64,000 nucleotides of DNA from an uncultured Bacillota bacterium (GCA_949296805.1 CASFPO010000045.1:37330-101329); one strand, 5' to 3'; counted from the stretch's first letter, positions 1-64,000 are shown. Notes: a model not told the origin generated them from the sequence alone. Translations and numbers: made by a program.

Positions 1-280
1 GGTTAACTCCTAGATCGGCAGATATGATTGCCTTGATAACATTTTTTACTTGTGACTGGTCCCACACAGAAATTGCAAGTATCCTAGCCTCAGGCACTGA
101 AATGCTTGCCATATTTTTAAGTGGTGTTGGCACTCCATAATAGTCAATAAAAACCTTATCTAAAATATGAGGATTTGCTCTACCTGCTCTAATCACAAGA
201 TACTCATTTTGTTGATGGCTAATCGCCTTTTCAATTTCTTCTTGACACGAGAGTTTAATTTCCTCTATCATCTCATTCAT
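1..280 (-). CDS. frr: ribosome recycling factor, N-terminal part (gene runs off the window start)
   Basis: Absent from the ORF track. Minus-strand translation from ATG 278-280 gives MNEMIEEIKLSCQEEIEKAISHQQNEYLVIRAGRANPHILDKVFIDYYGVPTPLKNMASISVPEARILAISVWDQ..., matching the RRF hallmark R.GRANP..L..V.YYG..TPL. GGAG SD lies upstream. Confidence 0.85.
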   Translation of the reverse strand, partial: MNEMIEEIKLSCQEEIEKAISHQQNEYLVIRAGRANPHILDKVFIDYYGVPTPLKNMASISVPEARILAISVWDQSQVKNVIKAIISADLGVN

Positions 281-299
281 AATTTTCTCCTTAAAATTT

Positions 300-328
300 A
301 TTGTACTATAAATAATTAAAATTTGCAA
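300..328 (-). promoter_or_regulatory. sigma-A type promoter for frr
   Basis: Minus strand reads TTGCAA (323-328), a 17-nt spacer, then TACAAT (300-305), about 20 nt upstream of the frr SD. Confidence 0.5.
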
Positions 329-423
329 ACAATTTATTAGATATTAGCAAGATAAAAATAAAATTTTGTCATACTGTAAGCTTGAATACCTCAAACAAAA
401 CAGCACTTATTTATTTTTATCCA

Positions 424-478
424 TAAAAAAAGAATGTGGATTTATGAAGTAATTTTCCTCCCGTCATCCACACTCTTA
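424..478 (-). terminator. putative intrinsic terminator after tsf
   Basis: Inverted repeat gaatgtggat / atccacactc (one mismatch) followed on the minus strand by a U-run (A-run 424-431 on plus). The loop is large, so the call is moderate. Confidence 0.45.
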
Positions 479-1132
479 TTAATTTCCGCTAATTTGTTTT
501 TGAACTTCATCTGCTAAATTATCATTGCGTTTTTCAAGTCCTTCGCCCATTTCAAATCTTGCATATCTTCTTATAGTAATTTTTTCTCCTATTTGAAGAA
601 TCTTTTCATTGATATATTGTTCTATTGTTAAGTTTGGATCTTTAACAAAAGACTGTTCCATAAGACAAACATCTTGATAGAATTTTTTTACTCGACCTTC
701 TACCATTTTATCAATTATTTGAGCTGGTTTGCCCTCATTTAAAGCTTGATTTTTAAGAATTTCTTTTTCTTTTTCTAATTCCTCTGCTGGAACATCTTCA
801 GTTCTAACATATTTTGGAGAAGCTGCTGCAATTTGAAGTGCTATATCGTGTCCAATTTGTTGAAAAGCATCAGTTTTTGCAACAAAGTCAGTTTCACAGT
901 TAATTTCTACAAGAACACCAATCTTTCCACCCATATGGATATAGGCAGATACGACACCCTCTGATGCTATTCTTGATTGTTTTTTAGCTGCGGCAGCGAT
1001 ACCCTTTTCTCTTAGCCAAACTATAGCTTTTTCAAAATCTCCATCACTTTCTACAAGTGCCTTTTTGCAATCCATCATACCTGCATTTGTTTTTGCTCTT
1101 AAATCAGCAACGTCTTTAGCTGTAAAATTCAT
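479..1132 (-). CDS. tsf: elongation factor Ts (short 217-aa form)
   Basis: N-terminal UBA-like segment [34 protein letters not shown] is the EF-Ts signature. Sits directly downstream of rpsB. Confidence 0.95.
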
Positions 1133-1134
1133 AA

Positions 1135-2046
1135 CTATTCTCCTTTATCTTCTACTTTATTTTCTGTTGCAGAAGCCTCAACTTGAGGTTCTTCTTTTTT
1201 CTCTTTCTTTGCATCTACTTTCTTTTTAGCTGGCTTTTTCCTTGCATTTTTTCTTGCACGATTTTCTTCCCCAGCCTCAGCGATTTCAAGATTTGGCTTA
1301 GTTTCAGCAAGTACTTTTTCTAAATCAATATCTTCATCTTGAGAATCATCCTTTTTAAGAGATACACCCTCTTTTGCCTCTATTACTGCATCTGCAATAG
1401 CTGAAGCAATAAGTTTTACAGAACGAATAGCATCATCGTTTCCTGGAATAACATATTCAATATGTTCTGGGTTGCCATTTGTATCAACAAGAGCAACCAT
1501 TGGAATATTCAAAAGTTTGCACTCGTTTACACAAATATGTTCAACATTTGGATCAACAAGGAATACTACTCCTGGAAGCTCTCTCATTTCCTTGATACCG
1601 CCAAGGTTTTTCTCGAGTTTATCTCTTTCAGCTTTTAAAAGAGTAACTTCCTTTTTAGGAAGAAGGTCAAATTCGCCTACCTTTTCCATTTGATTAAGTT
1701 TGTTAAGCCTTTCTATCCTAGACTTGATTGTCTTAAAGTTTGTAAGGCAACCACCAAGCCAGCGAGTGTTAATGTAAAACATTCCACAACGCTCAGCTTC
1801 TTCCTTTACAGCATCTTGTGCCTGTTTTTTTGTTCCCACAAAAAGAACATTTTTGCCTGTAGCAACGACATCACGTACAAATTGGTATGCTTTGTCAACT
1901 TGCTCAGAAGTTTGTTCTAGATTAATGATATGGATATCATTTCTTGCAGTAAAAATAAATTTTTTCATTTTTGGATTCCATTTTCTTGTTTGGTGTCCAA
2001 AATGAACTCCTGCTTCTAGAAGTTGTTTCATTGAAATAACTGACAT
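1135..2046 (-). CDS. rpsB: 30S ribosomal protein S2 with a roughly 70-aa Lys/Glu-rich C-terminal tail
   Basis: [27 protein letters not shown]... is the canonical S2 N-terminus. AGGAGG SD and rpsB-tsf synteny. Confidence 0.97.
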
Positions 2047-2214
2047 TTTAAATCCTCCTTTGTTTTTGTCCTTCCCTATAGTTTTCTAGCTCCTAATTGC
2101 GACCACAGACCTATCAGTCTTTTAAGTTGTATCGGTATCGTTTAAAAATACAACAAGTTTTTGGCAACTGCAACAGAATATACTATAAGTGCATATTTGT
2201 CCAATGACCTAGCC

Positions 2215-2244
2215 ATTATACCATAGAATTAATCAATTTGTCAA
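2215..2244 (-). promoter_or_regulatory. sigma-A promoter of rpsB-tsf (TG-extended -10)
   Basis: Minus strand reads TTGACA (2239-2244), an 18-nt spacer ending in TGg, then TATAAT (2215-2220). This leaves a leader of about 165 nt before the rpsB ATG. Confidence 0.6.
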
Positions 2245-2281
2245 CTATTTATAACAAGATATAAAAAAATCCTAACTTTAT

Positions 2282-3346
2282 TTAATTAGGAATTTTTTTA
2301 TCTTCTTTTGTTTTAACTAATTTCTTTCTATTTTTACTTTTATTTACAACTGTCCAAAAACATGGAAGAAGAGTTTGTGAAGTAAAGTATGTTACAATAA
2401 CACCCATAAGGATACCAAGAGCAACCATCCTTACACCACTAACAGCCAATGCTATAAACAATATTGTTAGTAAAAACAAACCAATATAGACTAGTGTTTT
2501 ATTAAAGGTAATTTCTTTTGTTACAGCATTTGCAATCTCGTTATTTTTGGCTTTTTCAAATTTACCTGAAGCTGTGTTAGACTTGATTTTTAAGTAGAAA
2601 TAGAAAAGATTAAATATTGTCATTGCAAGAGTTACAAACAGCACGATGCCAAACGAGAGGTTTACTGTAATTCTAGTGATAAGCATTAAAGCTATAGTCA
2701 GGAACATATCAATTGCAATCTGCATTAAGCCAACAACAAAGATGCTAGGATTATACCTAAATGCCATATAGATACTTATAGCAAGATAAGCAAATACTAC
2801 ACTTGCAACAATACCTATTGCCCAGCCATAATATCCGTCTGGCGAAGATATATCAATTGTTGATATTGCATTAGCGTAATCATCATAGCCAAAAGCACTT
2901 AGTAATTCACTTTTAACCTTGTTATTTAATAAGTTAATTTCGCCTTTATCCTCAGACAAATTTTGATAGCTTACCTCAACCGCCTGACCCAAATCAACCT
3001 TATATTCTTGAATATTTATTGAAGAGGTTCTAAAACTATCTATATTTAATTGATTATCCTTTAAAACCACTTCAATTTTATCGTATACTTCATTATAATC
3101 CTTTGAATTTGATAGGTCATAAACTTTAATTTCTTCGCCAAAACTGTTGTCACTATTTACATACAACTTAAAGGTACTTTTTCCAGTAAAGTCACTACCC
3201 AAATTAAAGCCTACAGTAAATAAAAGTACTATGCCCACCACAAGCAAAACTAACGAAACAAGCAGATAATAAAGAAAATTTTTAGTTATGTTAAATTTTG
3301 AATTTATAATTTTTTGTTGTAAATTCCTTTGTTTTTTATTATTCAT
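2282..3346 (-). CDS. secF: protein-export membrane protein SecF
   Basis: 354 aa with an N-terminal TM, an extracytoplasmic loop and a C-terminal multi-TM bundle (..AYLAISIYMAFRYN..). Overlaps the upstream secD by 8 nt. Confidence 0.85.
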   Translation of the reverse strand: MNNKKQRNLQQKIINSKFNITKNFLYYLLVSLVLLVVGIVLLFTVGFNLGSDFTGKSTFKLYVNSDNSFGEEIKVYDLSNSKDYNEVYDKIEVVLKDNQLNIDSFRTSSINIQEYKVDLGQAVEVSYQNLSEDKGEINLLNNKVKSELLSAFGYDDYANAISTIDISSPDGYYGWAIGIVASVVFAYLAISIYMAFRYNPSIFVVGLMQIAIDMFLTIALMLITRITVNLSFGIVLFVTLAMTIFNLFYFYLKIKSNTASGKFEKAKNNEIANAVTKEITFNKTLVYIGLFLLTILFIALAVSGVRMVALGILMGVIVTYFTSQTLLPCFWTVVNKSKNRKKLVKTKEDKKIPN

Positions 3347-4745
3347 TGTTGTTACCTCCAGGGATAGTATCGGTAACGATTACATCTTCACTTATATTGT
3401 TTTTTGATTCCTCATTTGCAATTTCTTTAACGCTTTTATCTCGGTAAAGATGCAACTTTTTAGCCTTAGTGCTATTTAAAGGAAGGTAGATATTTAATAG
3501 ATACCTAATAATTACTAATGCTGTAAACATAGATAAAATAGCACCCAGCATTAAGCATATTGCAAATCCTTTTAAAGCAGTCGGAGCAAATATCCATATA
3601 AAAATACAAGCTAAAATTACAACTATATGGCTATCTAGAATAGGCCAAAGTGCCTTTTTTAGTCCTCCCTTAAATGAAAGATGAATCTTTTTACCTATAG
3701 CATATTCCTCTTTTATTTTTTCAAAGATAAAGGTATTTGCAACAATAGCAAGCATAAAGGCAAAGATACACCCAAACACCGCAGAAAGATTTAAAAGAAT
3801 GAATGGTATAGCTTGCATAAAGAAAGCAAATAAAACAAGATAGAATACCAAGGATAAACTTCCTAATAATCCTAAATGTCCATATCTAACAATAAGAAAA
3901 ACAAATGCCAAAACGATAGTTATTATACAAGCAATTCCAATATAAAGCAAAGTATTTTTGCCAAGGACTGGGGCAATATTACTCTTTTCAAGTAATGTCA
4001 GATTAACCTTCAAAGCCCCGCTTGTAATTTTGTAAGCAAGCTCAGCTGATTGAGTGTTGCTAGAAGATGAATAGTCTGTGTCAGTGCTTGAAAAAACAAG
4101 TGTATTTCCAATATCAGCAAGCGTAATTTGCCCTATACTATTGTCGGAGCTGACTTGGTCAATATAAACATAAGCACTTCCAAGTCCTGCGTCATCAGCA
4201 TATGTGAGCATAGTTTCAAGTTTATCATTACCAAGCTCAGTTAACTGCAAGTTGATAGTATATGCACTATTGTCATAATCATAGCCAACGTAAGCATAAG
4301 AAATATCTGTACTACTTAAATATACAGTTGGATTTGTTAACGTGTCACTAACCTCTTCTAGAGTAATAAAAATTTCTTCTGGATATGCAAGATAATCAAA
4401 AGTGCGGTCTGATATTTGTGAGCCAGAGGCCTCTATTCTAACCTTATCTCCTTGTCTTGTCACATATAACTCAGAATAACTACTTATATTATTAAAAGCA
4501 TCTTTAATTTGTTGCAGAGAATTATCAATCGACTGAGTTATATCCTCTTGGCTATTTTTTACCTCAACACTGTAAATAGCGGAGACTCCACCATTTAAAT
4601 CTATCCCCTTTTCAATCGCACCAATAAAACCATTATATCTATCAGTACTTGCAGGAATGTTGAAAGGACATACGCTTAAAAGTATGCCAACAATCGCAAT
4701 AATTACAAGTAAAACAAAATTAACAACTGAGTATTTTTTTAACAT
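3339..4745 (-). CDS. secD: protein-export membrane protein SecD
   Basis: 468 aa with an N-terminal TM, a large loop containing IDLNGGVS, and a C-terminal RND-like 6-TM domain. Standard secD-secF order. Confidence 0.85.
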   Translation of the reverse strand: MLKKYSVVNFVLLVIIAIVGILLSVCPFNIPASTDRYNGFIGAIEKGIDLNGGVSAIYSVEVKNSQEDITQSIDNSLQQIKDAFNNISSYSELYVTRQGDKVRIEASGSQISDRTFDYLAYPEEIFITLEEVSDTLTNPTVYLSSTDISYAYVGYDYDNSAYTINLQLTELGNDKLETMLTYADDAGLGSAYVYIDQVSSDNSIGQITLADIGNTLVFSSTDTDYSSSSNTQSAELAYKITSGALKVNLTLLEKSNIAPVLGKNTLLYIGIACIITIVLAFVFLIVRYGHLGLLGSLSLVFYLVLFAFFMQAIPFILLNLSAVFGCIFAFMLAIVANTFIFEKIKEEYAIGKKIHLSFKGGLKKALWPILDSHIVVILACIFIWIFAPTALKGFAICLMLGAILSMFTALVIIRYLLNIYLPLNSTKAKKLHLYRDKSVKEIANEESKNNISEDVIVTDTIPGGNNNE

Positions 4746-4828
4746 TAATAATCCTTTTAATTTTTTAATAACTATTTACTCTCATAATTATAAAGAATTA
4801 AAAGGTTTATGTCAATTAAAATTAAGTT

Positions 4829-5248
4829 TTAGTTGGTACTTTTTTTAATATTCACACTTATTATGCCACAAATAGCCCCGATAACAGCTCCAAAAACGGC
4901 ATCAGTAAGCAAAGATAGGTCAAAAGTAAAGCTTCCGCTAAGGATAGAGAAAACCAAAAAAGCAACTAAAGTATAAATAAAACCTATTAAAAGACCACTG
5001 ACTAGCCCTAATTCTTTACATTTTCTAAGCCCAATAAAGACGCCTAAAAATATACTAACACCTTTTATAACCTGATTTACTGGAGCAATTGCATTATCTG
5101 AGATGTTGGTAAATTTTAGTAAAAATGCAAAGACTAAAACAAGCACCAGTGAAATAGATAAAGCAATTAAAGTTCCTTTAGCAATAAATCCTGCCATAGG
5201 AAATTTATTTTTCGTGTTTTGTATATTTACTTTAGCTCTCAATTTCAT
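4829..5248 (-). CDS. small integral membrane protein (TIGR04086/YrzE-like, tentative)
   Basis: Start trimmed to the ATG at 5246-5248, which is preceded by an AAGGAG SD (MKLRAKVNIQ...). Four predicted TM helices with Gly-rich segments. The family assignment is from memory only. Confidence 0.5.
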   Translation of the reverse strand: MKLRAKVNIQNTKNKFPMAGFIAKGTLIALSISLVLVLVFAFLLKFTNISDNAIAPVNQVIKGVSIFLGVFIGLRKCKELGLVSGLLIGFIYTLVAFLVFSILSGSFTFDLSLLTDAVFGAVIGAICGIISVNIKKSTN

Positions 5249-5325
5249 AATTGACTCCTTTTCACAAAAATATACATTAATAAAAATTTTGTAATTGTTA
5301 CATTTCATAATTATGTTGGTATAAT

Positions 5326-5361
5326 AAAAAAAATAACTACTAATCATAAAAATTAGTAGTC
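5326..5361 (-). terminator. intrinsic terminator after the 5353-6186 gene
   Basis: 9-bp stem actactaat/attagtagt followed by a long U-run on the minus strand. Overlaps the stop codon. Confidence 0.7.
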
Positions 5362-6186
5362 TCTTGCAATATCTTCCACTATAATCTCTGATAAGGAAAT
5401 TGCCGTTTGATATTTGTTTTCTTCTCTTTCTAGCTCGTCTGAAAATTTTGAGTAATCGCTAACAACTTTAGTAAAATTTTTACACTGTTTATCGCTGTTT
5501 TTAAAAAAATCTTGTCTGTCATATAAGTATGCCATAAAACCAAGCCCATAAAATCTTTTGCCTAGTCCCTGTTTTGACAATTTATAACCCTTTGTATCTT
5601 TTAAAAAAGCGGGTTTTGAAAGCTGAGCCTTATCCTTTACCAAATCTTCTTTATTAATATGTTGTATAGCTTTAAAATTAAAAAGATGATAATACAGTTC
5701 TTTATTCATAACCAAATAGTTTGCACCATCAAAGACAAACTCTTGACCATTAAGCTTAAACAAGCATATTGAATGAAAAAGTCCATTATTTATATTAAAA
5801 GGATTGATTGAACCAAAGATTAGGTCTGCTTTCAATTTACTATCTAAAGCAAAATAATATGCAGATAGGTGGCATTTACCCTCTTGGCAAAAAACTTCAT
5901 TAAAAAGTCTGCTAGCACAAATGAATCTACCTTTGTCTTGCATACCACCAATCAAGTACCATCCATTTTTGCTAGGTATAAAATTATCTTTAATGCACCT
6001 ATTATATTTTAAATTTGTAGGTGTAATTTTATCATATTGCCATTTGCAAAATATATGAAGGGCAATACAAAGTTTCTCCCTATCCGAAAGCTCCTTTCTT
6101 TCAGCTTTTTGGCTAAGAAAATAAGGATAGGAAGTCTCTTCTATTAATCTAGCTTTTAACAAATGCTCATTATCATATATTCTCAT
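5353..6186 (-). CDS. hypothetical protein, possible transglutaminase-like Cys-His-Asp fold
   Basis: 277-aa ORF. The order EGKCHLSAYYFAL ... GLFHSICLFKLNGQEFVFDGAN resembles the C/H/D spacing of transglutaminase-like cysteine peptidases. No other recognisable motif. Confidence 0.5.
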   Translation of the reverse strand: MRIYDNEHLLKARLIEETSYPYFLSQKAERKELSDREKLCIALHIFCKWQYDKITPTNLKYNRCIKDNFIPSKNGWYLIGGMQDKGRFICASRLFNEVFCQEGKCHLSAYYFALDSKLKADLIFGSINPFNINNGLFHSICLFKLNGQEFVFDGANYLVMNKELYYHLFNFKAIQHINKEDLVKDKAQLSKPAFLKDTKGYKLSKQGLGKRFYGLGFMAYLYDRQDFFKNSDKQCKNFTKVVSDYSKFSDELEREENKYQTAISLSEIIVEDIARDY

Positions 6187-6276
6187 CTATAATATTTTAT
6201 AATATTTATCGCATTAAGTCAATATAATAATGACGCCATTTTTAAAAAATTATCATTAATTAAAAAGAAAATTCCT

Positions 6277-7665
6277 TTACCCAATAATTGAGCCTACAGT
6301 TCTTGGGAAAAATTCAACATCACGAATGTTAGAAATTCCAGTCAAGTACATTACCAGCCTTTCAAAGCCCAGTCCATAGCCTGAGTGGATATTTGTTCCA
6401 TACCTTCTTGTGTCAAGGTACCAAGCATAATCTTCTTCTTTAAGTCCCAATTCTTGTATTCTCTTCCTTAAAACGTCAAGTCTTTCTTCCCTTTGACTGC
6501 CTCCGCAGAGTTCTCCAATTCCAGGCACAAGCAGGTCAACCGCAGCGACAGTTTTTCCATCATCATTCAAACGCATATAGAAGGCTTTGATGTCTTTAGG
6601 ATAATTTTTTAAGAACACAGGCTTTTTAAACACCTCTTCTGTTAAATATCGCTCGTGTTCTGACTGCAAATCCATCCCCCACGAAACAGGAAAAACAAAC
6701 TTATCTTTAACCTTTTCTAAAATCTTAATAGCCTCGGTGTAGTCAAGACGCTCAAACTTATGGCTTGCTACATTTTTTAGCCTTTCAATAAGCCCTGTGT
6801 CTACAAATTTATTTAAAAATTCAAGTTCATCTTTGCACTCGTCAAATATATAGTTAATCACATACTTAACCATTTCTTCTTCATTATCCATAAGTCCTTC
6901 AAGATCGCAGAAGCACATTTCTGGCTCCATCATCCAAAACTCAGCTGCGTGACGAGAGGTGTTGGAGTTTTCTGCTCTAAAAGTTGGGCCAAAGGTATAA
7001 GTCTTACCAAAGGCGTGAGTTATAGTCTCTTCGTGAAGTTGCCCTGAAACGGTTAAAGATACCTTTTTGCCAAAAAAGTCTTGACTATAATCAACTTTCC
7101 CATCTTTTTTAGGCAATTTATCAAGGTCAAGAGTTGTAACTTGGAACATCTCGCCTGCCCCCTCACAGTCATTTGAGGTTATAATTGGCGTATGCACATA
7201 AACAAAATTACGCTCATTAAAAAACTTATGGATGGCAAAAGAAGCTACAGAGCGAATTCTAAACACAGCGTTAAAGAGATTACCCCTTGCTCTGATTGTA
7301 GGGATACTTCTTAAAAACTCTATCGTATGCCTTTTCTTTTGCAGTGGATAATCGTTATCAGCTGAGCCTAAGATAGTTACCTTATTTGCATTAATCTCAA
7401 AAGGTTGCTGAGCTGAAGGTGTAACAACCACCTTTCCCTTTACGCAAAACGATGTTCCAACATTTTCTTTTACAATGTCATCATAGTTGCCAATCTTATT
7501 TCTTTCAACAACAATTTGTGCACTTTTAAAAGCTCCGTCATTTAGCTCAATAAAGGCAATGTTTTTACTATCTCGGATAGTTCTAGCCCAGCCACAAACG
7601 ATAATTTCTTGGTCTGCATAATCGTTATAAGTTTTGTTTAAATCACGAATTTCAATTCTTTTCAT
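6277..7665 (-). CDS. asnS: asparagine--tRNA ligase
   Basis: 462 aa, class IIb. [24 protein letters not shown] (motif 2) and [12 protein letters not shown] (motif 3) are typical of AsnRS. Confidence 0.9.
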
Positions 7666-7688
7666 AATTTCTCCTAAAAATATAATAT

Positions 7689-8972
7689 TTATGGTGTTAA
7701 ACGCTCGGGCCCTCTAAAGATAAACATTGTCTCTTTAAGGTTTGGAATATCAAGCAAGTTCATAGTAACTCTGTCAACGCCTAAACCAAAGCCACCGTGT
7801 GGCAGACAGCCATACTTGAAAAACTGCAGATAAAATTCTACATCTTTAGCAAGCCCAATCTCCTCTGCTTGTTTTTTAAGAATTTCATAACGGTGTTCTC
7901 TTTGAGCGCCAGTGGTAATTTCAACACCCTTCCAAATAAGGTCGTAGCCTTGAGGTACGCAGTCTTTTCTAAGATGATAGAAGGCTCTCTTTTTTGCTCC
8001 AAAATCAGTCACAAACAAAAATTCACTATCAAAAGCGTCTTTTGAAAACTGTCCGCAAAGTTTTTCTGCCTCAGTTGACAGGTCATCCTTTTCTTCCTCT
8101 GGGCAAGAGTAACCATATCTTTTTTCTAGCTCATTATATAGGTCAGCAAGCTTAATTCTAGGGAAAGGCAATTTTGGAACAACAATATCTACTCCAAACA
8201 CCTGTTTAATTTCTTCGCCATATTTTTTATTTACCACCTCTAACGCATAGGCTAAAAGTTCTTCTTCCAATTTCATAATATCTTCATAACTTTCAATGCC
8301 AGAGACTTCAACGTCAAAGCTTGTAAACTCGGTTGCGTGCTTTCTTGAGTGAGATTTTTCTGCACGAAAGACTGGCCCAACCTCAAATATTTTACCCAGT
8401 CCTCCCGCCATAGCCATTTGCTTATAGAACTGAGGACTTTGTGCCAGATAAGCAAAGGTATCAAAATATTTAACTTGAAAAACTTCAGAGCCTGACTCAG
8501 AGGCTGTGGCAATCAGTTTTGGAGAATGAATTTCAGTAAATTCATTGTTGAGCAAGTACTCTCGCAGTGCATTTATAAAAACCGTTTGTACTTTAAAAAG
8601 CAATAGATTTTTCTCTTGCCTTAAGTCAAGCCAGCGATAATCAATCCTTTGGTCAATACTGCTTTCAGGTCCGATAGGATATGCTTCAGCCGTGCTAGTT
8701 ACTTCCACTCTCTTTGCCAGCACTTCTTGACCGCCCATTTTGACATATTCACTTTTAACAAGCTCGCCCTCAACCATAACCGTTGCACCAGTCAAGAGAT
8801 GAGAAAACACCTCTCCAACCTCTGGATAGGCGATTTTATCGACTGTGACCTGAATTTTTCCTGAAAAATCTCTTAGCACGATAAACTGGATATTTTTTTT
8901 ATCTCGTACAGTTTCAATCATACCTTGAAATTTAACGTTACCCTCTTGCAATTTTGAAATTTGTGGTGTCAT
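7689..8972 (-). CDS. aspS: aspartate--tRNA ligase, archaeal/type-2 (discriminating status unknown)
   Basis: Start trimmed to the ATG at 8970-8972, 5 nt after AGGAGG. The protein is 427 aa. [24 protein letters not shown] and [12 protein letters not shown] are class IIb motifs, and the short length fits the archaeal-type AspRS. Confidence 0.85.
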
Positions 8973-8995
8973 AATCTCCTCCTTAAATTGCATTA

Positions 8996-9200
8996 AAATA
9001 AAAAATCCTAATGCAAATATACTTTACATTAGGACGAATAAACATATCCGCGGTGCCACCTAATTTGTCAAATGACCACTTATTTTTTAATTTTCAAACT
9101 CCAAAGTGTCTTTCATTTTACCCTGACAGCAATTTACACCCATCATTGCCTCTCTGTAGTCTACAAGTAAAACTACTCTCTTTTTCAACATTTGATAGAC
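8996..9200 (-). promoter_or_regulatory. T-box leader, Asp specifier (GAC), controlling aspS-asnS
   Basis: The minus strand shows an AGAGA-containing stem I, GAAA-GAC-A in the specifier position, the T-box core GGTGGCACCGCGG (9048-9060), then the terminator tcctaatg..cattagga plus a U-run just upstream of the aspS SD. Confidence 0.85.
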
Positions 9201-9202
9201 TT

Positions 9203-9231
9203 ATTATATTCATTCAAAACGCAATTGTCAA
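9203..9231 (-). promoter_or_regulatory. sigma-A promoter of the Asp T-box/aspS-asnS operon
   Basis: TTGACA (9226-9231), a 17-nt spacer, then TATAAT (9203-9208) on the minus strand. Confidence 0.7.
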
Positions 9232-9255
9232 GAAAATTTTACCTTTTTACTATAC

Positions 9256-9282
9256 AAAAAAAGATCAAGCACTTTTGCTTAA
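9256..9282 (-). terminator. weak intrinsic terminator after yajC
   Basis: Short stem aagca/tgctt followed by a 7-nt U-run on the minus strand. Confidence 0.4.
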
Positions 9283-9288
9283 TCCTTT

Positions 9289-9729
9289 TTATTCTGTTTT
9301 TTTTGATGATTTTGTTTGTTTGTCAGGTTTAGGCTCACTCTCGCCACTGCTAATTGTTTGCTCGGATTTTAACTCAGCATTGCTATCTTTAAGCGTACTA
9401 GCCTCTTGCTTAATTTCTGTTGGCGTGTCAGCAGTCTCTTCTTTAAATACAGTGTAGATTGCATAAGCATCAATTGAAAGATAGCCTTTTTTATTATCAG
9501 TACCTGTTTCAATAGTTACAATTTTTTTATCTTCCTCAAGATGCAAGTCAATAATTGTGCCATACACTCCGCTTGTTGTTAAAACCTTATCTCCCCTCTT
9601 TAAAGAATTAGTTTGCTCCTGCACCTTTTGTCTTTCTTTTTTATTCCTAAAATACATCAGCACTGGATAAAGAATGATTAATACAACAATCAAAACGATT
9701 AATACTATTTGAGTTGGCTCTAGATCCAT
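9289..9729 (-). CDS. yajC: preprotein translocase subunit YajC with an extended acidic/Lys-rich C-terminal tail
   Basis: Start trimmed to the ATG at 9727-9729 after AGGAGG. Single TM, then SLKRGDKVLTTSGVYGTIIDL, the YajC signature. Confidence 0.8.
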   Translation of the reverse strand: MDLEPTQIVLIVLIVVLIILYPVLMYFRNKKERQKVQEQTNSLKRGDKVLTTSGVYGTIIDLHLEEDKKIVTIETGTDNKKGYLSIDAYAIYTVFKEETADTPTEIKQEASTLKDSNAELKSEQTISSGESEPKPDKQTKSSKKTE

Positions 9730-9804
9730 TTTACCTCCTATAGACAAAACTGTTTGTCGTAAGATAGTCTAACATAAATATATTTGATTTCAAAATAAAT
9801 TTAA

Positions 9805-11544
9805 CTATATTTTTTTGGTTTTTATTTCATTTTCAAGTCTTTCGATAAAATCCGACAGCTTTAGCCCTGATTTATTTTCAAAGCCTCTACCTCTTATAGA
9901 TATGGTATTATTCTTTTCTTCCTCATCTCCAACGATAATAAGATAAGGGATTTTCATAAAAAGGGCTTCTCGTATCTTGTATCCTATCTTTTCATTTCTA
10001 AGGTCACTTGTAACACGCAAACCTTTATCAAATAACTCTTTTTGAATTTTTTCGGCATAGTCGTTGTTTCTTTCAGTTAAAGATAGTACCCTAACCTGCT
10101 CAGGTGCAAGCCAAAGCGGAAAGGCACCTGCAAAGTTTTCAATAAGCATACCCATAAATCTTTCTAAAGAGCCATAAATAACTCGGTGTATCATAATTGG
10201 TCTATGTTTAGAGCCATCTTCTCCAACATACTCAAGTTCAAAGCGTTGAGGAAGTTGAAAGTCAAGTTGAATTGTTCCGCATTGCCAAGTTCTACCTAGA
10301 GAGTCTGTTAAATGGAAGTCAATCTTTGGCCCATAAAAAGCTCCATCGCCTTCATTGACTACATAGTCAAGCTTTAATTCATCAAGTGCATTTTTAAGTC
10401 CGTTTGTAGCCATTTCCCAATCTTCGTCACTGCCCATACTGTTTTCTGGTCTTGTAGATAGCTCTACGTGATAGCTAAGATTAAATACCTTATACACCTT
10501 GTCAATTAGCGACACAACGCCTTTAATTTCATCTTTAATCTGACTTGGCATCATAAAGATATGAGCATCATCTTGAGTAAAGCATCTAACTCTTAAAAGT
10601 CCGCCAAGTTCTCCTGACTTTTCGTATCTATGCACAATACCAAGCTCGCCAAGTCTTAAAGGTAACTCTTTGTATGAGTGAGGTTCATTTTTATAAACCA
10701 AAACACCGCCTGGGCAGTTCATCGGCTTGATTGCATATGTCTCATCATCTATAATAGATGTGTACATATTATCTTTGTAGTGGTCCCAGTGCCCTGAAGT
10801 CTCCCAAAGATGACGATTGAGCATAATAGGCGTCATAATCTCCTTGTAGCCAGCCTCTCTGTGCACTTCTCTCCAATAATCAATCAAAAGATTTCGCACA
10901 ATCATACCATTTGGAAGATAAAATGGAAAGCCAGGCCCTTCTGGAGAAATCATAAAAAGCTTAAGCTCTTTGCCGAGCTTTCTGTTATCTCTCTTTTTTG
11001 CTTCTTCAAGCATATTGAGATAGTCGGCAAGTTCTTTTTTAGTCTTAAAAGCATAGCAGTATACTCTTTGAAGCATTTTATTTTTTTCATCGCCACGCCA
11101 GTAAGCACCATTTACACTATGGATTTTAAAACCAAAATTTTGCAATCTTCTAGTACTGTCTACATGAGGTCCACGACAAAGGTCAAAAAAGTCATCTCCT
11201 GTGTAGTATAGTGAAACTTCTTCGCCTTGTGGCAATTCACTTATAATCTCGCTCTTATACTCATTATCTTTAAATAGTTTTAATGCCTCTTCTTTAGAGA
11301 CAACTTTTCTAGTAAATTCTTCGCCTTTGTTGATGATCTCTTTCATTCTCTTTTCAATTTTATCAAAATCGTCTGGAGTGATTGAGTAGTTAAGGTCAAT
11401 ATCATAATAAAAGCCATCATCTATTGCAGGTCCGATAGTGAGTTTTGTGCTTGGATATAACTGCATAATCGCCTTTGCTAGAATGTGAGCTAGAGAGTGC
11501 CTTGCCTTCATTAATTCTTCATCTTTTTCTCTTTTAATTTCCAT
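9805..11544 (-). CDS. thrS: threonine--tRNA ligase (no N-terminal TGS domain)
   Basis: Start trimmed to the ATG at 11542-11544 (GGAG SD); the ORF-track extension runs through the T-box terminator. HSLAHILAKAI editing domain, class II core, and an anticodon-binding C-terminus. Confidence 0.92.
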   Translation of the reverse strand: MEIKREKDEELMKARHSLAHILAKAIMQLYPSTKLTIGPAIDDGFYYDIDLNYSITPDDFDKIEKRMKEIINKGEEFTRKVVSKEEALKLFKDNEYKSEIISELPQGEEVSLYYTGDDFFDLCRGPHVDSTRRLQNFGFKIHSVNGAYWRGDEKNKMLQRVYCYAFKTKKELADYLNMLEEAKKRDNRKLGKELKLFMISPEGPGFPFYLPNGMIVRNLLIDYWREVHREAGYKEIMTPIMLNRHLWETSGHWDHYKDNMYTSIIDDETYAIKPMNCPGGVLVYKNEPHSYKELPLRLGELGIVHRYEKSGELGGLLRVRCFTQDDAHIFMMPSQIKDEIKGVVSLIDKVYKVFNLSYHVELSTRPENSMGSDEDWEMATNGLKNALDELKLDYVVNEGDGAFYGPKIDFHLTDSLGRTWQCGTIQLDFQLPQRFELEYVGEDGSKHRPIMIHRVIYGSLERFMGMLIENFAGAFPLWLAPEQVRVLSLTERNNDYAEKIQKELFDKGLRVTSDLRNEKIGYKIREALFMKIPYLIIVGDEEEKNNTISIRGRGFENKSGLKLSDFIERLENEIKTKKI

Positions 11545-11563
11545 AATTTTCTCCTTTTTAAAA

Positions 11564-11757
11564 CAAAAAAATCGTCCCATAAATTTAAGGACGACTAAAT
11601 ATAACCGTGGTTCCACCTTAATTGCATAAAAATGCCACTCATTTTGCACCTTATCATCATAGCAGTGGTTTCAATATCATTTTAGCCAAGATTTTTCACC
11701 AGCCAATCTTTCTCTAAGCGCATCAAATGTATCTACTTGTCTACTACTAAAGGATAT
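11564..11757 (-). promoter_or_regulatory. T-box leader, Thr specifier (ACC), controlling thrS
   Basis: The minus strand shows TTAGAGAAAG stem I, GAA-ACC-A in the specifier position, the T-box core GGTGGAACCACGG (11605-11617), and the terminator gtcgtcc..ggacgat plus a U-run. Confidence 0.85.
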
Positions 11758-11763
11758 ACTACA

Positions 11764-11792
11764 TATATATCAAAAAAAAATTATTTTGTCAA
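11764..11792 (-). promoter_or_regulatory. sigma-A promoter of the Thr T-box/thrS
   Basis: TTGACA (11787-11792), a 17-nt spacer, then TATATA (11764-11769) on the minus strand. Confidence 0.6.
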
Positions 11793-11816
11793 CTATAAAA
11801 TCAATATTTTTTGTAA

Positions 11817-12590
11817 TTAATACATTTTTTCTTTTGGCACATATGAAATTTTGGAGTTTGTATTGTTGATAGTTATTCTTTCTTCAAAAAGTCTTTCTAA
11901 AAGGTCGATGGCGCTACTGCTTTCACTAAAGTATAAATTGATTTTTTGCGGAGATAAATCTATAACAGAGGAGACTATTGCCTCTTCACTAAACACCTTG
12001 TTTTGATACAGTCCTTCATTTAAGGTAAAGATTTTATAGCCATCACTATCTTTAACTACACTGATTTCATCTTCGCAAATATCTAAATTATCCACTAAAA
12101 ACTTAAGCAAGTCAATAAAGCTGTCTGAGGAGATTAAATAGTCACTATTGTCATTTGACAGCGTTACAAGCTCTGCCCACTTTTCTTGCAAAGCCTTTAA
12201 TCTAAAATGATAAAATGATTCAATAAAAAAATCGTGTTTAAGCTCCAAACTTTTCTTAACAATAAATTTATCTGTTTCTTTATCAAAATTAAGTAAGGCT
12301 TTTTTAAAGGCGAGCAAGCCTATCTTGTCTTGTCTAGGAAAGATCAAATAATTATCTAAAAAAGCCATTTTAAAGCTAGTGCAAATGATTTCAATAATAC
12401 ACGAGGATATTAAAATTTTTGTCTTTTCAATATAAGCCTTATCTACTGCTACCAATATAGAAATATATCCGTTCTCTTCATTTGAGGTTATAATTCCTTG
12501 CATATCCTCTATAGAATTTGAAAGGGTTTGAAATAGCACATTGGCAATTGCATAGTTTTCAGATTTGATGTTAAGCGAAATCTCCCACAT
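11817..12590 (-). CDS. YtxC-like sporulation protein (tentative)
   Basis: 257-aa soluble protein immediately upstream of thrS, the conserved position of ytxC in Bacilli and Clostridia. The sequence has no other recognisable motif. Confidence 0.45.
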   Translation of the reverse strand: MWEISLNIKSENYAIANVLFQTLSNSIEDMQGIITSNEENGYISILVAVDKAYIEKTKILISSCIIEIICTSFKMAFLDNYLIFPRQDKIGLLAFKKALLNFDKETDKFIVKKSLELKHDFFIESFYHFRLKALQEKWAELVTLSNDNSDYLISSDSFIDLLKFLVDNLDICEDEISVVKDSDGYKIFTLNEGLYQNKVFSEEAIVSSVIDLSPQKINLYFSESSSAIDLLERLFEERITINNTNSKISYVPKEKMY

Positions 12591-12716
12591 AAATTCTCCT
12601 TACTATGATATTCTATGCAAGGTTAAAAAAAATACACTTAGAATTTTAAATTTAAAGTAAATAATTTGACAAATAATAAAAAAATATTGATAATTAATAT
12701 ATAAAAGAGGTAGAGA

Positions 12717-13433
12717 ATGAAAAAGTCAGTTAAAATTTTGCTATCCTTGTTATGTTTGTGCCCTATAGTTTTGCTTACTGCATGTGGAGATTCAACCTAT
12801 TATGTTATAAATGTATCCTCTAGTGACGATACCATAGGTACTTTTTCAAACAATCGCTCTAACAATCCAAGACAACTAGAGGGTACATCTATCACATTAA
12901 CTGCAATAGAAAAAAATTTAGATGAAAATCCTTTTATTTGCTGGGTAAAAGATAATAATACCGTTGTTTCTACAGAACGTCAATTGCAAATGACCTATTC
13001 AAGTCAAACAGCAGGCAATTACACCGCAGTTTTTGAAGAAAGCCCTTCAGGGATGATGTATACAGCAGTCGACTACTTAAATATTAATAATCCAAGCTAT
13101 AATGGAGCAAGTTTTACTTTATATTACTCAAATCGAGGGAGTGATATTTATGTTGAACTTGAAAGCGGAAGTTTTTCTTCTGAGGGCGAGTATTTATCCT
13201 CGCATATGGCAGTGTTATATCTTGGCGGTGCTGGAACAATGGCTAATTATCAATATAATTTTAAAATAGATATAACTTTGGCAGAAGAAACAATCTCCTT
13301 AGAAAGTCAAACCATCCTATCTAACAACAGCTTTAATGGTACTAGCACAACTTTAATTAATTTTAGTAATGATAATATTGAAATATCAATGTCACTAGAA
13401 AAACTTAATAACAGTTTGTACTCTGTTGTTTAA
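12717..13433 (+). CDS. putative lipoprotein
   Basis: Signal peptide with the lipobox LLTAC|GD. GGTAGAG SD. The segment GTSITLTAIEKNLDENPFICWVKDNNTV is reminiscent of InlB B-repeat/Listeria-Bacteroides repeat domains. Confidence 0.7.
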   Translation: MKKSVKILLSLLCLCPIVLLTACGDSTYYVINVSSSDDTIGTFSNNRSNNPRQLEGTSITLTAIEKNLDENPFICWVKDNNTVVSTERQLQMTYSSQTAGNYTAVFEESPSGMMYTAVDYLNINNPSYNGASFTLYYSNRGSDIYVELESGSFSSEGEYLSSHMAVLYLGGAGTMANYQYNFKIDITLAEETISLESQTILSNNSFNGTSTTLINFSNDNIEISMSLEKLNNSLYSVV

Positions 13434-13449
13434 AAATTTGTTGAAAAAA

Positions 13450-13482
13450 ATAAAAGAAGGTCAACAACCTTCTTCTATTTTT
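13450..13482. terminator. bidirectional intrinsic terminator
   Basis: Stem aagaaggt/accttctt flanked by an A-run and a T-run, between the convergent lipoprotein gene and the 43-aa ORF. Confidence 0.7.
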
Positions 13483-13491
13483 GGCTGAAAA

Positions 13492-13623
13492 CTATTTGCA
13501 GTCTTTAGCTGAACCAGACTTAGAACCGCAACCCTTAGCTTCTTTAGATGCCTCTACACTCTTTGCAGATTTTGACATCTTGCCACTTTTGGCTTTTCCC
13601 ATTTTGGAATTTTTACCAAACAT
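13492..13623 (-). CDS. 43-aa Lys/Ser/Gly-rich small protein (below the ORF-track size cutoff)
   Basis: Manual translation: MFGKNSKMGKAKSGKMSKSAKSVEASKEAKGCGSKSGSAKDCK*. Strong SD (AGGAGGTG, 6 nt before the ATG at 13621-13623), with its own upstream promoter-like boxes and a downstream terminator. Confidence 0.6.
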   Translation of the reverse strand: MFGKNSKMGKAKSGKMSKSAKSVEASKEAKGCGSKSGSAKDCK

Positions 13624-13765
13624 AGTTTTCACCTCCTGTATTCAAGGTTTTATACCTTGTAATTACATTATGGCTAAAAATTTTGATTTTATACATTTTT
13701 AAATTTTTTAATAGAAATATTTAAAAAATATTACTTAGAAAAGCACCAAAATCTTAAATTATACA

Positions 13766-13815
13766 CAAAAAAAGTGAACTCTTTAAAGTTACTTAACTTT
13801 TAAAGTTCACTTTTT
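13766..13815 (-). terminator. intrinsic terminator after ruvX-DUF1292
   Basis: Long imperfect hairpin gtgaact..agttcac flanked by A- and T-runs, 10 nt downstream of the DUF1292 stop. Confidence 0.6.
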
Positions 13816-13824
13816 GAAATTTTT

Positions 13825-14268
13825 TTATTTTTTTGTTGTTTTTTTCTTACCAGCAACCGAAGCTGTCTTTGCTGAAGTTGAAGCTTTTGTTGTTGTTTTC
13901 TTTTCTGCTTTTTCTTTCTTTTCTTCTTTTTGAGCTTCTTCAAGCAGGTCATAGTACTTATCAAAAACTGCAATTGCTATTTCTTCATCTTCCTCAACTT
14001 TAATAATAGAATTGCCATCTTTATCTTGGTCAACAACAAACACGATAGCCTCATCATCGCCTATTCCCTCTATTTTATCAAGAGGTTTAAGCACGCAGTA
14101 TAGCTTTTTCTCTTTTCTTACCTCGTAAGGAATAACTGCAACTTGTTCAAAAGTTAATTGTTTGCCAGCTTCATCCACTAGTACGATTGGATCTTTATTA
14201 TCTTGATCAAGTAAAACATCAAGAATATCTAAAGGCTTTAATTGTTCTTTATCATTTTTTTCTACCAT
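13825..14268 (-). CDS. DUF1292 (YrzB-like) protein with a Lys/Thr-rich tail
   Basis: The pattern ..LYCVLKPLDKIEGIGDDEAIVFVVDQDKDGN..IKVEEDEE.. fits DUF1292. Conserved position directly after ruvX/yrrK. Confidence 0.7.
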   Translation of the reverse strand: MVEKNDKEQLKPLDILDVLLDQDNKDPIVLVDEAGKQLTFEQVAVIPYEVRKEKKLYCVLKPLDKIEGIGDDEAIVFVVDQDKDGNSIIKVEEDEEIAIAVFDKYYDLLEEAQKEEKKEKAEKKTTTKASTSAKTASVAGKKKTTKK

Positions 14269-14270
14269 AA

Positions 14271-14696
14271 TTAGTTCCCCTTTTTTGAATTAATAAATGT
14301 TTGCAAAATTATCTGTGCTGATATTTTATCTATGAGTTCCTTACGCTTTTCCCTTCGCACCCCGCTTGAGATTAAAATATCTTCTGCTTCAGCCGAGGTT
14401 AAGCGCTCATCAATAAAATATACTTTTACACCAGAGTAGCTTTCGAGTTTTTGCCCAAATTCTCTATGAATTTTTGCTCGCTCTCCTTCACTGCCATCCA
14501 TATTAATCGGAAGCCCTAAAGCAACTTCATCAACATCGTTTTCTTTAATAATCTTATCTAGATGTTTTAAAGTTTCTTCCTCTCCCCGATTTTGATAGAC
14601 TTCATATGGACTAGAGATTATACACAACAAATCGCTTAATGCAATGCCTATGCGTTTATCTCCATAATCTACTCCCATTTTTCTATGCTTTTGCAT
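14271..14696 (-). CDS. ruvX: Holliday junction resolvase-like RuvX/YqgF
   Basis: MGVDYGDKRIGIALSD... and DERLTSAEAE are YqgF family motifs. GGAG SD. Confidence 0.9.
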   Translation of the reverse strand: MQKHRKMGVDYGDKRIGIALSDLLCIISSPYEVYQNRGEEETLKHLDKIIKENDVDEVALGLPINMDGSEGERAKIHREFGQKLESYSGVKVYFIDERLTSAEAEDILISSGVRREKRKELIDKISAQIILQTFINSKKGN

Positions 14697-14775
14697 TACA
14701 TCTCCACCCTAAGTATAACTTTTAAAATTTTTTTAGTCAAACAAATTAATAAAAAATATTGATTTATATCAATCT

Positions 14776-15441
14776 TTAATCTAAATATTTTAAAATTGGC
14801 ATAAGAGAAGTAGTATTTAAAATACATTCTTTCCAAATTGTCTTATTTTTATAATCGGTATCTTCAGGATTTATGCATACCGTTTTCACACCGCATTTAT
14901 ATACATCTTCATCATTTATGCTATTTCCAAAAAAGACAACTTCGTCTGGAGAGAGGTTTAACATTTTAATTAATATATTTGTATATTGGCTTTTATCTTC
15001 AACGAAATGCTGTAGCTTTGTTATCTCCTCTACAACACCGTCATCATCAAAAATTAATTCTTGAGCCTCTATCTTATAGATATATTTTAAGCAATCTTTT
15101 AAAAGGATTTCAATAATATTTTTTATTCCGCCAGACAAAATCACTATTTTCACTTTTTGTGTGAATAAACTTTCCATAACTTTTTTACAGTCATCTATTA
15201 ATTCTGTATCTTCAGCAATACTTTCAAGCAACTTTTGTGTTACTTTTTCTTCACGATAAACTTTTATTACCTCATTTGCCCATTGGTTATAGTCTATTAA
15301 CTTTTGCTTATATTTTTGGTATAAAATTTCATCATCACTTTGTCTACCGATTTTAGCCCAAATTCTTGCCCAGCTATTAGGATGAAGATTGGGCTTTGTC
15401 AAGGTTCCGTCAAAATCAAAAATAACTAGTTTTGTTTTCAT
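14776..15441 (-). CDS. HAD-superfamily hydrolase (PSP-like subfamily)
   Basis: Motif I (LVIFDFDGTLT), motif II (ILSGG) and a C-terminal GNSINDEDV (motif IV). Confidence 0.8.
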   Translation of the reverse strand: MKTKLVIFDFDGTLTKPNLHPNSWARIWAKIGRQSDDEILYQKYKQKLIDYNQWANEVIKVYREEKVTQKLLESIAEDTELIDDCKKVMESLFTQKVKIVILSGGIKNIIEILLKDCLKYIYKIEAQELIFDDDGVVEEITKLQHFVEDKSQYTNILIKMLNLSPDEVVFFGNSINDEDVYKCGVKTVCINPEDTDYKNKTIWKECILNTTSLMPILKYLD

Positions 15442-15449
15442 TTTTTCTC

Positions 15450-17948
15450 CTATTTACAATCGTACAAACTTTCTCCTTCGCCCATAGAAACAATAAGTGG
15501 TACTTTCAGCGATGCAACATTTTCCATTGAGTCTTTTAAAATTTTTTTTACAACATCCTCTTCGCCTGGATAGGTATCTATAATAAGCTCATCGTGGATT
15601 TGTAGTATTAGCTGGCTTCTTAGCCCTTTTTCACTTAAAGTGTTTGATACCTTTATCATAGCAAGTTTAATAATATCAGAGGCTGTGCCTTGAAGAGGCA
15701 TATTCATAGCGACTCGTTCGCCAAAAGTTCTTATATTATATTTTGAAGATTTGATTTCTGGAATTTTGCGAATTCTGCCAAATTTTGTGATAGCATAGCC
15801 ATTTTCTTTGGCAAAGTCAACATTCTGTTTCATAAATTCCTTAACTTTTTTATATCTAGTAAAATAAGAATTTATGTACTTTTTGGCACTGTCAATAGTT
15901 ATTTTGATATTTTGTGATAGCCCATACTCACTTATACCATAAATAATTCCAAAATTTATAGCTTTTGCCTCTCTTCTTTGCTGAGGCGTAACTTTGTCAA
16001 TATCTACATTAAATATTTGCGAAGCCGTCAAACTATGTATATCTTTTCCTTCCTTATAAGAAGCAATCAGTTCCTCTTCGCCCGACATATCAGCAAGAAG
16101 GCGTAATTCAATCTGATTATAATCGGCTGAGATAATTTTTCCACCCTCAAACTTAGAGACAAATATTTTTCTTAAATTTTTGCCATAGCTATCTCTTGTT
16201 GGGATATTTTGTAAGTTAGGTTCACTACTAGATAATCTTCCAGTGCTAGTTAATGTTTGATTAAAAGTAGTATGAATTATATCCCCGCTTTCTTCAATTA
16301 GCCTTTCATAAACATCAATATAGGTATTTTTAAGTTTGGCAAATTTTCTATAAGAAAGGATATCTTCAACTAGCGGTATATAGCGAAGTTCTTCCAGTAC
16401 ATCAGCCTTTGTAGATTGCCTTTTATTATTAAAAGGCTTTATCCCTAACTTATCAAACAATATATGTGCCACTTGTTTTGGTGCATTTATATTGAATTCT
16501 TCGCCAGCTTCTTTGTAAATACTTTTTGTAAGCTCTTCTAGTTTTTCGCTATATTCTCTATCAAGGTCGAAAAGTCTTTCCTTGTTTACTCTAAAGCCCT
16601 TACACTCCATATTAAACAATATTTCAATTAAAGGTTTTTCAATATTTTCATAGATAAAGGTTAATTTATTTTCTTCCAGTTTTTTTATTAAAGATAAATA
16701 ATAATTTTGGTAGTCAGACAACAAAAATTTATTATTTTGCTTTAATCCAGCATTGATGATATAATCTCCAACTGATAAGTCAAAATAATTTTTAAGAGTA
16801 ATGTTATATTTTGCAAGCAGATGCATATCTTGTTTTGCTGAAGCAGTAATTTTTAAAATTTTTTCATCCTCAAATATTGGTTTAAGTGCAAACATAACTT
16901 CATCAATATCAAGCCCATCGCTAAAGATATCAAAAGTTTGCTCTAGAAAATAGATGTTATTTTGAAATAAAAATTCTAGACTTTGCAGATTATAGCAAAA
17001 AATATCATTTGTGAAATCTTTAAATTTTGCGATATTTTCTTTTGTTAATTTAATCTTTTTATATAAAGGAATATCATTTTGACTTAAGTCCTCACTAAAT
17101 AACGACTTGTTGTTGAGTAAAGAAGTAAAATCCATTTCAGAAAAGAAAGCATAGACATTTTTTGTGAATGGAAAAACAACTTTGCACTCCTCTAAATTAA
17201 AATCAATCTTGCAATCGGTTTTAATTGTTGCAAGTTGTTTTGATAGATACGCCATATCCTTATCACTTACAAGTTTTTCTTTTAATTTAGGTCTTAAATT
17301 GTCAAGATGATTGTACAGATTGTTTAGGTCGCTATACTGTCCTATAAGCTCTATTGCTGTTTTTTCTCCAATACCTTTTACGCCTGGGATATTGTCAGAC
17401 ACATCGCCCATCAAGGCTTTTAAGTCAATAACTTGTTTTGGCGATATTTGAAATTTACTTTGAATATTATTTATATCAACCTTGTCAACTTCGCTCACTC
17501 CCTTTTTAGTGAGCCATATCGATGTATTTTGGTCAATCAGTTGCAATAAATCTTTATCTCCAGAGAGAATAATTTTATCGCAGTCACATAGGTTTGAAAT
17601 TGAGCCGATTATATCATCAGCCTCAATTCCAGACTCCTCTATCGTTTTGATTTGCATAGTTTTAAGCATTTCTTTAATCAACGGGAATTGCGAAAGTAAT
17701 TCCTCAGGAGTAGGTTTTCTTTGCATTTTATATTCTGAGTAAAGTTTGTTTCTAAAGGTTGCTCTTGCGTGGTCAAAGGCTATTACAATATGAGTGGGCA
17801 TTAGCTCAGTAATAATTTTTATCAATATATTTGCAAAGCCAAAGACGGCACCAGAGGGTTGACCTTTATGATTGGAAAGGAAAGGAAGGGCATAAAATGC
17901 TCTGTTTGCTATACTATTTCCATCAACAATTAACAGTTTATTTTTCAT
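15450..17948 (-). CDS. polA: DNA polymerase I
   Basis: Start trimmed to MKNKLLIVDGNSIANRAFYA (ATG 17946-17948). 5'-nuclease domain, an exo-like linker with no recognisable DxE, and pol-domain motifs DYNQIELRLLA, RREAKAINFGIIYG and QIHDELI. Confidence 0.95.
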   Translation of the reverse strand: MKNKLLIVDGNSIANRAFYALPFLSNHKGQPSGAVFGFANILIKIITELMPTHIVIAFDHARATFRNKLYSEYKMQRKPTPEELLSQFPLIKEMLKTMQIKTIEESGIEADDIIGSISNLCDCDKIILSGDKDLLQLIDQNTSIWLTKKGVSEVDKVDINNIQSKFQISPKQVIDLKALMGDVSDNIPGVKGIGEKTAIELIGQYSDLNNLYNHLDNLRPKLKEKLVSDKDMAYLSKQLATIKTDCKIDFNLEECKVVFPFTKNVYAFFSEMDFTSLLNNKSLFSEDLSQNDIPLYKKIKLTKENIAKFKDFTNDIFCYNLQSLEFLFQNNIYFLEQTFDIFSDGLDIDEVMFALKPIFEDEKILKITASAKQDMHLLAKYNITLKNYFDLSVGDYIINAGLKQNNKFLLSDYQNYYLSLIKKLEENKLTFIYENIEKPLIEILFNMECKGFRVNKERLFDLDREYSEKLEELTKSIYKEAGEEFNINAPKQVAHILFDKLGIKPFNNKRQSTKADVLEELRYIPLVEDILSYRKFAKLKNTYIDVYERLIEESGDIIHTTFNQTLTSTGRLSSSEPNLQNIPTRDSYGKNLRKIFVSKFEGGKIISADYNQIELRLLADMSGEEELIASYKEGKDIHSLTASQIFNVDIDKVTPQQRREAKAINFGIIYGISEYGLSQNIKITIDSAKKYINSYFTRYKKVKEFMKQNVDFAKENGYAITKFGRIRKIPEIKSSKYNIRTFGERVAMNMPLQGTASDIIKLAMIKVSNTLSEKGLRSQLILQIHDELIIDTYPGEEDVVKKILKDSMENVASLKVPLIVSMGEGESLYDCK

Positions 17949-17961
17949 AATCATCCTTTTA

Positions 17962-18231
17962 TTAAACACCAAAGAGCGACCTAAATACATCCGGAATAGC
18001 AAGTGTCAAAATTAAAACAATAATAGCGATTATCAAAATAACAAAAAAGATTATTTTAAGAGGATTGCCAATAAAATTGATAACCGCATAGACAAGAGCA
18101 ATACACAGCCCGCCGTAGACTGAAATATAATACTCAACACCCGACCTTGCTCCTACAATATTAACATAACAGAGAAACCCAATATAGATTACAGTTATTA
18201 TAGCTAAGACAAAATATAAAATTGACTTCAT
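17962..18231 (-). CDS. small hydrophobic membrane protein
   Basis: 89 aa with three predicted TM helices. Co-directional and tightly spaced before polA. Confidence 0.5.
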   Translation of the reverse strand: MKSILYFVLAIITVIYIGFLCYVNIVGARSGVEYYISVYGGLCIALVYAVINFIGNPLKIIFFVILIIAIIVLILTLAIPDVFRSLFGV

Positions 18232-18311
18232 TTATAACCTCGTAATAAACATTTTTGACAAAGTTTAACAAATATATGCAAATATATAATGTTATGATAG
18301 GCAAAAATAAT

Positions 18312-19343
18312 TTAATTATTTATATTTTCTTCGTTTGTTGATAAGTCAGCTTTATTTCTTTTTAGCAAAATTTTATTCATTCGTGCGTTATGTTTTTCTT
18401 TATTTTTAAGAGGTTTAATCTTTTTTAATTTCTTTTCATTTGCTTTTTTTAATTTTTTCTGTTTTCTTTTATTTTTTCTTACTAGCTTTTTAGGGATTGT
18501 GCCATCATCAGGCATACTAACAAGAAGAGAATCTGGATTTGCTAATATGTCGTTGCAGAGTTTTAAGCATTTTCCCATATAAAAGCCATCTGCAATACGC
18601 TCATCAAGGCTCATACCTAAATTTAAAAATTTACCTATCTTAAGTTCTTTGTTATTTTCTACATACGGTTCCATCTTTTCTTTGCCCATAGAAACAAACA
18701 TTGAGGTTGTTCCAAAGTTATATAGATGATGATAGATATGACCTATTTTGATAGATTTTAAATTTGTTAAAAAACAACTTGTATGAAAAGGACTAGCGCT
18801 GACGAGACCTTTAGTGAGCATACCATGCCTATCTAAAAATCTAAATAAAGCCATTGCCCATCGAAACATAAAATCAGGCAGTTTAACTAGTTTTCCAGCA
18901 GTTTTGGTGGTTTTATGCACAGTACCCTCTTGAGTATTAAGTGCAATCTCTTTATCCACAATTTCTTTTATTTCAGGCAAACTTTCTTTACCTGTAAACA
19001 TAAATTTAAGGGTAATATCTTCGCCTTCTTCTTCAAGTTTTTTCTTTATATCCATAGATACACTTATGTAATTGCGTTGATAGATTGACCCTCTCATTAT
19101 AAAGCGGTTTAATTTAGGCTTAGTATAAAGCACCCTTACAAGTGTAGCAATAACAACGTGCATATAGTTATAGCTTACACCATTTCTTCTCTCCCGTGCA
19201 ATAAATTCATCAAGCTTTTCGCAAGGTACTTTTACTGTTGTATAATTTACAGCGTCAATTCGCTGAGGCATAAAAAATGGCTCTGCTTTATCTATTATAT
19301 TTAAGTGTTTAACCTTTTTTCCATCACATCTATGACCGAACAT
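18312..19343 (-). CDS. stand-alone 2-oxoacid dehydrogenase E2/CAT-like acyltransferase-fold protein with a polybasic tail
   Basis: C-terminal core LNLGMSLDERIADGFYMGKCLKLCNDILANPDSLL aligns with the E2 signature sfDHRviDG..FL..l...le.P..ll, with Glu in the His position. The last 60 aa or so are K/R-rich. Confidence 0.5.
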   Translation of the reverse strand: MFGHRCDGKKVKHLNIIDKAEPFFMPQRIDAVNYTTVKVPCEKLDEFIARERRNGVSYNYMHVVIATLVRVLYTKPKLNRFIMRGSIYQRNYISVSMDIKKKLEEEGEDITLKFMFTGKESLPEIKEIVDKEIALNTQEGTVHKTTKTAGKLVKLPDFMFRWAMALFRFLDRHGMLTKGLVSASPFHTSCFLTNLKSIKIGHIYHHLYNFGTTSMFVSMGKEKMEPYVENNKELKIGKFLNLGMSLDERIADGFYMGKCLKLCNDILANPDSLLVSMPDDGTIPKKLVRKNKRKQKKLKKANEKKLKKIKPLKNKEKHNARMNKILLKRNKADLSTNEENINN

Positions 19344-19345
19344 AA

Positions 19346-20617
19346 TTATTTATCTCCTCTAAACTTTTTTCTTACTAAATTTTTTTCTTTTCCATTTTGT
19401 CCAGGCTGATAATAAATCCTATCCTTTAAAGAATCTGGCATATATTGTTGCTTTACATAACCGCCATAGTCATGCGGATATTTGTATGAGCCATGCCCAT
19501 CCTTGTTGGTGCTTGGATGATTTTTAAGATGATTTGGAACTTTATTATCAGTAAAATCAATTGCATCTTGCTTTGCCAAATTTAACGCTTTGATTACAGA
19601 GTTTGATTTTTCAGCCTCACAAACATAGATAATTGCATGGGTTAAAGGTATAAGCCCTTCAGGAACACCCATTTTTTCTACAGCATACATAGCACTTGTG
19701 GCAAGAAGCACAGCATTTGAGTCTGCCATACCTACATCCTCAGACGAGTGAGCGACAAGGCGTCTTGCAATTATCATAGGGTCACAACCTGCGTTTATCA
19801 GCCTTTGAGAATAATACAAAGCACCTTCAACATCACACCCTCTAAGGCTTTTGCAAAAGGCTGACAAAAAATCATAATACATATTTTCATCCATAGATAA
19901 AGCTTTTTTATCTGTAGACTGTTCTGCAGTTTTTAAATCTATATGTATACCTTGCTTTTTGTCTATGGCAGTGGTCATAACCGCAAGCTCAAGAGAGTTA
20001 AGTGCATTTCGCAAATCTCCACCCGAGGCATAAGCAATATAACTAAGCGCATCTTCATCACATTTGACAGGCAAATTACCAAGTCCGTTTTCTTTATCTT
20101 GCAAAGCCCTATTTAATGCTTTTTTTATATCTTGAGATGTTATAGGCTTAAATTCAAACACCCTACATCTTGATACAATCGCTCGTGTCATTGAAGTGTA
20201 AGGATTTTCAGTAGTTGTACCAATAAAAAAAATTGAGCCATCTTCTATTGCTTCAAGCACACAATCTGATTGAGCCTTATTCCACCTATGGCACTCATCA
20301 AGGATTAAAAAGGTATCAGTGTTAAACATCGCTTTATCTTGTCTTGATCGTTCAATAATCGCTTTTGCCTCACTCACACCACTTGTAACTGCATTGATTT
20401 TAACATATTTTGCATTCAAGGTGTTTGCAATAATATTTGCCAAGGTGGTTTTGCCAGTTCCGGGAGGTCCATAAAAAATACAACTACCAAGCGTGCCATA
20501 TTTGATAGCTCTGTAAAGTAATGAATTTTTACCTACTATATGCTCTTGCCCTACAAAGTCCTCAAAACTTTTAGGTCTCATTTTTTCGGCAAGCGGAACT
20601 CTCTTTGTATTTTCCAT
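19346..20617 (-). CDS. rarA: replication-associated recombination protein A (AAA+ ATPase)
   Basis: LAEKMRP..F.DFVGQEH, Walker A (GPPGTGKTT), Walker B (LILDECHRWNK) and the MgsA C-terminal domain (YYDFLSAFCKSLRG, AHSSEDVG). Confidence 0.95.
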   Translation of the reverse strand: MENTKRVPLAEKMRPKSFEDFVGQEHIVGKNSLLYRAIKYGTLGSCIFYGPPGTGKTTLANIIANTLNAKYVKINAVTSGVSEAKAIIERSRQDKAMFNTDTFLILDECHRWNKAQSDCVLEAIEDGSIFFIGTTTENPYTSMTRAIVSRCRVFEFKPITSQDIKKALNRALQDKENGLGNLPVKCDEDALSYIAYASGGDLRNALNSLELAVMTTAIDKKQGIHIDLKTAEQSTDKKALSMDENMYYDFLSAFCKSLRGCDVEGALYYSQRLINAGCDPMIIARRLVAHSSEDVGMADSNAVLLATSAMYAVEKMGVPEGLIPLTHAIIYVCEAEKSNSVIKALNLAKQDAIDFTDNKVPNHLKNHPSTNKDGHGSYKYPHDYGGYVKQQYMPDSLKDRIYYQPGQNGKEKNLVRKKFRGDK

Positions 20618-20636
20618 ACATTTTTATTTTACAATA

Positions 20637-21863
20637 CTAGCCAGTAAAAGACAAGTAAATTTCATTATTTTTATTAAAAATTTCTTCTGTTAAAAGAGTA
20701 TAATTAAAATACTTAACTTTATCAGCAAACATATAACAAGCGTTATTGTGAACAATAAATACCCTTTTCCACCTATTATTTCGGTATAATTTAACCTCTT
20801 TTAAACCCTTAAAACCTTGATTTATCTGCTCTCCATTCTCCTGTTTTTTAATAATTTGAGAGCGAAGTTTTAGCCATTCATTTTCACTTTTTTCGTCAAA
20901 GTCATAATTTTGCCATTTTGAGTAGATTTTATAAGGCAAAGAGAAGTTAAAAAGCCTGTCAAAAGCTTTGTCGTGTGAAGTTATCTTTATATCAAAAATT
21001 TCATCCATTTTTGACTGTGAAAGTTCAAAGAAATTCTGCATATCATTGGGCGAAGAAAAACAATATTGACTATCTCCAAAATTAAAATAGAACTTTTTCG
21101 TTTGAAGTGATAATAAGGATATAGTGCATTTTACGTTTATACAAGCATAGGTACAACTATCAATCCCATTTAAGTTTGAAAAACATATTTGAGCATTTTT
21201 AAAACTATAGTTAAAATATGCTTTTTGTTTGTTTGTAAGATTAGTAATCTCTATAAAATTATTACATTTTTTAAAAAAATAGTAACCTCGTGGAAGAGGA
21301 ATATTAATTTCAATATCCGCTTTAGCTAGTAGTTTGTTTGTATTTGTTAGATTTAAAATATAATTTTTCCCATTTAATAAAAAATTTTTTACTTGCACTG
21401 CTATGCCATTTTGCATAATCTTTTTACTAAAAAAGTATGGTTGCCAGTCAAGGTTAATTTCATTATTATTAAATTTAATATACTCTTTATTCTCTATCTT
21501 GGCAAAATCACTATGGACTAAATAGTTTATATTTAAGGCCTCTAAAGTGTGTCTTAAAGTCTCTCCTATCTCGTTTTCTAAAAGAATATAGGTATTTTTT
21601 AATAACTTTATTTTTCTATTTGACACAATAGGCTCCTTTGCTAAAATCAAATTAAAATTAATTTTCTTTTTAGCGTTTAAAAATGCTTTAAAAAACAATT
21701 TATCAAGAGGTTTTTGATAGATAAATATAGGCAGGGTCACATCAATGCCTATAGCGTCAAGCAATGAAAAGTCAATATTGGCAGTTGTTACATTTGGTGC
21801 GTTAAATTTTACCTTGTTTATTATAAGATTTTCTATCTTTTCTAAATATTCTTTTTTGTTCAT
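20637..21863 (-). CDS. hypothetical protein (Asn/Lys/Phe-rich, no recognised domain)
   Basis: 408-aa ORF co-directional with its neighbours. No motif I can name. Confidence 0.55.
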   Translation of the reverse strand: MNKKEYLEKIENLIINKVKFNAPNVTTANIDFSLLDAIGIDVTLPIFIYQKPLDKLFFKAFLNAKKKINFNLILAKEPIVSNRKIKLLKNTYILLENEIGETLRHTLEALNINYLVHSDFAKIENKEYIKFNNNEINLDWQPYFFSKKIMQNGIAVQVKNFLLNGKNYILNLTNTNKLLAKADIEINIPLPRGYYFFKKCNNFIEITNLTNKQKAYFNYSFKNAQICFSNLNGIDSCTYACINVKCTISLLSLQTKKFYFNFGDSQYCFSSPNDMQNFFELSQSKMDEIFDIKITSHDKAFDRLFNFSLPYKIYSKWQNYDFDEKSENEWLKLRSQIIKKQENGEQINQGFKGLKEVKLYRNNRWKRVFIVHNNACYMFADKVKYFNYTLLTEEIFNKNNEIYLSFTG

Positions 21864-21900
21864 AACTTTGTTATTGCCAGTTATGGTTAATTTTAATCAT

Positions 21901-21930
21901 AAAAAAATGACTAGTTATGTAACTAGTCAG
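21901..21930 (-). terminator. intrinsic terminator after RNase P RNA
   Basis: Perfect 9-bp stem tgactagtt/aactagtca followed by a 7-nt U-run on the minus strand. Confidence 0.8.
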
Positions 21931-22249
21931 TTATGCTATAAGCCGAGTTCTGTATTAGACAATCATCTATCTAGACTTATTGTTGCCAATAAGTTCAAGC
22001 GGTTCGTTCAGGGCGTGAGAGAACGCACATAATGCCCTTTTGACCTTGCATCAGGTGGAGTTTACAGAGCCTTAGTTATCTCTAGCTAAGCGGTAGTCTC
22101 TTACACTACCTTTCCATCCTTACCTAAATATAGGCGGTTTATTTCTGTTGCACTATTCCTAGGGTCGCCCCCGCCGACCGTTAATCGGCACCTATGTTCT
22201 CTTGATGCTCGGACTTTCCTCATCAATTTGATGCGATTGTCTGCATAAC
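21930..22249 (-). ncRNA. rnpB: RNase P RNA (bacterial)
   Basis: The minus strand contains the universal P4 strands GAGGAAAGTCCG and ACAGAACTCGGCTTAT. A P1 helix forms from gttatgc/gcataac. The region is locally GC-rich, has its own consensus promoter and terminator, and has no plausible ORF. Confidence 0.9.
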
Positions 22250-22255
22250 AATCAT

Positions 22256-22284
22256 ATTATACCATATTTTACAAAAGTTGTCAA
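22256..22284 (-). promoter_or_regulatory. sigma-A promoter of rnpB
   Basis: TTGACA (22279-22284), a 17-nt spacer, then TATAAT (22256-22261), placing the TSS about 7 nt before the P1 helix. Confidence 0.75.
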
Positions 22285-23652
22285 TTATCCTACTGTAAAA
22301 AGGGTTTTTATTTTACTATTTTTTCTGTCTTGATAAAGAGCTCTAAGGTTTCCATCTTGAGAAATCTTAATAGCAATTCCATATTTTGATAAAGTAGTCG
22401 CAGCGGCAAGCCTGCCCCCTCCTTCACTACCCGCTTCAATTTTCAAAATAGCACCCACTGCAATAATAGTTCCATCACTATCAATAACAGTAGCACCATC
22501 CATACTAACAAGCTCCTGTCTTAACTTTCTACTTAATTCGTGAAAAGGTTTGCCTGATATTATCTTTCTTAAACATTCAGCTTTCACGCACTTTTGCTCT
22601 TTTAAAAAGGTTTGATAAGGTACATTATATACAGCCTCAACAGAAGAAAGTGATTGCAGATTATAAAGCTTTCCCGCATCTTCAAGTTCTTGCTTCTTTT
22701 TTATTTCAAAATATTTTTCATCTAAGATGTCGTGTGCGTTAATATGAGTTAAAGCCCCCTCTACTGCATCTTTATTTAAGTATACAATGCACCCTCCACT
22801 ATAAGCAAAAGAGGTATCAAGAGCGGTATAGTAGACCGACCGTCTAATATCTTTTAAGGAGTAATTGCCTCTATAAGATAATAGTTGAATAACCTCTTCG
22901 TGTGAGTAGACATTCCATACACCCATTCTCTTTGAAAATAGAAGCTCTTTATTTTTAAAGATTAAAAAGTCTCCATTTTGAGTGAGTACAATACCAGTTC
23001 TTTTTTCATTGCAATATCTTGCTACCATTTCAAACTCATAAGGTGCAATGCAAACCAGTTTTTTTACTCGATTCATCTGCACGTAACCTAAAAGGTTGCC
23101 TTTCTTATCAAATTCTATATATGAGTCTATTCCGTCAGAAAGAAGAGCGAAAAAGTCTTTATTTATAATTTCGTTATAAGAGATTGATTCTGGGAGTTCT
23201 GAATTATCAACGCCTGTATTTATAATAATGCCTATAGCTACTTTGCGACCTTCATAAGTTCTTGTTGCCCACCTGCCCAGTTCGCTTATAACACCAAACA
23301 TAACATTTGCCGTATCATTATCACTAATAGAAAGGCAAATAGACTTTTCGATAGCGTTTTTTTGTAGCACAGAAATATAGCTCTCGTCATCCAAACTCAG
23401 TTGAGAGATTTGATTAATTTCATTTAAAATTGATTTTAGCAGGTTTACCTCAAACGTTTGGAAAGGTTGTCCTCTTTTAAGGATAAGTCTATATTCATCT
23501 GTTTTAGAGGGTTTAATTAAAAGTGAGCTTCTGCTTCCAAAAGCTACTTCGCTATCTCTAGAAGATGATTCTTCTTCGCCTTCAATAAAAGAGCCTGTAA
23601 AAAGTGGCAAAATCAATTTGTTTACAACTTTATAAAATTCTGATTTATCCAT
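22285..23652 (-). CDS. tandem DisA_N/DAC (diadenylate cyclase)-like domain protein with a degenerate active-site motif
   Basis: Start trimmed to the ATG at 23650-23652 (GGAG SD). The C-terminal MDGATVIDSDGTIIAVGAIL...GGGRLAAATTLSKYGIAIKISQDGNL aligns with DAC DGAiii..G.i.aag..L...GTRHRAAlglse..av.ivvSEetG.i. An upstream segment (IGIIINTG..LSDGIDSYIEFDKKGNLLGY..TGIVLTQNGDFLIF) looks like a second, more eroded copy. Confidence 0.5.
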   Translation of the reverse strand: MDKSEFYKVVNKLILPLFTGSFIEGEEESSSRDSEVAFGSRSSLLIKPSKTDEYRLILKRGQPFQTFEVNLLKSILNEINQISQLSLDDESYISVLQKNAIEKSICLSISDNDTANVMFGVISELGRWATRTYEGRKVAIGIIINTGVDNSELPESISYNEIINKDFFALLSDGIDSYIEFDKKGNLLGYVQMNRVKKLVCIAPYEFEMVARYCNEKRTGIVLTQNGDFLIFKNKELLFSKRMGVWNVYSHEEVIQLLSYRGNYSLKDIRRSVYYTALDTSFAYSGGCIVYLNKDAVEGALTHINAHDILDEKYFEIKKKQELEDAGKLYNLQSLSSVEAVYNVPYQTFLKEQKCVKAECLRKIISGKPFHELSRKLRQELVSMDGATVIDSDGTIIAVGAILKIEAGSEGGGRLAAATTLSKYGIAIKISQDGNLRALYQDRKNSKIKTLFTVG

Positions 23653-23772
23653 TAAAACTCCTAACACCACCAAAAACTCAAAAAAAATACAGCAAAAAAC
23701 AACTAATTTTTTTATTAGTATATAATATTTTTTGCATTTAGCAAAATTTTTTATAATTTTTTACAATTTTTT

Positions 23773-24486
23773 TTAATTTTTTTCTTTTTCTTCGTCTTTT
23801 TTTAAGAGATTTTTTTGTAATAACTTTATAACTTTTGTCTCTATCCTTGAAATGTATGACCTTGATATATTAAAAATCTCAGCCACTTCTTTTTGTGTTT
23901 TTATTTCATAACCACATATGCCATAGCGATATTTGATTATTTCTCTTTCCATTGGCGAAAGATATTTATCCATAGCTTTTTCAACATCCTTCATAAGACA
24001 GCCAACTTCCACTTGATGAAAAACCTCGTCCTCTGTTTCTGCGGGAATAAGATTTGCAAGTTCCATTTCATCACTGTCAGTCTTAGGAGCAAGCATTGAG
24101 TTAATAGAAATAACATCTTTATGTTTTCTATTAGCTCGAATTAGCATAAGAATTTCATTTTCAATACATCTTGAGGCATAAGTTGAAAGCAAAACACCTT
24201 TAGAATCATCAAAACTATCTACCGCCTTAATAAGACCTATAGTTCCCACAGAGATTAGGTCATCAGCCTCTAAAGAATTGCTATACTTTTTTACAATATG
24301 TGCCACTAGCCTTAAATTATGATTTATCAAAGCCTCTCTTGCGTTTTTATCTCCCTGTTGGAGTTTTTTTATATATTCAAGCTCTTCTTCTTTAGTTAAA
24401 GGTTTTGGAAAACCTTGAATAGTACTTACAAAAGAGGTGAAACAGCAAATTTTACTAACAAATTTAGCAAAACTTTCATAAATCAT
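23773..24486 (-). CDS. sigK: sporulation sigma factor K (pro-form, uninterrupted)
   Basis: FVSTIQGFPKPLTKEEELEYIKKLQQGDKNAREALINHNLRLVAHIVKKY closely parallels B. subtilis pro-SigK (YVKNNAFPQPLSSSEEKKYL..GDEHARN.LIEHNLRLVAHIVKKF). Regions 2 to 4 are intact (TYASRCIENEILM, ISRSYISRIE). Confidence 0.85.
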   Translation of the reverse strand: MIYESFAKFVSKICCFTSFVSTIQGFPKPLTKEEELEYIKKLQQGDKNAREALINHNLRLVAHIVKKYSNSLEADDLISVGTIGLIKAVDSFDDSKGVLLSTYASRCIENEILMLIRANRKHKDVISINSMLAPKTDSDEMELANLIPAETEDEVFHQVEVGCLMKDVEKAMDKYLSPMEREIIKYRYGICGYEIKTQKEVAEIFNISRSYISRIETKVIKLLQKNLLKKDEEKEKN

Positions 24487-24685
24487 ATACACCGCCCTTT
24501 AAAGTGAAAGACCTTCACAATAATATTTGTATATGTTGAAAGTTGTCGAAATTTGCTTGTCTACTAAAAATATAACAGTCTTGTTTTAATAAAAAAAGCT
24601 TACAGAATGCAAGCATTTTAAAAATTACATAAAAAGAAGGCAAAAGATGTGTACCTTTGCCACTAATTAAACGTTAAGAATAGCT

Positions 24686-24955
24686 TTAACCTTTAAGTCC
24701 TTGAGCTTGACGAGGCATATTTTCTATGACTACATCATAAATCTCGCCAAGTGAAGCACAATACTCAAGCACTTTCCAAGGTGTATTTGTATGAAAATGT
24801 AATTTTAATACTTCATCATCGCCAACAACTAAAAGGCAATCTCCTTCTATATTATTTGCGATATATTCTCTTACCTGGTCATCAGATAAATCCTTCCCCT
24901 CAAGCAAAAGTTGAGTGTCAAATTTATAATTAATTTCTTCCAACTCTTCGTCCAT
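24686..24955 (-). CDS. stand-alone FakA/YloV C-terminal-domain-like protein (89 aa)
   Basis: GDCLLVVGDDEVLKLHFHTNTPWKVLEYCASLGEIYDVVIENMPRQ matches the C-terminal signature of DAK2-domain fatty-acid kinase FakA (GdSl.vv.d....kvHvHt..P..vl......G.l....i.NM..Q). It has its own AAGGAG SD 14 nt after the ftsY stop. Confidence 0.6.
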   Translation of the reverse strand: MDEELEEINYKFDTQLLLEGKDLSDDQVREYIANNIEGDCLLVVGDDEVLKLHFHTNTPWKVLEYCASLGEIYDVVIENMPRQAQGLKG

Positions 24956-24969
24956 TTTATTCTCCTTTT

Positions 24970-25866
24970 TTAAAAAAGATTGTCTATAAACTCATTATAA
25001 TTAAATCTTTCAAGGTCATCCACACCTTCGCCCACGCCGATAAAAACTACTGGCAGATGGTAGTCTTTTTCAATAGCTACAACAACGCCACCTTTTGCCG
25101 TTCCGTCAAGCTTGGTTAAAATTATACCATCAATATGCACAAATTCATTAAACGCATTGATTTGGTTAAGGGCATTTTGCCCAGTTGTTGCATCAAGCAC
25201 GATAAAATTGTATTTATGTGCCTCAGGATACTCACGGTTAATAACTTTGTCTATTTTTTTAAGCTCTTCCATCAAATTGGTCTTGGTGTGAAGTCTACCT
25301 GCAGTATCCACAAGCAGTACATCGGTATTTTTTGCTTTTGCACTTGAAATGCCATCATAGACAACCGCAGCAGCATCAGCACCTTCAGTATGTTTGATTA
25401 TTCTTGTTTTAGTTCGATCAGCCCACTCAGATAACTGACTTGATGCAGCGGCTCTAAAGGTATCTCCAGCTACAAGCGTAACATCTTTCTTTTGATTTTT
25501 AAAATATTTTGATAATTTGCCTATTGTAGTTGTTTTGCCAACACCATTCACACCGATTATAGTGATTATGGCAGGATATTGCAAATTGATTTCGTCAAGC
25601 GAGGCAAACTCTTCCTTCAAAATAGTTTTAAGTTGATTTTTTACATCTTCGGCTGTTCTGATTTTATTTTTTCTAGCCTCAAGCCTTAAAGCCTCCACTA
25701 TATCCATACTTGTTCTTACGCCAATATCACAAGAGATTAAAATGTCAGTAAGCTCATCATAAAAATCATCATCAAGCTGACCGTGACTTAGCAAGGCATC
25801 TATCTTTCGTGCGAGAGCTTCTCGTGTTTTTTTTAATGCATTTCCAATTTTTTTAAATATACCCAT
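24970..25866 (-). CDS. ftsY: signal recognition particle receptor FtsY
   Basis: Start trimmed to MGIFKKIGNALKKTREAL (ATG 25864-25866, abutting the smc stop). SRP-GTPase motifs GVNGVGKTTT, DTAGR, TKLDG and GVGE. Confidence 0.95.
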   Translation of the reverse strand: MGIFKKIGNALKKTREALARKIDALLSHGQLDDDFYDELTDILISCDIGVRTSMDIVEALRLEARKNKIRTAEDVKNQLKTILKEEFASLDEINLQYPAIITIIGVNGVGKTTTIGKLSKYFKNQKKDVTLVAGDTFRAAASSQLSEWADRTKTRIIKHTEGADAAAVVYDGISSAKAKNTDVLLVDTAGRLHTKTNLMEELKKIDKVINREYPEAHKYNFIVLDATTGQNALNQINAFNEFVHIDGIILTKLDGTAKGGVVVAIEKDYHLPVVFIGVGEGVDDLERFNYNEFIDNLF

Positions 25867-25867
25867 T

Positions 25868-28800
25868 TTAAACCTCCTGAGCGTGTTTGATAGCGTCAGA
25901 CAGAAGAACAGATACAATTTTAGACACACCTTTCTCTTCCATTGTAACGCCATACAAAGCATCGGCATATTCCATAGTTGGCTTTTTGTGAGTTATAAGA
26001 ATAAATTGTGTTTCTGAGGCAAGCTTTTTAAGATATTTATCTACAATTTCTACGTTAGAGTCATCTAGCGCTGCCTCAACCTCGTCAAACAAACAGAATG
26101 GCAACGGTTTAATTCTAAGAATGGCAAATATCACAGCCATTGCAGTTAAAGATTTTTCTCCACCTGAGAGTAAGGTCATATTTTGAATTTTCTTTCCAGG
26201 CGGTTGAGCGAATATTTCCACTCCCGACTCAAGAGGGTCACTTTCATCTGACAGGGCAAGTTTTGCTGTACCGCCACCAAAAAGTTCTCTAAAGGTAAGC
26301 TTAAAACTTTCATTAATACGATTAAGTTCATTGTTGAACTTTTCAATCATAATTCCTGACAAGTCTTTTATAATTTTATTTAAATCCTCCTGTGCTTTTT
26401 CAAGGTCCATAGCCTGACCATTAAGGTCATCATACCTATCAAGAAGGCTTTTGCAATCTTCAATCGCATTTACATTGACATAACCAAGAGCATTGATATC
26501 CTTTTTAAGCTTGCCTATTTCAGGCATTGCAACCTCAATATCAAAGTCAGCTCGTCTTAAATCTAAACAAGTGCTATAGGACAAAGAATATTCCTCATAA
26601 ATTCTCTCCTGCATTTGCTCAAGCTCGGTGTCAACTTTAGACAAGTTCATCTCTTCTCTAAATTTTTTATCTTTTAAATTAGATAAATCTTCCATTAAAG
26701 AAGCCTTATTATTATCAAGCTCTTTGATTCTGTCAGAAAGTTTAGCCTTATCAGCCTCTACATTTGCTCGTTTGGAGATATGCTCTTCAAGTTCAACTTT
26801 CTTAGCGGAAGACGGTGCTGAGGCAAGCTTTTCTTTAATCATATCTTCGCAAGCTTGAATAAACTGCTCATTCTTTTCAATCTGCTCACTAAGATTAACC
26901 AAATTAAGCTTATATCTACCTAGATCATTGTCTAATCTGTCGATATCATTTTTAGCAGAATCAAGCTTTGTTTTTGTTTCAGCTATTTCCACCTTAACTG
27001 TTAAGATATTGTTATTTAACTGATCTCTTTGAGCCCTAAGTTTTTCAAACTTTTCTTTCTTTTCTTTAATAAGCTCATCAGCATCTATTTTGTTGCCTGA
27101 CAGTGCACTCTCAATTTTTTCTGATTTTTCAAGCTCTTGACTGATAAGATTAAGTTTATTTTTAACGGTATTTGCTTCCATTTGGGCAACTCTATAGTTA
27201 TCCTCAGCTCCCTCAACTATTGCCTTTACATTATTAAGTTTTTCTTTATCAGAGGCTATCTCAATCTCCAGTGCGTTCTTCTTGCTTGACAAACTATCAA
27301 GTTTTTCCTTTTGAGAGTTAAACTTTTGGTAACTTGAACTTGTCTCCTTGTTAATACTTTCAATCCTCTGTTCAAGTTTAACAATTTCGATTCCAAGAGT
27401 TTCGATTTCCCTCTCTCTTCCTATAAGGTTAGAGGACTCAGCTTTTTTACTACCGCCAGTTAGTGAGCCTTGAGGATTGACCACATCCCCATCTAGCGTT
27501 ACTATCCTAAAAGCATAGCCACTAGACTTTGCAAGGTTAACGGCAGTGTTTAAATTGTCAACTATCACAGTATTCCCTAAAAGGTTGCTAACTACGTTTT
27601 CTATCTCTTTATTATAGTCAACAAGCGAACTTGCAAGTCCAAAACATCCAGGTTTGCCTAAAATCTGCCTTTCATCAAACGCTCGTCTTTTCATTGACGT
27701 AATCGGCAAAAAGGTAGCTCTACCAAAAGAGTTATCCTTTAAAAATTTGATTAACTTTTTAGCACCCTCTTCATCGTATGTGACTATATTTTGAACAGCT
27801 CCTCCAAGAGCTACTTCGATGGCTGTTTCAAACTTTTCAGGCACTTTTATAAGTGAGGCAACAACGCCAACAATAATATTTTTAATAGCTACATTCTTGT
27901 CGCTTTCTCTAAGCAGTTTTTTTACAGCATAAGAATAACCCTCATACTCATTTTGCAAATCAGTGAGCAATTTTTTTCTATTTTCATAAACTTTAATTTG
28001 AGTATTAATGTTAGCTTTTTCATTTTCAAGCTCTTTTATCTTTCTTTCCAAAAGATAGTTGCCACTAACAAGCTCCTCAAACTGCTTTTTTATTTCAGCA
28101 AGAGCTTGCTCTTTATTTTCTAAAACACTTAAGCTTTCTTTTAAAACCTTTTTATTTTCATCACTTTTATTTTGCAAGTTAAGTAAATCATCATTTAGAT
28201 TTTGCAAGCTTGTAGTTAAAAGTTCTTTTTCAGCTAAAAGTCTAGAAACCGAGCTTTTTATATCACTTAGTGAGCCAAGTGTCTCGATTATCTTTTGCTG
28301 TCCTTGTCCTGCCTCATCTTCACTTAAAATCAATTCATTAGCAATAACAGAATATTTTTCAGAAAGCTCATCAAACGACTTTTCAAGAGCCTCTAAGTCG
28401 TCATTGAGCGACTTAAGTGTCTGCTCTTTAACTTCTTTTTCTTCCTCACACACTTCTATAGCTGTTTGAGTGTTTGCTTTATCAAGATTAAGCCTATCAT
28501 TTTCTTTGTATGTATAATTGATACGCTCTCTTGCAATTTTAGTCTCACTTTCTTGTTTTTCAAGATTTATAGTAAGCTGTAAAATCTTATCATTAAGCTC
28601 TGCCAAAGTTTTATCAAAATTAGTAAGGTCAAACATACATTTATCATAATCACTATTTGCTTGATCCAAGTCTTGTTGTCTTAAATCTATCTGTTTATTT
28701 AATGCGTCAAGTTTTAAATTAATCTTCTCTTTAACATCATTGGCATTTTCATATTGATAAATATAAGCATTAACCTCAAGGTCCTTAAGTCTGCCTTTAT

Positions 28801-29452
28801 ATTCAAGATATTTTTTAGCATTTTCAGCCTGTTTTTTTAAAGGTCCCATCTGCCTTTCAATCTCAGACAAAATATCCTTAACCCTAGTTAAGTTGTCATT
28901 TGTTCTCTCAAGTTTTCGCTCAGCCTCTTTCTTGTCATTTTTATATTTAGAAATTCCAGCAGCGTCCTCAAACATAGCCCGTCTATTTTCAGGCTTTGCA
29001 TCAACAAGCTCGGTAACTTTGCCTTGGCTTATAACAGAATATCCGTTTTTACCCAGTCCGCTATTGTATAAAAGATTGGTAATATCTCTTAAATGACAGG
29101 TGTTTCTATTAATTAAATATTCACTTTCTCCCGAGCGATAAAGCTTTCTAGTAATGGCAAGCTCATCATAATCAAAATTAAAAAATCTTGTGCTGTTATC
29201 AAAGGTAAGTGTAACCTCACAGTAAGAAAGACTTTTTCTCTTTTCAGTGCCGTTAAAAATAACATCTTGCATACTATCGCCACGCAAGGTCTTTGGACTT
29301 TGTTCTCCAAGCACCCATCTTATTGCATCGGAAACATTACTCTTTCCACAACCATTTGGTCCAACTATAGCTGTAAAATTGTCATTAAATTCAATGATTG
29401 TTCTATCAGCAAAAGACTTAAAGCCTACCATTTCTATCTTTTTAAAAATCAT
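25868..29452 (-). CDS. smc: chromosome segregation protein SMC
   Basis: Start trimmed to MIFKKIEMVGFKSF. Walker A (GPNGCGKSN), long coiled coils, a hinge (VVASLIKVPEKFETAIEVALGG) and a C-terminal signature plus Walker B (LSGGEKSLTAMAVIFA..PFCLFDEVEAALD). Confidence 0.97.
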   Translation of the reverse strand: MIFKKIEMVGFKSFADRTIIEFNDNFTAIVGPNGCGKSNVSDAIRWVLGEQSPKTLRGDSMQDVIFNGTEKRKSLSYCEVTLTFDNSTRFFNFDYDELAITRKLYRSGESEYLINRNTCHLRDITNLLYNSGLGKNGYSVISQGKVTELVDAKPENRRAMFEDAAGISKYKNDKKEAERKLERTNDNLTRVKDILSEIERQMGPLKKQAENAKKYLEYKGRLKDLEVNAYIYQYENANDVKEKINLKLDALNKQIDLRQQDLDQANSDYDKCMFDLTNFDKTLAELNDKILQLTINLEKQESETKIARERINYTYKENDRLNLDKANTQTAIEVCEEEKEVKEQTLKSLNDDLEALEKSFDELSEKYSVIANELILSEDEAGQGQQKIIETLGSLSDIKSSVSRLLAEKELLTTSLQNLNDDLLNLQNKSDENKKVLKESLSVLENKEQALAEIKKQFEELVSGNYLLERKIKELENEKANINTQIKVYENRKKLLTDLQNEYEGYSYAVKKLLRESDKNVAIKNIIVGVVASLIKVPEKFETAIEVALGGAVQNIVTYDEEGAKKLIKFLKDNSFGRATFLPITSMKRRAFDERQILGKPGCFGLASSLVDYNKEIENVVSNLLGNTVIVDNLNTAVNLAKSSGYAFRIVTLDGDVVNPQGSLTGGSKKAESSNLIGREREIETLGIEIVKLEQRIESINKETSSSYQKFNSQKEKLDSLSSKKNALEIEIASDKEKLNNVKAIVEGAEDNYRVAQMEANTVKNKLNLISQELEKSEKIESALSGNKIDADELIKEKKEKFEKLRAQRDQLNNNILTVKVEIAETKTKLDSAKNDIDRLDNDLGRYKLNLVNLSEQIEKNEQFIQACEDMIKEKLASAPSSAKKVELEEHISKRANVEADKAKLSDRIKELDNNKASLMEDLSNLKDKKFREEMNLSKVDTELEQMQERIYEEYSLSYSTCLDLRRADFDIEVAMPEIGKLKKDINALGYVNVNAIEDCKSLLDRYDDLNGQAMDLEKAQEDLNKIIKDLSGIMIEKFNNELNRINESFKLTFRELFGGGTAKLALSDESDPLESGVEIFAQPPGKKIQNMTLLSGGEKSLTAMAVIFAILRIKPLPFCLFDEVEAALDDSNVEIVDKYLKKLASETQFILITHKKPTMEYADALYGVTMEEKGVSKIVSVLLSDAIKHAQEV

Positions 29453-29534
29453 TTTATCCCCTTCCAAACATTTGCATAGGTTTTATTTAGTATAACAAAA
29501 TTGTTATATTTTTCAAAATGAATATAACAAATTC

Positions 29535-30158
29535 CTAATCAAGTAAAAAAAGTTTATCTATTGCTTTTTTTGCCGCTTCTTGCTCGGCTTCAATCTTACT
29601 TTTACCTTTGCCTGAGGCAATTTTATCTTCATCCATATAAAAGTTAGAAATAAAACCCTCTTCTACCGGCTCTGTAACATACTGCATCTTGCACTTAAAG
29701 TTACCCTGAATTAATTCTTGCAGTTTAGACTTGTAATTATCATCTACAATATTTTTATAATCCTGCAAATTAAAATTTTGTAAAATAAACTTTACAACTT
29801 CGCTATAACCATTCTCTCCAGCGTCAATATAGATTGCACCAATTAAAGCCTCAACGATGTCCCCTTTGATTGCCTTTGAAATAGCACCTTGATAGCTTTT
29901 GCCAAGGATAACCTCTTTTTCAATATCAAGTTTGTCAAAAATAGTTGCTAGATAATTTTCTGAAACATAATGGCTTCGCAGAATGGTCAGTCTCCCCTCG
30001 TCCTCACTGCAATTTTTAAAAAAATATTCTCCAACCACAAAGTCTAAAATACTATCTCCTAAAAACTCCAGTCTTTCATAATTTTTATCCGATTTAGAAG
30101 AATGAGTCAACGCTCTTTCTAGAATGTTTTTGTCTTTAAATTTGTAATCTATTTTCAA
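29535..30158 (-). CDS. rnc: ribonuclease III (TTG start)
   Basis: RNase III signature ERLEFLGDSILDF with a C-terminal dsRBD (GKGKSKIEAEQEAAKKAI). AGGAGG SD before a TTG start. Confidence 0.92.
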   Translation of the reverse strand: MKIDYKFKDKNILERALTHSSKSDKNYERLEFLGDSILDFVVGEYFFKNCSEDEGRLTILRSHYVSENYLATIFDKLDIEKEVILGKSYQGAISKAIKGDIVEALIGAIYIDAGENGYSEVVKFILQNFNLQDYKNIVDDNYKSKLQELIQGNFKCKMQYVTEPVEEGFISNFYMDEDKIASGKGKSKIEAEQEAAKKAIDKLFLLD

Positions 30159-30246
30159 CTCATCCTCCTTTCACTTTTTTTGCTATAGCCCGCACAATTA
30201 CTAATTAATACAATGCACAATGTTTATGTATAACGTCAGAATAGAT

Positions 30247-31257
30247 TTAAGCGTTTTCCTGGCTATTTAGCTTGTTTATAGCCTCTTCAATCCTCTGATT
30301 TAAATGATTCTCGTGCAGAATGATAGTTTTTTCGATGGAGGCTAGTATGTTATTCCTTTTGCAAGAGCCATGATTTTTAACTATTAATTTTTTACAACCA
30401 AGCAGTGGAGAGCCACCATGTTTGCTCAAAATATCAACTCTATCTTTTATATCTTTAAAGGTTTTCTTCATAAAAAGATAGCCTATTTTGCTTAAGAAAT
30501 GAGCTTTAATGCTTTTCTTTAAAATTGATATTACAGCACCAACTGCACCCTCAGTACCCTTTAAAAGAGCGTTACCAGCAAAGCCGTCTGCCACCATAAC
30601 ATCAACGTCTCCACTCATAAAATCTCCGCCCTCTTTGTTACCAATAAAATTAATTGGCGCATTCTTTAAAAGCGGATAGGTTTCCTTTGCAAGTTCATTG
30701 CCTTTTTCTTCTTCAGCTCCATTATTTAAAAGAGCGACTCTTGGTTCTTTTTTGTTGTATACAATAGAATAATATGCCGAACCCATAAGAGCAAAATGTA
30801 AAAGATTAATAGGCTTACAATCAATATTTGCTCCGCTATCAATAATGATAACATCACTATCCTTTTTAGTTGGCAAAATTGGAGCTAAAGCTGGCCTTGA
30901 TATACCCTTAATTCTCCCGATTTTCATAATTGCACCCGCAAGCACAGCACCAGTACTTCCAGCACTTACAAGACCTATAACATCCTCTCTATTTTTTAAT
31001 ACATCATACGCAACAACTAAAGAAGAGTTTGGCTTATGCCTAATAGCCTCTGTAGGATGATCATCATTTGTAATAACCTCATCAGCATTAACAATTTCTA
31101 CTCTCTCATTCCTGCCATTTAATATCTTTGTGATTATTTCTTCTTTTCCGCAAAGGATAACCTCTAAATCTTTAAATTGTTTTAGAGCAAGCAAAGCTCC
31201 CTCAACTATCTCAAGTGGTGCGTTATCCCCACCAAAAGCATCAACTACAATCTTCAT
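30247..31257 (-). CDS. plsX: phosphate acyltransferase PlsX
   Basis: Start trimmed to MKIVVDAFGGDNAP (AAGGAG SD). Also GSTGA and the DGFAGNALLK motif. Confidence 0.95.
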   Translation of the reverse strand: MKIVVDAFGGDNAPLEIVEGALLALKQFKDLEVILCGKEEIITKILNGRNERVEIVNADEVITNDDHPTEAIRHKPNSSLVVAYDVLKNREDVIGLVSAGSTGAVLAGAIMKIGRIKGISRPALAPILPTKKDSDVIIIDSGANIDCKPINLLHFALMGSAYYSIVYNKKEPRVALLNNGAEEEKGNELAKETYPLLKNAPINFIGNKEGGDFMSGDVDVMVADGFAGNALLKGTEGAVGAVISILKKSIKAHFLSKIGYLFMKKTFKDIKDRVDILSKHGGSPLLGCKKLIVKNHGSCKRNNILASIEKTIILHENHLNQRIEEAINKLNSQENA

Positions 31258-31433
31258 AATTAACTCCTTAATTTGCTTTAATACAAAAACTCTATAAAAT
31301 ATAATATCAAATTGTAAGATATTTTGCAAACTATTTTTAAATTTTACAAATTTTTTAAATGCATTTCATTTGTCACTATATATAGTATTTTGTATGCAAT
31401 ACATAATACAATATATAGTAATTTATTTGCAAA

Positions 31434-31480
31434 TAAAAAAGAAAGGCAATAGTGTTTTGTTTTAATGCCTTTCTTTTTTG
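31434..31480 (-). terminator. intrinsic terminator after rpmF
   Basis: 10-bp stem aagaaaggca/tgcctttctt flanked by A- and T-runs, 11 nt downstream of the rpmF stop. Confidence 0.7.
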
Positions 31481-31490
31481 TGATAATGAT

Positions 31491-31682
31491 TTATTTTTTT
31501 TCTTCTTTCTTTTCTATAATAGTTTCGCCTTTATATGTGCCACACTTCTTACAAACGGTATGAGGTTTTTTAATCTCGTGACATTGTGGGCATTCAACAA
31601 GTGTAGGCATAACTGCTTTAGAATTAGCAGAATGTCTTGAATTTCTTCTTGCTTTAGAAACTTTATGCTTTGGAACTGCCAT
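31491..31682 (-). CDS. rpmF: 50S ribosomal protein L32 (Zn-ribbon form with a Lys/Glu tail)
   Basis: MAVPKHKVSKARRNSRHS... with the CxxC...CxxC zinc ribbon. Confidence 0.95.
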   Translation of the reverse strand: MAVPKHKVSKARRNSRHSANSKAVMPTLVECPQCHEIKKPHTVCKKCGTYKGETIIEKKEEKK

Positions 31683-31726
31683 TTTTCCCTCCTTAAAATA
31701 GTGTAATTAATTATTTATGCTCTTCA

Positions 31727-31755
31727 ATTATAATAATAAATGGATTATTTGTCAA
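31727..31755 (-). promoter_or_regulatory. sigma-A promoter of rpmF
   Basis: TTGACA (31750-31755), a 17-nt spacer, then TATAAT (31727-31732) on the minus strand. Confidence 0.7.
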
Positions 31756-31810
31756 GTTATTTTTAAAGATTACAATATATTGTTTTATTAATCTTTATAT
31801 TAATTGTAAT

Positions 31811-33016
31811 TTACTTTTTACTTTGCACTAAAGCTAATGTATCTCTTGCTATAAGTAGCTCTTCATTGGTAGGTATTCTAAATACTTTAACTTTGGATTT
31901 ATTGGTACTGATTTCTTCTATTGTACCTCTTGGAAGAGTATTGTTTTTCTTTTCATCTATAATAATACCATAATTTTCCATATCCTTAAGAGCACCTACT
32001 CGCAAATCTTCTTGATTTTCGCCTATTCCACCAGTAAACACAATTGCATCCACCTTGCCAAGCACTGCCATAAAGGCACCTATATACTTTTTAACCCTAT
32101 AGATAAGCATATCAAGTGCAAGCTTTGCTCTTTCATTGCCCTGCTCTATTGCAACATTAAGCTCACGCATATCGCTTGAAACTCCACTAACGCCCAAAAC
32201 ACCACATTGTTTGTTTAAATAATTTACTACTTCATCGGCGGTCATATTTTTCTTATTTCCAAGATAGCTTACAACGGTTGGGTCAATATCTCCCGAACGA
32301 GTACCCATCATCAGACCTTCAAGTGGAGTCAACCCCATTGTTGTATCAATACTTTTTCCATTCTTGATGGCTGTTATTGATGAACCATTACCTAAATGAA
32401 CAGTAATTAAATTTAATTGCTCTGGCTTTTTATTTAGCAATCTACTAGCTTCTCCCATTACATATCTATGACTTGTCCCATGAAAGCCGTACTTTCTTAT
32501 ATGGTATTGTTGATAATCTTCATATTTAATACCGTACATATACGCTTTTGGTGGCATTGTTGCATGAAAAGAGGTATCAAAAACTACTACTTGTGGAGTG
32601 TTAGGCATAAGCATAGCACAGCCCTTGTACCCTGCCATATTAGCGTGTGCATGCAAAGGAGATAGCTCTTCAACCAAATTCAATTTTTTTACAGCTTCAT
32701 CATTCAAAAAGGTGCTTTTATCAAATACCCAACCACCTTGCACAAATCTATGACCTACAGCACCAATTTCAGAAACGTCCTTTATAACTCCCTCTTTTTT
32801 GTCAGTCAAGATTTTAAAAACATTTTCCATTGCAACCTTATGGTCGGGCATATTAACTTTAACTTCTTTCTTGTCTCCGCTTAGCTTGTAGCCAATAAAC
32901 GAACCTTCAAGCCCTATCTTTTCACAATTACCTTTTGCAAGAACAGTCTCATTGTCCATATCAAACAATTGGAATTTTAAAGATGAGCTTCCTGCATTTA
33001 CAACTAAAATTTTCAT
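31811..33016 (-). CDS. ackA: acetate kinase
   Basis: MKILVVNAGSSSLKFQLF, GHRFVQGG, FDTSFH, YGFHGTSH and FTGGIGEN are acetate kinase signatures. Confidence 0.96.
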   Translation of the reverse strand: MKILVVNAGSSSLKFQLFDMDNETVLAKGNCEKIGLEGSFIGYKLSGDKKEVKVNMPDHKVAMENVFKILTDKKEGVIKDVSEIGAVGHRFVQGGWVFDKSTFLNDEAVKKLNLVEELSPLHAHANMAGYKGCAMLMPNTPQVVVFDTSFHATMPPKAYMYGIKYEDYQQYHIRKYGFHGTSHRYVMGEASRLLNKKPEQLNLITVHLGNGSSITAIKNGKSIDTTMGLTPLEGLMMGTRSGDIDPTVVSYLGNKKNMTADEVVNYLNKQCGVLGVSGVSSDMRELNVAIEQGNERAKLALDMLIYRVKKYIGAFMAVLGKVDAIVFTGGIGENQEDLRVGALKDMENYGIIIDEKKNNTLPRGTIEEISTNKSKVKVFRIPTNEELLIARDTLALVQSKK

Positions 33017-34008
33017 TTTCCCTCCAAATTATTTTTATTGTTTGCTTGTAAAACCGTTACAGCTGTTACTGTTATTATATCTTCAACACTACAACCTCTA
33101 GAAAGGTCATTTATTGGTTTATTAAGTCCCTGTAAAATAGGCCCTATGGCATTTAAGCCACCTATATACTGCATAGCTTTGTAACATATATTTCCACTAT
33201 TCAAATCAGGGAAAATCAATATGTTGGCATCGCCTTTTATAGGGCTTTGTGGAGCTTTCTGTTTTGCAACTCTCTCTACCATTGCACTGTCAAACTGCAA
33301 TTCTCCATCACAAAGCACTCCTGTTTTTTTAAACTTTTCATAAGCCTTTCTTACAACATCAACGCTTTCATCTTTTGCTGAGCCTTTACTAGAAAAAGAT
33401 AGAAAAGCTACTTTTGGCTCGCTAAGTCCCAAACTTCTATAAGTTTCAACGCTTTGGCAGGCTATCTGATAAAGTTCATCTTCTGTTGGATGCATAATCA
33501 CGCCACAATCAGCTATTACCAAGCATTTATCCTTTAGAAACTTATTCTTCCCAAACATTATAAAGCAAGAAGAAACAATTCCGCCTTTGCGTTTTGCTTT
33601 TACTATTTGCAAGGCAGGTCTTACAGTATTGGCTGTGGACGCCTCAGCTCCAGCAACCATTCCATCAGCATAGCCAGCGTCAACCAGCAAAGTTGCAAAG
33701 TAATAGGGGTCAAGTGCTTGACTCTCTGCCTCCTGCATGGTCATACCTTTATCTTTACGTTTTTCATACAATCTTTTTACTAAATCTTCACGGTTTTGAA
33801 AGGTTTTAGGATTGATAATTTGAAAATCAATCAAAGATTTATCTCTTAAAACCAACGCACTTTCATCTCCTATCAAAATTGGACGTGCGATATCCTTTTT
33901 TTGAATATATTTTACAGCCTCAATAGTTCGGTCACTAAACCCAGCTTCAGGAAAAACTATCGTCTTTTTTAACTTACTTGCTTTTTTGTAAAGCTCTTTA
34001 ACTTTCAT
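33013..34008 (-). CDS. pta: phosphate acetyltransferase
   Basis: 331 aa, PTA_PTB family (ADGMVAG, ILIFPDLNSGNI.YK, LSRG.S). Overlaps the ackA start by 4 nt. Confidence 0.92.
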   Translation of the reverse strand: MKVKELYKKASKLKKTIVFPEAGFSDRTIEAVKYIQKKDIARPILIGDESALVLRDKSLIDFQIINPKTFQNREDLVKRLYEKRKDKGMTMQEAESQALDPYYFATLLVDAGYADGMVAGAEASTANTVRPALQIVKAKRKGGIVSSCFIMFGKNKFLKDKCLVIADCGVIMHPTEDELYQIACQSVETYRSLGLSEPKVAFLSFSSKGSAKDESVDVVRKAYEKFKKTGVLCDGELQFDSAMVERVAKQKAPQSPIKGDANILIFPDLNSGNICYKAMQYIGGLNAIGPILQGLNKPINDLSRGCSVEDIITVTAVTVLQANNKNNLEGK

Positions 34009-34144
34009 CTATCAACCTCTCTGAATAATTTATTGTAGTCCATCCACATAGAATACTATTACAAGTCTCTTGCAGTCGTCACAACAATTACTAAATAATT
34101 ATATACTTTTAAGAAATCTATGTCAAATTTTTGGAGTTAAAATT

Positions 34145-35071
34145 ATGGAGAAATATAAGATTTTTTTATCCATTTTAATATTTTATATAATTATAAATAT
34201 GATTATCTTTCCTGATGTCTATATAGGACAAGCTTTAAATGGAATAAGTGCATGGGCATTCAATGTTCTACCTAGTGTACTACCCTTTATATTTTTTACA
34301 AAAGTGTTATCCTCTTTAGGTGTGATAGAAAAAATTTCTAATTTTTTTAAAAAACCTACAAATGTGTTGTTTAAAACTCCTCCTATATCATCTTATGTAT
34401 TTTTAACAAGTATCATATCAGGCTACCCTGTTGGAGCCAAGATGACGGCTGACCTATATCAGAGCGGGGAAATTACCAAAAGTGACGCATACAAAATGAC
34501 CAGTTTTTGTTCAACCTCAGGGCCTATGTTTATAATAGGTGCAGTTGGGATAGGACTTTTTAAAAGTTTAATATTTGGGTACATCATATTTGTCTCTCAT
34601 ATTTTAGGTGCTTTAGTGAATGGCGTCTTATATAGAAATTTAAAAGTAAACGAAGAGGGTTTTAATAAAGTTGCAAAACAAAAAAACTGCCAACAAAATG
34701 ACCTATCGTCTATTGTGTTAGACTCCGCACTTAGTATCATTTCTGTTGGCGTTATAATTACAATATTTTTTGTGATTATAACCTCTTTTAGTCCAATCTT
34801 CAACCTCTTTCCAAACAATTTGGCTAGCATTTTGACAGGACTTATTGAGATTACCAAAGGTTGTATTGATATTTCTTCATCACTAAACGGCACACTTGCT
34901 ATTCTAGCTTGCACTTTTGTTATAAGCTTTGGAGGAATTTCCACAATTCTACAATCAATTACAATGTTAAATAAACTAAATATGCCCGTTAAACTTTTTG
35001 TTTTGCAAAAACTAACTCACGCAATCTTATCAACTATTATTGCTTTAGTTTTAACAGCAGTCTTTTTATAA
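34145..35071 (+). CDS. YlbJ-like sporulation integral membrane protein (nucleoside-recognition/Gate domains)
   Basis: Start trimmed to MEKYKIF (GGAG SD). ISGYPVGAKMTADLYQSGEITKSDAYKMTSFCSTSGPMFIIGAVG matches the YlbJ family pattern. Confidence 0.65.
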   Translation: MEKYKIFLSILIFYIIINMIIFPDVYIGQALNGISAWAFNVLPSVLPFIFFTKVLSSLGVIEKISNFFKKPTNVLFKTPPISSYVFLTSIISGYPVGAKMTADLYQSGEITKSDAYKMTSFCSTSGPMFIIGAVGIGLFKSLIFGYIIFVSHILGALVNGVLYRNLKVNEEGFNKVAKQKNCQQNDLSSIVLDSALSIISVGVIITIFFVIITSFSPIFNLFPNNLASILTGLIEITKGCIDISSSLNGTLAILACTFVISFGGISTILQSITMLNKLNMPVKLFVLQKLTHAILSTIIALVLTAVFL

Positions 35072-35091
35072 CTTCTCGGTTTTTGTTGGCT

Positions 35092-35847
35092 TTAGTCAAT
35101 ACTTAACAAATCAAGCAATTCTTTAACCAAAAATTTTACTGGTTTTGCTTTGCAAGCTCTCAAAGCAAGTGCCAGCGAGTATGTTATTTCACTATCTCGC
35201 AAATCTGTTGTTTTTATCAAGGCTTTGCATACTATGATTGCATTGCTGATATGTTCATTTGAATCATAATATTGTAACTCACTTACAATTTGAACGGCTA
35301 TTTTTTGAACCTGTTTAAAGGTGTCAGCCTCTATCTGCTCGTCATCCTCCTCTTCATCCTCTTGCTCAAATTCCTCCTCACTTTGACTATCTTCAGAGAA
35401 CTCATCTTCGTCTAAAGTTTCTCTTGCATTAATCAATTTTGGAAAGCCAAAACCTTCTGCAAGCAAGTCTCTAAATGGTACAACCATTTGATTTATAAAA
35501 GCTTTGAAAGGATTATTTTCTCTTCCAAAAAATCTTTTAACAAACTCCACTAAGTCGATTTTTTTGTTATCTATATCCACCAAAGTACAAAAAACAAAAG
35601 CTATGATTTTGTATTCCTCTTGTGGCATATCGCATACATATTCGCCTTGCCCATCTTGAATAAATGCCTTTGCAAACTCTCTATCACGATTAAATTGTTC
35701 AAGACAATCGCCTATTAACGAGCATAGCTCATCATTTCTAGCTAAAATATGTAACATTCTTTGCAGTTTATATTCCGCTACCAAGAATTTGCAGTTTATA
35801 AAATCATCACAAGCTTCAAAAAAATCACTCAAATTATATTCATTCAT
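35092..35847 (-). CDS. hypothetical acidic protein
   Basis: 251-aa ORF with a central poly-acidic linker (DEDEFSEDSQSEEEFEQEDEEEDDEQ). No recognised domain. Confidence 0.55.
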   Translation of the reverse strand: MNEYNLSDFFEACDDFINCKFLVAEYKLQRMLHILARNDELCSLIGDCLEQFNRDREFAKAFIQDGQGEYVCDMPQEEYKIIAFVFCTLVDIDNKKIDLVEFVKRFFGRENNPFKAFINQMVVPFRDLLAEGFGFPKLINARETLDEDEFSEDSQSEEEFEQEDEEEDDEQIEADTFKQVQKIAVQIVSELQYYDSNEHISNAIIVCKALIKTTDLRDSEITYSLALALRACKAKPVKFLVKELLDLLSID

Positions 35848-35910
35848 AGTTGCCCCTTTTGGTTATTCTAACATAATATTACAAAAAAACAAACAAATTA
35901 TTGAAAAAAT

Positions 35911-35938
35911 TTGATTTATTTTTAAAATATGATATAAT
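35911..35938 (+). promoter_or_regulatory. TG-extended sigma-A promoter placing the TSS at or next to the DUF4364 ATG (leaderless candidate)
   Basis: TTGATT (35911-35916), a 16-nt spacer ending in TGa, then TATAAT (35933-35938). The ATG at 35945 is 7 nt downstream and has no SD. Confidence 0.5.
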
Positions 35939-35944
35939 GTGCTA

Positions 35945-36502
35945 ATGGAAAAAGTACTTTCAGAAAAAGAACAGATAGTTTTGCATAAGCTAATAATGTT
36001 ATTTGTGATAGATAAGATGGAAATTCCTCTTACCGAGGATTCTATCTTAGATATTTGTAGCGTCAAAAATGTTTGGATAAAAAATTATATGGACTGCAAA
36101 GCTATTATCCACGATTTAGTGGATAGCAAACTTTTATATAAGATTGGAGATGAAAGTGAAGGCAAGGAGCTATTTAATCTAACCTATGAAGGTAGAGAAT
36201 GTTTGTCTAACTTGTACAGAAGGATTCCTTTGTCAACACGAGAAGAGATTTCTGCCTATATTCAAGCCAACAGACTTAATGTTAAGTCTTCTCAAGAATA
36301 TAGTGCAACCTATTCTAAAAATGATGATGGCTCCTACAATGTAGAGCTAAAAATTTATGAGCCTTTGATAACTAAGCCTATGTTTACTTTAAATATAAAA
36401 GCACCCTCACGCCAAGCCGCAAATGAAGCCATCCACAAATGGAAGACAAAAGCTCCAAACATATACGAACTTATATATGAAAAATTGATTAACACCGATT
36501 AA
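35945..36502 (+). CDS. DUF4364-like (winged-helix/PadR-like) protein, tentative
   Basis: About 185 aa. The N-terminal LSEKEQIVLHKLIMLFVIDKMEIPLTEDSILDI pattern recalls the DUF4364 family common in Clostridia. Assignment is from memory. Confidence 0.5.
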   Translation: MEKVLSEKEQIVLHKLIMLFVIDKMEIPLTEDSILDICSVKNVWIKNYMDCKAIIHDLVDSKLLYKIGDESEGKELFNLTYEGRECLSNLYRRIPLSTREEISAYIQANRLNVKSSQEYSATYSKNDDGSYNVELKIYEPLITKPMFTLNIKAPSRQAANEAIHKWKTKAPNIYELIYEKLINTD

Positions 36503-36550
36503 AAAGCTATTATGCAATTGTTATAAAAACATTACATAATAGCTCTTTTT
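36501..36550. terminator. bidirectional terminator hairpin (copy A of the CTATTATG..CATAATAG element)
   Basis: agctattatg (36505-36514) pairs with cataatagct (36535-36544), flanked by an A-run and a T-run. Lies between the convergent DUF4364 gene and rnhA. Confidence 0.7.
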
Positions 36551-36551
36551 A

Positions 36552-36986
36552 TCATATAATTTTATCGATTTCACTTCGTGCAAGAGCATCGCACCTGTTA
36601 TTATACTCATTATCCGAATGCCCCTTTACTTTGTGCCAAGAAATATGGTGCTTGCCTATAAGATTCAATAATTTTTGCCATAAGTCTATATTTAAAACTT
36701 TACCTTTTGTCGTTTTCCAACCGTTATTTTGCCAATTTTCCACCCAGCCAAGCAAAAAAGCGTTAACAACGTAAGCTGAATCGCTATAGACATCAACAAT
36801 GCAAGGCTCCTTTAACGCTTCAAGCCCTTTTATTACAGCAGTCAGTTCCATACGATTATTTGTTGTCGCTTGCTCCCCGCCAGATAATTCTTTTTTATGG
36901 TCTCCGTAAAATAGTATTGCTCCCCAGCCTCCCTTACCAGGATTGCCAGAGCAAGCCCCATCGGTATATAAGATAATGTTTTTCAT
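36552..36986 (-). CDS. rnhA: ribonuclease HI
   Basis: YTDGACSGNPGKGGWGAIL, TTNNRMELTAVIKGLEAL, SDSAYVVN and KVKGHS...N..CDALA carry the DEDD catalytic motifs. Confidence 0.92.
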   Translation of the reverse strand: MKNIILYTDGACSGNPGKGGWGAILFYGDHKKELSGGEQATTNNRMELTAVIKGLEALKEPCIVDVYSDSAYVVNAFLLGWVENWQNNGWKTTKGKVLNIDLWQKLLNLIGKHHISWHKVKGHSDNEYNNRCDALARSEIDKII

Positions 36987-37390
36987 CAGTCAACCTTTAA
37001 ACTTTTTTGTATATCTTTAAGGCTTTTAGGATTTTTTGTAAGGCTAGGAAAAACCTTAAGTCCATCTTTGTCTTTCCTTGGCAAAATGTGAAAATGGAGA
37101 TGGAAAACACTTTGTTCAGCACTCTTTCCACTTGCGTTTAAGATATTTACTCCATCAAAACCGCAATTTTGAGTTAAATGCTTCGAGATTTTTTGGATAG
37201 TTTTTATCACATTCTCTAAATCTTCCTCTCTTGCATCTAAAATATTCTCACAGTGGTGCTTTGGCACTACCAAAATATGACCATTTCCATCGTTACTTAT
37301 ATCAAGAAAGGCATACGTAAACTTATCTTCATAGATTTTATAGGAAGGCAATTCCCCTTTTATAATTTTACAAAATATACAATCATCCAT
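36986..37390 (-). CDS. HIT family (histidine triad) protein
   Basis: CIFCKII N-terminus and the histidine triad HLHFHILPR. The stop overlaps the rnhA start (TGATG). Confidence 0.88.
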   Translation of the reverse strand: MDDCIFCKIIKGELPSYKIYEDKFTYAFLDISNDGNGHILVVPKHHCENILDAREEDLENVIKTIQKISKHLTQNCGFDGVNILNASGKSAEQSVFHLHFHILPRKDKDGLKVFPSLTKNPKSLKDIQKSLKVD

Positions 37391-37405
37391 AGTTTAACCT
37401 CTTAA

Positions 37406-38254
37406 TTAATCTTCAAGGAGATACAAAATACCCAAGGTATTTTCTCCGCAGTGGCAAGTTATCGTTCCGCCAGCAACTGATGAGACAACTTCATCAAAGA
37501 TATCCTTGCTTTTTACATACTCTACAACTTCCTCAACAAACTTTTTATCACTGCAAGTATGAGTGATAAAGCATAAATCTTTTTTGATGTTGCTATGCTC
37601 TCTAAGCATATCATCAATATATTTATAGATAACGCTATTAAACTTGCCCATATATTTGCCAGTATTTTCTATCTTGCCATCAACAAGTTCTAGCCTCGGC
37701 TTGATTTTTAGCAAATTTGCACCAAACCTTGCCATTGCCGAGCATCTTCCACCCTTATATAGATAATCAAGTTTATCAACTACAAAGGATGTTTGATTAT
37801 ACTCAGCTTGCAGTTGAACCTTTTTGCAAATTTCTGCACTTGAAAGTCCCCTCTTTACAAGTTGACAAGCATACAGCACAAGCAAGCCTATACCTGTAGA
37901 TAGCGATTTACTATCTAATATGTGTAATTTATCACTTCCAATTTCAGTCTTGGCTTGACAGGCATAACTATAGGCAGAGGAAAGCTTACTTGATATGCCT
38001 AAGTATATAACCTCATCTCCATTTTTAAGCAAATCTTGAAAGAAAGCTTTAAAATCCTCTATACTTCTTGCCGCAGTTTTAGGAAGTTGCCCTGTTTTTT
38101 CAACATACTCGAATATAGCTTTTGGAGAAATATCGATTCCATCTAGATATTCCTTATCATTCAAAATAATTGACAATGGAAACACTGTTATATTATTTTC
38201 TTCAATTTGATTTTTATTAATATCTATGCAACTATCTGTACAAATTTTTATCAT
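37406..38254 (-). CDS. DegV family fatty-acid-binding protein (FakB-like)
   Basis: 282 aa. IKICTDSCIDI N-terminus, PKTAARSIEDF, and the overall DegV length and pattern. Confidence 0.85.
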   Translation of the reverse strand: MIKICTDSCIDINKNQIEENNITVFPLSIILNDKEYLDGIDISPKAIFEYVEKTGQLPKTAARSIEDFKAFFQDLLKNGDEVIYLGISSKLSSAYSYACQAKTEIGSDKLHILDSKSLSTGIGLLVLYACQLVKRGLSSAEICKKVQLQAEYNQTSFVVDKLDYLYKGGRCSAMARFGANLLKIKPRLELVDGKIENTGKYMGKFNSVIYKYIDDMLREHSNIKKDLCFITHTCSDKKFVEEVVEYVKSKDIFDEVVSSVAGGTITCHCGENTLGILYLLED

Positions 38255-38383
38255 AACAAACCTCTTAATTATTATAATATATTATCTTTTATTTAGCAAA
38301 TCAATTTATCAATATTATAATATTTTATAGGTTATTATGTATAATAGTCGCAATTCTACGCACACTAACAATGGAGGTTGGAA

Positions 38384-38545
38384 ATGAGTAAACAATGGAA
38401 ACCTGGTGAACAAGCACCAAAATCTGGAAGCTATTCTTGCTATGATAAAGATGGCAAATGTGGCGGAAGTTGCTACCTTGAAAAAGGACAGCGTTTCCCT
38501 GCAACACAAAATTCTGGCTCTCATTACGAAATGGACGAAGAATAG
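38384..38545 (+). CDS. YjzC-like small protein (53 aa, below the ORF-track cutoff)
   Basis: Manual translation: MSKQWKPGEQAPKSGSYSCYDKDGKCGGSCYLEKGQRFPATQNSGSHYEMDEE*. GGAGG SD with a strong terminator after the gene. The pattern KpGe.APksG.Y........v.l.kGqrFP.t resembles the YjzC family. Confidence 0.65.
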   Translation: MSKQWKPGEQAPKSGSYSCYDKDGKCGGSCYLEKGQRFPATQNSGSHYEMDEE

Positions 38546-38549
38546 CATA

Positions 38550-38582
38550 AAATTATCCGCTTAATTGCGGATAATTTTTTAT
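38550..38582 (+). terminator. intrinsic terminator after the YjzC-like gene
   Basis: Perfect 9-bp stem attatccgc/gcggataat followed by a T-run. Confidence 0.8.
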
Positions 38583-38640
38583 ATAAATTATTTTTTTGTT
38601 ACTTGACAAAGGCTTGGCAGTAGTGATAAAATTAGTTTAT

Positions 38641-38731
38641 GCAGAGATGGTCGAGCGGTTTAAGGCGCACGCTTGGAAAGCGTGTGAGGTGTAATTAGCC
38701 TCCGCAGGTTCGAATCCTGTTCTCTGCGCCA
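38641..38731 (+). tRNA. tRNA-Ser (anticodon GGA)
   Basis: Acceptor stem GCAGAGA/TCTCTGC, then G and an encoded CCA. Anticodon stem-loop CACGC-TTGGAAA-GCGTG, a long variable arm, and the T-loop GGTTCGAATCC. An upstream TTGACA..GATAAAAT promoter is present. Confidence 0.93.
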
Positions 38732-38734
38732 AAA

Positions 38735-38772
38735 ACAAAAATAATCCTACTTCAACTTAGGATTATTTTTTA
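38735..38772. terminator. bidirectional terminator between tRNA-Ser and the DUF378 gene
   Basis: 9-bp stem ataatccta/taggattat flanked by an A-run and a T-run. Confidence 0.7.
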
Positions 38773-38784
38773 TTTAGAAAATTT

Positions 38785-39012
38785 CTATACCCTATTATAA
38801 AGTCCATTTGTCAGCACTACTCCGCCATCAATGGCAACTGAGATGATTAGCCAAATGGTTGCAATTAGAACTAAAATATATATAATTCTTTCAACTATTC
38901 TATTACCCATACTTATGAATGCTACGAGATTAAAATTAAATAGTCCTACAAGTCCCCAATTTAAGCCTCCGATAAGCAAGATAATATATGCTATCCAATT
39001 TGCAATTATCAT
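38785..39012 (-). CDS. DUF378 membrane protein
   Basis: The 75-aa protein with IGGLNWGLVGLFNFNLVAF matches the DUF378 signature (GalNWGLvG.f.fnLVa). AGGAGG SD. Confidence 0.8.
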   Translation of the reverse strand: MIIANWIAYIILLIGGLNWGLVGLFNFNLVAFISMGNRIVERIIYILVLIATIWLIISVAIDGGVVLTNGLYNRV

Positions 39013-39078
39013 TTTTTACCTCCTATAGTTATCTTGTCTCAAATTGCAAATTTTATACTTTTCTATTATGATTTTGTG

Positions 39079-39176
39079 GGTGCTTGTCAAAGCCTCAAAC
39101 AAGTTTGAGGCTAAAAAGCTTTACACATAAAGCTTTTTGGCAAACTCAAGGCTTGAGTTTGCTTTTGACAAGCACC
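39079..39176. other. 98-nt compound palindrome predicted to fold as a four-way junction (13-bp closing stem plus three hairpins)
   Basis: Closing stem ggtgcttgtcaaa (39079-39091) pairs with tttgacaagcacc (39164-39176). Hairpins: gcctcaaa-caag-tttgaggc (39092-39111), aaaaagcttta-caca-taaagcttttt (39113-39138) and caaactca-aggct-tgagtttg (39141-39161). All pairs are Watson-Crick and the junction linkers are 0 to 2 nt. It starts at the last base of the mnmA stop codon. Confidence 0.6.
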
Positions 39177-40270
39177 TAGCTTATCTTAGTTCCATCCTTT
39201 TTAAAACTGCTATCAATAGTTCCGCCACCTAGACAAACGCCTTTATCATCATACAAAACCACAAACTGACCAGGAGTAATAGCTCTCTGAGACTCTTTAA
39301 ACTCAACTTTAATATTATCTTGATCTATTACACTTACCTTAACTTTTTGGTCAGGCTGACGGTATCTAAATTTTGCCAAACAGTCAAACTCTTTCTCAGA
39401 AGGTGCTTTAGGTATCCAGTTCATTCCACTTGCAAAAAGGTAATCTGAATATAACAAGTCATCTTCCCCTTGCGAAACATAAAGTATATTATTTTTTAAA
39501 TCCTTTTTTATCACAAACCATCGCTGTCCATTTCCACCCTTTAGTCCTCCAATATTCAAGCCTCTTCTTTGCCCTAAGGTATAGTACATAAGCCCATCGT
39601 GAGTGCCAACTTGATTGCCAGCAAGATCCAAAATCTTACCCGGAGAGGCTGGTAAATAATCTTTCAAAAAATTTTTAAAATTTCTCTCCCCAATAAAACA
39701 TATACCCGTGCTATCCTTTTTGTCGGCATTAGAAAGTCCAAGCTTATGAGCTATTGCTCTAACCTCGTTTTTGTTAATGTTTTCAAGCGGAAATACCACA
39801 CTGCCTAGTTGCTCTTGACTTAACTGATTTAAAAAATACGATTGGTCTTTATTTAGGTCGCTTGCTTTAGCTAGATAAAACATTCCATCCTTTTCTATTT
39901 TTTTTGCATAATGCCCAGTGGCAATCTTATCCGCTCCCAATTTTTTAGCTTGTTCAAGAAAAGGTCCAAACTTAACTTCACGATTACATAAAACATCAGG
40001 ATTAGGAGTTCTGCCCTTTTTATATTCCTCTAAAAAATACTCAAAAACTCTATTATAATATTCTTTAGAATAATTTACCGAAAAATATGGTATACCGATT
40101 TTGTTACAAACCCGTTTGACATCTTCATAATCTTCTTCCGCCGTGCAAGTGCCATCTTTCTCTTCCCAATTTACCATAAAAAGTCCAATGACCTCGTGGC
40201 CTTGTTCTTTTAAAAGATAAGCAGACACTGCAGAATCTACACCGCCACTTATACCTACTACTATTCTCAT
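39176..40270 (-). CDS. mnmA: tRNA 2-thiouridine(34) synthase MnmA
   Basis: [17 protein letters not shown]-loop, NPDVLCN, ATGHYA and DQSYFL motifs. Confidence 0.95.
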
Positions 40271-40914
40271 TTATCTTCTCCTGTATCATCATTTTTATTA
40301 TTGTCATCTTTTGATGTATAACTTATCTGTTCATTTTGCAAAGCTTTATTATCTACTTCATTATCAGGCTTATCCTTTTGTAATAGGTCTAGCTCATTTT
40401 TAGCTTCCTCTAAAAATTGTTCCCCGTCTCCCTCCGAAGTCAAATCAATTGCAACAGGAACTTTAAATTTTTTTAAGAATATCATTAAAATATCATAAAA
40501 CCACATTAGCAAAACAAAGCCACATAAAGAGGATAAAACACCTAGCAAAGCACCATCATTAACTTGAGAAATTGGCGTGTTAAAGATAACTAGCAAAAGC
40601 ATAAAAATAAAGTTACCTAGCAAAATACTGCCCCTTGCAAATCTGCCAACATAAAAGCAATGTCCTCCAAAGGCACCTAAAAAAATAGCATAAAGAAGCA
40701 GTCTTAAATAACTTACATCACTCGGCAATTTGCTGACCTTGATGATAAAATCTCTGTCACGCCTTAATATTTTCCTTTTTGCATCCTTGTTTGTTGCAAT
40801 CTCAAGACGAGAAAAAATTAAGCCACAGTCATTACATTTTTCTGCACCTTCAACATAACTTAAACCACATCTTGGGCAAGCTTTAATTTTATTAAACTCT
40901 CTCCTATGCAACAT
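40267..40914 (-). CDS. zinc-ribbon / TM2-domain membrane protein
   Basis: N-terminal CPRCG...CNDCG zinc ribbon. TM2 signature [24 protein letters not shown]. The stop overlaps the mnmA start (ATGA). Confidence 0.7.
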
Positions 40915-40954
40915 ACAAAAATTATATACTTTCTATCCCTTATTGTCAAGTATA

Positions 40955-42337
40955 TTAAGAGTTCTTTACTCTATCCTTTGCATTATTAAAATAGATATAG
41001 CCTGCATTATCTTCTGGATAATTTTTAATATATTCTTGAAAATAATTTAAGGCTTTTTGATATTCTCCATTGTCATAACATATTACGCCACGTTCAAACA
41101 ATCCTTTATTTTTTACCAATTTTGAAAGGACTTCTTTAGGATAGACATCTATTTTTTCAAACAATAGTATATCTTTGCCGTTATAAAAATTGATATTTCC
41201 AAGATAACGGTAGGCGAATTTATACCTTAACGGCAAATCATCTAAACAGCTTTTAGTAAAAATAATCTTAACTTGCAAAAATGCTATAATCTTATCCATC
41301 TTCGCTAGGACTTCTTGTTCATTAGAAACTATATCAAGTTCTTTTTTCTCTTCATTTAATTTAAAAGACGGCTTGCAAGAGTAGATGGAAATTTTTTCTT
41401 TGAATTTATTGATAGCAGACTTATTTTTTATTCTAACTAATCTGCTAACAGCAAGCGAGCAATCAAGTGCATCTTCAGCTGTTTGAAAAACAATTTCTAT
41501 ACCCTCTCCAAGATATTTAATTATAAATCCGCCAAAGCGTTTTATAACTGGCACAATCTCATTTAGATATGAATCTAGCAACTTATAGTCACTCTCCAAA
41601 GTTTTTTCACTGCTTTCTAGTTTAATTACCATTAAAGTTGCCTTTTTGCTAACCAAAGCACCTCGCTCAAGCTCTTCAATATTCGATTTGCCAAAAAATC
41701 TAACACATTGCCTTGAGATATCTTTCTGGGAAAGGCTAGCTTTTTTCAAGGAGTTATCTTTTTCCTTATAGTTATTATTAATTTTATTTAGGCTATGTTC
41801 GATATTTTTAAACTGTTTGCTTCCTCCTACTTGAAGATTATTTTCTTTAACCTTTCCGTCTCCAAGTCTAGACACAATTTTTTCTACTTTGTTTACAGGT
41901 TTACAGATGAAAAAATAGTTGACTGACAGAAGTACAATAAATAATAAGGTAACTAAAATTGCCCAAAGCACTGTGTTATATAAATTTTCTTGAGAAAGGT
42001 TTAACGCCGAACGCACCGACAAGGCTAAGTTATTGTTTAGATTTGACATTTCTGCAATCAAAAACATCGTTGCACCATATATTACAATTAAAGGCACGCT
42101 AGAAAAAAATAGCACTCTTTCTAAGCTTAGCGACATTAAAAATCGTACATATAAAATTGTGCCGAGCAAGACTGAGGCAACTGATAAAATTATTGCAATA
42201 ATGCCTTTAGTATCAAAATTAAAAACAAAGCCATTTTCGGTGGCTTGTATACCAGCAAAAATGGAACTGCCCAGCACTAAAGCAGGTATAGTTACTAATA
42301 CAAATAAAACTAACAATATCTTTGTTGACTTTTTCAT
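40955..42337 (-). CDS. polytopic membrane protein with a degenerate class III nucleotidyl-cyclase-like domain and a C-terminal TPR-like motif
   Basis: About 6 N-terminal TM helices. KATLMVIKLESSE...VIKRFGGFIIKYLGEGIEIVFQTAEDALDCSLAV...IIFTKSCLDDL...YLGNINFYNGKDILLFEKID follows the CHD pattern (vtvlFaDi.GFT...i...gG.v.K.iGDa.mavF....A...a...ilvs......l...G...lKG...pv.vyev), but both metal-binding Asp positions are replaced. The C-terminal YQKALNYFQEYIKNYPEDNAGYIYF looks like TPR. Confidence 0.45.
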   Translation of the reverse strand: MKKSTKILLVLFVLVTIPALVLGSSIFAGIQATENGFVFNFDTKGIIAIILSVASVLLGTILYVRFLMSLSLERVLFFSSVPLIVIYGATMFLIAEMSNLNNNLALSVRSALNLSQENLYNTVLWAILVTLLFIVLLSVNYFFICKPVNKVEKIVSRLGDGKVKENNLQVGGSKQFKNIEHSLNKINNNYKEKDNSLKKASLSQKDISRQCVRFFGKSNIEELERGALVSKKATLMVIKLESSEKTLESDYKLLDSYLNEIVPVIKRFGGFIIKYLGEGIEIVFQTAEDALDCSLAVSRLVRIKNKSAINKFKEKISIYSCKPSFKLNEEKKELDIVSNEQEVLAKMDKIIAFLQVKIIFTKSCLDDLPLRYKFAYRYLGNINFYNGKDILLFEKIDVYPKEVLSKLVKNKGLFERGVICYDNGEYQKALNYFQEYIKNYPEDNAGYIYFNNAKDRVKNS

Positions 42338-42440
42338 ACAAATATCATTTGCAAACTTTTAAAATGTATGCAAAATACAAATTAAAAATTATAAGGTATG
42401 AAATTAAAAAAAATACACATAACAATTAAAAGGAGAAATT

Positions 42441-42884
42441 ATGGAAGAAAAAGAAAAACTTACTGAATACTTGAACGCAATTTATCAAAACATAAAAACT
42501 GCGGTACAATCTATAGAAGATATTTTAACAAAGGTAGAAGACAACAAATTGCAACAAGAACTGGCAAGAGAGCAAGATAAATATCAAGCTCTTGAAAAGG
42601 AATGTGAGCTTTTTGCAAAAGCCGAAAAGATAGAAGGTATTAAAGATAATAATTGGTTTGAAAAAGCAAAGTTATGGAGCTCAATAAATATGTCCACAAT
42701 GACCGATAAAACTACTAGGCACATTGCCGAGCTTATGCTACTTGGCACATTTATGGGCATATTGACTTGCGTGAAAGATCAAGCAGACCATCAAGGAATT
42801 TCAAAGGAACTTGATGAGATTTTAGAGAAGCTTAAAGCTTTTGAAAGAGCCAACATTGATGCACTTTTACCATTTTTAGTGTAA
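42441..42884 (+). CDS. hypothetical helical protein
   Basis: 147-aa ORF with AGGAG SD. Predicted all-helical and coiled-coil-like. No recognised domain. Confidence 0.6.
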   Translation: MEEKEKLTEYLNAIYQNIKTAVQSIEDILTKVEDNKLQQELAREQDKYQALEKECELFAKAEKIEGIKDNNWFEKAKLWSSINMSTMTDKTTRHIAELMLLGTFMGILTCVKDQADHQGISKELDEILEKLKAFERANIDALLPFLV

Positions 42885-43772
42885 AGAATTATTATAATCC
42901 TCTTTTAACAAATCACATATTTTAGTGCTAACAGGAATTGTAATAGATAATTTTTTAACCTTTCCCTCGTCTAAGTAGATAGAGTTGCCATTTTTTAATA
43001 TTACTACAAAAATAGTGTATTTGTTTACTTCAATATGTTTAAGCAGTTGCGAGAGCGTGACCTCACTATTCACAGAAAGAAAAATTGTTTTAGAAAAATC
43101 TTTTGTCTTCTTTTTAAAAACATTTATAGGTTGATAGCGACATTCAAATTTCGAGTCTATTATACCCAAAATCAAGAAACAACCACATAGGCATAAAGTT
43201 GGATTAAAGTCAATAAACAAACTTACAATAAACAAACTTAGCAGTAAAAAAGAAAAGAAGTAATTAAATTTTCTAGTAATATTTACTGCCTTTTCTCGTG
43301 TAAGATATTTTTGTAAATAACTTGCCAGCACCCTGCCACCATCAAGCGGATAGCAAGGTAACAAATTATACATCCCAAGCATTATTGACTGCCCTGCAAT
43401 ATCGCTTGTAAAGTTATAAACCTCAGGAACAATCCACCATAATGAAACAAGCACAAGGGTAATAGCAAAATTTACAACTGGGCCAGCAATTGCTATTATA
43501 ACCTCATCCCTACTATCAAAAGCCCTTTCGCTATAATTTAAACTTACCCCATATGGAGCAACAAAAAAACCGTCAAGCTTGTAGCCCAACTTTTTTGCAA
43601 CAAAATAATGCCCATACTCGTGAGCTAAAACTACTAGAACAAAAGTGACAAAGCATAAAAGATTATCATTTAAAACAAACCAAAGAAAAAGTAAGATAAA
43701 TGTAGGATGAATAGGCAGTTTACTCTTTATCCATTCAAGCTTTTTTGTTACAGCTTTTAGCTTACCCTTCAT
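42876..43772 (-). CDS. M50 site-2 metalloprotease, SpoIVFB-like
   Basis: HExxH within a TM helix (LAHEYGHYFVAKKLG) and NLLPCYPLDGGRV (the LDG motif). Start trimmed to the ATG at 43770-43772 (MKGKLKAV). The C-terminal soluble domain could be CBS-like. Confidence 0.8.
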   Translation of the reverse strand: MKGKLKAVTKKLEWIKSKLPIHPTFILLFLWFVLNDNLLCFVTFVLVVLAHEYGHYFVAKKLGYKLDGFFVAPYGVSLNYSERAFDSRDEVIIAIAGPVVNFAITLVLVSLWWIVPEVYNFTSDIAGQSIMLGMYNLLPCYPLDGGRVLASYLQKYLTREKAVNITRKFNYFFSFLLLSLFIVSLFIDFNPTLCLCGCFLILGIIDSKFECRYQPINVFKKKTKDFSKTIFLSVNSEVTLSQLLKHIEVNKYTIFVVILKNGNSIYLDEGKVKKLSITIPVSTKICDLLKEDYNNSLH

Positions 43773-43774
43773 TT

Positions 43775-43924
43775 TTAGTAACCCAAGAGCCAAAGCACGC
43801 CAAGAACAACCTCTGCAAGTAGCAATATTATAAATAAAATCTTAAAAATGAGCAATCTGTTTATCTTTACTTTTACTTTAACAAAGTTATATTGTCTGCC
43901 ATAACTTTTAACCTTTTTTATCAT
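43775..43924 (-). CDS. possible 49-aa single-TM peptide translationally coupled to the M50 protease gene
   Basis: Manual translation: MIKKVKSYGRQYNFVKVKVKINRLLIFKILFIILLLAEVVLGVLWLLGY*. The stop lies 2 nt before the protease ATG. No convincing SD, so the call is low confidence. Confidence 0.25.
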   Translation of the reverse strand: MIKKVKSYGRQYNFVKVKVKINRLLIFKILFIILLLAEVVLGVLWLLGY

Positions 43925-44042
43925 AATCTATTCTATGTCAATTTATAATAAATCATTCTAAAAAAGCGGTGGTAAATTTAAAGACTCTGTATTGCTAAAT
44001 TCCCATCGCTTTTAAGTTTATAGCCAAATCACTGCATATAGT

Positions 44043-44066
44043 AGCTATTATGTGAAACATAATAGT
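44043..44066. repeat. short copy C of the CTATTATG..CATAATAG hairpin element
   Basis: agCTATTATG-tgaaa-CATAATAGt, 12 nt downstream of the scpB stop. Same 8-bp arms as copies A and B. Confidence 0.5.
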
Positions 44067-44077
44067 ACATATTGTAT

Positions 44078-44818
44078 TTAAGCATTTTTTACGCTGTCTT
44101 CATTTTCTTTACCATCAACAAAGGCTCTAAGCTCATTTACATCCACTTGGCTTACTTCAACATCGGCTTCTATTTTTTCAACATTTTCCCCTTTTAAGTA
44201 ATCTGGGAGTTCTTCATTAAATTCTATGTCATCTACATTTCTAAACAATGTATCTTGATTTGCCGAGTCCTCTTCCTGTCTTATTGTTTTAATACGCTCA
44301 AGCAGTTCTTCATAATCAGGCAAGTCGGAAATATTTTTAATATCAAACCTTTTAAGAAAGTTTTCTGTTGTGCCAAATAGAAGAGGCTTGCCTACCGCAT
44401 CCTTTCTGCCAACCACCTCAATCATATTTTGGTCTATAAGTATCTGCACAGCATAGTCAGAGTTAACCCCTCGAATATCTTCAATATCAAGTTTTGTTAT
44501 TGGCTGTTTATAAGCAATTATGGCAAGTGTTTCAAGCGCGGCTCGTGTTAAAGATTTTTCTCGGATAGGATTTAAAACATCAGATATAAAGCTGGCATAA
44601 TTTGGATTTGTTGCAAGCTGAACTTTATCTTTGTATTCTATTAAATGCACACCTTTATCTCCGCTCAGTTCTTGCTTTAGCTCATCAAGTGCCTTTTCTA
44701 TATCCTTTTTGCTTACCTCAAGTTTTTCGGCTAAAAAGGACTTCTCTATTCCGTCTCCTGCTACAAATAGTATTGAGTAGAGGATTTCTTTTAAATTTTT
44801 ATCGTCTAACATATTCAT
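44078..44818 (-). CDS. scpB: segregation and condensation protein B (with an acidic C-terminal extension)
   Basis: ILFVAGDGI..., LTRAALETLAIIAYKQPITK..IEDIRGV and GRKDAVGKPLLFGTT are ScpB motifs. Overlaps scpA by 4 nt. Confidence 0.92.
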   Translation of the reverse strand: MNMLDDKNLKEILYSILFVAGDGIEKSFLAEKLEVSKKDIEKALDELKQELSGDKGVHLIEYKDKVQLATNPNYASFISDVLNPIREKSLTRAALETLAIIAYKQPITKLDIEDIRGVNSDYAVQILIDQNMIEVVGRKDAVGKPLLFGTTENFLKRFDIKNISDLPDYEELLERIKTIRQEEDSANQDTLFRNVDDIEFNEELPDYLKGENVEKIEADVEVSQVDVNELRAFVDGKENEDSVKNA

Positions 44819-45615
44819 ACTTGGACCTCATTTGATATTATGTTGATTTGTTGGAATATTCCCATCTGCTCCACTCTTACGCTTTGTAATTTTAAAAGTT
44901 CAAGCAAAGCTAAAAAGACATTTATCATTTCACTTTTGGTCATATCGTTTGTAAACAGCTCTTCAAAAGGAAATCTTTTATGCTCACGGGCATAGCCTCG
45001 TATAGAGATGATTTTTTCTGCTACGGTAAATCTATCTTTAACGATTTTTTTAGGCTCTTCCTTTTCTTTGCCTCTAGCCTGTTGTTTGGCAAGCAGATTG
45101 GCAAAAGCATCTAAAAGCTTGTCAAGAACCATATCCTTAATGATAATTTTTACTTTTTCAGTTTCTTTGCCTGGCAATCTGTAAAGCTTATTGATATCTT
45201 CAATTTCTTTTAACCTTGCACCTGTCTTTTTGAACAATTCATATTCTTTTAGACGCTGTAAAAGTAAAGCCTCGCTGTCCTCAACCTCTTCATCCTCCTC
45301 ACTCTCAACAGGAAGAAGATGTTTTGATTTTATCTCAATTAAAGTAGCCGCAACTGTGATAAACTCACTTGCCCTATCCATATCCACACTGTCAAGGTCT
45401 TGCATATACTCTAAATACTGCTCGGTTATATCAGCAAGCTTGATAGTCATTATATCTAGCTTAGCGTCCTTTATAAGATGCAAGAGTAGATCAAGCGGAC
45501 CTTCAAAATTATCGAGTTTAAATCTATATTTATCCTCGACAAAAGAAAGCTGCTGTGTTTGAACAACGTCTTCTTCCTTTGTCTGAATGTTTTCAACTAC
45601 TTCGCTATTTTCCAC
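44815..45615 (-). CDS. scpA: segregation and condensation protein A (GTG start)
   Basis: FEGPLDLLLHLIKDAKLDI..I.LADITEQY is the ScpA/kleisin N-terminal signature. AGGAG SD before GTG. Confidence 0.92.
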   Translation of the reverse strand: MENSEVVENIQTKEEDVVQTQQLSFVEDKYRFKLDNFEGPLDLLLHLIKDAKLDIMTIKLADITEQYLEYMQDLDSVDMDRASEFITVAATLIEIKSKHLLPVESEEDEEVEDSEALLLQRLKEYELFKKTGARLKEIEDINKLYRLPGKETEKVKIIIKDMVLDKLLDAFANLLAKQQARGKEKEEPKKIVKDRFTVAEKIISIRGYAREHKRFPFEELFTNDMTKSEMINVFLALLELLKLQSVRVEQMGIFQQINIISNEVQV

Positions 45616-45812
45616 CTTAACTCCTAGTAAAGTTTACTTAAATAGTATATTATATATTTTTTTTAAAAGCAAGCGTTTTTAAGCTTTAGCTAGAGTTAAC
45701 AAAAAATATTCTTCTTGACAATCTGATAAAATTCTTTTGTCTTTTCGACAAAATTTGATAAAATTTTCTTGTATGACAAAATAGGTCAACTACAATCCTT
45801 TCATCTTTTTCG

Positions 45813-46376
45813 ATGTTACTTGTAAGCATAATATTATTGCTTATATATTTTATTTTTAAGCCAAGTTATGCAAGCTTAACTTTTAAAGCTAGCAATGTAA
45901 CCTTTTATGTAGGACAGTCAGTTTATAATTTTTATGAAATCTCTGAAGAGGCAGAGTTGACTTTTGAAGTTAGCGATAATAATATTATAGATATTAATTC
46001 TGAGAGGATACTAGCCCTCAACATAGGATCGGTATCAGTAAATATCCTTGCCAAAATTGACGATCAAATCTATAAAACTACCTTTAATGTTACCGTTTTA
46101 AACTATACCTATTCTTTTAAAATAGATGCAATCGAAGGCTGTGAATATAAAGATAATATACTATATTCCTACAGCGGCAACAACATTTTTGACATTGAAG
46201 TTTTTGACAAAGATGGCAGTAAATTATCAAATCTAAAATATAAGTATAGCTGTCAAAATGCAGTTTTACAAAAGGAGCTCTCTTTATTTTATCTTTATGC
46301 TACACAAAATTGCACTATAGAAATTGATTACTATGAGCTTGACTATAAAGTAAAAATTTATGTAATCAAAGCATAA
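45813..46376 (+). CDS. hypothetical membrane-anchored protein, possible Ig-like (Big_2-type) domain
   Basis: 187-aa ORF with an N-terminal hydrophobic anchor. The NIGSVSVNILAKIDDQIYKTTFNVTV pattern is Big_2-like. No SD before the only available ATG, so the start is uncertain. Confidence 0.45.
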   Translation: MLLVSIILLLIYFIFKPSYASLTFKASNVTFYVGQSVYNFYEISEEAELTFEVSDNNIIDINSERILALNIGSVSVNILAKIDDQIYKTTFNVTVLNYTYSFKIDAIEGCEYKDNILYSYSGNNIFDIEVFDKDGSKLSNLKYKYSCQNAVLQKELSLFYLYATQNCTIEIDYYELDYKVKIYVIKA

Positions 46377-46424
46377 AAAAGTGTAATTGTAGTCTCTTTA
46401 CAGAAACTAGATAATTACACTTTT
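46375..46424. terminator. bidirectional terminator between convergent genes
   Basis: Stem gtgtaatt/aattacac (8 to 10 bp) flanked by an A-run and a T-run. Confidence 0.6.
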
Positions 46425-46428
46425 ATTT

Positions 46429-47580
46429 CTACCAAGTAGTTACTATTTTATCAAAGCAATCTCTTAAAGACAAAGCCTCAATATTTGTTTTGACTACAAG
46501 GTCAATCTCTTTGATTACCTTTCCATTATTTGATATTATTGCCTTGCCTATAATATCCTCTTGCTTTGTAGGAGCTTTGACCTCGGTTGGATTTTCAAAA
46601 GTAACGTCATAGCTTGCCTTATCCCCTTTCTTGACAACTACACTATAATTTTCTTTTGCAAAAATGTCCACATTATCTTGTTTGCCTTTGCTTACTTTTA
46701 AATTCATAATAGGAGAAGCCGAGTCAACTATATTTTTACTTTCATAATTTGCAAAGCCGTAATTAAACAATTTGGTACATTCATTAAAGCGTGTTTGGCT
46801 ATTATTTGCCCCAATGACAACGGAAATTAATCTCATATTATTCCTTTTTGCAGAGGCTGAAAGACAGCAACCCGCTTCATTAGTAGAGCCTGTTTTACCA
46901 CCATCACAACCTTCGTAATATCTAATCAATCTATTGGTGTTAACAAGTTCGGTCTTCCTTCCTGACGGATGAATAAGCTCATCCATCCAAATTATACTAT
47001 ATTTGTGATAAAGTTGATGCTCTGCCACCTCCTTTAAGACAATAGCACAGTCTTGAGCTGAAGAATATTGCTCGGGAGCTGGTAAGCCAGTACAATTGAC
47101 ATAATTGGTGTCAACCATACCAAGTTCTTTTGCCTTTTCGTTCATCTTTACAACAAAAGCCTTTTCACTGCCACTTATGTACTCAGCCAGTGCCACTGAG
47201 GCATCATTAGCTGAGGAGATTATCACACTTTTTAACAAATCACCCGCAGTGTACTCTACATAAGGGTCGATAAATACCTGACTTCCGCCCATACTCGAGG
47301 CATTTTCGGTAGTTGTGATAAGAGTCTCTTCAGTAATTGCACCATTATCAAACTGCTCTAAGGTTAACAAAATGGTCATCAATTTAACCATACTTGCAAT
47401 AGGAAGATGCTCCTTTGAGTTATGGCTATATAGGATATTGCCTGAAGCGTAATCGACAAGGCAGGCACTTTTGCAAGTTAAATCCACTTCTTGCCCTTGC
47501 GCACTCGCTTGAAGCGGAGTGAAGGCAAGTGAAGATAAAGTCAGACATAGTAGCAAAATCAAAATCAATGTTTTTTTCAT
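46429..47580 (-). CDS. D-alanyl-D-alanine carboxypeptidase (S11, DacB/DacF-like)
   Basis: Signal peptide, SxxK (ASMVKLMT), SxN (SSANDA) and KTG (GGKTGST) motifs, and a PBP5 C-terminal domain. Confidence 0.88.
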   Translation of the reverse strand: MKKTLILILLLCLTLSSLAFTPLQASAQGQEVDLTCKSACLVDYASGNILYSHNSKEHLPIASMVKLMTILLTLEQFDNGAITEETLITTTENASSMGGSQVFIDPYVEYTAGDLLKSVIISSANDASVALAEYISGSEKAFVVKMNEKAKELGMVDTNYVNCTGLPAPEQYSSAQDCAIVLKEVAEHQLYHKYSIIWMDELIHPSGRKTELVNTNRLIRYYEGCDGGKTGSTNEAGCCLSASAKRNNMRLISVVIGANNSQTRFNECTKLFNYGFANYESKNIVDSASPIMNLKVSKGKQDNVDIFAKENYSVVVKKGDKASYDVTFENPTEVKAPTKQEDIIGKAIISNNGKVIKEIDLVVKTNIEALSLRDCFDKIVTTW

Positions 47581-47640
47581 AAAACTCTCCTTTTTAGAAA
47601 TAGTTTTATCAAAAAAATCGTTTTTATACCATTTTTATTA

Positions 47641-48258
47641 TCATATAACTAAAATAACTTTGGCACTAAATAAAGCCAGTAGGATGGTCTCAATAAGACA
47701 AACAAGCAGTAATAAACTTAGGCTTGCAAGCACAACCTTTGTCTTTTGTTTAGGAATTTTACAGCCACCAAACGCCCTATAATCGCAAAAAGTTTTTGAC
47801 ATTAAAATAAAAAATAGTCCTAAAATAGCCAATATAATTAGCTGACAAGGGAAAGCTACAATAATAGATACAACTATTCCAGAAAAACCATACACAACAA
47901 CCATTATACAGATATTAAGCCCTAAAAGATAGGCTCTATATCCCAAAAAAATAATACCTATTACAAAAGTATAGTTATTAAAAGAAGAGGCAAGCAAAAT
48001 CAAAAAAACTACCATTATAGATAATAGCCGTGTAAAAAAGGTTGAAGCTACCACTCCGTTTTCTGAAATATCTACCACTCCAAAGTTATTTATTGTATTG
48101 TAGTTGTTTTGGACTCGCACCCCTACTATTATGCCTGTAATAAGGGCTATGATAGTAACCGTTAAAATTATAATAGTTTTGATTTTACATTGTTTTACTG
48201 TATCAAAAATAAAATTTGTCGCATCGGCAAATAGTCGATTTTTGTGTTTATTTGTCAT
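47641..48258 (-). CDS. SpoIIM-like (DUF95) integral membrane protein, tentative
   Basis: 205 aa with about 5 TM helices. Topology and segments such as AFPCQLIILAILG resemble stage II sporulation protein M. Weak similarity judged by eye. Confidence 0.4.
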   Translation of the reverse strand: MTNKHKNRLFADATNFIFDTVKQCKIKTIIILTVTIIALITGIIVGVRVQNNYNTINNFGVVDISENGVVASTFFTRLLSIMVVFLILLASSFNNYTFVIGIIFLGYRAYLLGLNICIMVVVYGFSGIVVSIIVAFPCQLIILAILGLFFILMSKTFCDYRAFGGCKIPKQKTKVVLASLSLLLLVCLIETILLALFSAKVILVI

Positions 48259-48336
48259 ATTTTAATTTATGTATATTAGCTTAAAAAAAGAACAGAATAA
48301 CTGCTCTTTATTTTGCCTTCATTAAGCTATATGTTT

Positions 48337-49557
48337 TTAATAAAGCTCTATCAATTTTTCTGCAAAGGCTTTTATATGCTCATAGGTTAGCCCGCCTTGA
48401 AAATAAGCTATATACGGAACTCTGATAGGACTGTCGCAAGAAAGTTCTATTGACGAGCCACCCACAAAAGTTCCTGCCGCCATAATAACCTTATCACTAT
48501 AGCCCGGCATATCCCAAGGCATAGGCAAAACATATCCATCAACTGGAGAGACTTTCTGCACAGTTTGAACAAATTTAATCAGCTCATCAGCATTATTAAA
48601 CACCACTGATTTTACTATATCTTGAGGCTTTTCACTATTAGATGGTATAACTTTGTAGCCTTTATCTTCCATTATCTGACCAACCAAAGCTGTACCTTTT
48701 AAAGCCTGTGCAACTGTGTGAGGTGCTGTAAACAGACCTTGATAGAATAATCTATACCCCATTTCAAAGGAGCCTACTTCTAGTTTTAAAGATGGATTTG
48801 TATATCTAGTAGAGATTTTGTCTATAGCCTTTTCTGTGCCAACAATATACCCGCCTGTAGGAGCAAGTCCGCCACCTGGGTTTTTTATAAGCGAGCCAAC
48901 CACAACATCAGCCCCAACATCTGTAGGCTCTATATCGTCAACAAATTCGCCATAACAATTATCAACCACAATCAAGCTATCTTTAGATAATTTTTTAATG
49001 TTATCAAAAATAGGCTTCATTTCACAGGGCGACAAAGCTTTTCGTGAGCTATAACCTCTTGAGCGTTGTAGATAAACAATAGTAGGTTTAAGTTTTTTTA
49101 CAAGCTTAAAAATTTCTTGCTCATTATACGAGCCATCCTCTTTAAGTTCAATCTGTCTATATTTAACCCCAAAGTTTTCAAGTGAGCCATTATCTTTGCC
49201 AAACAAACTCTCGTGCAAGGTATCATAAGGCTTGCCTGTAATAGATAGCATTAAATCGCCTGGACGCAACAGTCCAAATAGCACGGTGCTAATTGCGTGC
49301 GTGCCACATGTCAAAATTGGAGAGACAATAGCCTTTTCTCCGCCGAACACCTTGGCATAAACCTTGGCGAGAGTATCTCTGCCCACATCGTCATAGCCAT
49401 AGCCAGTTGTACCTAAAAAACACTGAGTTGAGACCTTTAATTCAATAAAGGCATTTAATACCTTTTTTTGATTTATAAAGGCTATCTCATCTATCTTTGC
49501 AAAACGGTCTTTAAGTTTTTCTTCCGTCTTTTTTAAAATCTCTATTGTATTAACCAT
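48337..49557 (-). CDS. aluminium-resistance/YnbB family PLP enzyme (Met_gamma_lyase family)
   Basis: GTTGYGYDDVGRD, VSPILTCGTHAI, LQRSRGYS.R.. and GSLIKNPGGGLAPTGGYIVG are characteristic of this family. Conserved position after miaA. Confidence 0.8.
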   Translation of the reverse strand: MVNTIEILKKTEEKLKDRFAKIDEIAFINQKKVLNAFIELKVSTQCFLGTTGYGYDDVGRDTLAKVYAKVFGGEKAIVSPILTCGTHAISTVLFGLLRPGDLMLSITGKPYDTLHESLFGKDNGSLENFGVKYRQIELKEDGSYNEQEIFKLVKKLKPTIVYLQRSRGYSSRKALSPCEMKPIFDNIKKLSKDSLIVVDNCYGEFVDDIEPTDVGADVVVGSLIKNPGGGLAPTGGYIVGTEKAIDKISTRYTNPSLKLEVGSFEMGYRLFYQGLFTAPHTVAQALKGTALVGQIMEDKGYKVIPSNSEKPQDIVKSVVFNNADELIKFVQTVQKVSPVDGYVLPMPWDMPGYSDKVIMAAGTFVGGSSIELSCDSPIRVPYIAYFQGGLTYEHIKAFAEKLIELY

Positions 49558-50453
49558 TTTTCTACCATCTCCTTTGCCTGCTTTACTGCATTTTCTTTAT
49601 TTGATACATCGATATACTCTACGCCTTTTATTCCTCTTAGGAATGTCAACTGTCGTTTAGCATAATTTCTAGTATGCTTTTTTATTAGCTCTGCCATCTC
49701 TTCTTGTGTTATTTCTTTTTTTAAATATGGCACAACCTCTTTATATCCAATAGCTTTAAAGGGCTGAATTTTATCTCCATATTTTTTGTAGAGAGTGTCA
49801 ACTTCTTCTATTAACCCCTCGCTTATCATCCTATCAACCCTTTTATTTATCTTGTGATAAAGTTGTTCTCGCTCTAAACAAGTGGCAAGTACTTTAAAGT
49901 CATAGTTATCATTTTGCCTCTTACTTTTTTCACTACCAAAGGTGGCAATTTCCAAAGCCCGAATAACCCTAACCTTATTGTTTTTATCTACCTTTTGAGC
50001 TAAACTTTTGTCAAGCTTAACTAATCTGCTAAAAACACTTTCAAGCCCAGCAGTAGCGATTTGTTTTTCAAGTTCTGCTCTAAACTCGCTATGCTTTTCA
50101 GTTTCGCCAAAGTTATAACCCTCTATTAAAGACTTGGCATACAGCCCAGTTCCGCCAACTATGATAGGAAGTTTGCCTTGACTGGCAATTTGTTTAATCA
50201 TCTTTTTTGTATACTCAACATAATCGTAAACAGAATATTCTTCGCTTGGCGATAGTAAATCTATCCCATAATGCACAACGCCTTCCATTTCCTGCCCAGT
50301 AACCTTTGCCGAGCCAATATTAAATTCTTTAAAGATTTGAACAGAATCAGCTGAAATAATTTCTCCACCAAAAAGTTTGGCAAGCCTAATAGCAAGGTCT
50401 GACTTACCTGAGCCTGTAGCACCCAAAATAAATAGGACTTTTGTTTTTTTCAT
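49542..50453 (-). CDS. miaA: tRNA dimethylallyltransferase
   Basis: ILGATGSGKSDLAI P-loop, ISADSVQIF, GGTGLY and YAKRQLTF motifs. Confidence 0.95.
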   Translation of the reverse strand: MKKTKVLFILGATGSGKSDLAIRLAKLFGGEIISADSVQIFKEFNIGSAKVTGQEMEGVVHYGIDLLSPSEEYSVYDYVEYTKKMIKQIASQGKLPIIVGGTGLYAKSLIEGYNFGETEKHSEFRAELEKQIATAGLESVFSRLVKLDKSLAQKVDKNNKVRVIRALEIATFGSEKSKRQNDNYDFKVLATCLEREQLYHKINKRVDRMISEGLIEEVDTLYKKYGDKIQPFKAIGYKEVVPYLKKEITQEEMAELIKKHTRNYAKRQLTFLRGIKGVEYIDVSNKENAVKQAKEMVEKWLIQ

Positions 50454-50471
50454 AAACTCCTTTTGGTTTAG

Positions 50472-52469
50472 TTAAACAACTCGCTTAAACATCTTTTCAA
50501 ACTCTCGCTTTGAAATTGCAAGTGTTACAGGTCTGCCATGTGGACAAAGCATAACACCCTTTCTTACTTGTTCAATTATATAAGCACACTGGTCTTTAGA
50601 AATATCATCCCCTGCTTTTATTGCATGCTTACAAGCGGTTTGACATAGTTTCTCATGAATGTAATCGCTAGGTTTTTTATCCCAATTAACACTATCCTTA
50701 ATAAGCTCATCGACAAACTTCTCAAGTTCTATATCTGCTAAAACTAAAGGCACACTTTTAATTTTGTACGAGTACTGATTTTTTTCTATAACAAACCCCA
50801 TCTTCTTTAACTGGTCAAGTGAAAGGTCAATATTTGCCGACTCCTTTGCTCCGAGTGAAAAGGTATAAGGTACAAGTAGGTCTTGGGTTGTAATATTGTT
50901 TTCATTTATTTTACTTACCAGTTTATCGTATAGCAGTCTTTCATGTGCTGCGTGCTGGTCAATAAAGTAAACGCTATCTTGAAGCTCAATCACTATATAG
51001 GTTTTGAATAACGTGCCTAAAATTTTCATTTCATCTTTAACTGAGGCGTTTAAAAACTTCTCTGCCTGAGTATTTGCCCTAATTGAAGCAGTAAATTTTT
51101 CGCCAGACTGGTCAAAGAAAAAGGTGCTATTATCTATAGATTCTATGATATACCTATCCTTTAAAGACATCTTGGATAGATCATCAAATTCTTCATTAGT
51201 TTGTTTTTGCTCTTCATCCTTTTTAACTACAATATCAAATTCCTCTGGACTGGCAGGCTTAACTTCTGTGTCTATAAGTTCAACTATATAACTTTTTTCT
51301 TCGTTATCTTTATAACTTTTATCCTCATTTTCCTTATAACTTTTACCTTCATTGTTCGGCAAAATTTCAGCTTTAAAGCCAGCATATTTGTTATCTTGAT
51401 TAGTTTGCTGATGCTGTCCATAAATACCTTTGCTAAAATTAGGTTGTGGCAAAGTATTTTCTTCTTCAAAAATAAAATTTGCGATTTGGTCAGTTGATAA
51501 AAGGGCACTTTCTACTGCTTTACGCATAATAGAAAATATTTTGTTAGGATTGTCAAACCTAACCTCTTTTTTAGACGGATGAACATTGACATCCACACTA
51601 TTTGCAGGCACTATTATTGAAAGCACATAAACAGGAAACCTGCCTTTCATCAAAAAAGCCTCATATACCGACTGCACTGCACTTGACACCAAAAAATTTT
51701 CAACTACTCTGCCATTGATAAACAAAGTTTGATAGGTTCGGTTACTTTTTGAAAGTTTTGGCTTAGTAACGTAACCTTTAACTGTAATATCTTCACTTGT
51801 ATAGTTTACTTCGACAAGGTTATCATAAACTTCTTTTCCATATATTGTATATATTATGTCTTGCATACTACAAGCTGTTGTGTTATAAACCAATTTGCCA
51901 TCTATATAATAAGTAAAAGCAATATCGCTGTGAGAAAGCATAAATTTTTCAATCAGATGAGTGATTTCAGCCTCCTCTGTTTTAGGTTTGCGTAAAAACT
52001 TTGCCCTTACAGGAGTGTTAAAGAATAGGTTAGAACAAGAAATAGTTGTTCCGTTTTCTCTTGCAACTTCAACTACTTGGTCAAAAATACCACCATTTAC
52101 CTTTATAGAATAGCCAACTGCACTCTCTTTAGTTTTTGACGATAATTTTACTTGGCAGACAGCCGAAATACTTGCAAGCGCCTCTCCTCTAAAGCCAAGA
52201 CTTAGGATATTGTCAAGATCCTCAACATCCTTTATCTTGCTTGTTGCATGTGGAAGAAAGGCAGTGGCAATATCCTGCTTTTCAATGCCACAGCCATCAT
52301 CAGATACCGTTATATTTTTAATTCCACCGTCTGTTATCTCTATAACGATGGCTTTGGCTTTGGCATCTATGCTGTTTTCAACAAGTTCTTTTACAATGGA
52401 AGCTGGTCTATCAACCACCTCTCCTGCCGAAATTCTGTTATATACCCTAGGCTCTAAAACATTAATCAT
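50472..52469 (-). CDS. mutL: DNA mismatch repair protein MutL
   Basis: ISAGEVVDRPASIVKELVENSIDA, the GHKL ATPase (DDGCGI, GFRGEALASI), the C-terminal dimerisation domain (QHAAHERLLY) and CPHGRP. Confidence 0.96.
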   Translation of the reverse strand: MINVLEPRVYNRISAGEVVDRPASIVKELVENSIDAKAKAIVIEITDGGIKNITVSDDGCGIEKQDIATAFLPHATSKIKDVEDLDNILSLGFRGEALASISAVCQVKLSSKTKESAVGYSIKVNGGIFDQVVEVARENGTTISCSNLFFNTPVRAKFLRKPKTEEAEITHLIEKFMLSHSDIAFTYYIDGKLVYNTTACSMQDIIYTIYGKEVYDNLVEVNYTSEDITVKGYVTKPKLSKSNRTYQTLFINGRVVENFLVSSAVQSVYEAFLMKGRFPVYVLSIIVPANSVDVNVHPSKKEVRFDNPNKIFSIMRKAVESALLSTDQIANFIFEEENTLPQPNFSKGIYGQHQQTNQDNKYAGFKAEILPNNEGKSYKENEDKSYKDNEEKSYIVELIDTEVKPASPEEFDIVVKKDEEQKQTNEEFDDLSKMSLKDRYIIESIDNSTFFFDQSGEKFTASIRANTQAEKFLNASVKDEMKILGTLFKTYIVIELQDSVYFIDQHAAHERLLYDKLVSKINENNITTQDLLVPYTFSLGAKESANIDLSLDQLKKMGFVIEKNQYSYKIKSVPLVLADIELEKFVDELIKDSVNWDKKPSDYIHEKLCQTACKHAIKAGDDISKDQCAYIIEQVRKGVMLCPHGRPVTLAISKREFEKMFKRVV
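51287..51358 (-). repeat. 3 x 24-nt in-frame tandem repeat in the MutL linker
   Basis: The unit tataactttt... starts at 51287, 51311 and 51335 and encodes (G/D/E)KSYK(E/D)NE repeats. Confidence 0.8.
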
Positions 52470-55071
52470 TGTTAGACTCCTTTACTTTTGTGGTCAAATC
52501 ACTAAGGATATCAAAAGCGTGAAGTGGTGTTACCCTATTCATATCAACATCTCGAAGCACTGCAAGGATTGACAGAGCTAGCTTATTATTTTCTTGTGCC
52601 TTTTCTTTATTTTCTTTGAATATATTTAAGTCTAGTTTTTGATTGACAAGTTCAAGATTTTTTGATATTTCCTTTGCCCTATCAATCACTTGATTTGGAA
52701 CGCCTGCAAGTTTTGCAACCTCTATACCAAAGCTTCTACTAGCACCACCTCTTACAATCTTTCTTAAAAAGATTACATCGTCATTTATTTCTTTTACTGA
52801 GATTTTGTAATTTTTTACGCCTTCAAGTACGCCTTCAAGCTCCGTTAATTCGTGATAGTGCGTAGCAAATAGCGTTTTAGCCTTAAAGTTTTTTGAAAGA
52901 TATTCTACCACCGACCACGCTATACTCAAGCCATCAAAGGTAGAGGTTCCTCTGCCTATCTCATCAAGCACTATAAGGCTTTTGTCTGTGGCGTTAGCTA
53001 AAATGTTTGCTACCTCGCTCATCTCTACCATAAACGTGCTTTGCCCAAATGCCAAGTCATCACTTGCTCCTACCCTTGTAAAAATTCGGTCAGTTATAGG
53101 AATAAAAGCCTCTTTAGCTGGAACAAAACTGCCAATATGAGCAAGAAGTGTGATAATCGCCACCTGTCTCATATAAGTGCTTTTACCTGCCATATTAGGA
53201 CCTGTGATAATCATAATTTTATTCTCTTCCTCATCAAGCAAAGTGTCATTTACTACAAATTGACCTCTTTCCATAAACTGTTCAACAACAGGATGCCTTC
53301 CGTCAATAATCTTTAAGGTTTTTACGCTTGAATTTATGGTTGGTTTTGTAAAATTATTTTTAACTGCAACTTCTGCCAAAGACAGAATTGCATCTATTTT
53401 TGCAATCGATTGTGCTATGTGCTGGAAAGTTTGAATATATCTTGCTAAAATATTTTTTATCTCCGCATAGATTTCATTTTCAAGTTGGATGGCTTTTTCT
53501 TCAGAGCCCAATATCTTATCTTCAATAACTTTTAAATCTTCTGTGATATATCTTTCGTTATTAGCTATAGTTTGTTTTCTGATATACCTAATTGGCACTT
53601 TATCTATCTGGCTTCTATTTACCTCAATAAAATAGCCAAAAACTTTGTTTCTTGTAATCTTTAAGTTTTTTATGCCAGTTTCAGCAATCTCTTTCTTTTG
53701 CAAGTCCTCAATCCAAATTTTACCCAAAGTTTTAGCGTCACGATATTCATCAAGCTCTTTGTTAAACCCTTTTTTGATAAAATCACTTTTAGCATTAAGC
53801 ATATTTTGGTCTTCCCGTAGTGAATTTTCAAGAAGTTCAACTATATTATTAACATCCACTATATTTTGATTGCACTCATTTAAAAGTGGATCATCTATCG
53901 CCTTTAAGCAATCTTTAATATCTGGAAGTTCTTTTAAAGAATTTTTTAAAGACAAAAGTTCACTAGGATAAACATTACCATATGCTATTTTCCCAGAAAT
54001 TCGCTCAATATCCTTGATATTTGATAGACTTTGAGACAATCTATCTCTTACTATCAATTTTTTAACCAGTTTCTCAATAGCATTTAATCTGTTGTTGATT
54101 TCTTTTGAATCTTGCAAAGGTTCATCAAGCATTTTTCTTATATATCTTGCCCCCATTGCAGTTTTAGATTTATCTAAAACCCAAAGAATAGTTCCATATT
54201 TTTTTCTATCTCGATTATTTTCTGTAATTTCAAGATTTCGCCTTGTATTCATATCAAGCGTCATAAAATTATTATTTTTTACTACATTTATCTTATTGAT
54301 ATTTGTAAGGCTACGCTTTTGAGTTTCGTGCAGGTACTCAAACAATGCACCAGCACTACAAATTATGCTATCTTTTCCCTTTAACTCGAACACTGCTTGA
54401 TAATTTTCTCCAAATTGTTTTGCTAAATTATCATTTGCCCTCGATTTAGAAAAAGCCCATTCATAGTAAGGCGACAGCTTGCTAGCATTACCTAATTTAA
54501 CTACACTTAAATTGTTATAAAACTCCCTTGCCTCTTCGTTACCAATAACTTCTGAAGGATTAATTCTTGAAAGAAGGTCACAAACTTTGCCTGTAAGATT
54601 TTCTTTTATCTCTAAAACCTCAAAAATTCCAGTGGAGATATCCACATAGCTTACCCCAAGCCTTTCGCCATTTTTAAATATTGACATAAGATAATTGTTC
54701 TTCTGTCCCTCAAGTAAGTCTTCTTCAACGATTGTGCCTGGAGTAACTACTCGAACAACATCACGCTCTAGCATCTTTACACCCTTTTTAGGTTGAGTTA
54801 GCTGTTCGCATATTGCCACTTTATGCCCATTTGCTACCAACTTGCCTATATAAGTTTGTGCCGAATGATAAGGCACTCCACACATAGGAGCTTTTTCAAC
54901 TCTTCCACACGCTTTGCCTGTAAGAATCAAATCAAGTTCTTTTGAAGCAAGGATAGCGTCATCAAAGAACATTTCGTAAAAGTCGCCCATTCTATAGAAG
55001 AGAATACAGTCGTTATATTTTTCTTTTATCTGAAGATATTGCTCCATTGCTGGAGACATTTTTTCTATCAT
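52462..55071 (-). CDS. mutS: DNA mismatch repair protein MutS
   Basis: SPAMEQYLQIKEKYNDCILFYRMGDFYEMFFDDA N-terminus, Walker A (GPNMAGKST), DEIGRGTSTFDG and ATHYHEL. Confidence 0.97.
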   Translation of the reverse strand: MIEKMSPAMEQYLQIKEKYNDCILFYRMGDFYEMFFDDAILASKELDLILTGKACGRVEKAPMCGVPYHSAQTYIGKLVANGHKVAICEQLTQPKKGVKMLERDVVRVVTPGTIVEEDLLEGQKNNYLMSIFKNGERLGVSYVDISTGIFEVLEIKENLTGKVCDLLSRINPSEVIGNEEAREFYNNLSVVKLGNASKLSPYYEWAFSKSRANDNLAKQFGENYQAVFELKGKDSIICSAGALFEYLHETQKRSLTNINKINVVKNNNFMTLDMNTRRNLEITENNRDRKKYGTILWVLDKSKTAMGARYIRKMLDEPLQDSKEINNRLNAIEKLVKKLIVRDRLSQSLSNIKDIERISGKIAYGNVYPSELLSLKNSLKELPDIKDCLKAIDDPLLNECNQNIVDVNNIVELLENSLREDQNMLNAKSDFIKKGFNKELDEYRDAKTLGKIWIEDLQKKEIAETGIKNLKITRNKVFGYFIEVNRSQIDKVPIRYIRKQTIANNERYITEDLKVIEDKILGSEEKAIQLENEIYAEIKNILARYIQTFQHIAQSIAKIDAILSLAEVAVKNNFTKPTINSSVKTLKIIDGRHPVVEQFMERGQFVVNDTLLDEEENKIMIITGPNMAGKSTYMRQVAIITLLAHIGSFVPAKEAFIPITDRIFTRVGASDDLAFGQSTFMVEMSEVANILANATDKSLIVLDEIGRGTSTFDGLSIAWSVVEYLSKNFKAKTLFATHYHELTELEGVLEGVKNYKISVKEINDDVIFLRKIVRGGASRSFGIEVAKLAGVPNQVIDRAKEISKNLELVNQKLDLNIFKENKEKAQENNKLALSILAVLRDVDMNRVTPLHAFDILSDLTTKVKESNND

Positions 55072-56189
55072 TTTTTGTTCTCCTTTTGCAATTTTTTCTC
55101 AAGTGCTAAAAGTTTGTTGACCCTTTCGCCTTTTACCTCTTCTGGTATTTGATCTTCCATCTTGCTTGCAACAGTGCCCTCTCTTGGCGAATATTTAAAA
55201 GCAAATATGCTATCATATCCCACTTGTTTTACAAGGTCGCAGGTATCATTAAATTCTTCCTCAGTTTCGGTAGGAAAACCTACTATAAAGTCAGAGGTAA
55301 TTCTGCAGTTAGGCATTTTTTCTCTTATCTTTTTAATAATATCTAAATACTTCTCTCTAGTGTAACTTCTGTTCATCAGCTTTAATATTCTGTTGTTTCC
55401 ACTTTGTGCTGGAAGATGAATAAATTTTTCTATCTTGTCTTCCTCAGCAATCGTCTGTATGACGTCATCTGTTAAATCTTTAGGATGTGACGTCATAAAT
55501 GAAAGTGTGAAATTCCCCTCAATTAAACAAATATCTCGCAGGAGTTTTGCAAATGTTATCTGCGGATTCAAATCTTTTCCATAGGAGTTTACATTCTGAC
55601 CTAATAAAGTGATTTTTTTGTATTTGCCTTCCGCAACGATTTCTTTAATTTCCTTTAAGATATTTTCTTCTTTTCTAGATTTTTCTCTTCCTCGAACATA
55701 GGGAACTATACAATAGGTACAAAAATTATTACAACCTTGCATAATATTTACCCACGCATTATCTCCGCTAGTGCGTTTATATGGCAAGGTTTCATCTATT
55801 TCTCCCTCGTCAAAAAGCTCAAGTTGTCTGCCTTTTTTGACGGCTTCAATATAATAGCCAAGTTTAGGTAGATTAAAGGTGCCAATCACTATATCAATAA
55901 ATGGAAAGGTGTTCATCAGCTTTTGTGCGGTCTGTTCTTTTTGAGTCATACACCCACAAACAGCAATAATCAAATCTTTATTATTTTTCTTAAGTTTTTT
56001 CAGATTGCCCACATTTCCAAAAACTCTATCTTCAGCCCCTTCTCGTATTGCACAGGTATTAAACACTATTATATCGGCGGTTTCTCTTGTGTCAGCTTGA
56101 GTATAGCCTAATTTTTCTAATATTCCCGCAATCTTTTCCGATTCGTGTACATTCATTTGACAGCCATAAGTTACAATAAAATATTTCAT
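55068..56189 (-). CDS. miaB: MiaB-type methylthiotransferase lacking the C-terminal TRAM domain
   Basis: MTTase N-domain (YGCQMN, FNTCAIRE, CGC) and radical-SAM CNNFCTYC. The ORF ends at 373 aa, where the TRAM domain normally starts, and its stop overlaps the mutS ATG (ATGA). Confidence 0.85.
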   Translation of the reverse strand: MKYFIVTYGCQMNVHESEKIAGILEKLGYTQADTRETADIIVFNTCAIREGAEDRVFGNVGNLKKLKKNNKDLIIAVCGCMTQKEQTAQKLMNTFPFIDIVIGTFNLPKLGYYIEAVKKGRQLELFDEGEIDETLPYKRTSGDNAWVNIMQGCNNFCTYCIVPYVRGREKSRKEENILKEIKEIVAEGKYKKITLLGQNVNSYGKDLNPQITFAKLLRDICLIEGNFTLSFMTSHPKDLTDDVIQTIAEEDKIEKFIHLPAQSGNNRILKLMNRSYTREKYLDIIKKIREKMPNCRITSDFIVGFPTETEEEFNDTCDLVKQVGYDSIFAFKYSPREGTVASKMEDQIPEEVKGERVNKLLALEKKLQKENKK

Positions 56190-56304
56190 AAGTTCTCCAT
56201 TAAAATCAATTTGTAATTAAATTATACTATAAATCTTTCAAATTTTCAAATAAAAATTATTTAATACACAAATATTTTTTATTAACTGTTACATAATAAT
56301 TCAA

Positions 56305-58533
56305 ATGAAAAAATTTGTAAAGGTTGTATTCATCATTTTGTTTGTTTTGATTTTGTCGGCAATAATTGGCGTTGCTTTTTATGTATCGGCAAACTACATT
56401 AAGGCTAGAGCGTTAAGTCTAGACACCGAGGCACTAAGCTCGCCATATACCGCTATTCAAGTTTTTGATAGCGAAAATAAACCTATTAAAGAAGATAATG
56501 AAGTTAACAAAGCTTTTGCAAAATTATCCTCCCTTTCAGAAAACACCAAAAATGCTTTTATCTCCATAGAGGATAAAGAGTTTTACAAGCACAAGGGAGT
56601 AAATTACAAAAGAATAGCCAAGGCGATTTTAAATAATATAAAGGCAAGAGGGTTAAAAGAAGGTGCATCGACTATCACTCAGCAACTTATCAAAAACACA
56701 CAGCTCTCTAGCGAAAAAACTTTTGCTAGAAAGATAAAAGAGATTGCCCTGGCTCAAAAACTTGAGGCAAATTTTAATAAAGACCAAATCCTAGAACTTT
56801 ATCTAAACGCCATATATTTTGGCAATAATTGTTATGGTATTGAAAGTGCCTCAAACTATTACTTTTCTAAAGAAGCCAAAGCCTTAACAGTTGAAGAGGC
56901 CTCACTTCTTGCCGGGTTAATCAAATCTCCTGCCAAGTACTCTCCTATAAAAAATTATGATAATGCCCTAAAGCGACGCAACCTAGTTTTAAGTGAAATG
57001 TATAGCGATGGAAAGCTTGCAACCGATGAGTATAACAAGGCTATGCAAAGTAAAATTCAACTAAATATCAATACTCAAAAAAAGAACAAATTAAATTCAT
57101 ATTGTCAAGCCTCTATTGATGAGGCTGAGAGTATTTTAGGCTTGCCAGCAAAACAGATTGCCCTTAAAGGTTACAAAATTTACACCTATCAAAATCAACA
57201 AAAACAAGAGGCGCTCGATAGTGCCCTAACCGCCAAAGAGCTTGACTGTGACTATGGCGGAATTGTTATAAACAATCAAAAACATTGTGTCGAGGCATAC
57301 AGCGGAAAAAGTAACTATAAAATTTTAGAGGCAAAACGCCAGCCTGGTTCGTGCATTAAACCTATTTTGGTCTATGCTCCAGCGTTAAATGAGGATATTA
57401 TCTATCCTTGTTCTCAACTGCTTGATGAAAAAACGACAATTTCTGACTATTCTCCTAAAAATGTTGGCAATGTGTATCACGGTTACGTATCTGCAAGAGA
57501 AGCTTTGTCAAAATCGATGAATATTCCAGCTGTCAAAGTTCTTTCCTACCTTGGCATCGACAAAGGCAAGGCTTATGCCGAGCAGATGGGTATAGAATTT
57601 GACCAACAGGACAACAGCTATACCTTGGCTCTTGGCGGAATGACTTATGGAGTAAATATCCTAAAGCTTGCGGGAGCCTACTCCACCCTTGCAAATGGAG
57701 GGAAATTTGCCTCCCCCCGCTTTGTAGCCTTTATTACCGACAAAAACGGTAAACTTGTTTATGTAAATAAGCCAGCAGAAAAACAAGTTTTGCGACAGGA
57801 TAGCAGTTATTTGGTAACTGATATGTTAAGAACGTGTGCAAAAAGTGGTACAGCTAAAAAATTAAACTCACTGGAGATGGATATCGCCTCTAAAACTGGT
57901 ACTGTAGGAAAAAGTAACTCGAAGCTAAACTTAGATGCGTGGAATGTATCTTACACCAAAGACCAAACTTGCGGTGTTTGGCTTGGCAATCTTGACAACA
58001 CGCCAATCAGTTATGCTGGAGGCAATCAACCTACCGAGATAGTAAAGCAATATTTTACTGCCATTAAAGACACTTCAGTTTTTCAAGTGCCAAGCACAAT
58101 TGTCGAGCGAGATATAGACCAAACTGAACTTAATGAAAATCACAGAGTTGTGCTTGCCAACATCTATATGCCTGAGCGTTATAAACATAAAGAGCTATTC
58201 TCTACCCTCAACCTACCAAACGACATTTCAGATAAATTTACCACGCTTGAAAAACTAAACCTTACAAGTGTTGTAGAGGATAACAATGCAATCATTACAT
58301 TAAATTCCAAAAGTTACATTACCTATGACTTTATTATAGATGGAAAAATTATAAAGCAAATTTCTGGAAAAGAGGGCGAGCAGATAATAACCCTGCCTTT
58401 AAACAAACACAAACAAACCGTAGAAATAGCTTACTACTACACTTTAGACCCTACTATAAGCTCTAGCGAAAGTATAACACTAATCAAATCCAAGACCACA
58501 CAAAAAGCTTATAGTGATAAGTGGTTTATATAA
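56305..58533 (+). CDS. class A penicillin-binding protein (PBP1A family; glycosyltransferase plus transpeptidase)
   Basis: GT51 motifs (ISIEDKEFYKHKG, GASTITQQL, RKIKE). Transpeptidase SxxK (GSCIKP), SxN (SKSMN) and KTG (SKTGT). Confidence 0.9.
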   Translation: MKKFVKVVFIILFVLILSAIIGVAFYVSANYIKARALSLDTEALSSPYTAIQVFDSENKPIKEDNEVNKAFAKLSSLSENTKNAFISIEDKEFYKHKGVNYKRIAKAILNNIKARGLKEGASTITQQLIKNTQLSSEKTFARKIKEIALAQKLEANFNKDQILELYLNAIYFGNNCYGIESASNYYFSKEAKALTVEEASLLAGLIKSPAKYSPIKNYDNALKRRNLVLSEMYSDGKLATDEYNKAMQSKIQLNINTQKKNKLNSYCQASIDEAESILGLPAKQIALKGYKIYTYQNQQKQEALDSALTAKELDCDYGGIVINNQKHCVEAYSGKSNYKILEAKRQPGSCIKPILVYAPALNEDIIYPCSQLLDEKTTISDYSPKNVGNVYHGYVSAREALSKSMNIPAVKVLSYLGIDKGKAYAEQMGIEFDQQDNSYTLALGGMTYGVNILKLAGAYSTLANGGKFASPRFVAFITDKNGKLVYVNKPAEKQVLRQDSSYLVTDMLRTCAKSGTAKKLNSLEMDIASKTGTVGKSNSKLNLDAWNVSYTKDQTCGVWLGNLDNTPISYAGGNQPTEIVKQYFTAIKDTSVFQVPSTIVERDIDQTELNENHRVVLANIYMPERYKHKELFSTLNLPNDISDKFTTLEKLNLTSVVEDNNAIITLNSKSYITYDFIIDGKIIKQISGKEGEQIITLPLNKHKQTVEIAYYYTLDPTISSSESITLIKSKTTQKAYSDKWFI

Positions 58534-58537
58534 AAAT

Positions 58538-58575
58538 ACTATTATGCAATAGTTATAAATCTATTACATAATAGT
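58538..58575. repeat. copy B of the CTATTATG..CATAATAG hairpin element
   Basis: actattatgcaatag (58538-58552) pairs with ctattacataatagt (58561-58575), giving 15 bp with one C/A mismatch. About 85% identical to copy A over about 42 nt, including the loop core GTTATAAA. Confidence 0.65.
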
Positions 58576-58593
58576 CCTTAAAAAGCACTAATC

Positions 58594-58623
58594 AACAAAA
58601 AAACAGAGGATTACTCCTCTGTT
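58594..58623 (-). terminator. intrinsic terminator of recA
   Basis: Stem acagagga/tcctctgt overlaps the recA stop codon and is followed by a 7-nt U-run on the minus strand. Confidence 0.75.
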
Positions 58624-59672
58624 TTTGTACCTTCAGTTTTTTGGGTAGAATCTGCTTGATTATTATTGCCTATATTATAAGCATCTTTAACTTTTGCAAA
58701 GATTTCGTTATAAATATCTTTATTTTGTTCAAGATAGGTTTTAACATTTTCTTTACCCTGTCCTATCTTTTCATCGTTATATGAAAACCACGAGCCTGAT
58801 TTTTTGATTATGTCTTTGTCAAGAGCAAGGTCAATTACACAACCGATTTGGCTAATCCCCTCTCCGTAGACTATATCAAACTCAGCCGTTCTAAAAGGTG
58901 GAGCAAGCTTGTTTTTAACTACTTTAACAACTGTTCTGTTGCCTATAAAGTTTGTGCCATCTTTTATAGCATCCTTTTTTCTAACATCAAGTCTGATACT
59001 TGAGTAAAATTTAAGGGCTTTACCACCTGTTGTTGTTTCTGGCGAGCCAAACAATACACCCACCTTTTCTCTTAACTGATTGATAAAGATAACGGTTGTA
59101 TTGCTTTTATTTATTATACCTGTCAATTTACGAAGGGCTTGGCTCATCATTCGAGCTTGCAGTCCTACGTGATTTTCGCCCATTTCGCCATCTATCTCGG
59201 CTTTTGGAGTGAGTGCTGCAACAGAGTCAACTACTATAATATCTACCGAGCCTGACTTAACCAAAGTTTCACAAATATTAAGTGCTTGTTCTCCGTTATC
59301 TGGTTGAGAAATCAACAAATCATTAAGCTGTACGCCTAGCTTTTCGGCGTATGCAGGATCTAGAGCATGCTCTGCATCTATAAACGCAGCAGTTCCACCT
59401 GCATTTTGTGCCTCTGCTATTATATGCAATGAAACAGTTGTTTTACCTGAAGATTCTGGACCATAGATTTCGATTATTCTTCCCTTTGGAATGCCACCTA
59501 TACCCAGTGCTATATCAAGCGTTAAACACCCTGTTGAAATAACATCAATAGGAGCATTTACCTTTTCCCCAAGTTTCATTATAGCACCTTTGCCATATTG
59601 TTTTTCAATTTGCAAAAGTGCTTGTGAAAGTGCTTCTTCTCTACTATCTTTCTTAACATCTTTCTTTTCCAT
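58611..59672 (-). CDS. recA: recombinase RecA
   Basis: [22 protein letters not shown], Walker A (GPESSGKTT), [10 protein letters not shown] and [10 protein letters not shown]. Confidence 0.98.
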
Positions 59673-59729
59673 AATTACCTCTTAATACCTATATATTTTA
59701 ACAAATTTTTCCAAAATAACAAAACAATA

Positions 59730-60716
59730 TTAATATGTAATTTCATTTTGTCTAAGTTTTTTAGTCAAATGAAACAAAAGTGCATTTTTTGCCATCTGTT
59801 TGCTAGCCTCTTTACTTGCCTTAAAGAGATTTTTGTAAATATGCACTTCATTTTTGTCGGCTATAGCAAAAGTAAATTCTAAAGTGTTATCCACAAATCT
59901 TCCGTTTGTCACTACAGCCAAATCACTTTGCGATTCTTTTAAATAGTTTAAAGTTTTATCATAGAGTGCATCATTATTGTTAAAGTCAAATTTTTCAAAA
60001 CTAGCTCTTTTGATTACTGATAGGTCGTCATCATAATTAAGCAAACTGCTTGTGATTAAGCCTTGTGTAATATTTTCACATATAGCAAGCTTTTGTTCTT
60101 TTAATTTTAACATCTTGATAACAATTTCTGGCAAGCTCATTTTGTTTTCACTATAAATATTCTGTTTAAATTCTGAGACAATTTTTGCCATATTATCATC
60201 TAGCAAGCTCTCTTGCCAATCGTATGAAACAACTATGTCGCATAAAAGATTGTCATAACTTATTTTATAGCTAAAATTTTCTATCTGAGTTTTTAAGGTT
60301 TCTAGCCGAGAAAGTACCTGCTCTTGCGACAGACCAAAGATATGAAATTCACAAATTTTTCTATTTTCATTGTTTGTTAAAGCTTTATTAAGCAAGTTAT
60401 AATCTACTTCTAGTGGCACAAAGATAACCTTTCGCCCTGCTCTATCAAAAACCACCAGTTGCTCATCTATAAAGATTTTTTTGCTACCAAGTTTTTGAAT
60501 ATGCTCTATGATAAGATTGTCAAGGTTTTGATTTTCACAAAAAATAATAAGGTTTTCCTCTCCTAAGATAAAGTCACGTTTTAAGTCAAAGTTTTCTACA
60601 TAGATTGCCTTTACATCAATCAGATTATATAAACATATATGATTAAATAAGTCATAATTGAATTTTATTTGACCATTTAGCACTTTATCAGAAAAAACAA
60701 AAACCTTATATTCCAT
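59730..60716 (-). CDS. highly divergent CinA-like protein (tentative)
   Basis: Occupies the conserved pgsA-cinA-recA slot. The C-terminal LAICENITQGLITSSLLN....DLAVVTNG weakly parallels CinA/PncC (AESCTGGLlaa.lt...ia.tGiAGP). N-terminal MoCF-domain motifs are not recognisable. Confidence 0.4.
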   Translation of the reverse strand: MEYKVFVFSDKVLNGQIKFNYDLFNHICLYNLIDVKAIYVENFDLKRDFILGEENLIIFCENQNLDNLIIEHIQKLGSKKIFIDEQLVVFDRAGRKVIFVPLEVDYNLLNKALTNNENRKICEFHIFGLSQEQVLSRLETLKTQIENFSYKISYDNLLCDIVVSYDWQESLLDDNMAKIVSEFKQNIYSENKMSLPEIVIKMLKLKEQKLAICENITQGLITSSLLNYDDDLSVIKRASFEKFDFNNNDALYDKTLNYLKESQSDLAVVTNGRFVDNTLEFTFAIADKNEVHIYKNLFKASKEASKQMAKNALLFHLTKKLRQNEITY

Positions 60717-60724
60717 TTATCCCT

Positions 60725-61489
60725 CTATTCTTTTTTAGTCTTTTTGTGCTTTAATTTTTCTTCCTTTATTTTGCTTGTTTGCAACTCTTCTTGAGAGTTA
60801 ATTTCGTTTTCTTGAGAGCTAATTTCTTCTTTTTGAGAGCTTATTTCATCTTTTTGAGAAACTTGCTCGTTTGCCTTATCTTTTGTTAAGAAAACCTTTT
60901 TATTCCTTATTAAGTAGCTTATGCCTGTGTACAAGGTTACCAAAGTTGTGATAATTAAAAGAAGCATCATAATATAGTTAATTATTCCAATTACTACGTT
61001 GCCCTCTTCAAAAGAGACAATATCAGTCAAAACAAAGGCATATATCATATAGATACTTAAAACTACAAACTGCAAAGTTGCTTTAATTTTTCCGCCCTTA
61101 TCGGCAGCAAGCACTATACCTTTTGAAGCAGAAATTTGCCTTAACGCACTAATTATAAATTCCCTTGCAAGCATTATTACCACGCAAGTCACACCAAGCC
61201 ACGATGGAAAAACTATGGCTGGCATAATTTTTACAGGCACTGCAATAATTAAAATCATAGCAGTCATAACTAGCACCTTATCAGCTATTGAATCAAGAAA
61301 AACGCCAAGGTTAGTTACTTGATTATTTTTGCGTGCAAGGTAACCATCGACAAAATCAGTAAGGCATGCTACAATAAAGAGCAGTGCCGAAACTAGTCTT
61401 CCATAAGGAATAAATGTTGCTAAGTAAAAAAATACAATAAGTGGAATAAGGCACAGCCTTAATAATGAAATTTTATTTGGTGTATTCAT
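60725..61489 (-). CDS. pgsA: CDP-diacylglycerol--glycerol-3-phosphate 3-phosphatidyltransferase with a repeat-containing C-terminal tail
   Basis: PNKISLLRL, the CDP-alcohol motif DFVDGYLAR....T..G.FLDSIADK, and about 4 further TM helices. Confidence 0.92.
   Translation of the reverse strand: MNTPNKISLLRLCLIPLIVFFYLATFIPYGRLVSALLFIVACLTDFVDGYLARKNNQVTNLGVFLDSIADKVLVMTAMILIIAVPVKIMPAIVFPSWLGVTCVVIMLAREFIISALRQISASKGIVLAADKGGKIKATLQFVVLSIYMIYAFVLTDIVSFEEGNVVIGIINYIMMLLLIITTLVTLYTGISYLIRNKKVFLTKDKANEQVSQKDEISSQKEEISSQENEINSQEELQTSKIKEEKLKHKKTKKE
60791..60874 (-). repeat. 4 x 21-nt in-frame tandem repeat in the pgsA tail
   Basis: ttgagag(c/t)taatttc... units start at 60791, 60812, 60833 and 60854 and encode SQK(D/E)EIS heptads. 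Confidence 0.8.
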
Positions 61490-62808
61490 ACAACCTCCCC
61501 TATATAATCACTACCATTAAAATCTTTTATCTTTACTGAAACGTATGTAAAACACTTTATATTACCATTATCTACAAAACGGACATTAAAGTCAACTAAA
61601 GGAGACATTTTTTGACTATGAGCCAAAAATTCTCCTGTTTGGCTATCATAAAAATCTACCAAAACTTCTATTGTTTTTCCTATAAGGTTTAAAGCTTTTT
61701 CACTTGCTATTTGATTTTGCAATTTAGTTATCTTACGATATCTAAGTTTTTTAATAAAGTTAGGCACTTGTTTTTTCATAAAGTAACTTGCAGTGTTAGG
61801 CTCTCTTGAATAAGGAAAGAAGCCTGCATAATCAAACTTAGTCTCTTTAATAAACTCATAAAGTTTATTAAATTGTTTTCTACTCTCGCCAGGATAACCG
61901 ACAATAAAGGTAGAGCGAAGAGCAATCTCTGGATAGTAGTTTTTAATTTTGTCTATTAATGCTCGTGTAGACTTTTCGTCAAGTTTTCTTCTCATACTTT
62001 GCAAGATGGTATTATCAATATGTTGAAGTGGCAAATCTAAGTACTTGCACATCTTATCGTTTTTTATGATATAATCAAGGAGATTATCGCTAACTTTTTC
62101 TGGATAGGCATAATGAAGTCTAATTGAATGCAAATCTTTAATCTTAGATAGTTTATCGCATAATTTTATTAAGGAGTTTTCGCCATACAAATCCTCGCCA
62201 TATCTTGTTGGGTCTTGAGCAACTAGAATAAGCTCTTTTACCCCTCTTCCGACAAGGTTTTTTGCCTCAGCAACAAGTTCATCTATTGGATAGCTCTTAT
62301 ACCTTCCCCTTATTCTTGGTATTGTACAATAAGAGCAAACATTGTCACAGCCATCAGCTATCTTTAAATAGGCATATGACGGGCTATTTGTCAAAACTCT
62401 TTCATAGTCTTTGATAGGCTTAGATGGTTCTAAACCATAGAGTTTTTCAATAACTTGACAAATTGTATTATTTTCACTAAGTTTTAAAAAGGCATCAATC
62501 TTAGGAAAATTTTCTTTAAAGGAATTATAATTTCTCTCTGGAAAGCACCCAGTAACTATAATCTTTTCTATCCTTCCACTATCCTTTAGTCTTTCCATAG
62601 CAAGAATATTCATAATAGCCTCTTCTTGAGCGGGCTGAATAAAAGCACAGGTATTTACAATTACAATGTCAGCACTTTCTACCTCTTCTGTAATTGTAAA
62701 GCCATATTCTTTTATCTGTCCTAGCATCTTTTCAAGGTCAACCTTATTTTTATCACACCCTAAACTTATTGCAGAGACAAGCTTGTTCTTTAACTCCTCT
62801 TTAGTCAT
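61486..62808 (-). CDS. rimO: ribosomal protein S12 methylthiotransferase RimO
   Basis: Start trimmed to MTKEELKNK (ATG 62806-62808, GGAG SD). LGCDKN, NTCAF and radical-SAM CDNVCSYC motifs. The C-terminal TRAM-like GKTIEVLVD is present. Confidence 0.88.
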   Translation of the reverse strand: MTKEELKNKLVSAISLGCDKNKVDLEKMLGQIKEYGFTITEEVESADIVIVNTCAFIQPAQEEAIMNILAMERLKDSGRIEKIIVTGCFPERNYNSFKENFPKIDAFLKLSENNTICQVIEKLYGLEPSKPIKDYERVLTNSPSYAYLKIADGCDNVCSYCTIPRIRGRYKSYPIDELVAEAKNLVGRGVKELILVAQDPTRYGEDLYGENSLIKLCDKLSKIKDLHSIRLHYAYPEKVSDNLLDYIIKNDKMCKYLDLPLQHIDNTILQSMRRKLDEKSTRALIDKIKNYYPEIALRSTFIVGYPGESRKQFNKLYEFIKETKFDYAGFFPYSREPNTASYFMKKQVPNFIKKLRYRKITKLQNQIASEKALNLIGKTIEVLVDFYDSQTGEFLAHSQKMSPLVDFNVRFVDNGNIKCFTYVSVKIKDFNGSDYIGEVV

Positions 62809-64000
62809 AAATATCTCCAAAAATTGAATAAAATTCATCTATTGTAATATAAACTGCCCGTTGTTTTGAGCCTTCAGCACTTGAAATATACCCTCTCTCT
62901 TCCATTTGGTCAACAATTCTTGCAGCTCTTGGATAGCCGATGGATAACTTTCGCTGAACCATAGTGGTAGAGGCAACACCGTTATCAATACAAATCTTTA
63001 ACGCCTGAGGAAGAAGTGGGTCTACCCCATTATTTTCTCCGCCACCATTAGTAGTCTTTCCAGGGTTATTGATGGCATTTATTGCCTCTTCGTCAAACAC
63101 TTCCTCATTATTTTGAATGATAAAGTTAACGATATCCTTTGTTTCTGGCGTATCTATAAAGCAACCTTGAAGTCTTGTTGGTTCAGCATCTGACGGTTTA
63201 TAGAGCATATCTCCATAGCCGAGCAGTTTTTCAGCCCCTGTGCAACCTAAAATAACCTCGCTATCCACCCTGCTTGCTACCTTAAATGCTATTCTTGATG
63301 GAAGGTTGCCTTTTAAAGTACCCGTAACTACATCTGTTGATGGTCTTTGAGTTGCCAAAATCAAGTGGATACCTGCAGCACGTGCCTTTTGAGCGATTCG
63401 CCTAATCTTATCTTCAATTTCATTTTTAGCAACTGCCATAAAGTCAGCAAATTCATCAAAAATTACCACTAAGTAAGGCATCTTTTTAACTTTGTTTTGC
63501 AAAACTTTGTCAAGCTTATTGTACTCACCGATATTTCTAACTCGCTCTTCTGAGATAAGTTTAAACCTTCGTTCCATCTCATCCACTGTCCACTGCAGAG
63601 CATTTACAGCTTTGGTTGGATCAGTGATAACTCTTGGAATAACTAAGTGAGGCAAGCCCTCATACATAGAAAGTTCTACTTGTTTTGGGTCTATCATTAT
63701 AAACTTAACATCGTCTGGCGAGGCTTTGTATAATATAGAGATGATTATTGAGTTTAAGCAAACACTTTTACCTGAGCCAGTAGTACCTGCAACTAAAAGA
63801 TGAGGCATCTTTTGAAGATTGCAAACTTTTACATTACCTGTAATATCTTTTCCAAGAGCAAAAGTTAGTGGCGATGGCGACAACGCAAACTCTTTAGCTT
63901 GCAGTACATCTTTTATTGATACCTTTGCTACTTTACTGTTTGGTACTTCTATACCAACAATACTTCGCCCTGGAATAGGTGCTTCAATTCTAATCTGACC
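62801..64000 (-). CDS. ftsK: DNA translocase FtsK/SpoIIIE, C-terminal motor and gamma domains (gene continues beyond the window end)
   Basis: The reading frame stays open to position 64000 (..GQIRIEAPIPGRSIVGIEVPN..). Walker A (GTTGSGKSV), Walker B (LVVIFDEFADF), LILATQRPS and a winged-helix gamma domain (STTMVQRKLSIGYPRAARIVDQME). Confidence 0.93.
   Translation of the reverse strand, partial: GQIRIEAPIPGRSIVGIEVPNSKVAKVSIKDVLQAKEFALSPSPLTFALGKDITGNVKVCNLQKMPHLLVAGTTGSGKSVCLNSIIISILYKASPDDVKFIMIDPKQVELSMYEGLPHLVIPRVITDPTKAVNALQWTVDEMERRFKLISEERVRNIGEYNKLDKVLQNKVKKMPYLVVIFDEFADFMAVAKNEIEDKIRRIAQKARAAGIHLILATQRPSTDVVTGTLKGNLPSRIAFKVASRVDSEVILGCTGAEKLLGYGDMLYKPSDAEPTRLQGCFIDTPETKDIVNFIIQNNEEVFDEEAINAINNPGKTTNGGGENNGVDPLLPQALKICIDNGVASTTMVQRKLSIGYPRAARIVDQMEERGYISSAEGSKQRAVYITIDEFYSIFGDIYD

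Follow-up and report, generated by a model that had tools for sequence, protein, structure and literature searches.

The DNA analysed here, referred to as the window, is a 64-kb stretch belonging to a 131.6-kb gut-metagenome scaffold; it is A+T-rich (31-35% G+C) and carries on its minus strand an apparent operon in which a promoter is followed by a TM2-like ORF, the tRNA 2-thiouridine synthase gene mnmA, a compact structured element, a gene for a small DUF378 membrane protein and an ordinary terminator. The features on which the analysis turns are given below in window coordinates, following the order of the operon.

40921..40949, minus strand: sigma-70-type promoter agreeing with the consensus at 12/12 positions, ahead of the TM2-like ORF.
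40914-40267, minus strand: TM2-like ORF, overlapping the mnmA start.
39176..40270, minus strand: mnmA (tRNA 2-thiouridine synthase), 364 aa, with its TAG stop at 39178-39176.
39079..39176, minus strand (mnmA-sense): the whole element, a four-way junction formed by a closing helix and three hairpins.
39165..39176, minus strand: 5' arm of the closing helix, GGUGCUUGUCAA, opening with the G that ends the mnmA TAG stop.
39140..39162, minus strand: hairpin 1 of the computed fold, GCAAACUCAA / GCC / UUGAGUUUGC, 10 bp.
39113..39138, minus strand: hairpin 2, AAAAAGCUUUA / UGUG / UAAAGCUUUUU, 11 bp with only 2 G-C pairs, resembling a bidirectional terminator.
39091..39112, minus strand: hairpin 3 of the computed fold, AGCCUCAAA / CUUG / UUUGAGGCU, 9 bp.
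39079..39090, minus strand: 3' arm of the closing helix, UUGACAAGCACC, which holds TTGACA (39090-39085) and is followed by CACAAAAUC, without a U-run.
39057-39052, minus strand: TATAAA box, kept, as is the ribosome-binding-site block, in element-bearing and element-free relatives.
39023-39019, minus strand: GGAGG, the ribosome-binding site of the DUF378 gene, read from the sequence.
38785..39012, minus strand: gene for the DUF378 small membrane protein (75 aa, PF04070), downstream of mnmA on the same strand.
38730..38770, minus strand: intrinsic bidirectional terminator after DUF378, a 13-bp hairpin with a U-run, -14.7 kcal/mol.

The identification of mnmA agrees with the Pfam families on record for the identical gene of contig L001 (PF03054, PF20259 and PF20258). 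Judged from its sequence, the promoter at 40949-40921 is the probable operon promoter, while the terminator at 38730..38770 is the probable end of the transcription unit, common to a convergent tRNA-Ser; a second ordinary terminator, at a neighbouring yjzC-like gene, has a stability of -15.3 kcal/mol. A promoter scan of the minus strand between the element and DUF378 returned no promoter-like site. In every relative compared, the TATAAA box nevertheless precedes the DUF378 ribosome-binding site by about 35 nt, and in the L002 group, alone among them, it is accompanied by a good -35 box (TTGACT-18-TATAAA) on the downstream side of the element, so a secondary DUF378 promoter may be encoded there. 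The TTGACA hexamer that the first-pass annotation had noted facing DUF378 is present in the closing helix, but a part for it in a promoter was rejected, as 27 nt separate it from TATAAA in the window and homologues do not conserve it. The TTGnnn equivalents in L003, L010, L055 and L078, at a constant 12 nt from TATAAA, are likewise too close to act as -35 boxes. In close relatives devoid of the element, only 45-55 nt separate the mnmA stop from the DUF378 start codon, so that the two genes are almost certainly co-transcribed in those genomes.

The element itself, first described as a 98-nt cloverleaf-like four-way junction, is real and not a product of chance: the sequence is as read, it folds on both strands, and its stability can be summarized as about -51 kcal/mol with a z of about -9. 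In the mnmA-sense RNA fold, the closing helix comprises 12 bp, or the 13 bp originally given if A13-U86 is counted, and encloses hairpins with stems of 10, 11 and 9 bp and loops of 3, 4 and 4 nt; of the arm lengths proposed earlier (8, 11 and 8 bp), only the central one is retained. The fold contains 42 Watson-Crick pairs with no mismatch and no G-U pair, in line with the earlier estimate of about 40, and the junction linkers are 2, 1, 0 and 0 nt on the sense strand and 0/0/0/1 on the plus strand, which replaces the earlier values of 0, 1, 2 and 2 nt. Minus-strand RNA in a 116-nt context has an MFE of -52.4 kcal/mol (z = -8.8), with 0 of 200 dinucleotide shuffles equally stable; the corresponding values are -57.5 kcal/mol (z -8.3) for plus-strand RNA and -39.8 kcal/mol (z -9.6) for the element as single-stranded DNA, and the two strands fold about equally, within +/-3-6 kcal/mol. 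Among 100-nt segments taken every 10 nt along both strands of the 64 kb, the element ranks first at -47.5 kcal/mol, followed by a second-best segment at -36.6 kcal/mol, against means of -13 and -15.5 and an sd of 5. It is more than three times as stable as the local terminators. The similarity of the words CTCAAAC and CAAACTCAA in the first and third arms is genuine, but the alternative pairings they had suggested occur in no homologue.

Comparative evidence was obtained from MnmA relatives at 79-89% identity in uncultured Clostridia, whose loci were collected by exact-protein look-ups together with genome and metagenome scans and inspected in the DNA 3' of each mnmA stop. Far from being unique to this genome and unconserved, as one alternative raised at the outset would have it, the closed three-hairpin element is found in 18 distinct versions, always in the order mnmA, element, DUF378, in metagenome genomes of uncultured gut Clostridia. 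They comprise a set of five (L002, L008, L009, L057, L072), two sets of three (L003, L011, L058; L010, L059, L073), a set of two (L019, L071), the window, L055, L078 and L014, each by itself, and L050, a decayed version in which hairpin 1 is lost. Folded alone, 17 of the 18 adopt the same architecture, in which three hairpins stand inside a 10-14 bp closing helix and linkers measure 0-5 nt (none at all in L078); MFEs of these 17 range from -42 to -63 kcal/mol, and z over all 18 from -7.5 to -12.5. The reported fusion to the stop codon is real in the window, where TAG supplies the G that opens the closing helix, but incidental, since the element begins anywhere from 0 to ~60 nt after the mnmA stop among homologues. 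Two further suggestions were discarded: L080 as another homologue, whose 129-nt spacer is unstructured (z +1.75), and a tie of the element to the MnmA C-terminus of the 364-aa form, as opposed to the 358-aa one, since relatives without the element also encode 364 aa.

At the sequence level, most stem positions differ between subgroups, and short words recur: hairpin 1 has GCAAAC at its base, hairpin 2 carries AAAAAGC, hairpin 3 GCCUCA or AUUUUC, and the closing helix ...CAAA. It is these words, common despite rewritten stems, that mark the versions as homologous and not independently invented. The hairpin 1 base GCAAAC/GUUUGC is common to the window, L002, L014 and L019, with a replaced tip, and the hairpin 2 core AAAAAGC...GCUUUUU to the window and the L002, L014 and L019 groups, being absent in L003, L010 and L055. 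The tips of hairpins 1 and 2 change faster than their bases, a pattern not seen in hairpin 3. Loops of 3-6 nt differ in every lineage, linkers vary from 0 to 5 nt, and no unpaired nucleotide is conserved. The order of the hairpins relative to mnmA is constant in all 18 versions, which come from independent samples; an inverton, for which both orientations would be expected, was rejected on this ground and because no recombinase lies adjacent, the annotated neighbours including no recombinase, transposase or replication gene.

Mapped onto a neighbour-joining tree of MnmA, the element occurs in all members of one subclade (the window and the L002, L010, L003, L055 and L078 groups) and in part of the sister subclade, a single branch (L014, L050, L019, L071), and is absent from L077, the L012/L035/L004/L013/L015/L079 branch, the P0089 group and L080. 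This distribution points to one origin and at least two losses. The element has thus passed vertically through a clade with up to ~16% divergence among its MnmA proteins, and it is dispensable: several close relatives have lost it but retain mnmA and DUF378. The idea that it was recently fixed must accordingly be abandoned in favour of an old, vertically inherited structure that evolves by paired changes.

Those paired changes required some care to quantify. The structure defeats MAFFT when subgroups are combined, hairpin 1 is all that RNAalifold retrieves from alignments A2 and A4, and alignment A8, which mixes sense and antisense matches, was left out of counting. Within one subgroup (7 sequences), a sequence-only MAFFT alignment has 86.6% of its cells paired, compared with 81.3% after shuffling (reached by 0 of 500) and 36-49% with slid partners, and nine pairs are changed on both sides, against a shuffled mean of 4.5 (1/500). 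The closing helix is the best-conserved pairing in this alignment, 100% paired with five of its 11 pairs double-changed. Because MAFFT could not span the subgroups, a covariance model and a register-based count were also used. The model, R1, has the window sequence as its sole input and recovers homologues at 20-50 bits; in the alignment of 11 sense-strand sequences derived from it, 93.0% of cells pair (61.4% shuffled, 37-47% with slid partners) and 37 of 42 pairs are double-changed, percentages that lean toward structure because the alignment is fitted to it. The register-based count, which is circular for percent paired and informative for the diversity of pair types, yields 635 Watson-Crick and nine U.G cells (of 644) over 17 versions, with double changes in 44 of 48 pair columns. 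Pairs are therefore kept through double changes beyond the controls, the generic mark of a conserved structured RNA, and the element is a real, conserved and previously undescribed structured element.

A structure scan of all the DNA that was fetched turned up more closed multi-hairpin elements at other gene ends in the clade. In L008 and L009, the ACTATGTGATG family, also closed and three-hairpinned, has two to three copies side by side behind yjzC-like fragments, and one of its paralogues in L008, called unselected, has decayed by point mutation. L015 carries a 144-nt closed multi-hairpin element behind yjzC, and L031 a larger, imperfect one behind mnmA. These cases suggest that the closed multi-hairpin architecture recurs in genomes of the clade, with a single instance in the window.

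Taken together, the position of the element at the 3' end of the upstream gene in an apparent operon, the lack of a U-run, its stability relative to local terminators and its likeness to known clostridial stem-loops (discussed below) favour a protective or insulating RNA. We would give an even chance to the reading that the element is a vertically inherited structured RNA acting as an intercistronic protector or insulator within a polycistronic message. That message would run from 40949-40921 through the TM2-like ORF, mnmA, the element and DUF378 to the terminator at ~38770-38730, and the transcribed element would fold into a very stable four-helix junction with nearly zero unpaired junction bases. 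Since only pairing and architecture are conserved, and no loop or junction nucleotide is, its action would depend on shape and stability, independently of any conserved sequence. It could serve as a 3'-end guard that bars 3'-to-5' exonucleases from the upstream message and, after endonucleolytic processing, may lend a structured end to the downstream fragment, whereby the stability and dosage of the mnmA message would be uncoupled from those of the DUF378 message. What the analysis demonstrates is the structure, its maintenance by paired changes, its vertical descent at a single locus, its place in an apparent operon and the missing terminator features; passage of transcripts through the element, their processing, a protective or insulating role and the choice of RNA over DNA as the object of selection are inferences.

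Unlikely is a composite factor-independent terminator or attenuator, which would arrest RNA polymerase, wholly or in part, in the central A-tract/U-tract hairpin or on reaching the closing helix, ending the mnmA transcript and insulating a separate DUF378 promoter. Plain intrinsic terminators do stand right after mnmA in distant relatives (L005/L016, L017, L022, L026, L034, L045, L049), the conserved TATAAA box and the better promoter of the L002 group could supply the separate start, and the central AAAAAGC...GCUUUUU arm of the window and the L002, L014 and L019 groups is of the appropriate kind; in the window, however, this hairpin has its U5 locked in the stem as well as few G-C pairs, and in L003, L010, L055 and L078 the central arm lacks a U-tract. 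U-rich tracts follow the closing helix in L002 (UUUUCU), L003 (UAUUUUAU), L010 and L055 (GUUUUAU), so that partial termination is possible in these four, and a terminator scan calls three weak terminator-like sites in L003. The same scan nevertheless returns no call in L009 or L019 and zero sites in 38500-39600 of the window, where the closing helix gives way to CACAAAAUC and not to a U-run, which bears out the earlier statement that this is not an ordinary intrinsic terminator; ordinary ones at the locus are single hairpins of about -15 kcal/mol. Moreover, DUF378 would fall silent under full termination, as the window shows no promoter-like site between the element and that gene.

The evidence on strand and molecule bears on a further alternative, which we consider quite unlikely: that the locus holds a DNA-level palindrome cluster, in which hairpins, cruciforms or a Holliday-junction-like single-stranded fold are selected or self-maintaining, kept perfect by intrastrand template switching, and either functionless or related to DNA binding or replication. 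Several observations are congenial to it, including the near-exclusive Watson-Crick pairing (635 versus nine G.U cells), the equal folding of both strands and the strong single-stranded DNA fold, the rapid turnover of the tips of hairpins 1 and 2 (not 3), as expected for changes at palindrome centres, the further closed palindromic elements nearby in relatives, and the documented ability of template switching to create and repair perfect stems (PMC8794818, PMC5941160). Against these stands the geometry of the closing helix, whose arms are separated by a 72-nt spacer that makes cruciform extrusion from duplex DNA impossible; this helix, which is the best-conserved pairing of all, can form only within a single strand, for which the transcript is the obvious candidate. 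The pattern of wobbles points the same way. Internal one-step departures from Watson-Crick pairing are all U.G on the mnmA-sense strand (L008 hairpin 1, L003/L011 hairpin 3, L010/L073 hairpin 3, L055 hairpin 2), which would be A.C mismatches on the other strand, giving four independent U.G events versus zero internal A.C mismatch, and L058 and L059 have U-A at the sites where the near-identical L003 and L010 have U.G. At helix ends, the departures are two A.C (L011/L058; L057) and one A.G (L059), the two A.C mismatches pointing in the opposite direction. The asymmetry favours RNA on the mnmA strand and is not significant alone. Nor is any recombinase, transposase or replication gene adjacent, as might suit a DNA-level role.

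The rarity of G-U pairs (9/644 stem cells) is equally compatible with a constraint on the DNA and with very strong selection for stability, and, together with the quick turnover of the two tips, it fits an added contribution of template switching in replication, which probably helps to keep the stems perfect. It does not maintain such elements by itself, given the point-mutation decay of the ACTATGTGATG-family paralogue in L008, and it is not the whole story at the mnmA locus either, where the L050 version has decayed. Under the protective-RNA interpretation, perfect pairing would reflect purifying selection for stability in an A+T-rich genome, probably aided by template switching that would copy one hairpin arm onto the other. 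Between the two alternatives left by the first-pass annotation, DNA-level selection or a recently fixed structured RNA, the structured RNA is the better one, shorn of the word recently.

Simple protection leaves the retention of three hairpins unexplained. It is conceivable, although we regard it as very doubtful, that the junction itself is the functional unit, belonging to a new class of RNA module that is read by a junction- or duplex-specific factor and operates as a regulated switch. Such a 'perfect' junction of four helices, in which linkers measure 0-2 bases and each arm makes about one helical turn, could be recognized by RNase III acting on coaxially stacked helices of 20-24 bp, by MnmA or another tRNA-handling protein or, on single-stranded DNA, by a Holliday-junction-binding enzyme. 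Such recognition might bring about regulated processing or an autoregulatory switch, as opposed to a passive barrier, and the closed three-hairpin elements behind yjzC in the same clade would then be further members.

An RNA that binds a specific ligand or protein, whether through autoregulation of MnmA by tRNA mimicry, as a cis-regulatory leader of DUF378 or as a 3'-UTR-derived small RNA, is highly improbable. The suggestion gains its appeal from the presence of a cloverleaf-like four-way junction right behind a gene for a tRNA-modifying enzyme, from the preservation of structure through paired changes and from the location of the element upstream of the DUF378 gene in every version. It fits poorly with the complete lack of conserved unpaired nucleotides in the short loops and linkers, with a DUF378 ribosome-binding site that is unsequestered, lying ~55 nt or more downstream, and with close relatives that possess both genes and manage without the element. 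Nor do sequence-family searches come to its aid: Rfam 15 contains no family matching the element, tRNA included, at a permissive E <= 10 at the locus or at gathering thresholds over the window and nine homologous loci, as the first-pass annotation had anticipated in naming no known RNA family. The best overlaps are plant miRNA-precursor models at ~20 bits, relative to thresholds of 79-140. Tested in its own right, tRNA mimicry was rejected, with no tRNA found by covariance model or, at homologous sites, by ARAGORN, and loops too short (3-6 nt, where a tRNA has 7-nt anticodon and T loops) and unconserved, as opposed to the conserved D and T loop residues of tRNA. Away from the element, Rfam matches consisted of tRNA, RNase P and T-box only.

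Barely credible, finally, is a mobile or dispersed repeat of the MITE or REP type that inserted behind mnmA, a notion encouraged by the 13-bp terminal inverted repeats, by 'empty' sites in close relatives and by the adjacent copies of the ACTATGTGATG family in L008 and L009, but unsupported in view of a tree with losses in which the element sequence tracks mnmA phylogeny, the lack of solid extra copies and the lack of target-site duplications. Within the 64-kb window, no second copy emerged from a closing-helix search allowing 2 mismatches, a repeat finder or R1. Over 203 kb and 349 kb of DNA from the window and related loci (~550 kb), R1 detected no solid non-syntenic copy; matches at E <= 0.052 are the syntenic homologues, and the single extra match, 28 nt in L032 at 11.7 bits and E 9.3, is marginal. 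Plasmids and phages (BLASTN) and viral contigs (exact-pattern scan) provided no match, flanking direct repeats are absent in the window, L002, L003 and L019, and element-free relatives differ by larger, imprecise indels, leaving their empty sites without precise boundaries.

Should the protective-RNA interpretation be correct, the element would represent an unusually elaborate and extremely stable version of the dosage-setting intercistronic structures of Clostridial operons, in a lineage of uncultured gut bacteria without known RNA biology. It also offers a natural example of perfect-stem persistence, in which four helices stay nearly mismatch-free while most stem positions are replaced, and the sampled U.G intermediates, combined with the quick tips of hairpins 1 and 2, make it a handy case for weighing selection on RNA structure against template-switch repair. 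As such it is a candidate new RNA motif, with no sign of a new biological principle and with a narrow distribution that limits its reach.

Set against known systems, the element belongs, as a structural class only, with 4H junctions such as the tRNA cloverleaf, the hairpin-ribozyme and U1 snRNA junctions and the Holliday junction, with which it has in common 0-2 unpaired nucleotides and possible coaxial stacking; it departs from them in its arms of 9-13 bp, in having no conserved loop or junction nucleotide and in matching no tRNA or ribozyme model. Miniature elements of the Correia, BOX and RUP type are of comparable size (~100 bp) and likewise bounded by terminal inverted repeats, and when co-transcribed they form stable RNA folds that can affect mRNA processing. 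They are, however, multi-copy, with insertion polymorphism and target duplications, features not seen here.

The bidirectional terminators of A+T-rich Firmicutes resemble the element in the A-tract/U-tract palindrome of its central arm and in its position after the mnmA stop, which is that of the plain terminators in distant relatives. They differ from it in that the element has no free U-run, few G-C pairs in the central arm and a long-range helix around three hairpins, and is followed by a gene without a recognisable promoter of its own. REP/BIME sequences of enterobacteria are intercistronic mRNA stabilizers, as in malE-malF, that stop 3' exonucleases and govern how much upstream message there is relative to downstream message. 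Like the element, they are palindromic intergenic structures in operons; unlike it, REPs occur as hundreds of dispersed copies with a family consensus and a RAYT transposase, whereas the element is confined to a single locus, vertically inherited and devoid of a family consensus.

The closest parallel is provided by the stem-loops at intergenic processing sites of C. cellulolyticum (SRPS), of which 28/33 lack a U-run and most lie at the 3' ends of upstream genes, where the abundance of the upstream transcript rises in proportion to stem-loop stability, and which have orthologues across Clostridium species (PMC4423207). Both they and the element sit between co-directional operon genes at the 3' end of the upstream one, lack a U-run, apparently act via stability and not sequence, and are kept as orthologues in related Clostridia while the sequence drifts. 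The described SRPS structures, each a single stem-loop, span -6.6 to -31.8 kcal/mol (PMC4423207); the element, at about -51 kcal/mol, is a closed junction of four helices that leaves virtually no base unpaired where they meet. With respect to position, the missing U-run and orthologues, of which there are 18 syntenic versions, the element nonetheless corresponds to this group, and it is probably an elaborate variant of known intercistronic RNA structures.

In the mnmA element, the closed three-hairpin structure between mnmA and the DUF378 gene, one stem position of hairpin 3 reads U.G in L003 and L011 and U-A in L058 (L-numbers denote fetched mnmA loci of related uncultured Clostridia), and the same position again distinguishes L010 and L073 (U.G) from L059 (U-A). 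Because these contrasts fall in separate pairs of near-identical lineages, they point to a single hairpin 3 site that has undergone repeated mutation or exchange. The length of the mnmA–DUF378 spacer in L002 is unreliable, since it includes a scaffolding gap of 10 N at 2721-2730.

Other multibranch structures occur at gene ends:
L031 ~3623-3780, larger, imperfect multibranch structure directly 3' of the mnmA stop
L015 6262-6405, closed multibranch element of 144 nt, closing helix CTGTCGACAAA/TTTGTCGACAG

The first, from a genome encoding a 358-aa MnmA, has a 5' arm (CAGCCUGUCGACAAAC) similar to the closing helices of the mnmA element, and may itself be homologous to that element, though more distantly. 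The second, in a genome from which the mnmA element is absent, is placed between the stop of a yjzC-like gene and tRNA-Ser, with a strong bidirectional terminator as its central arm.

Besides the mnmA element, L008 and L009 carry closed three-hairpin elements of a second family, arranged in tandem:
L008 5812-5893, copy
L008 5922 to ~6003, decayed copy
L009 5769-5851, copy
L009 5906-5987, copy

The copies have the same 11-bp closing helix (ACTATGTGATG/CATCACATAGT), and each one lies downstream of a fragment similar to the 3'-terminal part of a yjzC-like gene. Inner hairpins are unrelated between the two L009 copies; L009 5906-5987 is identical in sequence to L008 5812-5893, and the third copy, in L008, has been decayed by point mutations.

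Palindromic units or inverted copies also accompany tRNA genes, where they resemble remnants of integration or rearrangement:
L039 5601-5781, tandem 88-nt palindromic units, located upstream of a tRNA gene and containing partial tRNA copies
L037 6392-6488, tRNA 3'-end copies in inverted orientation, adjoining tRNA-Ser
L040 6641-6748, tRNA 3'-end copies in inverted orientation, adjoining tRNA-Ser

Within the window, two hairpin-forming stretches of 50 nt at unrelated locations share 82% identity and the core CTATTATGCAAT...ATTACATAATAG, possibly forming a small family of terminator-like hairpins:
36498-36547, followed by a U-run
58530-58579

Matches of 12/12 to the TTGACA-17-TATAAT promoter number three in the window, all on the minus strand:
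40949-40921, minus, probable promoter of the unit comprising the TM2-like ORF, mnmA and DUF378
34126-34098, minus
31755-31727, minus

Known RNAs in the window include:
9027-9197, minus, T-box leader
21923-22252, minus, class A RNase P RNA
38641-38728, plus, tRNA-Ser

To our knowledge, class A is not the RNase P type found in Bacilli, and its presence here is consistent with a Clostridia-type lineage.
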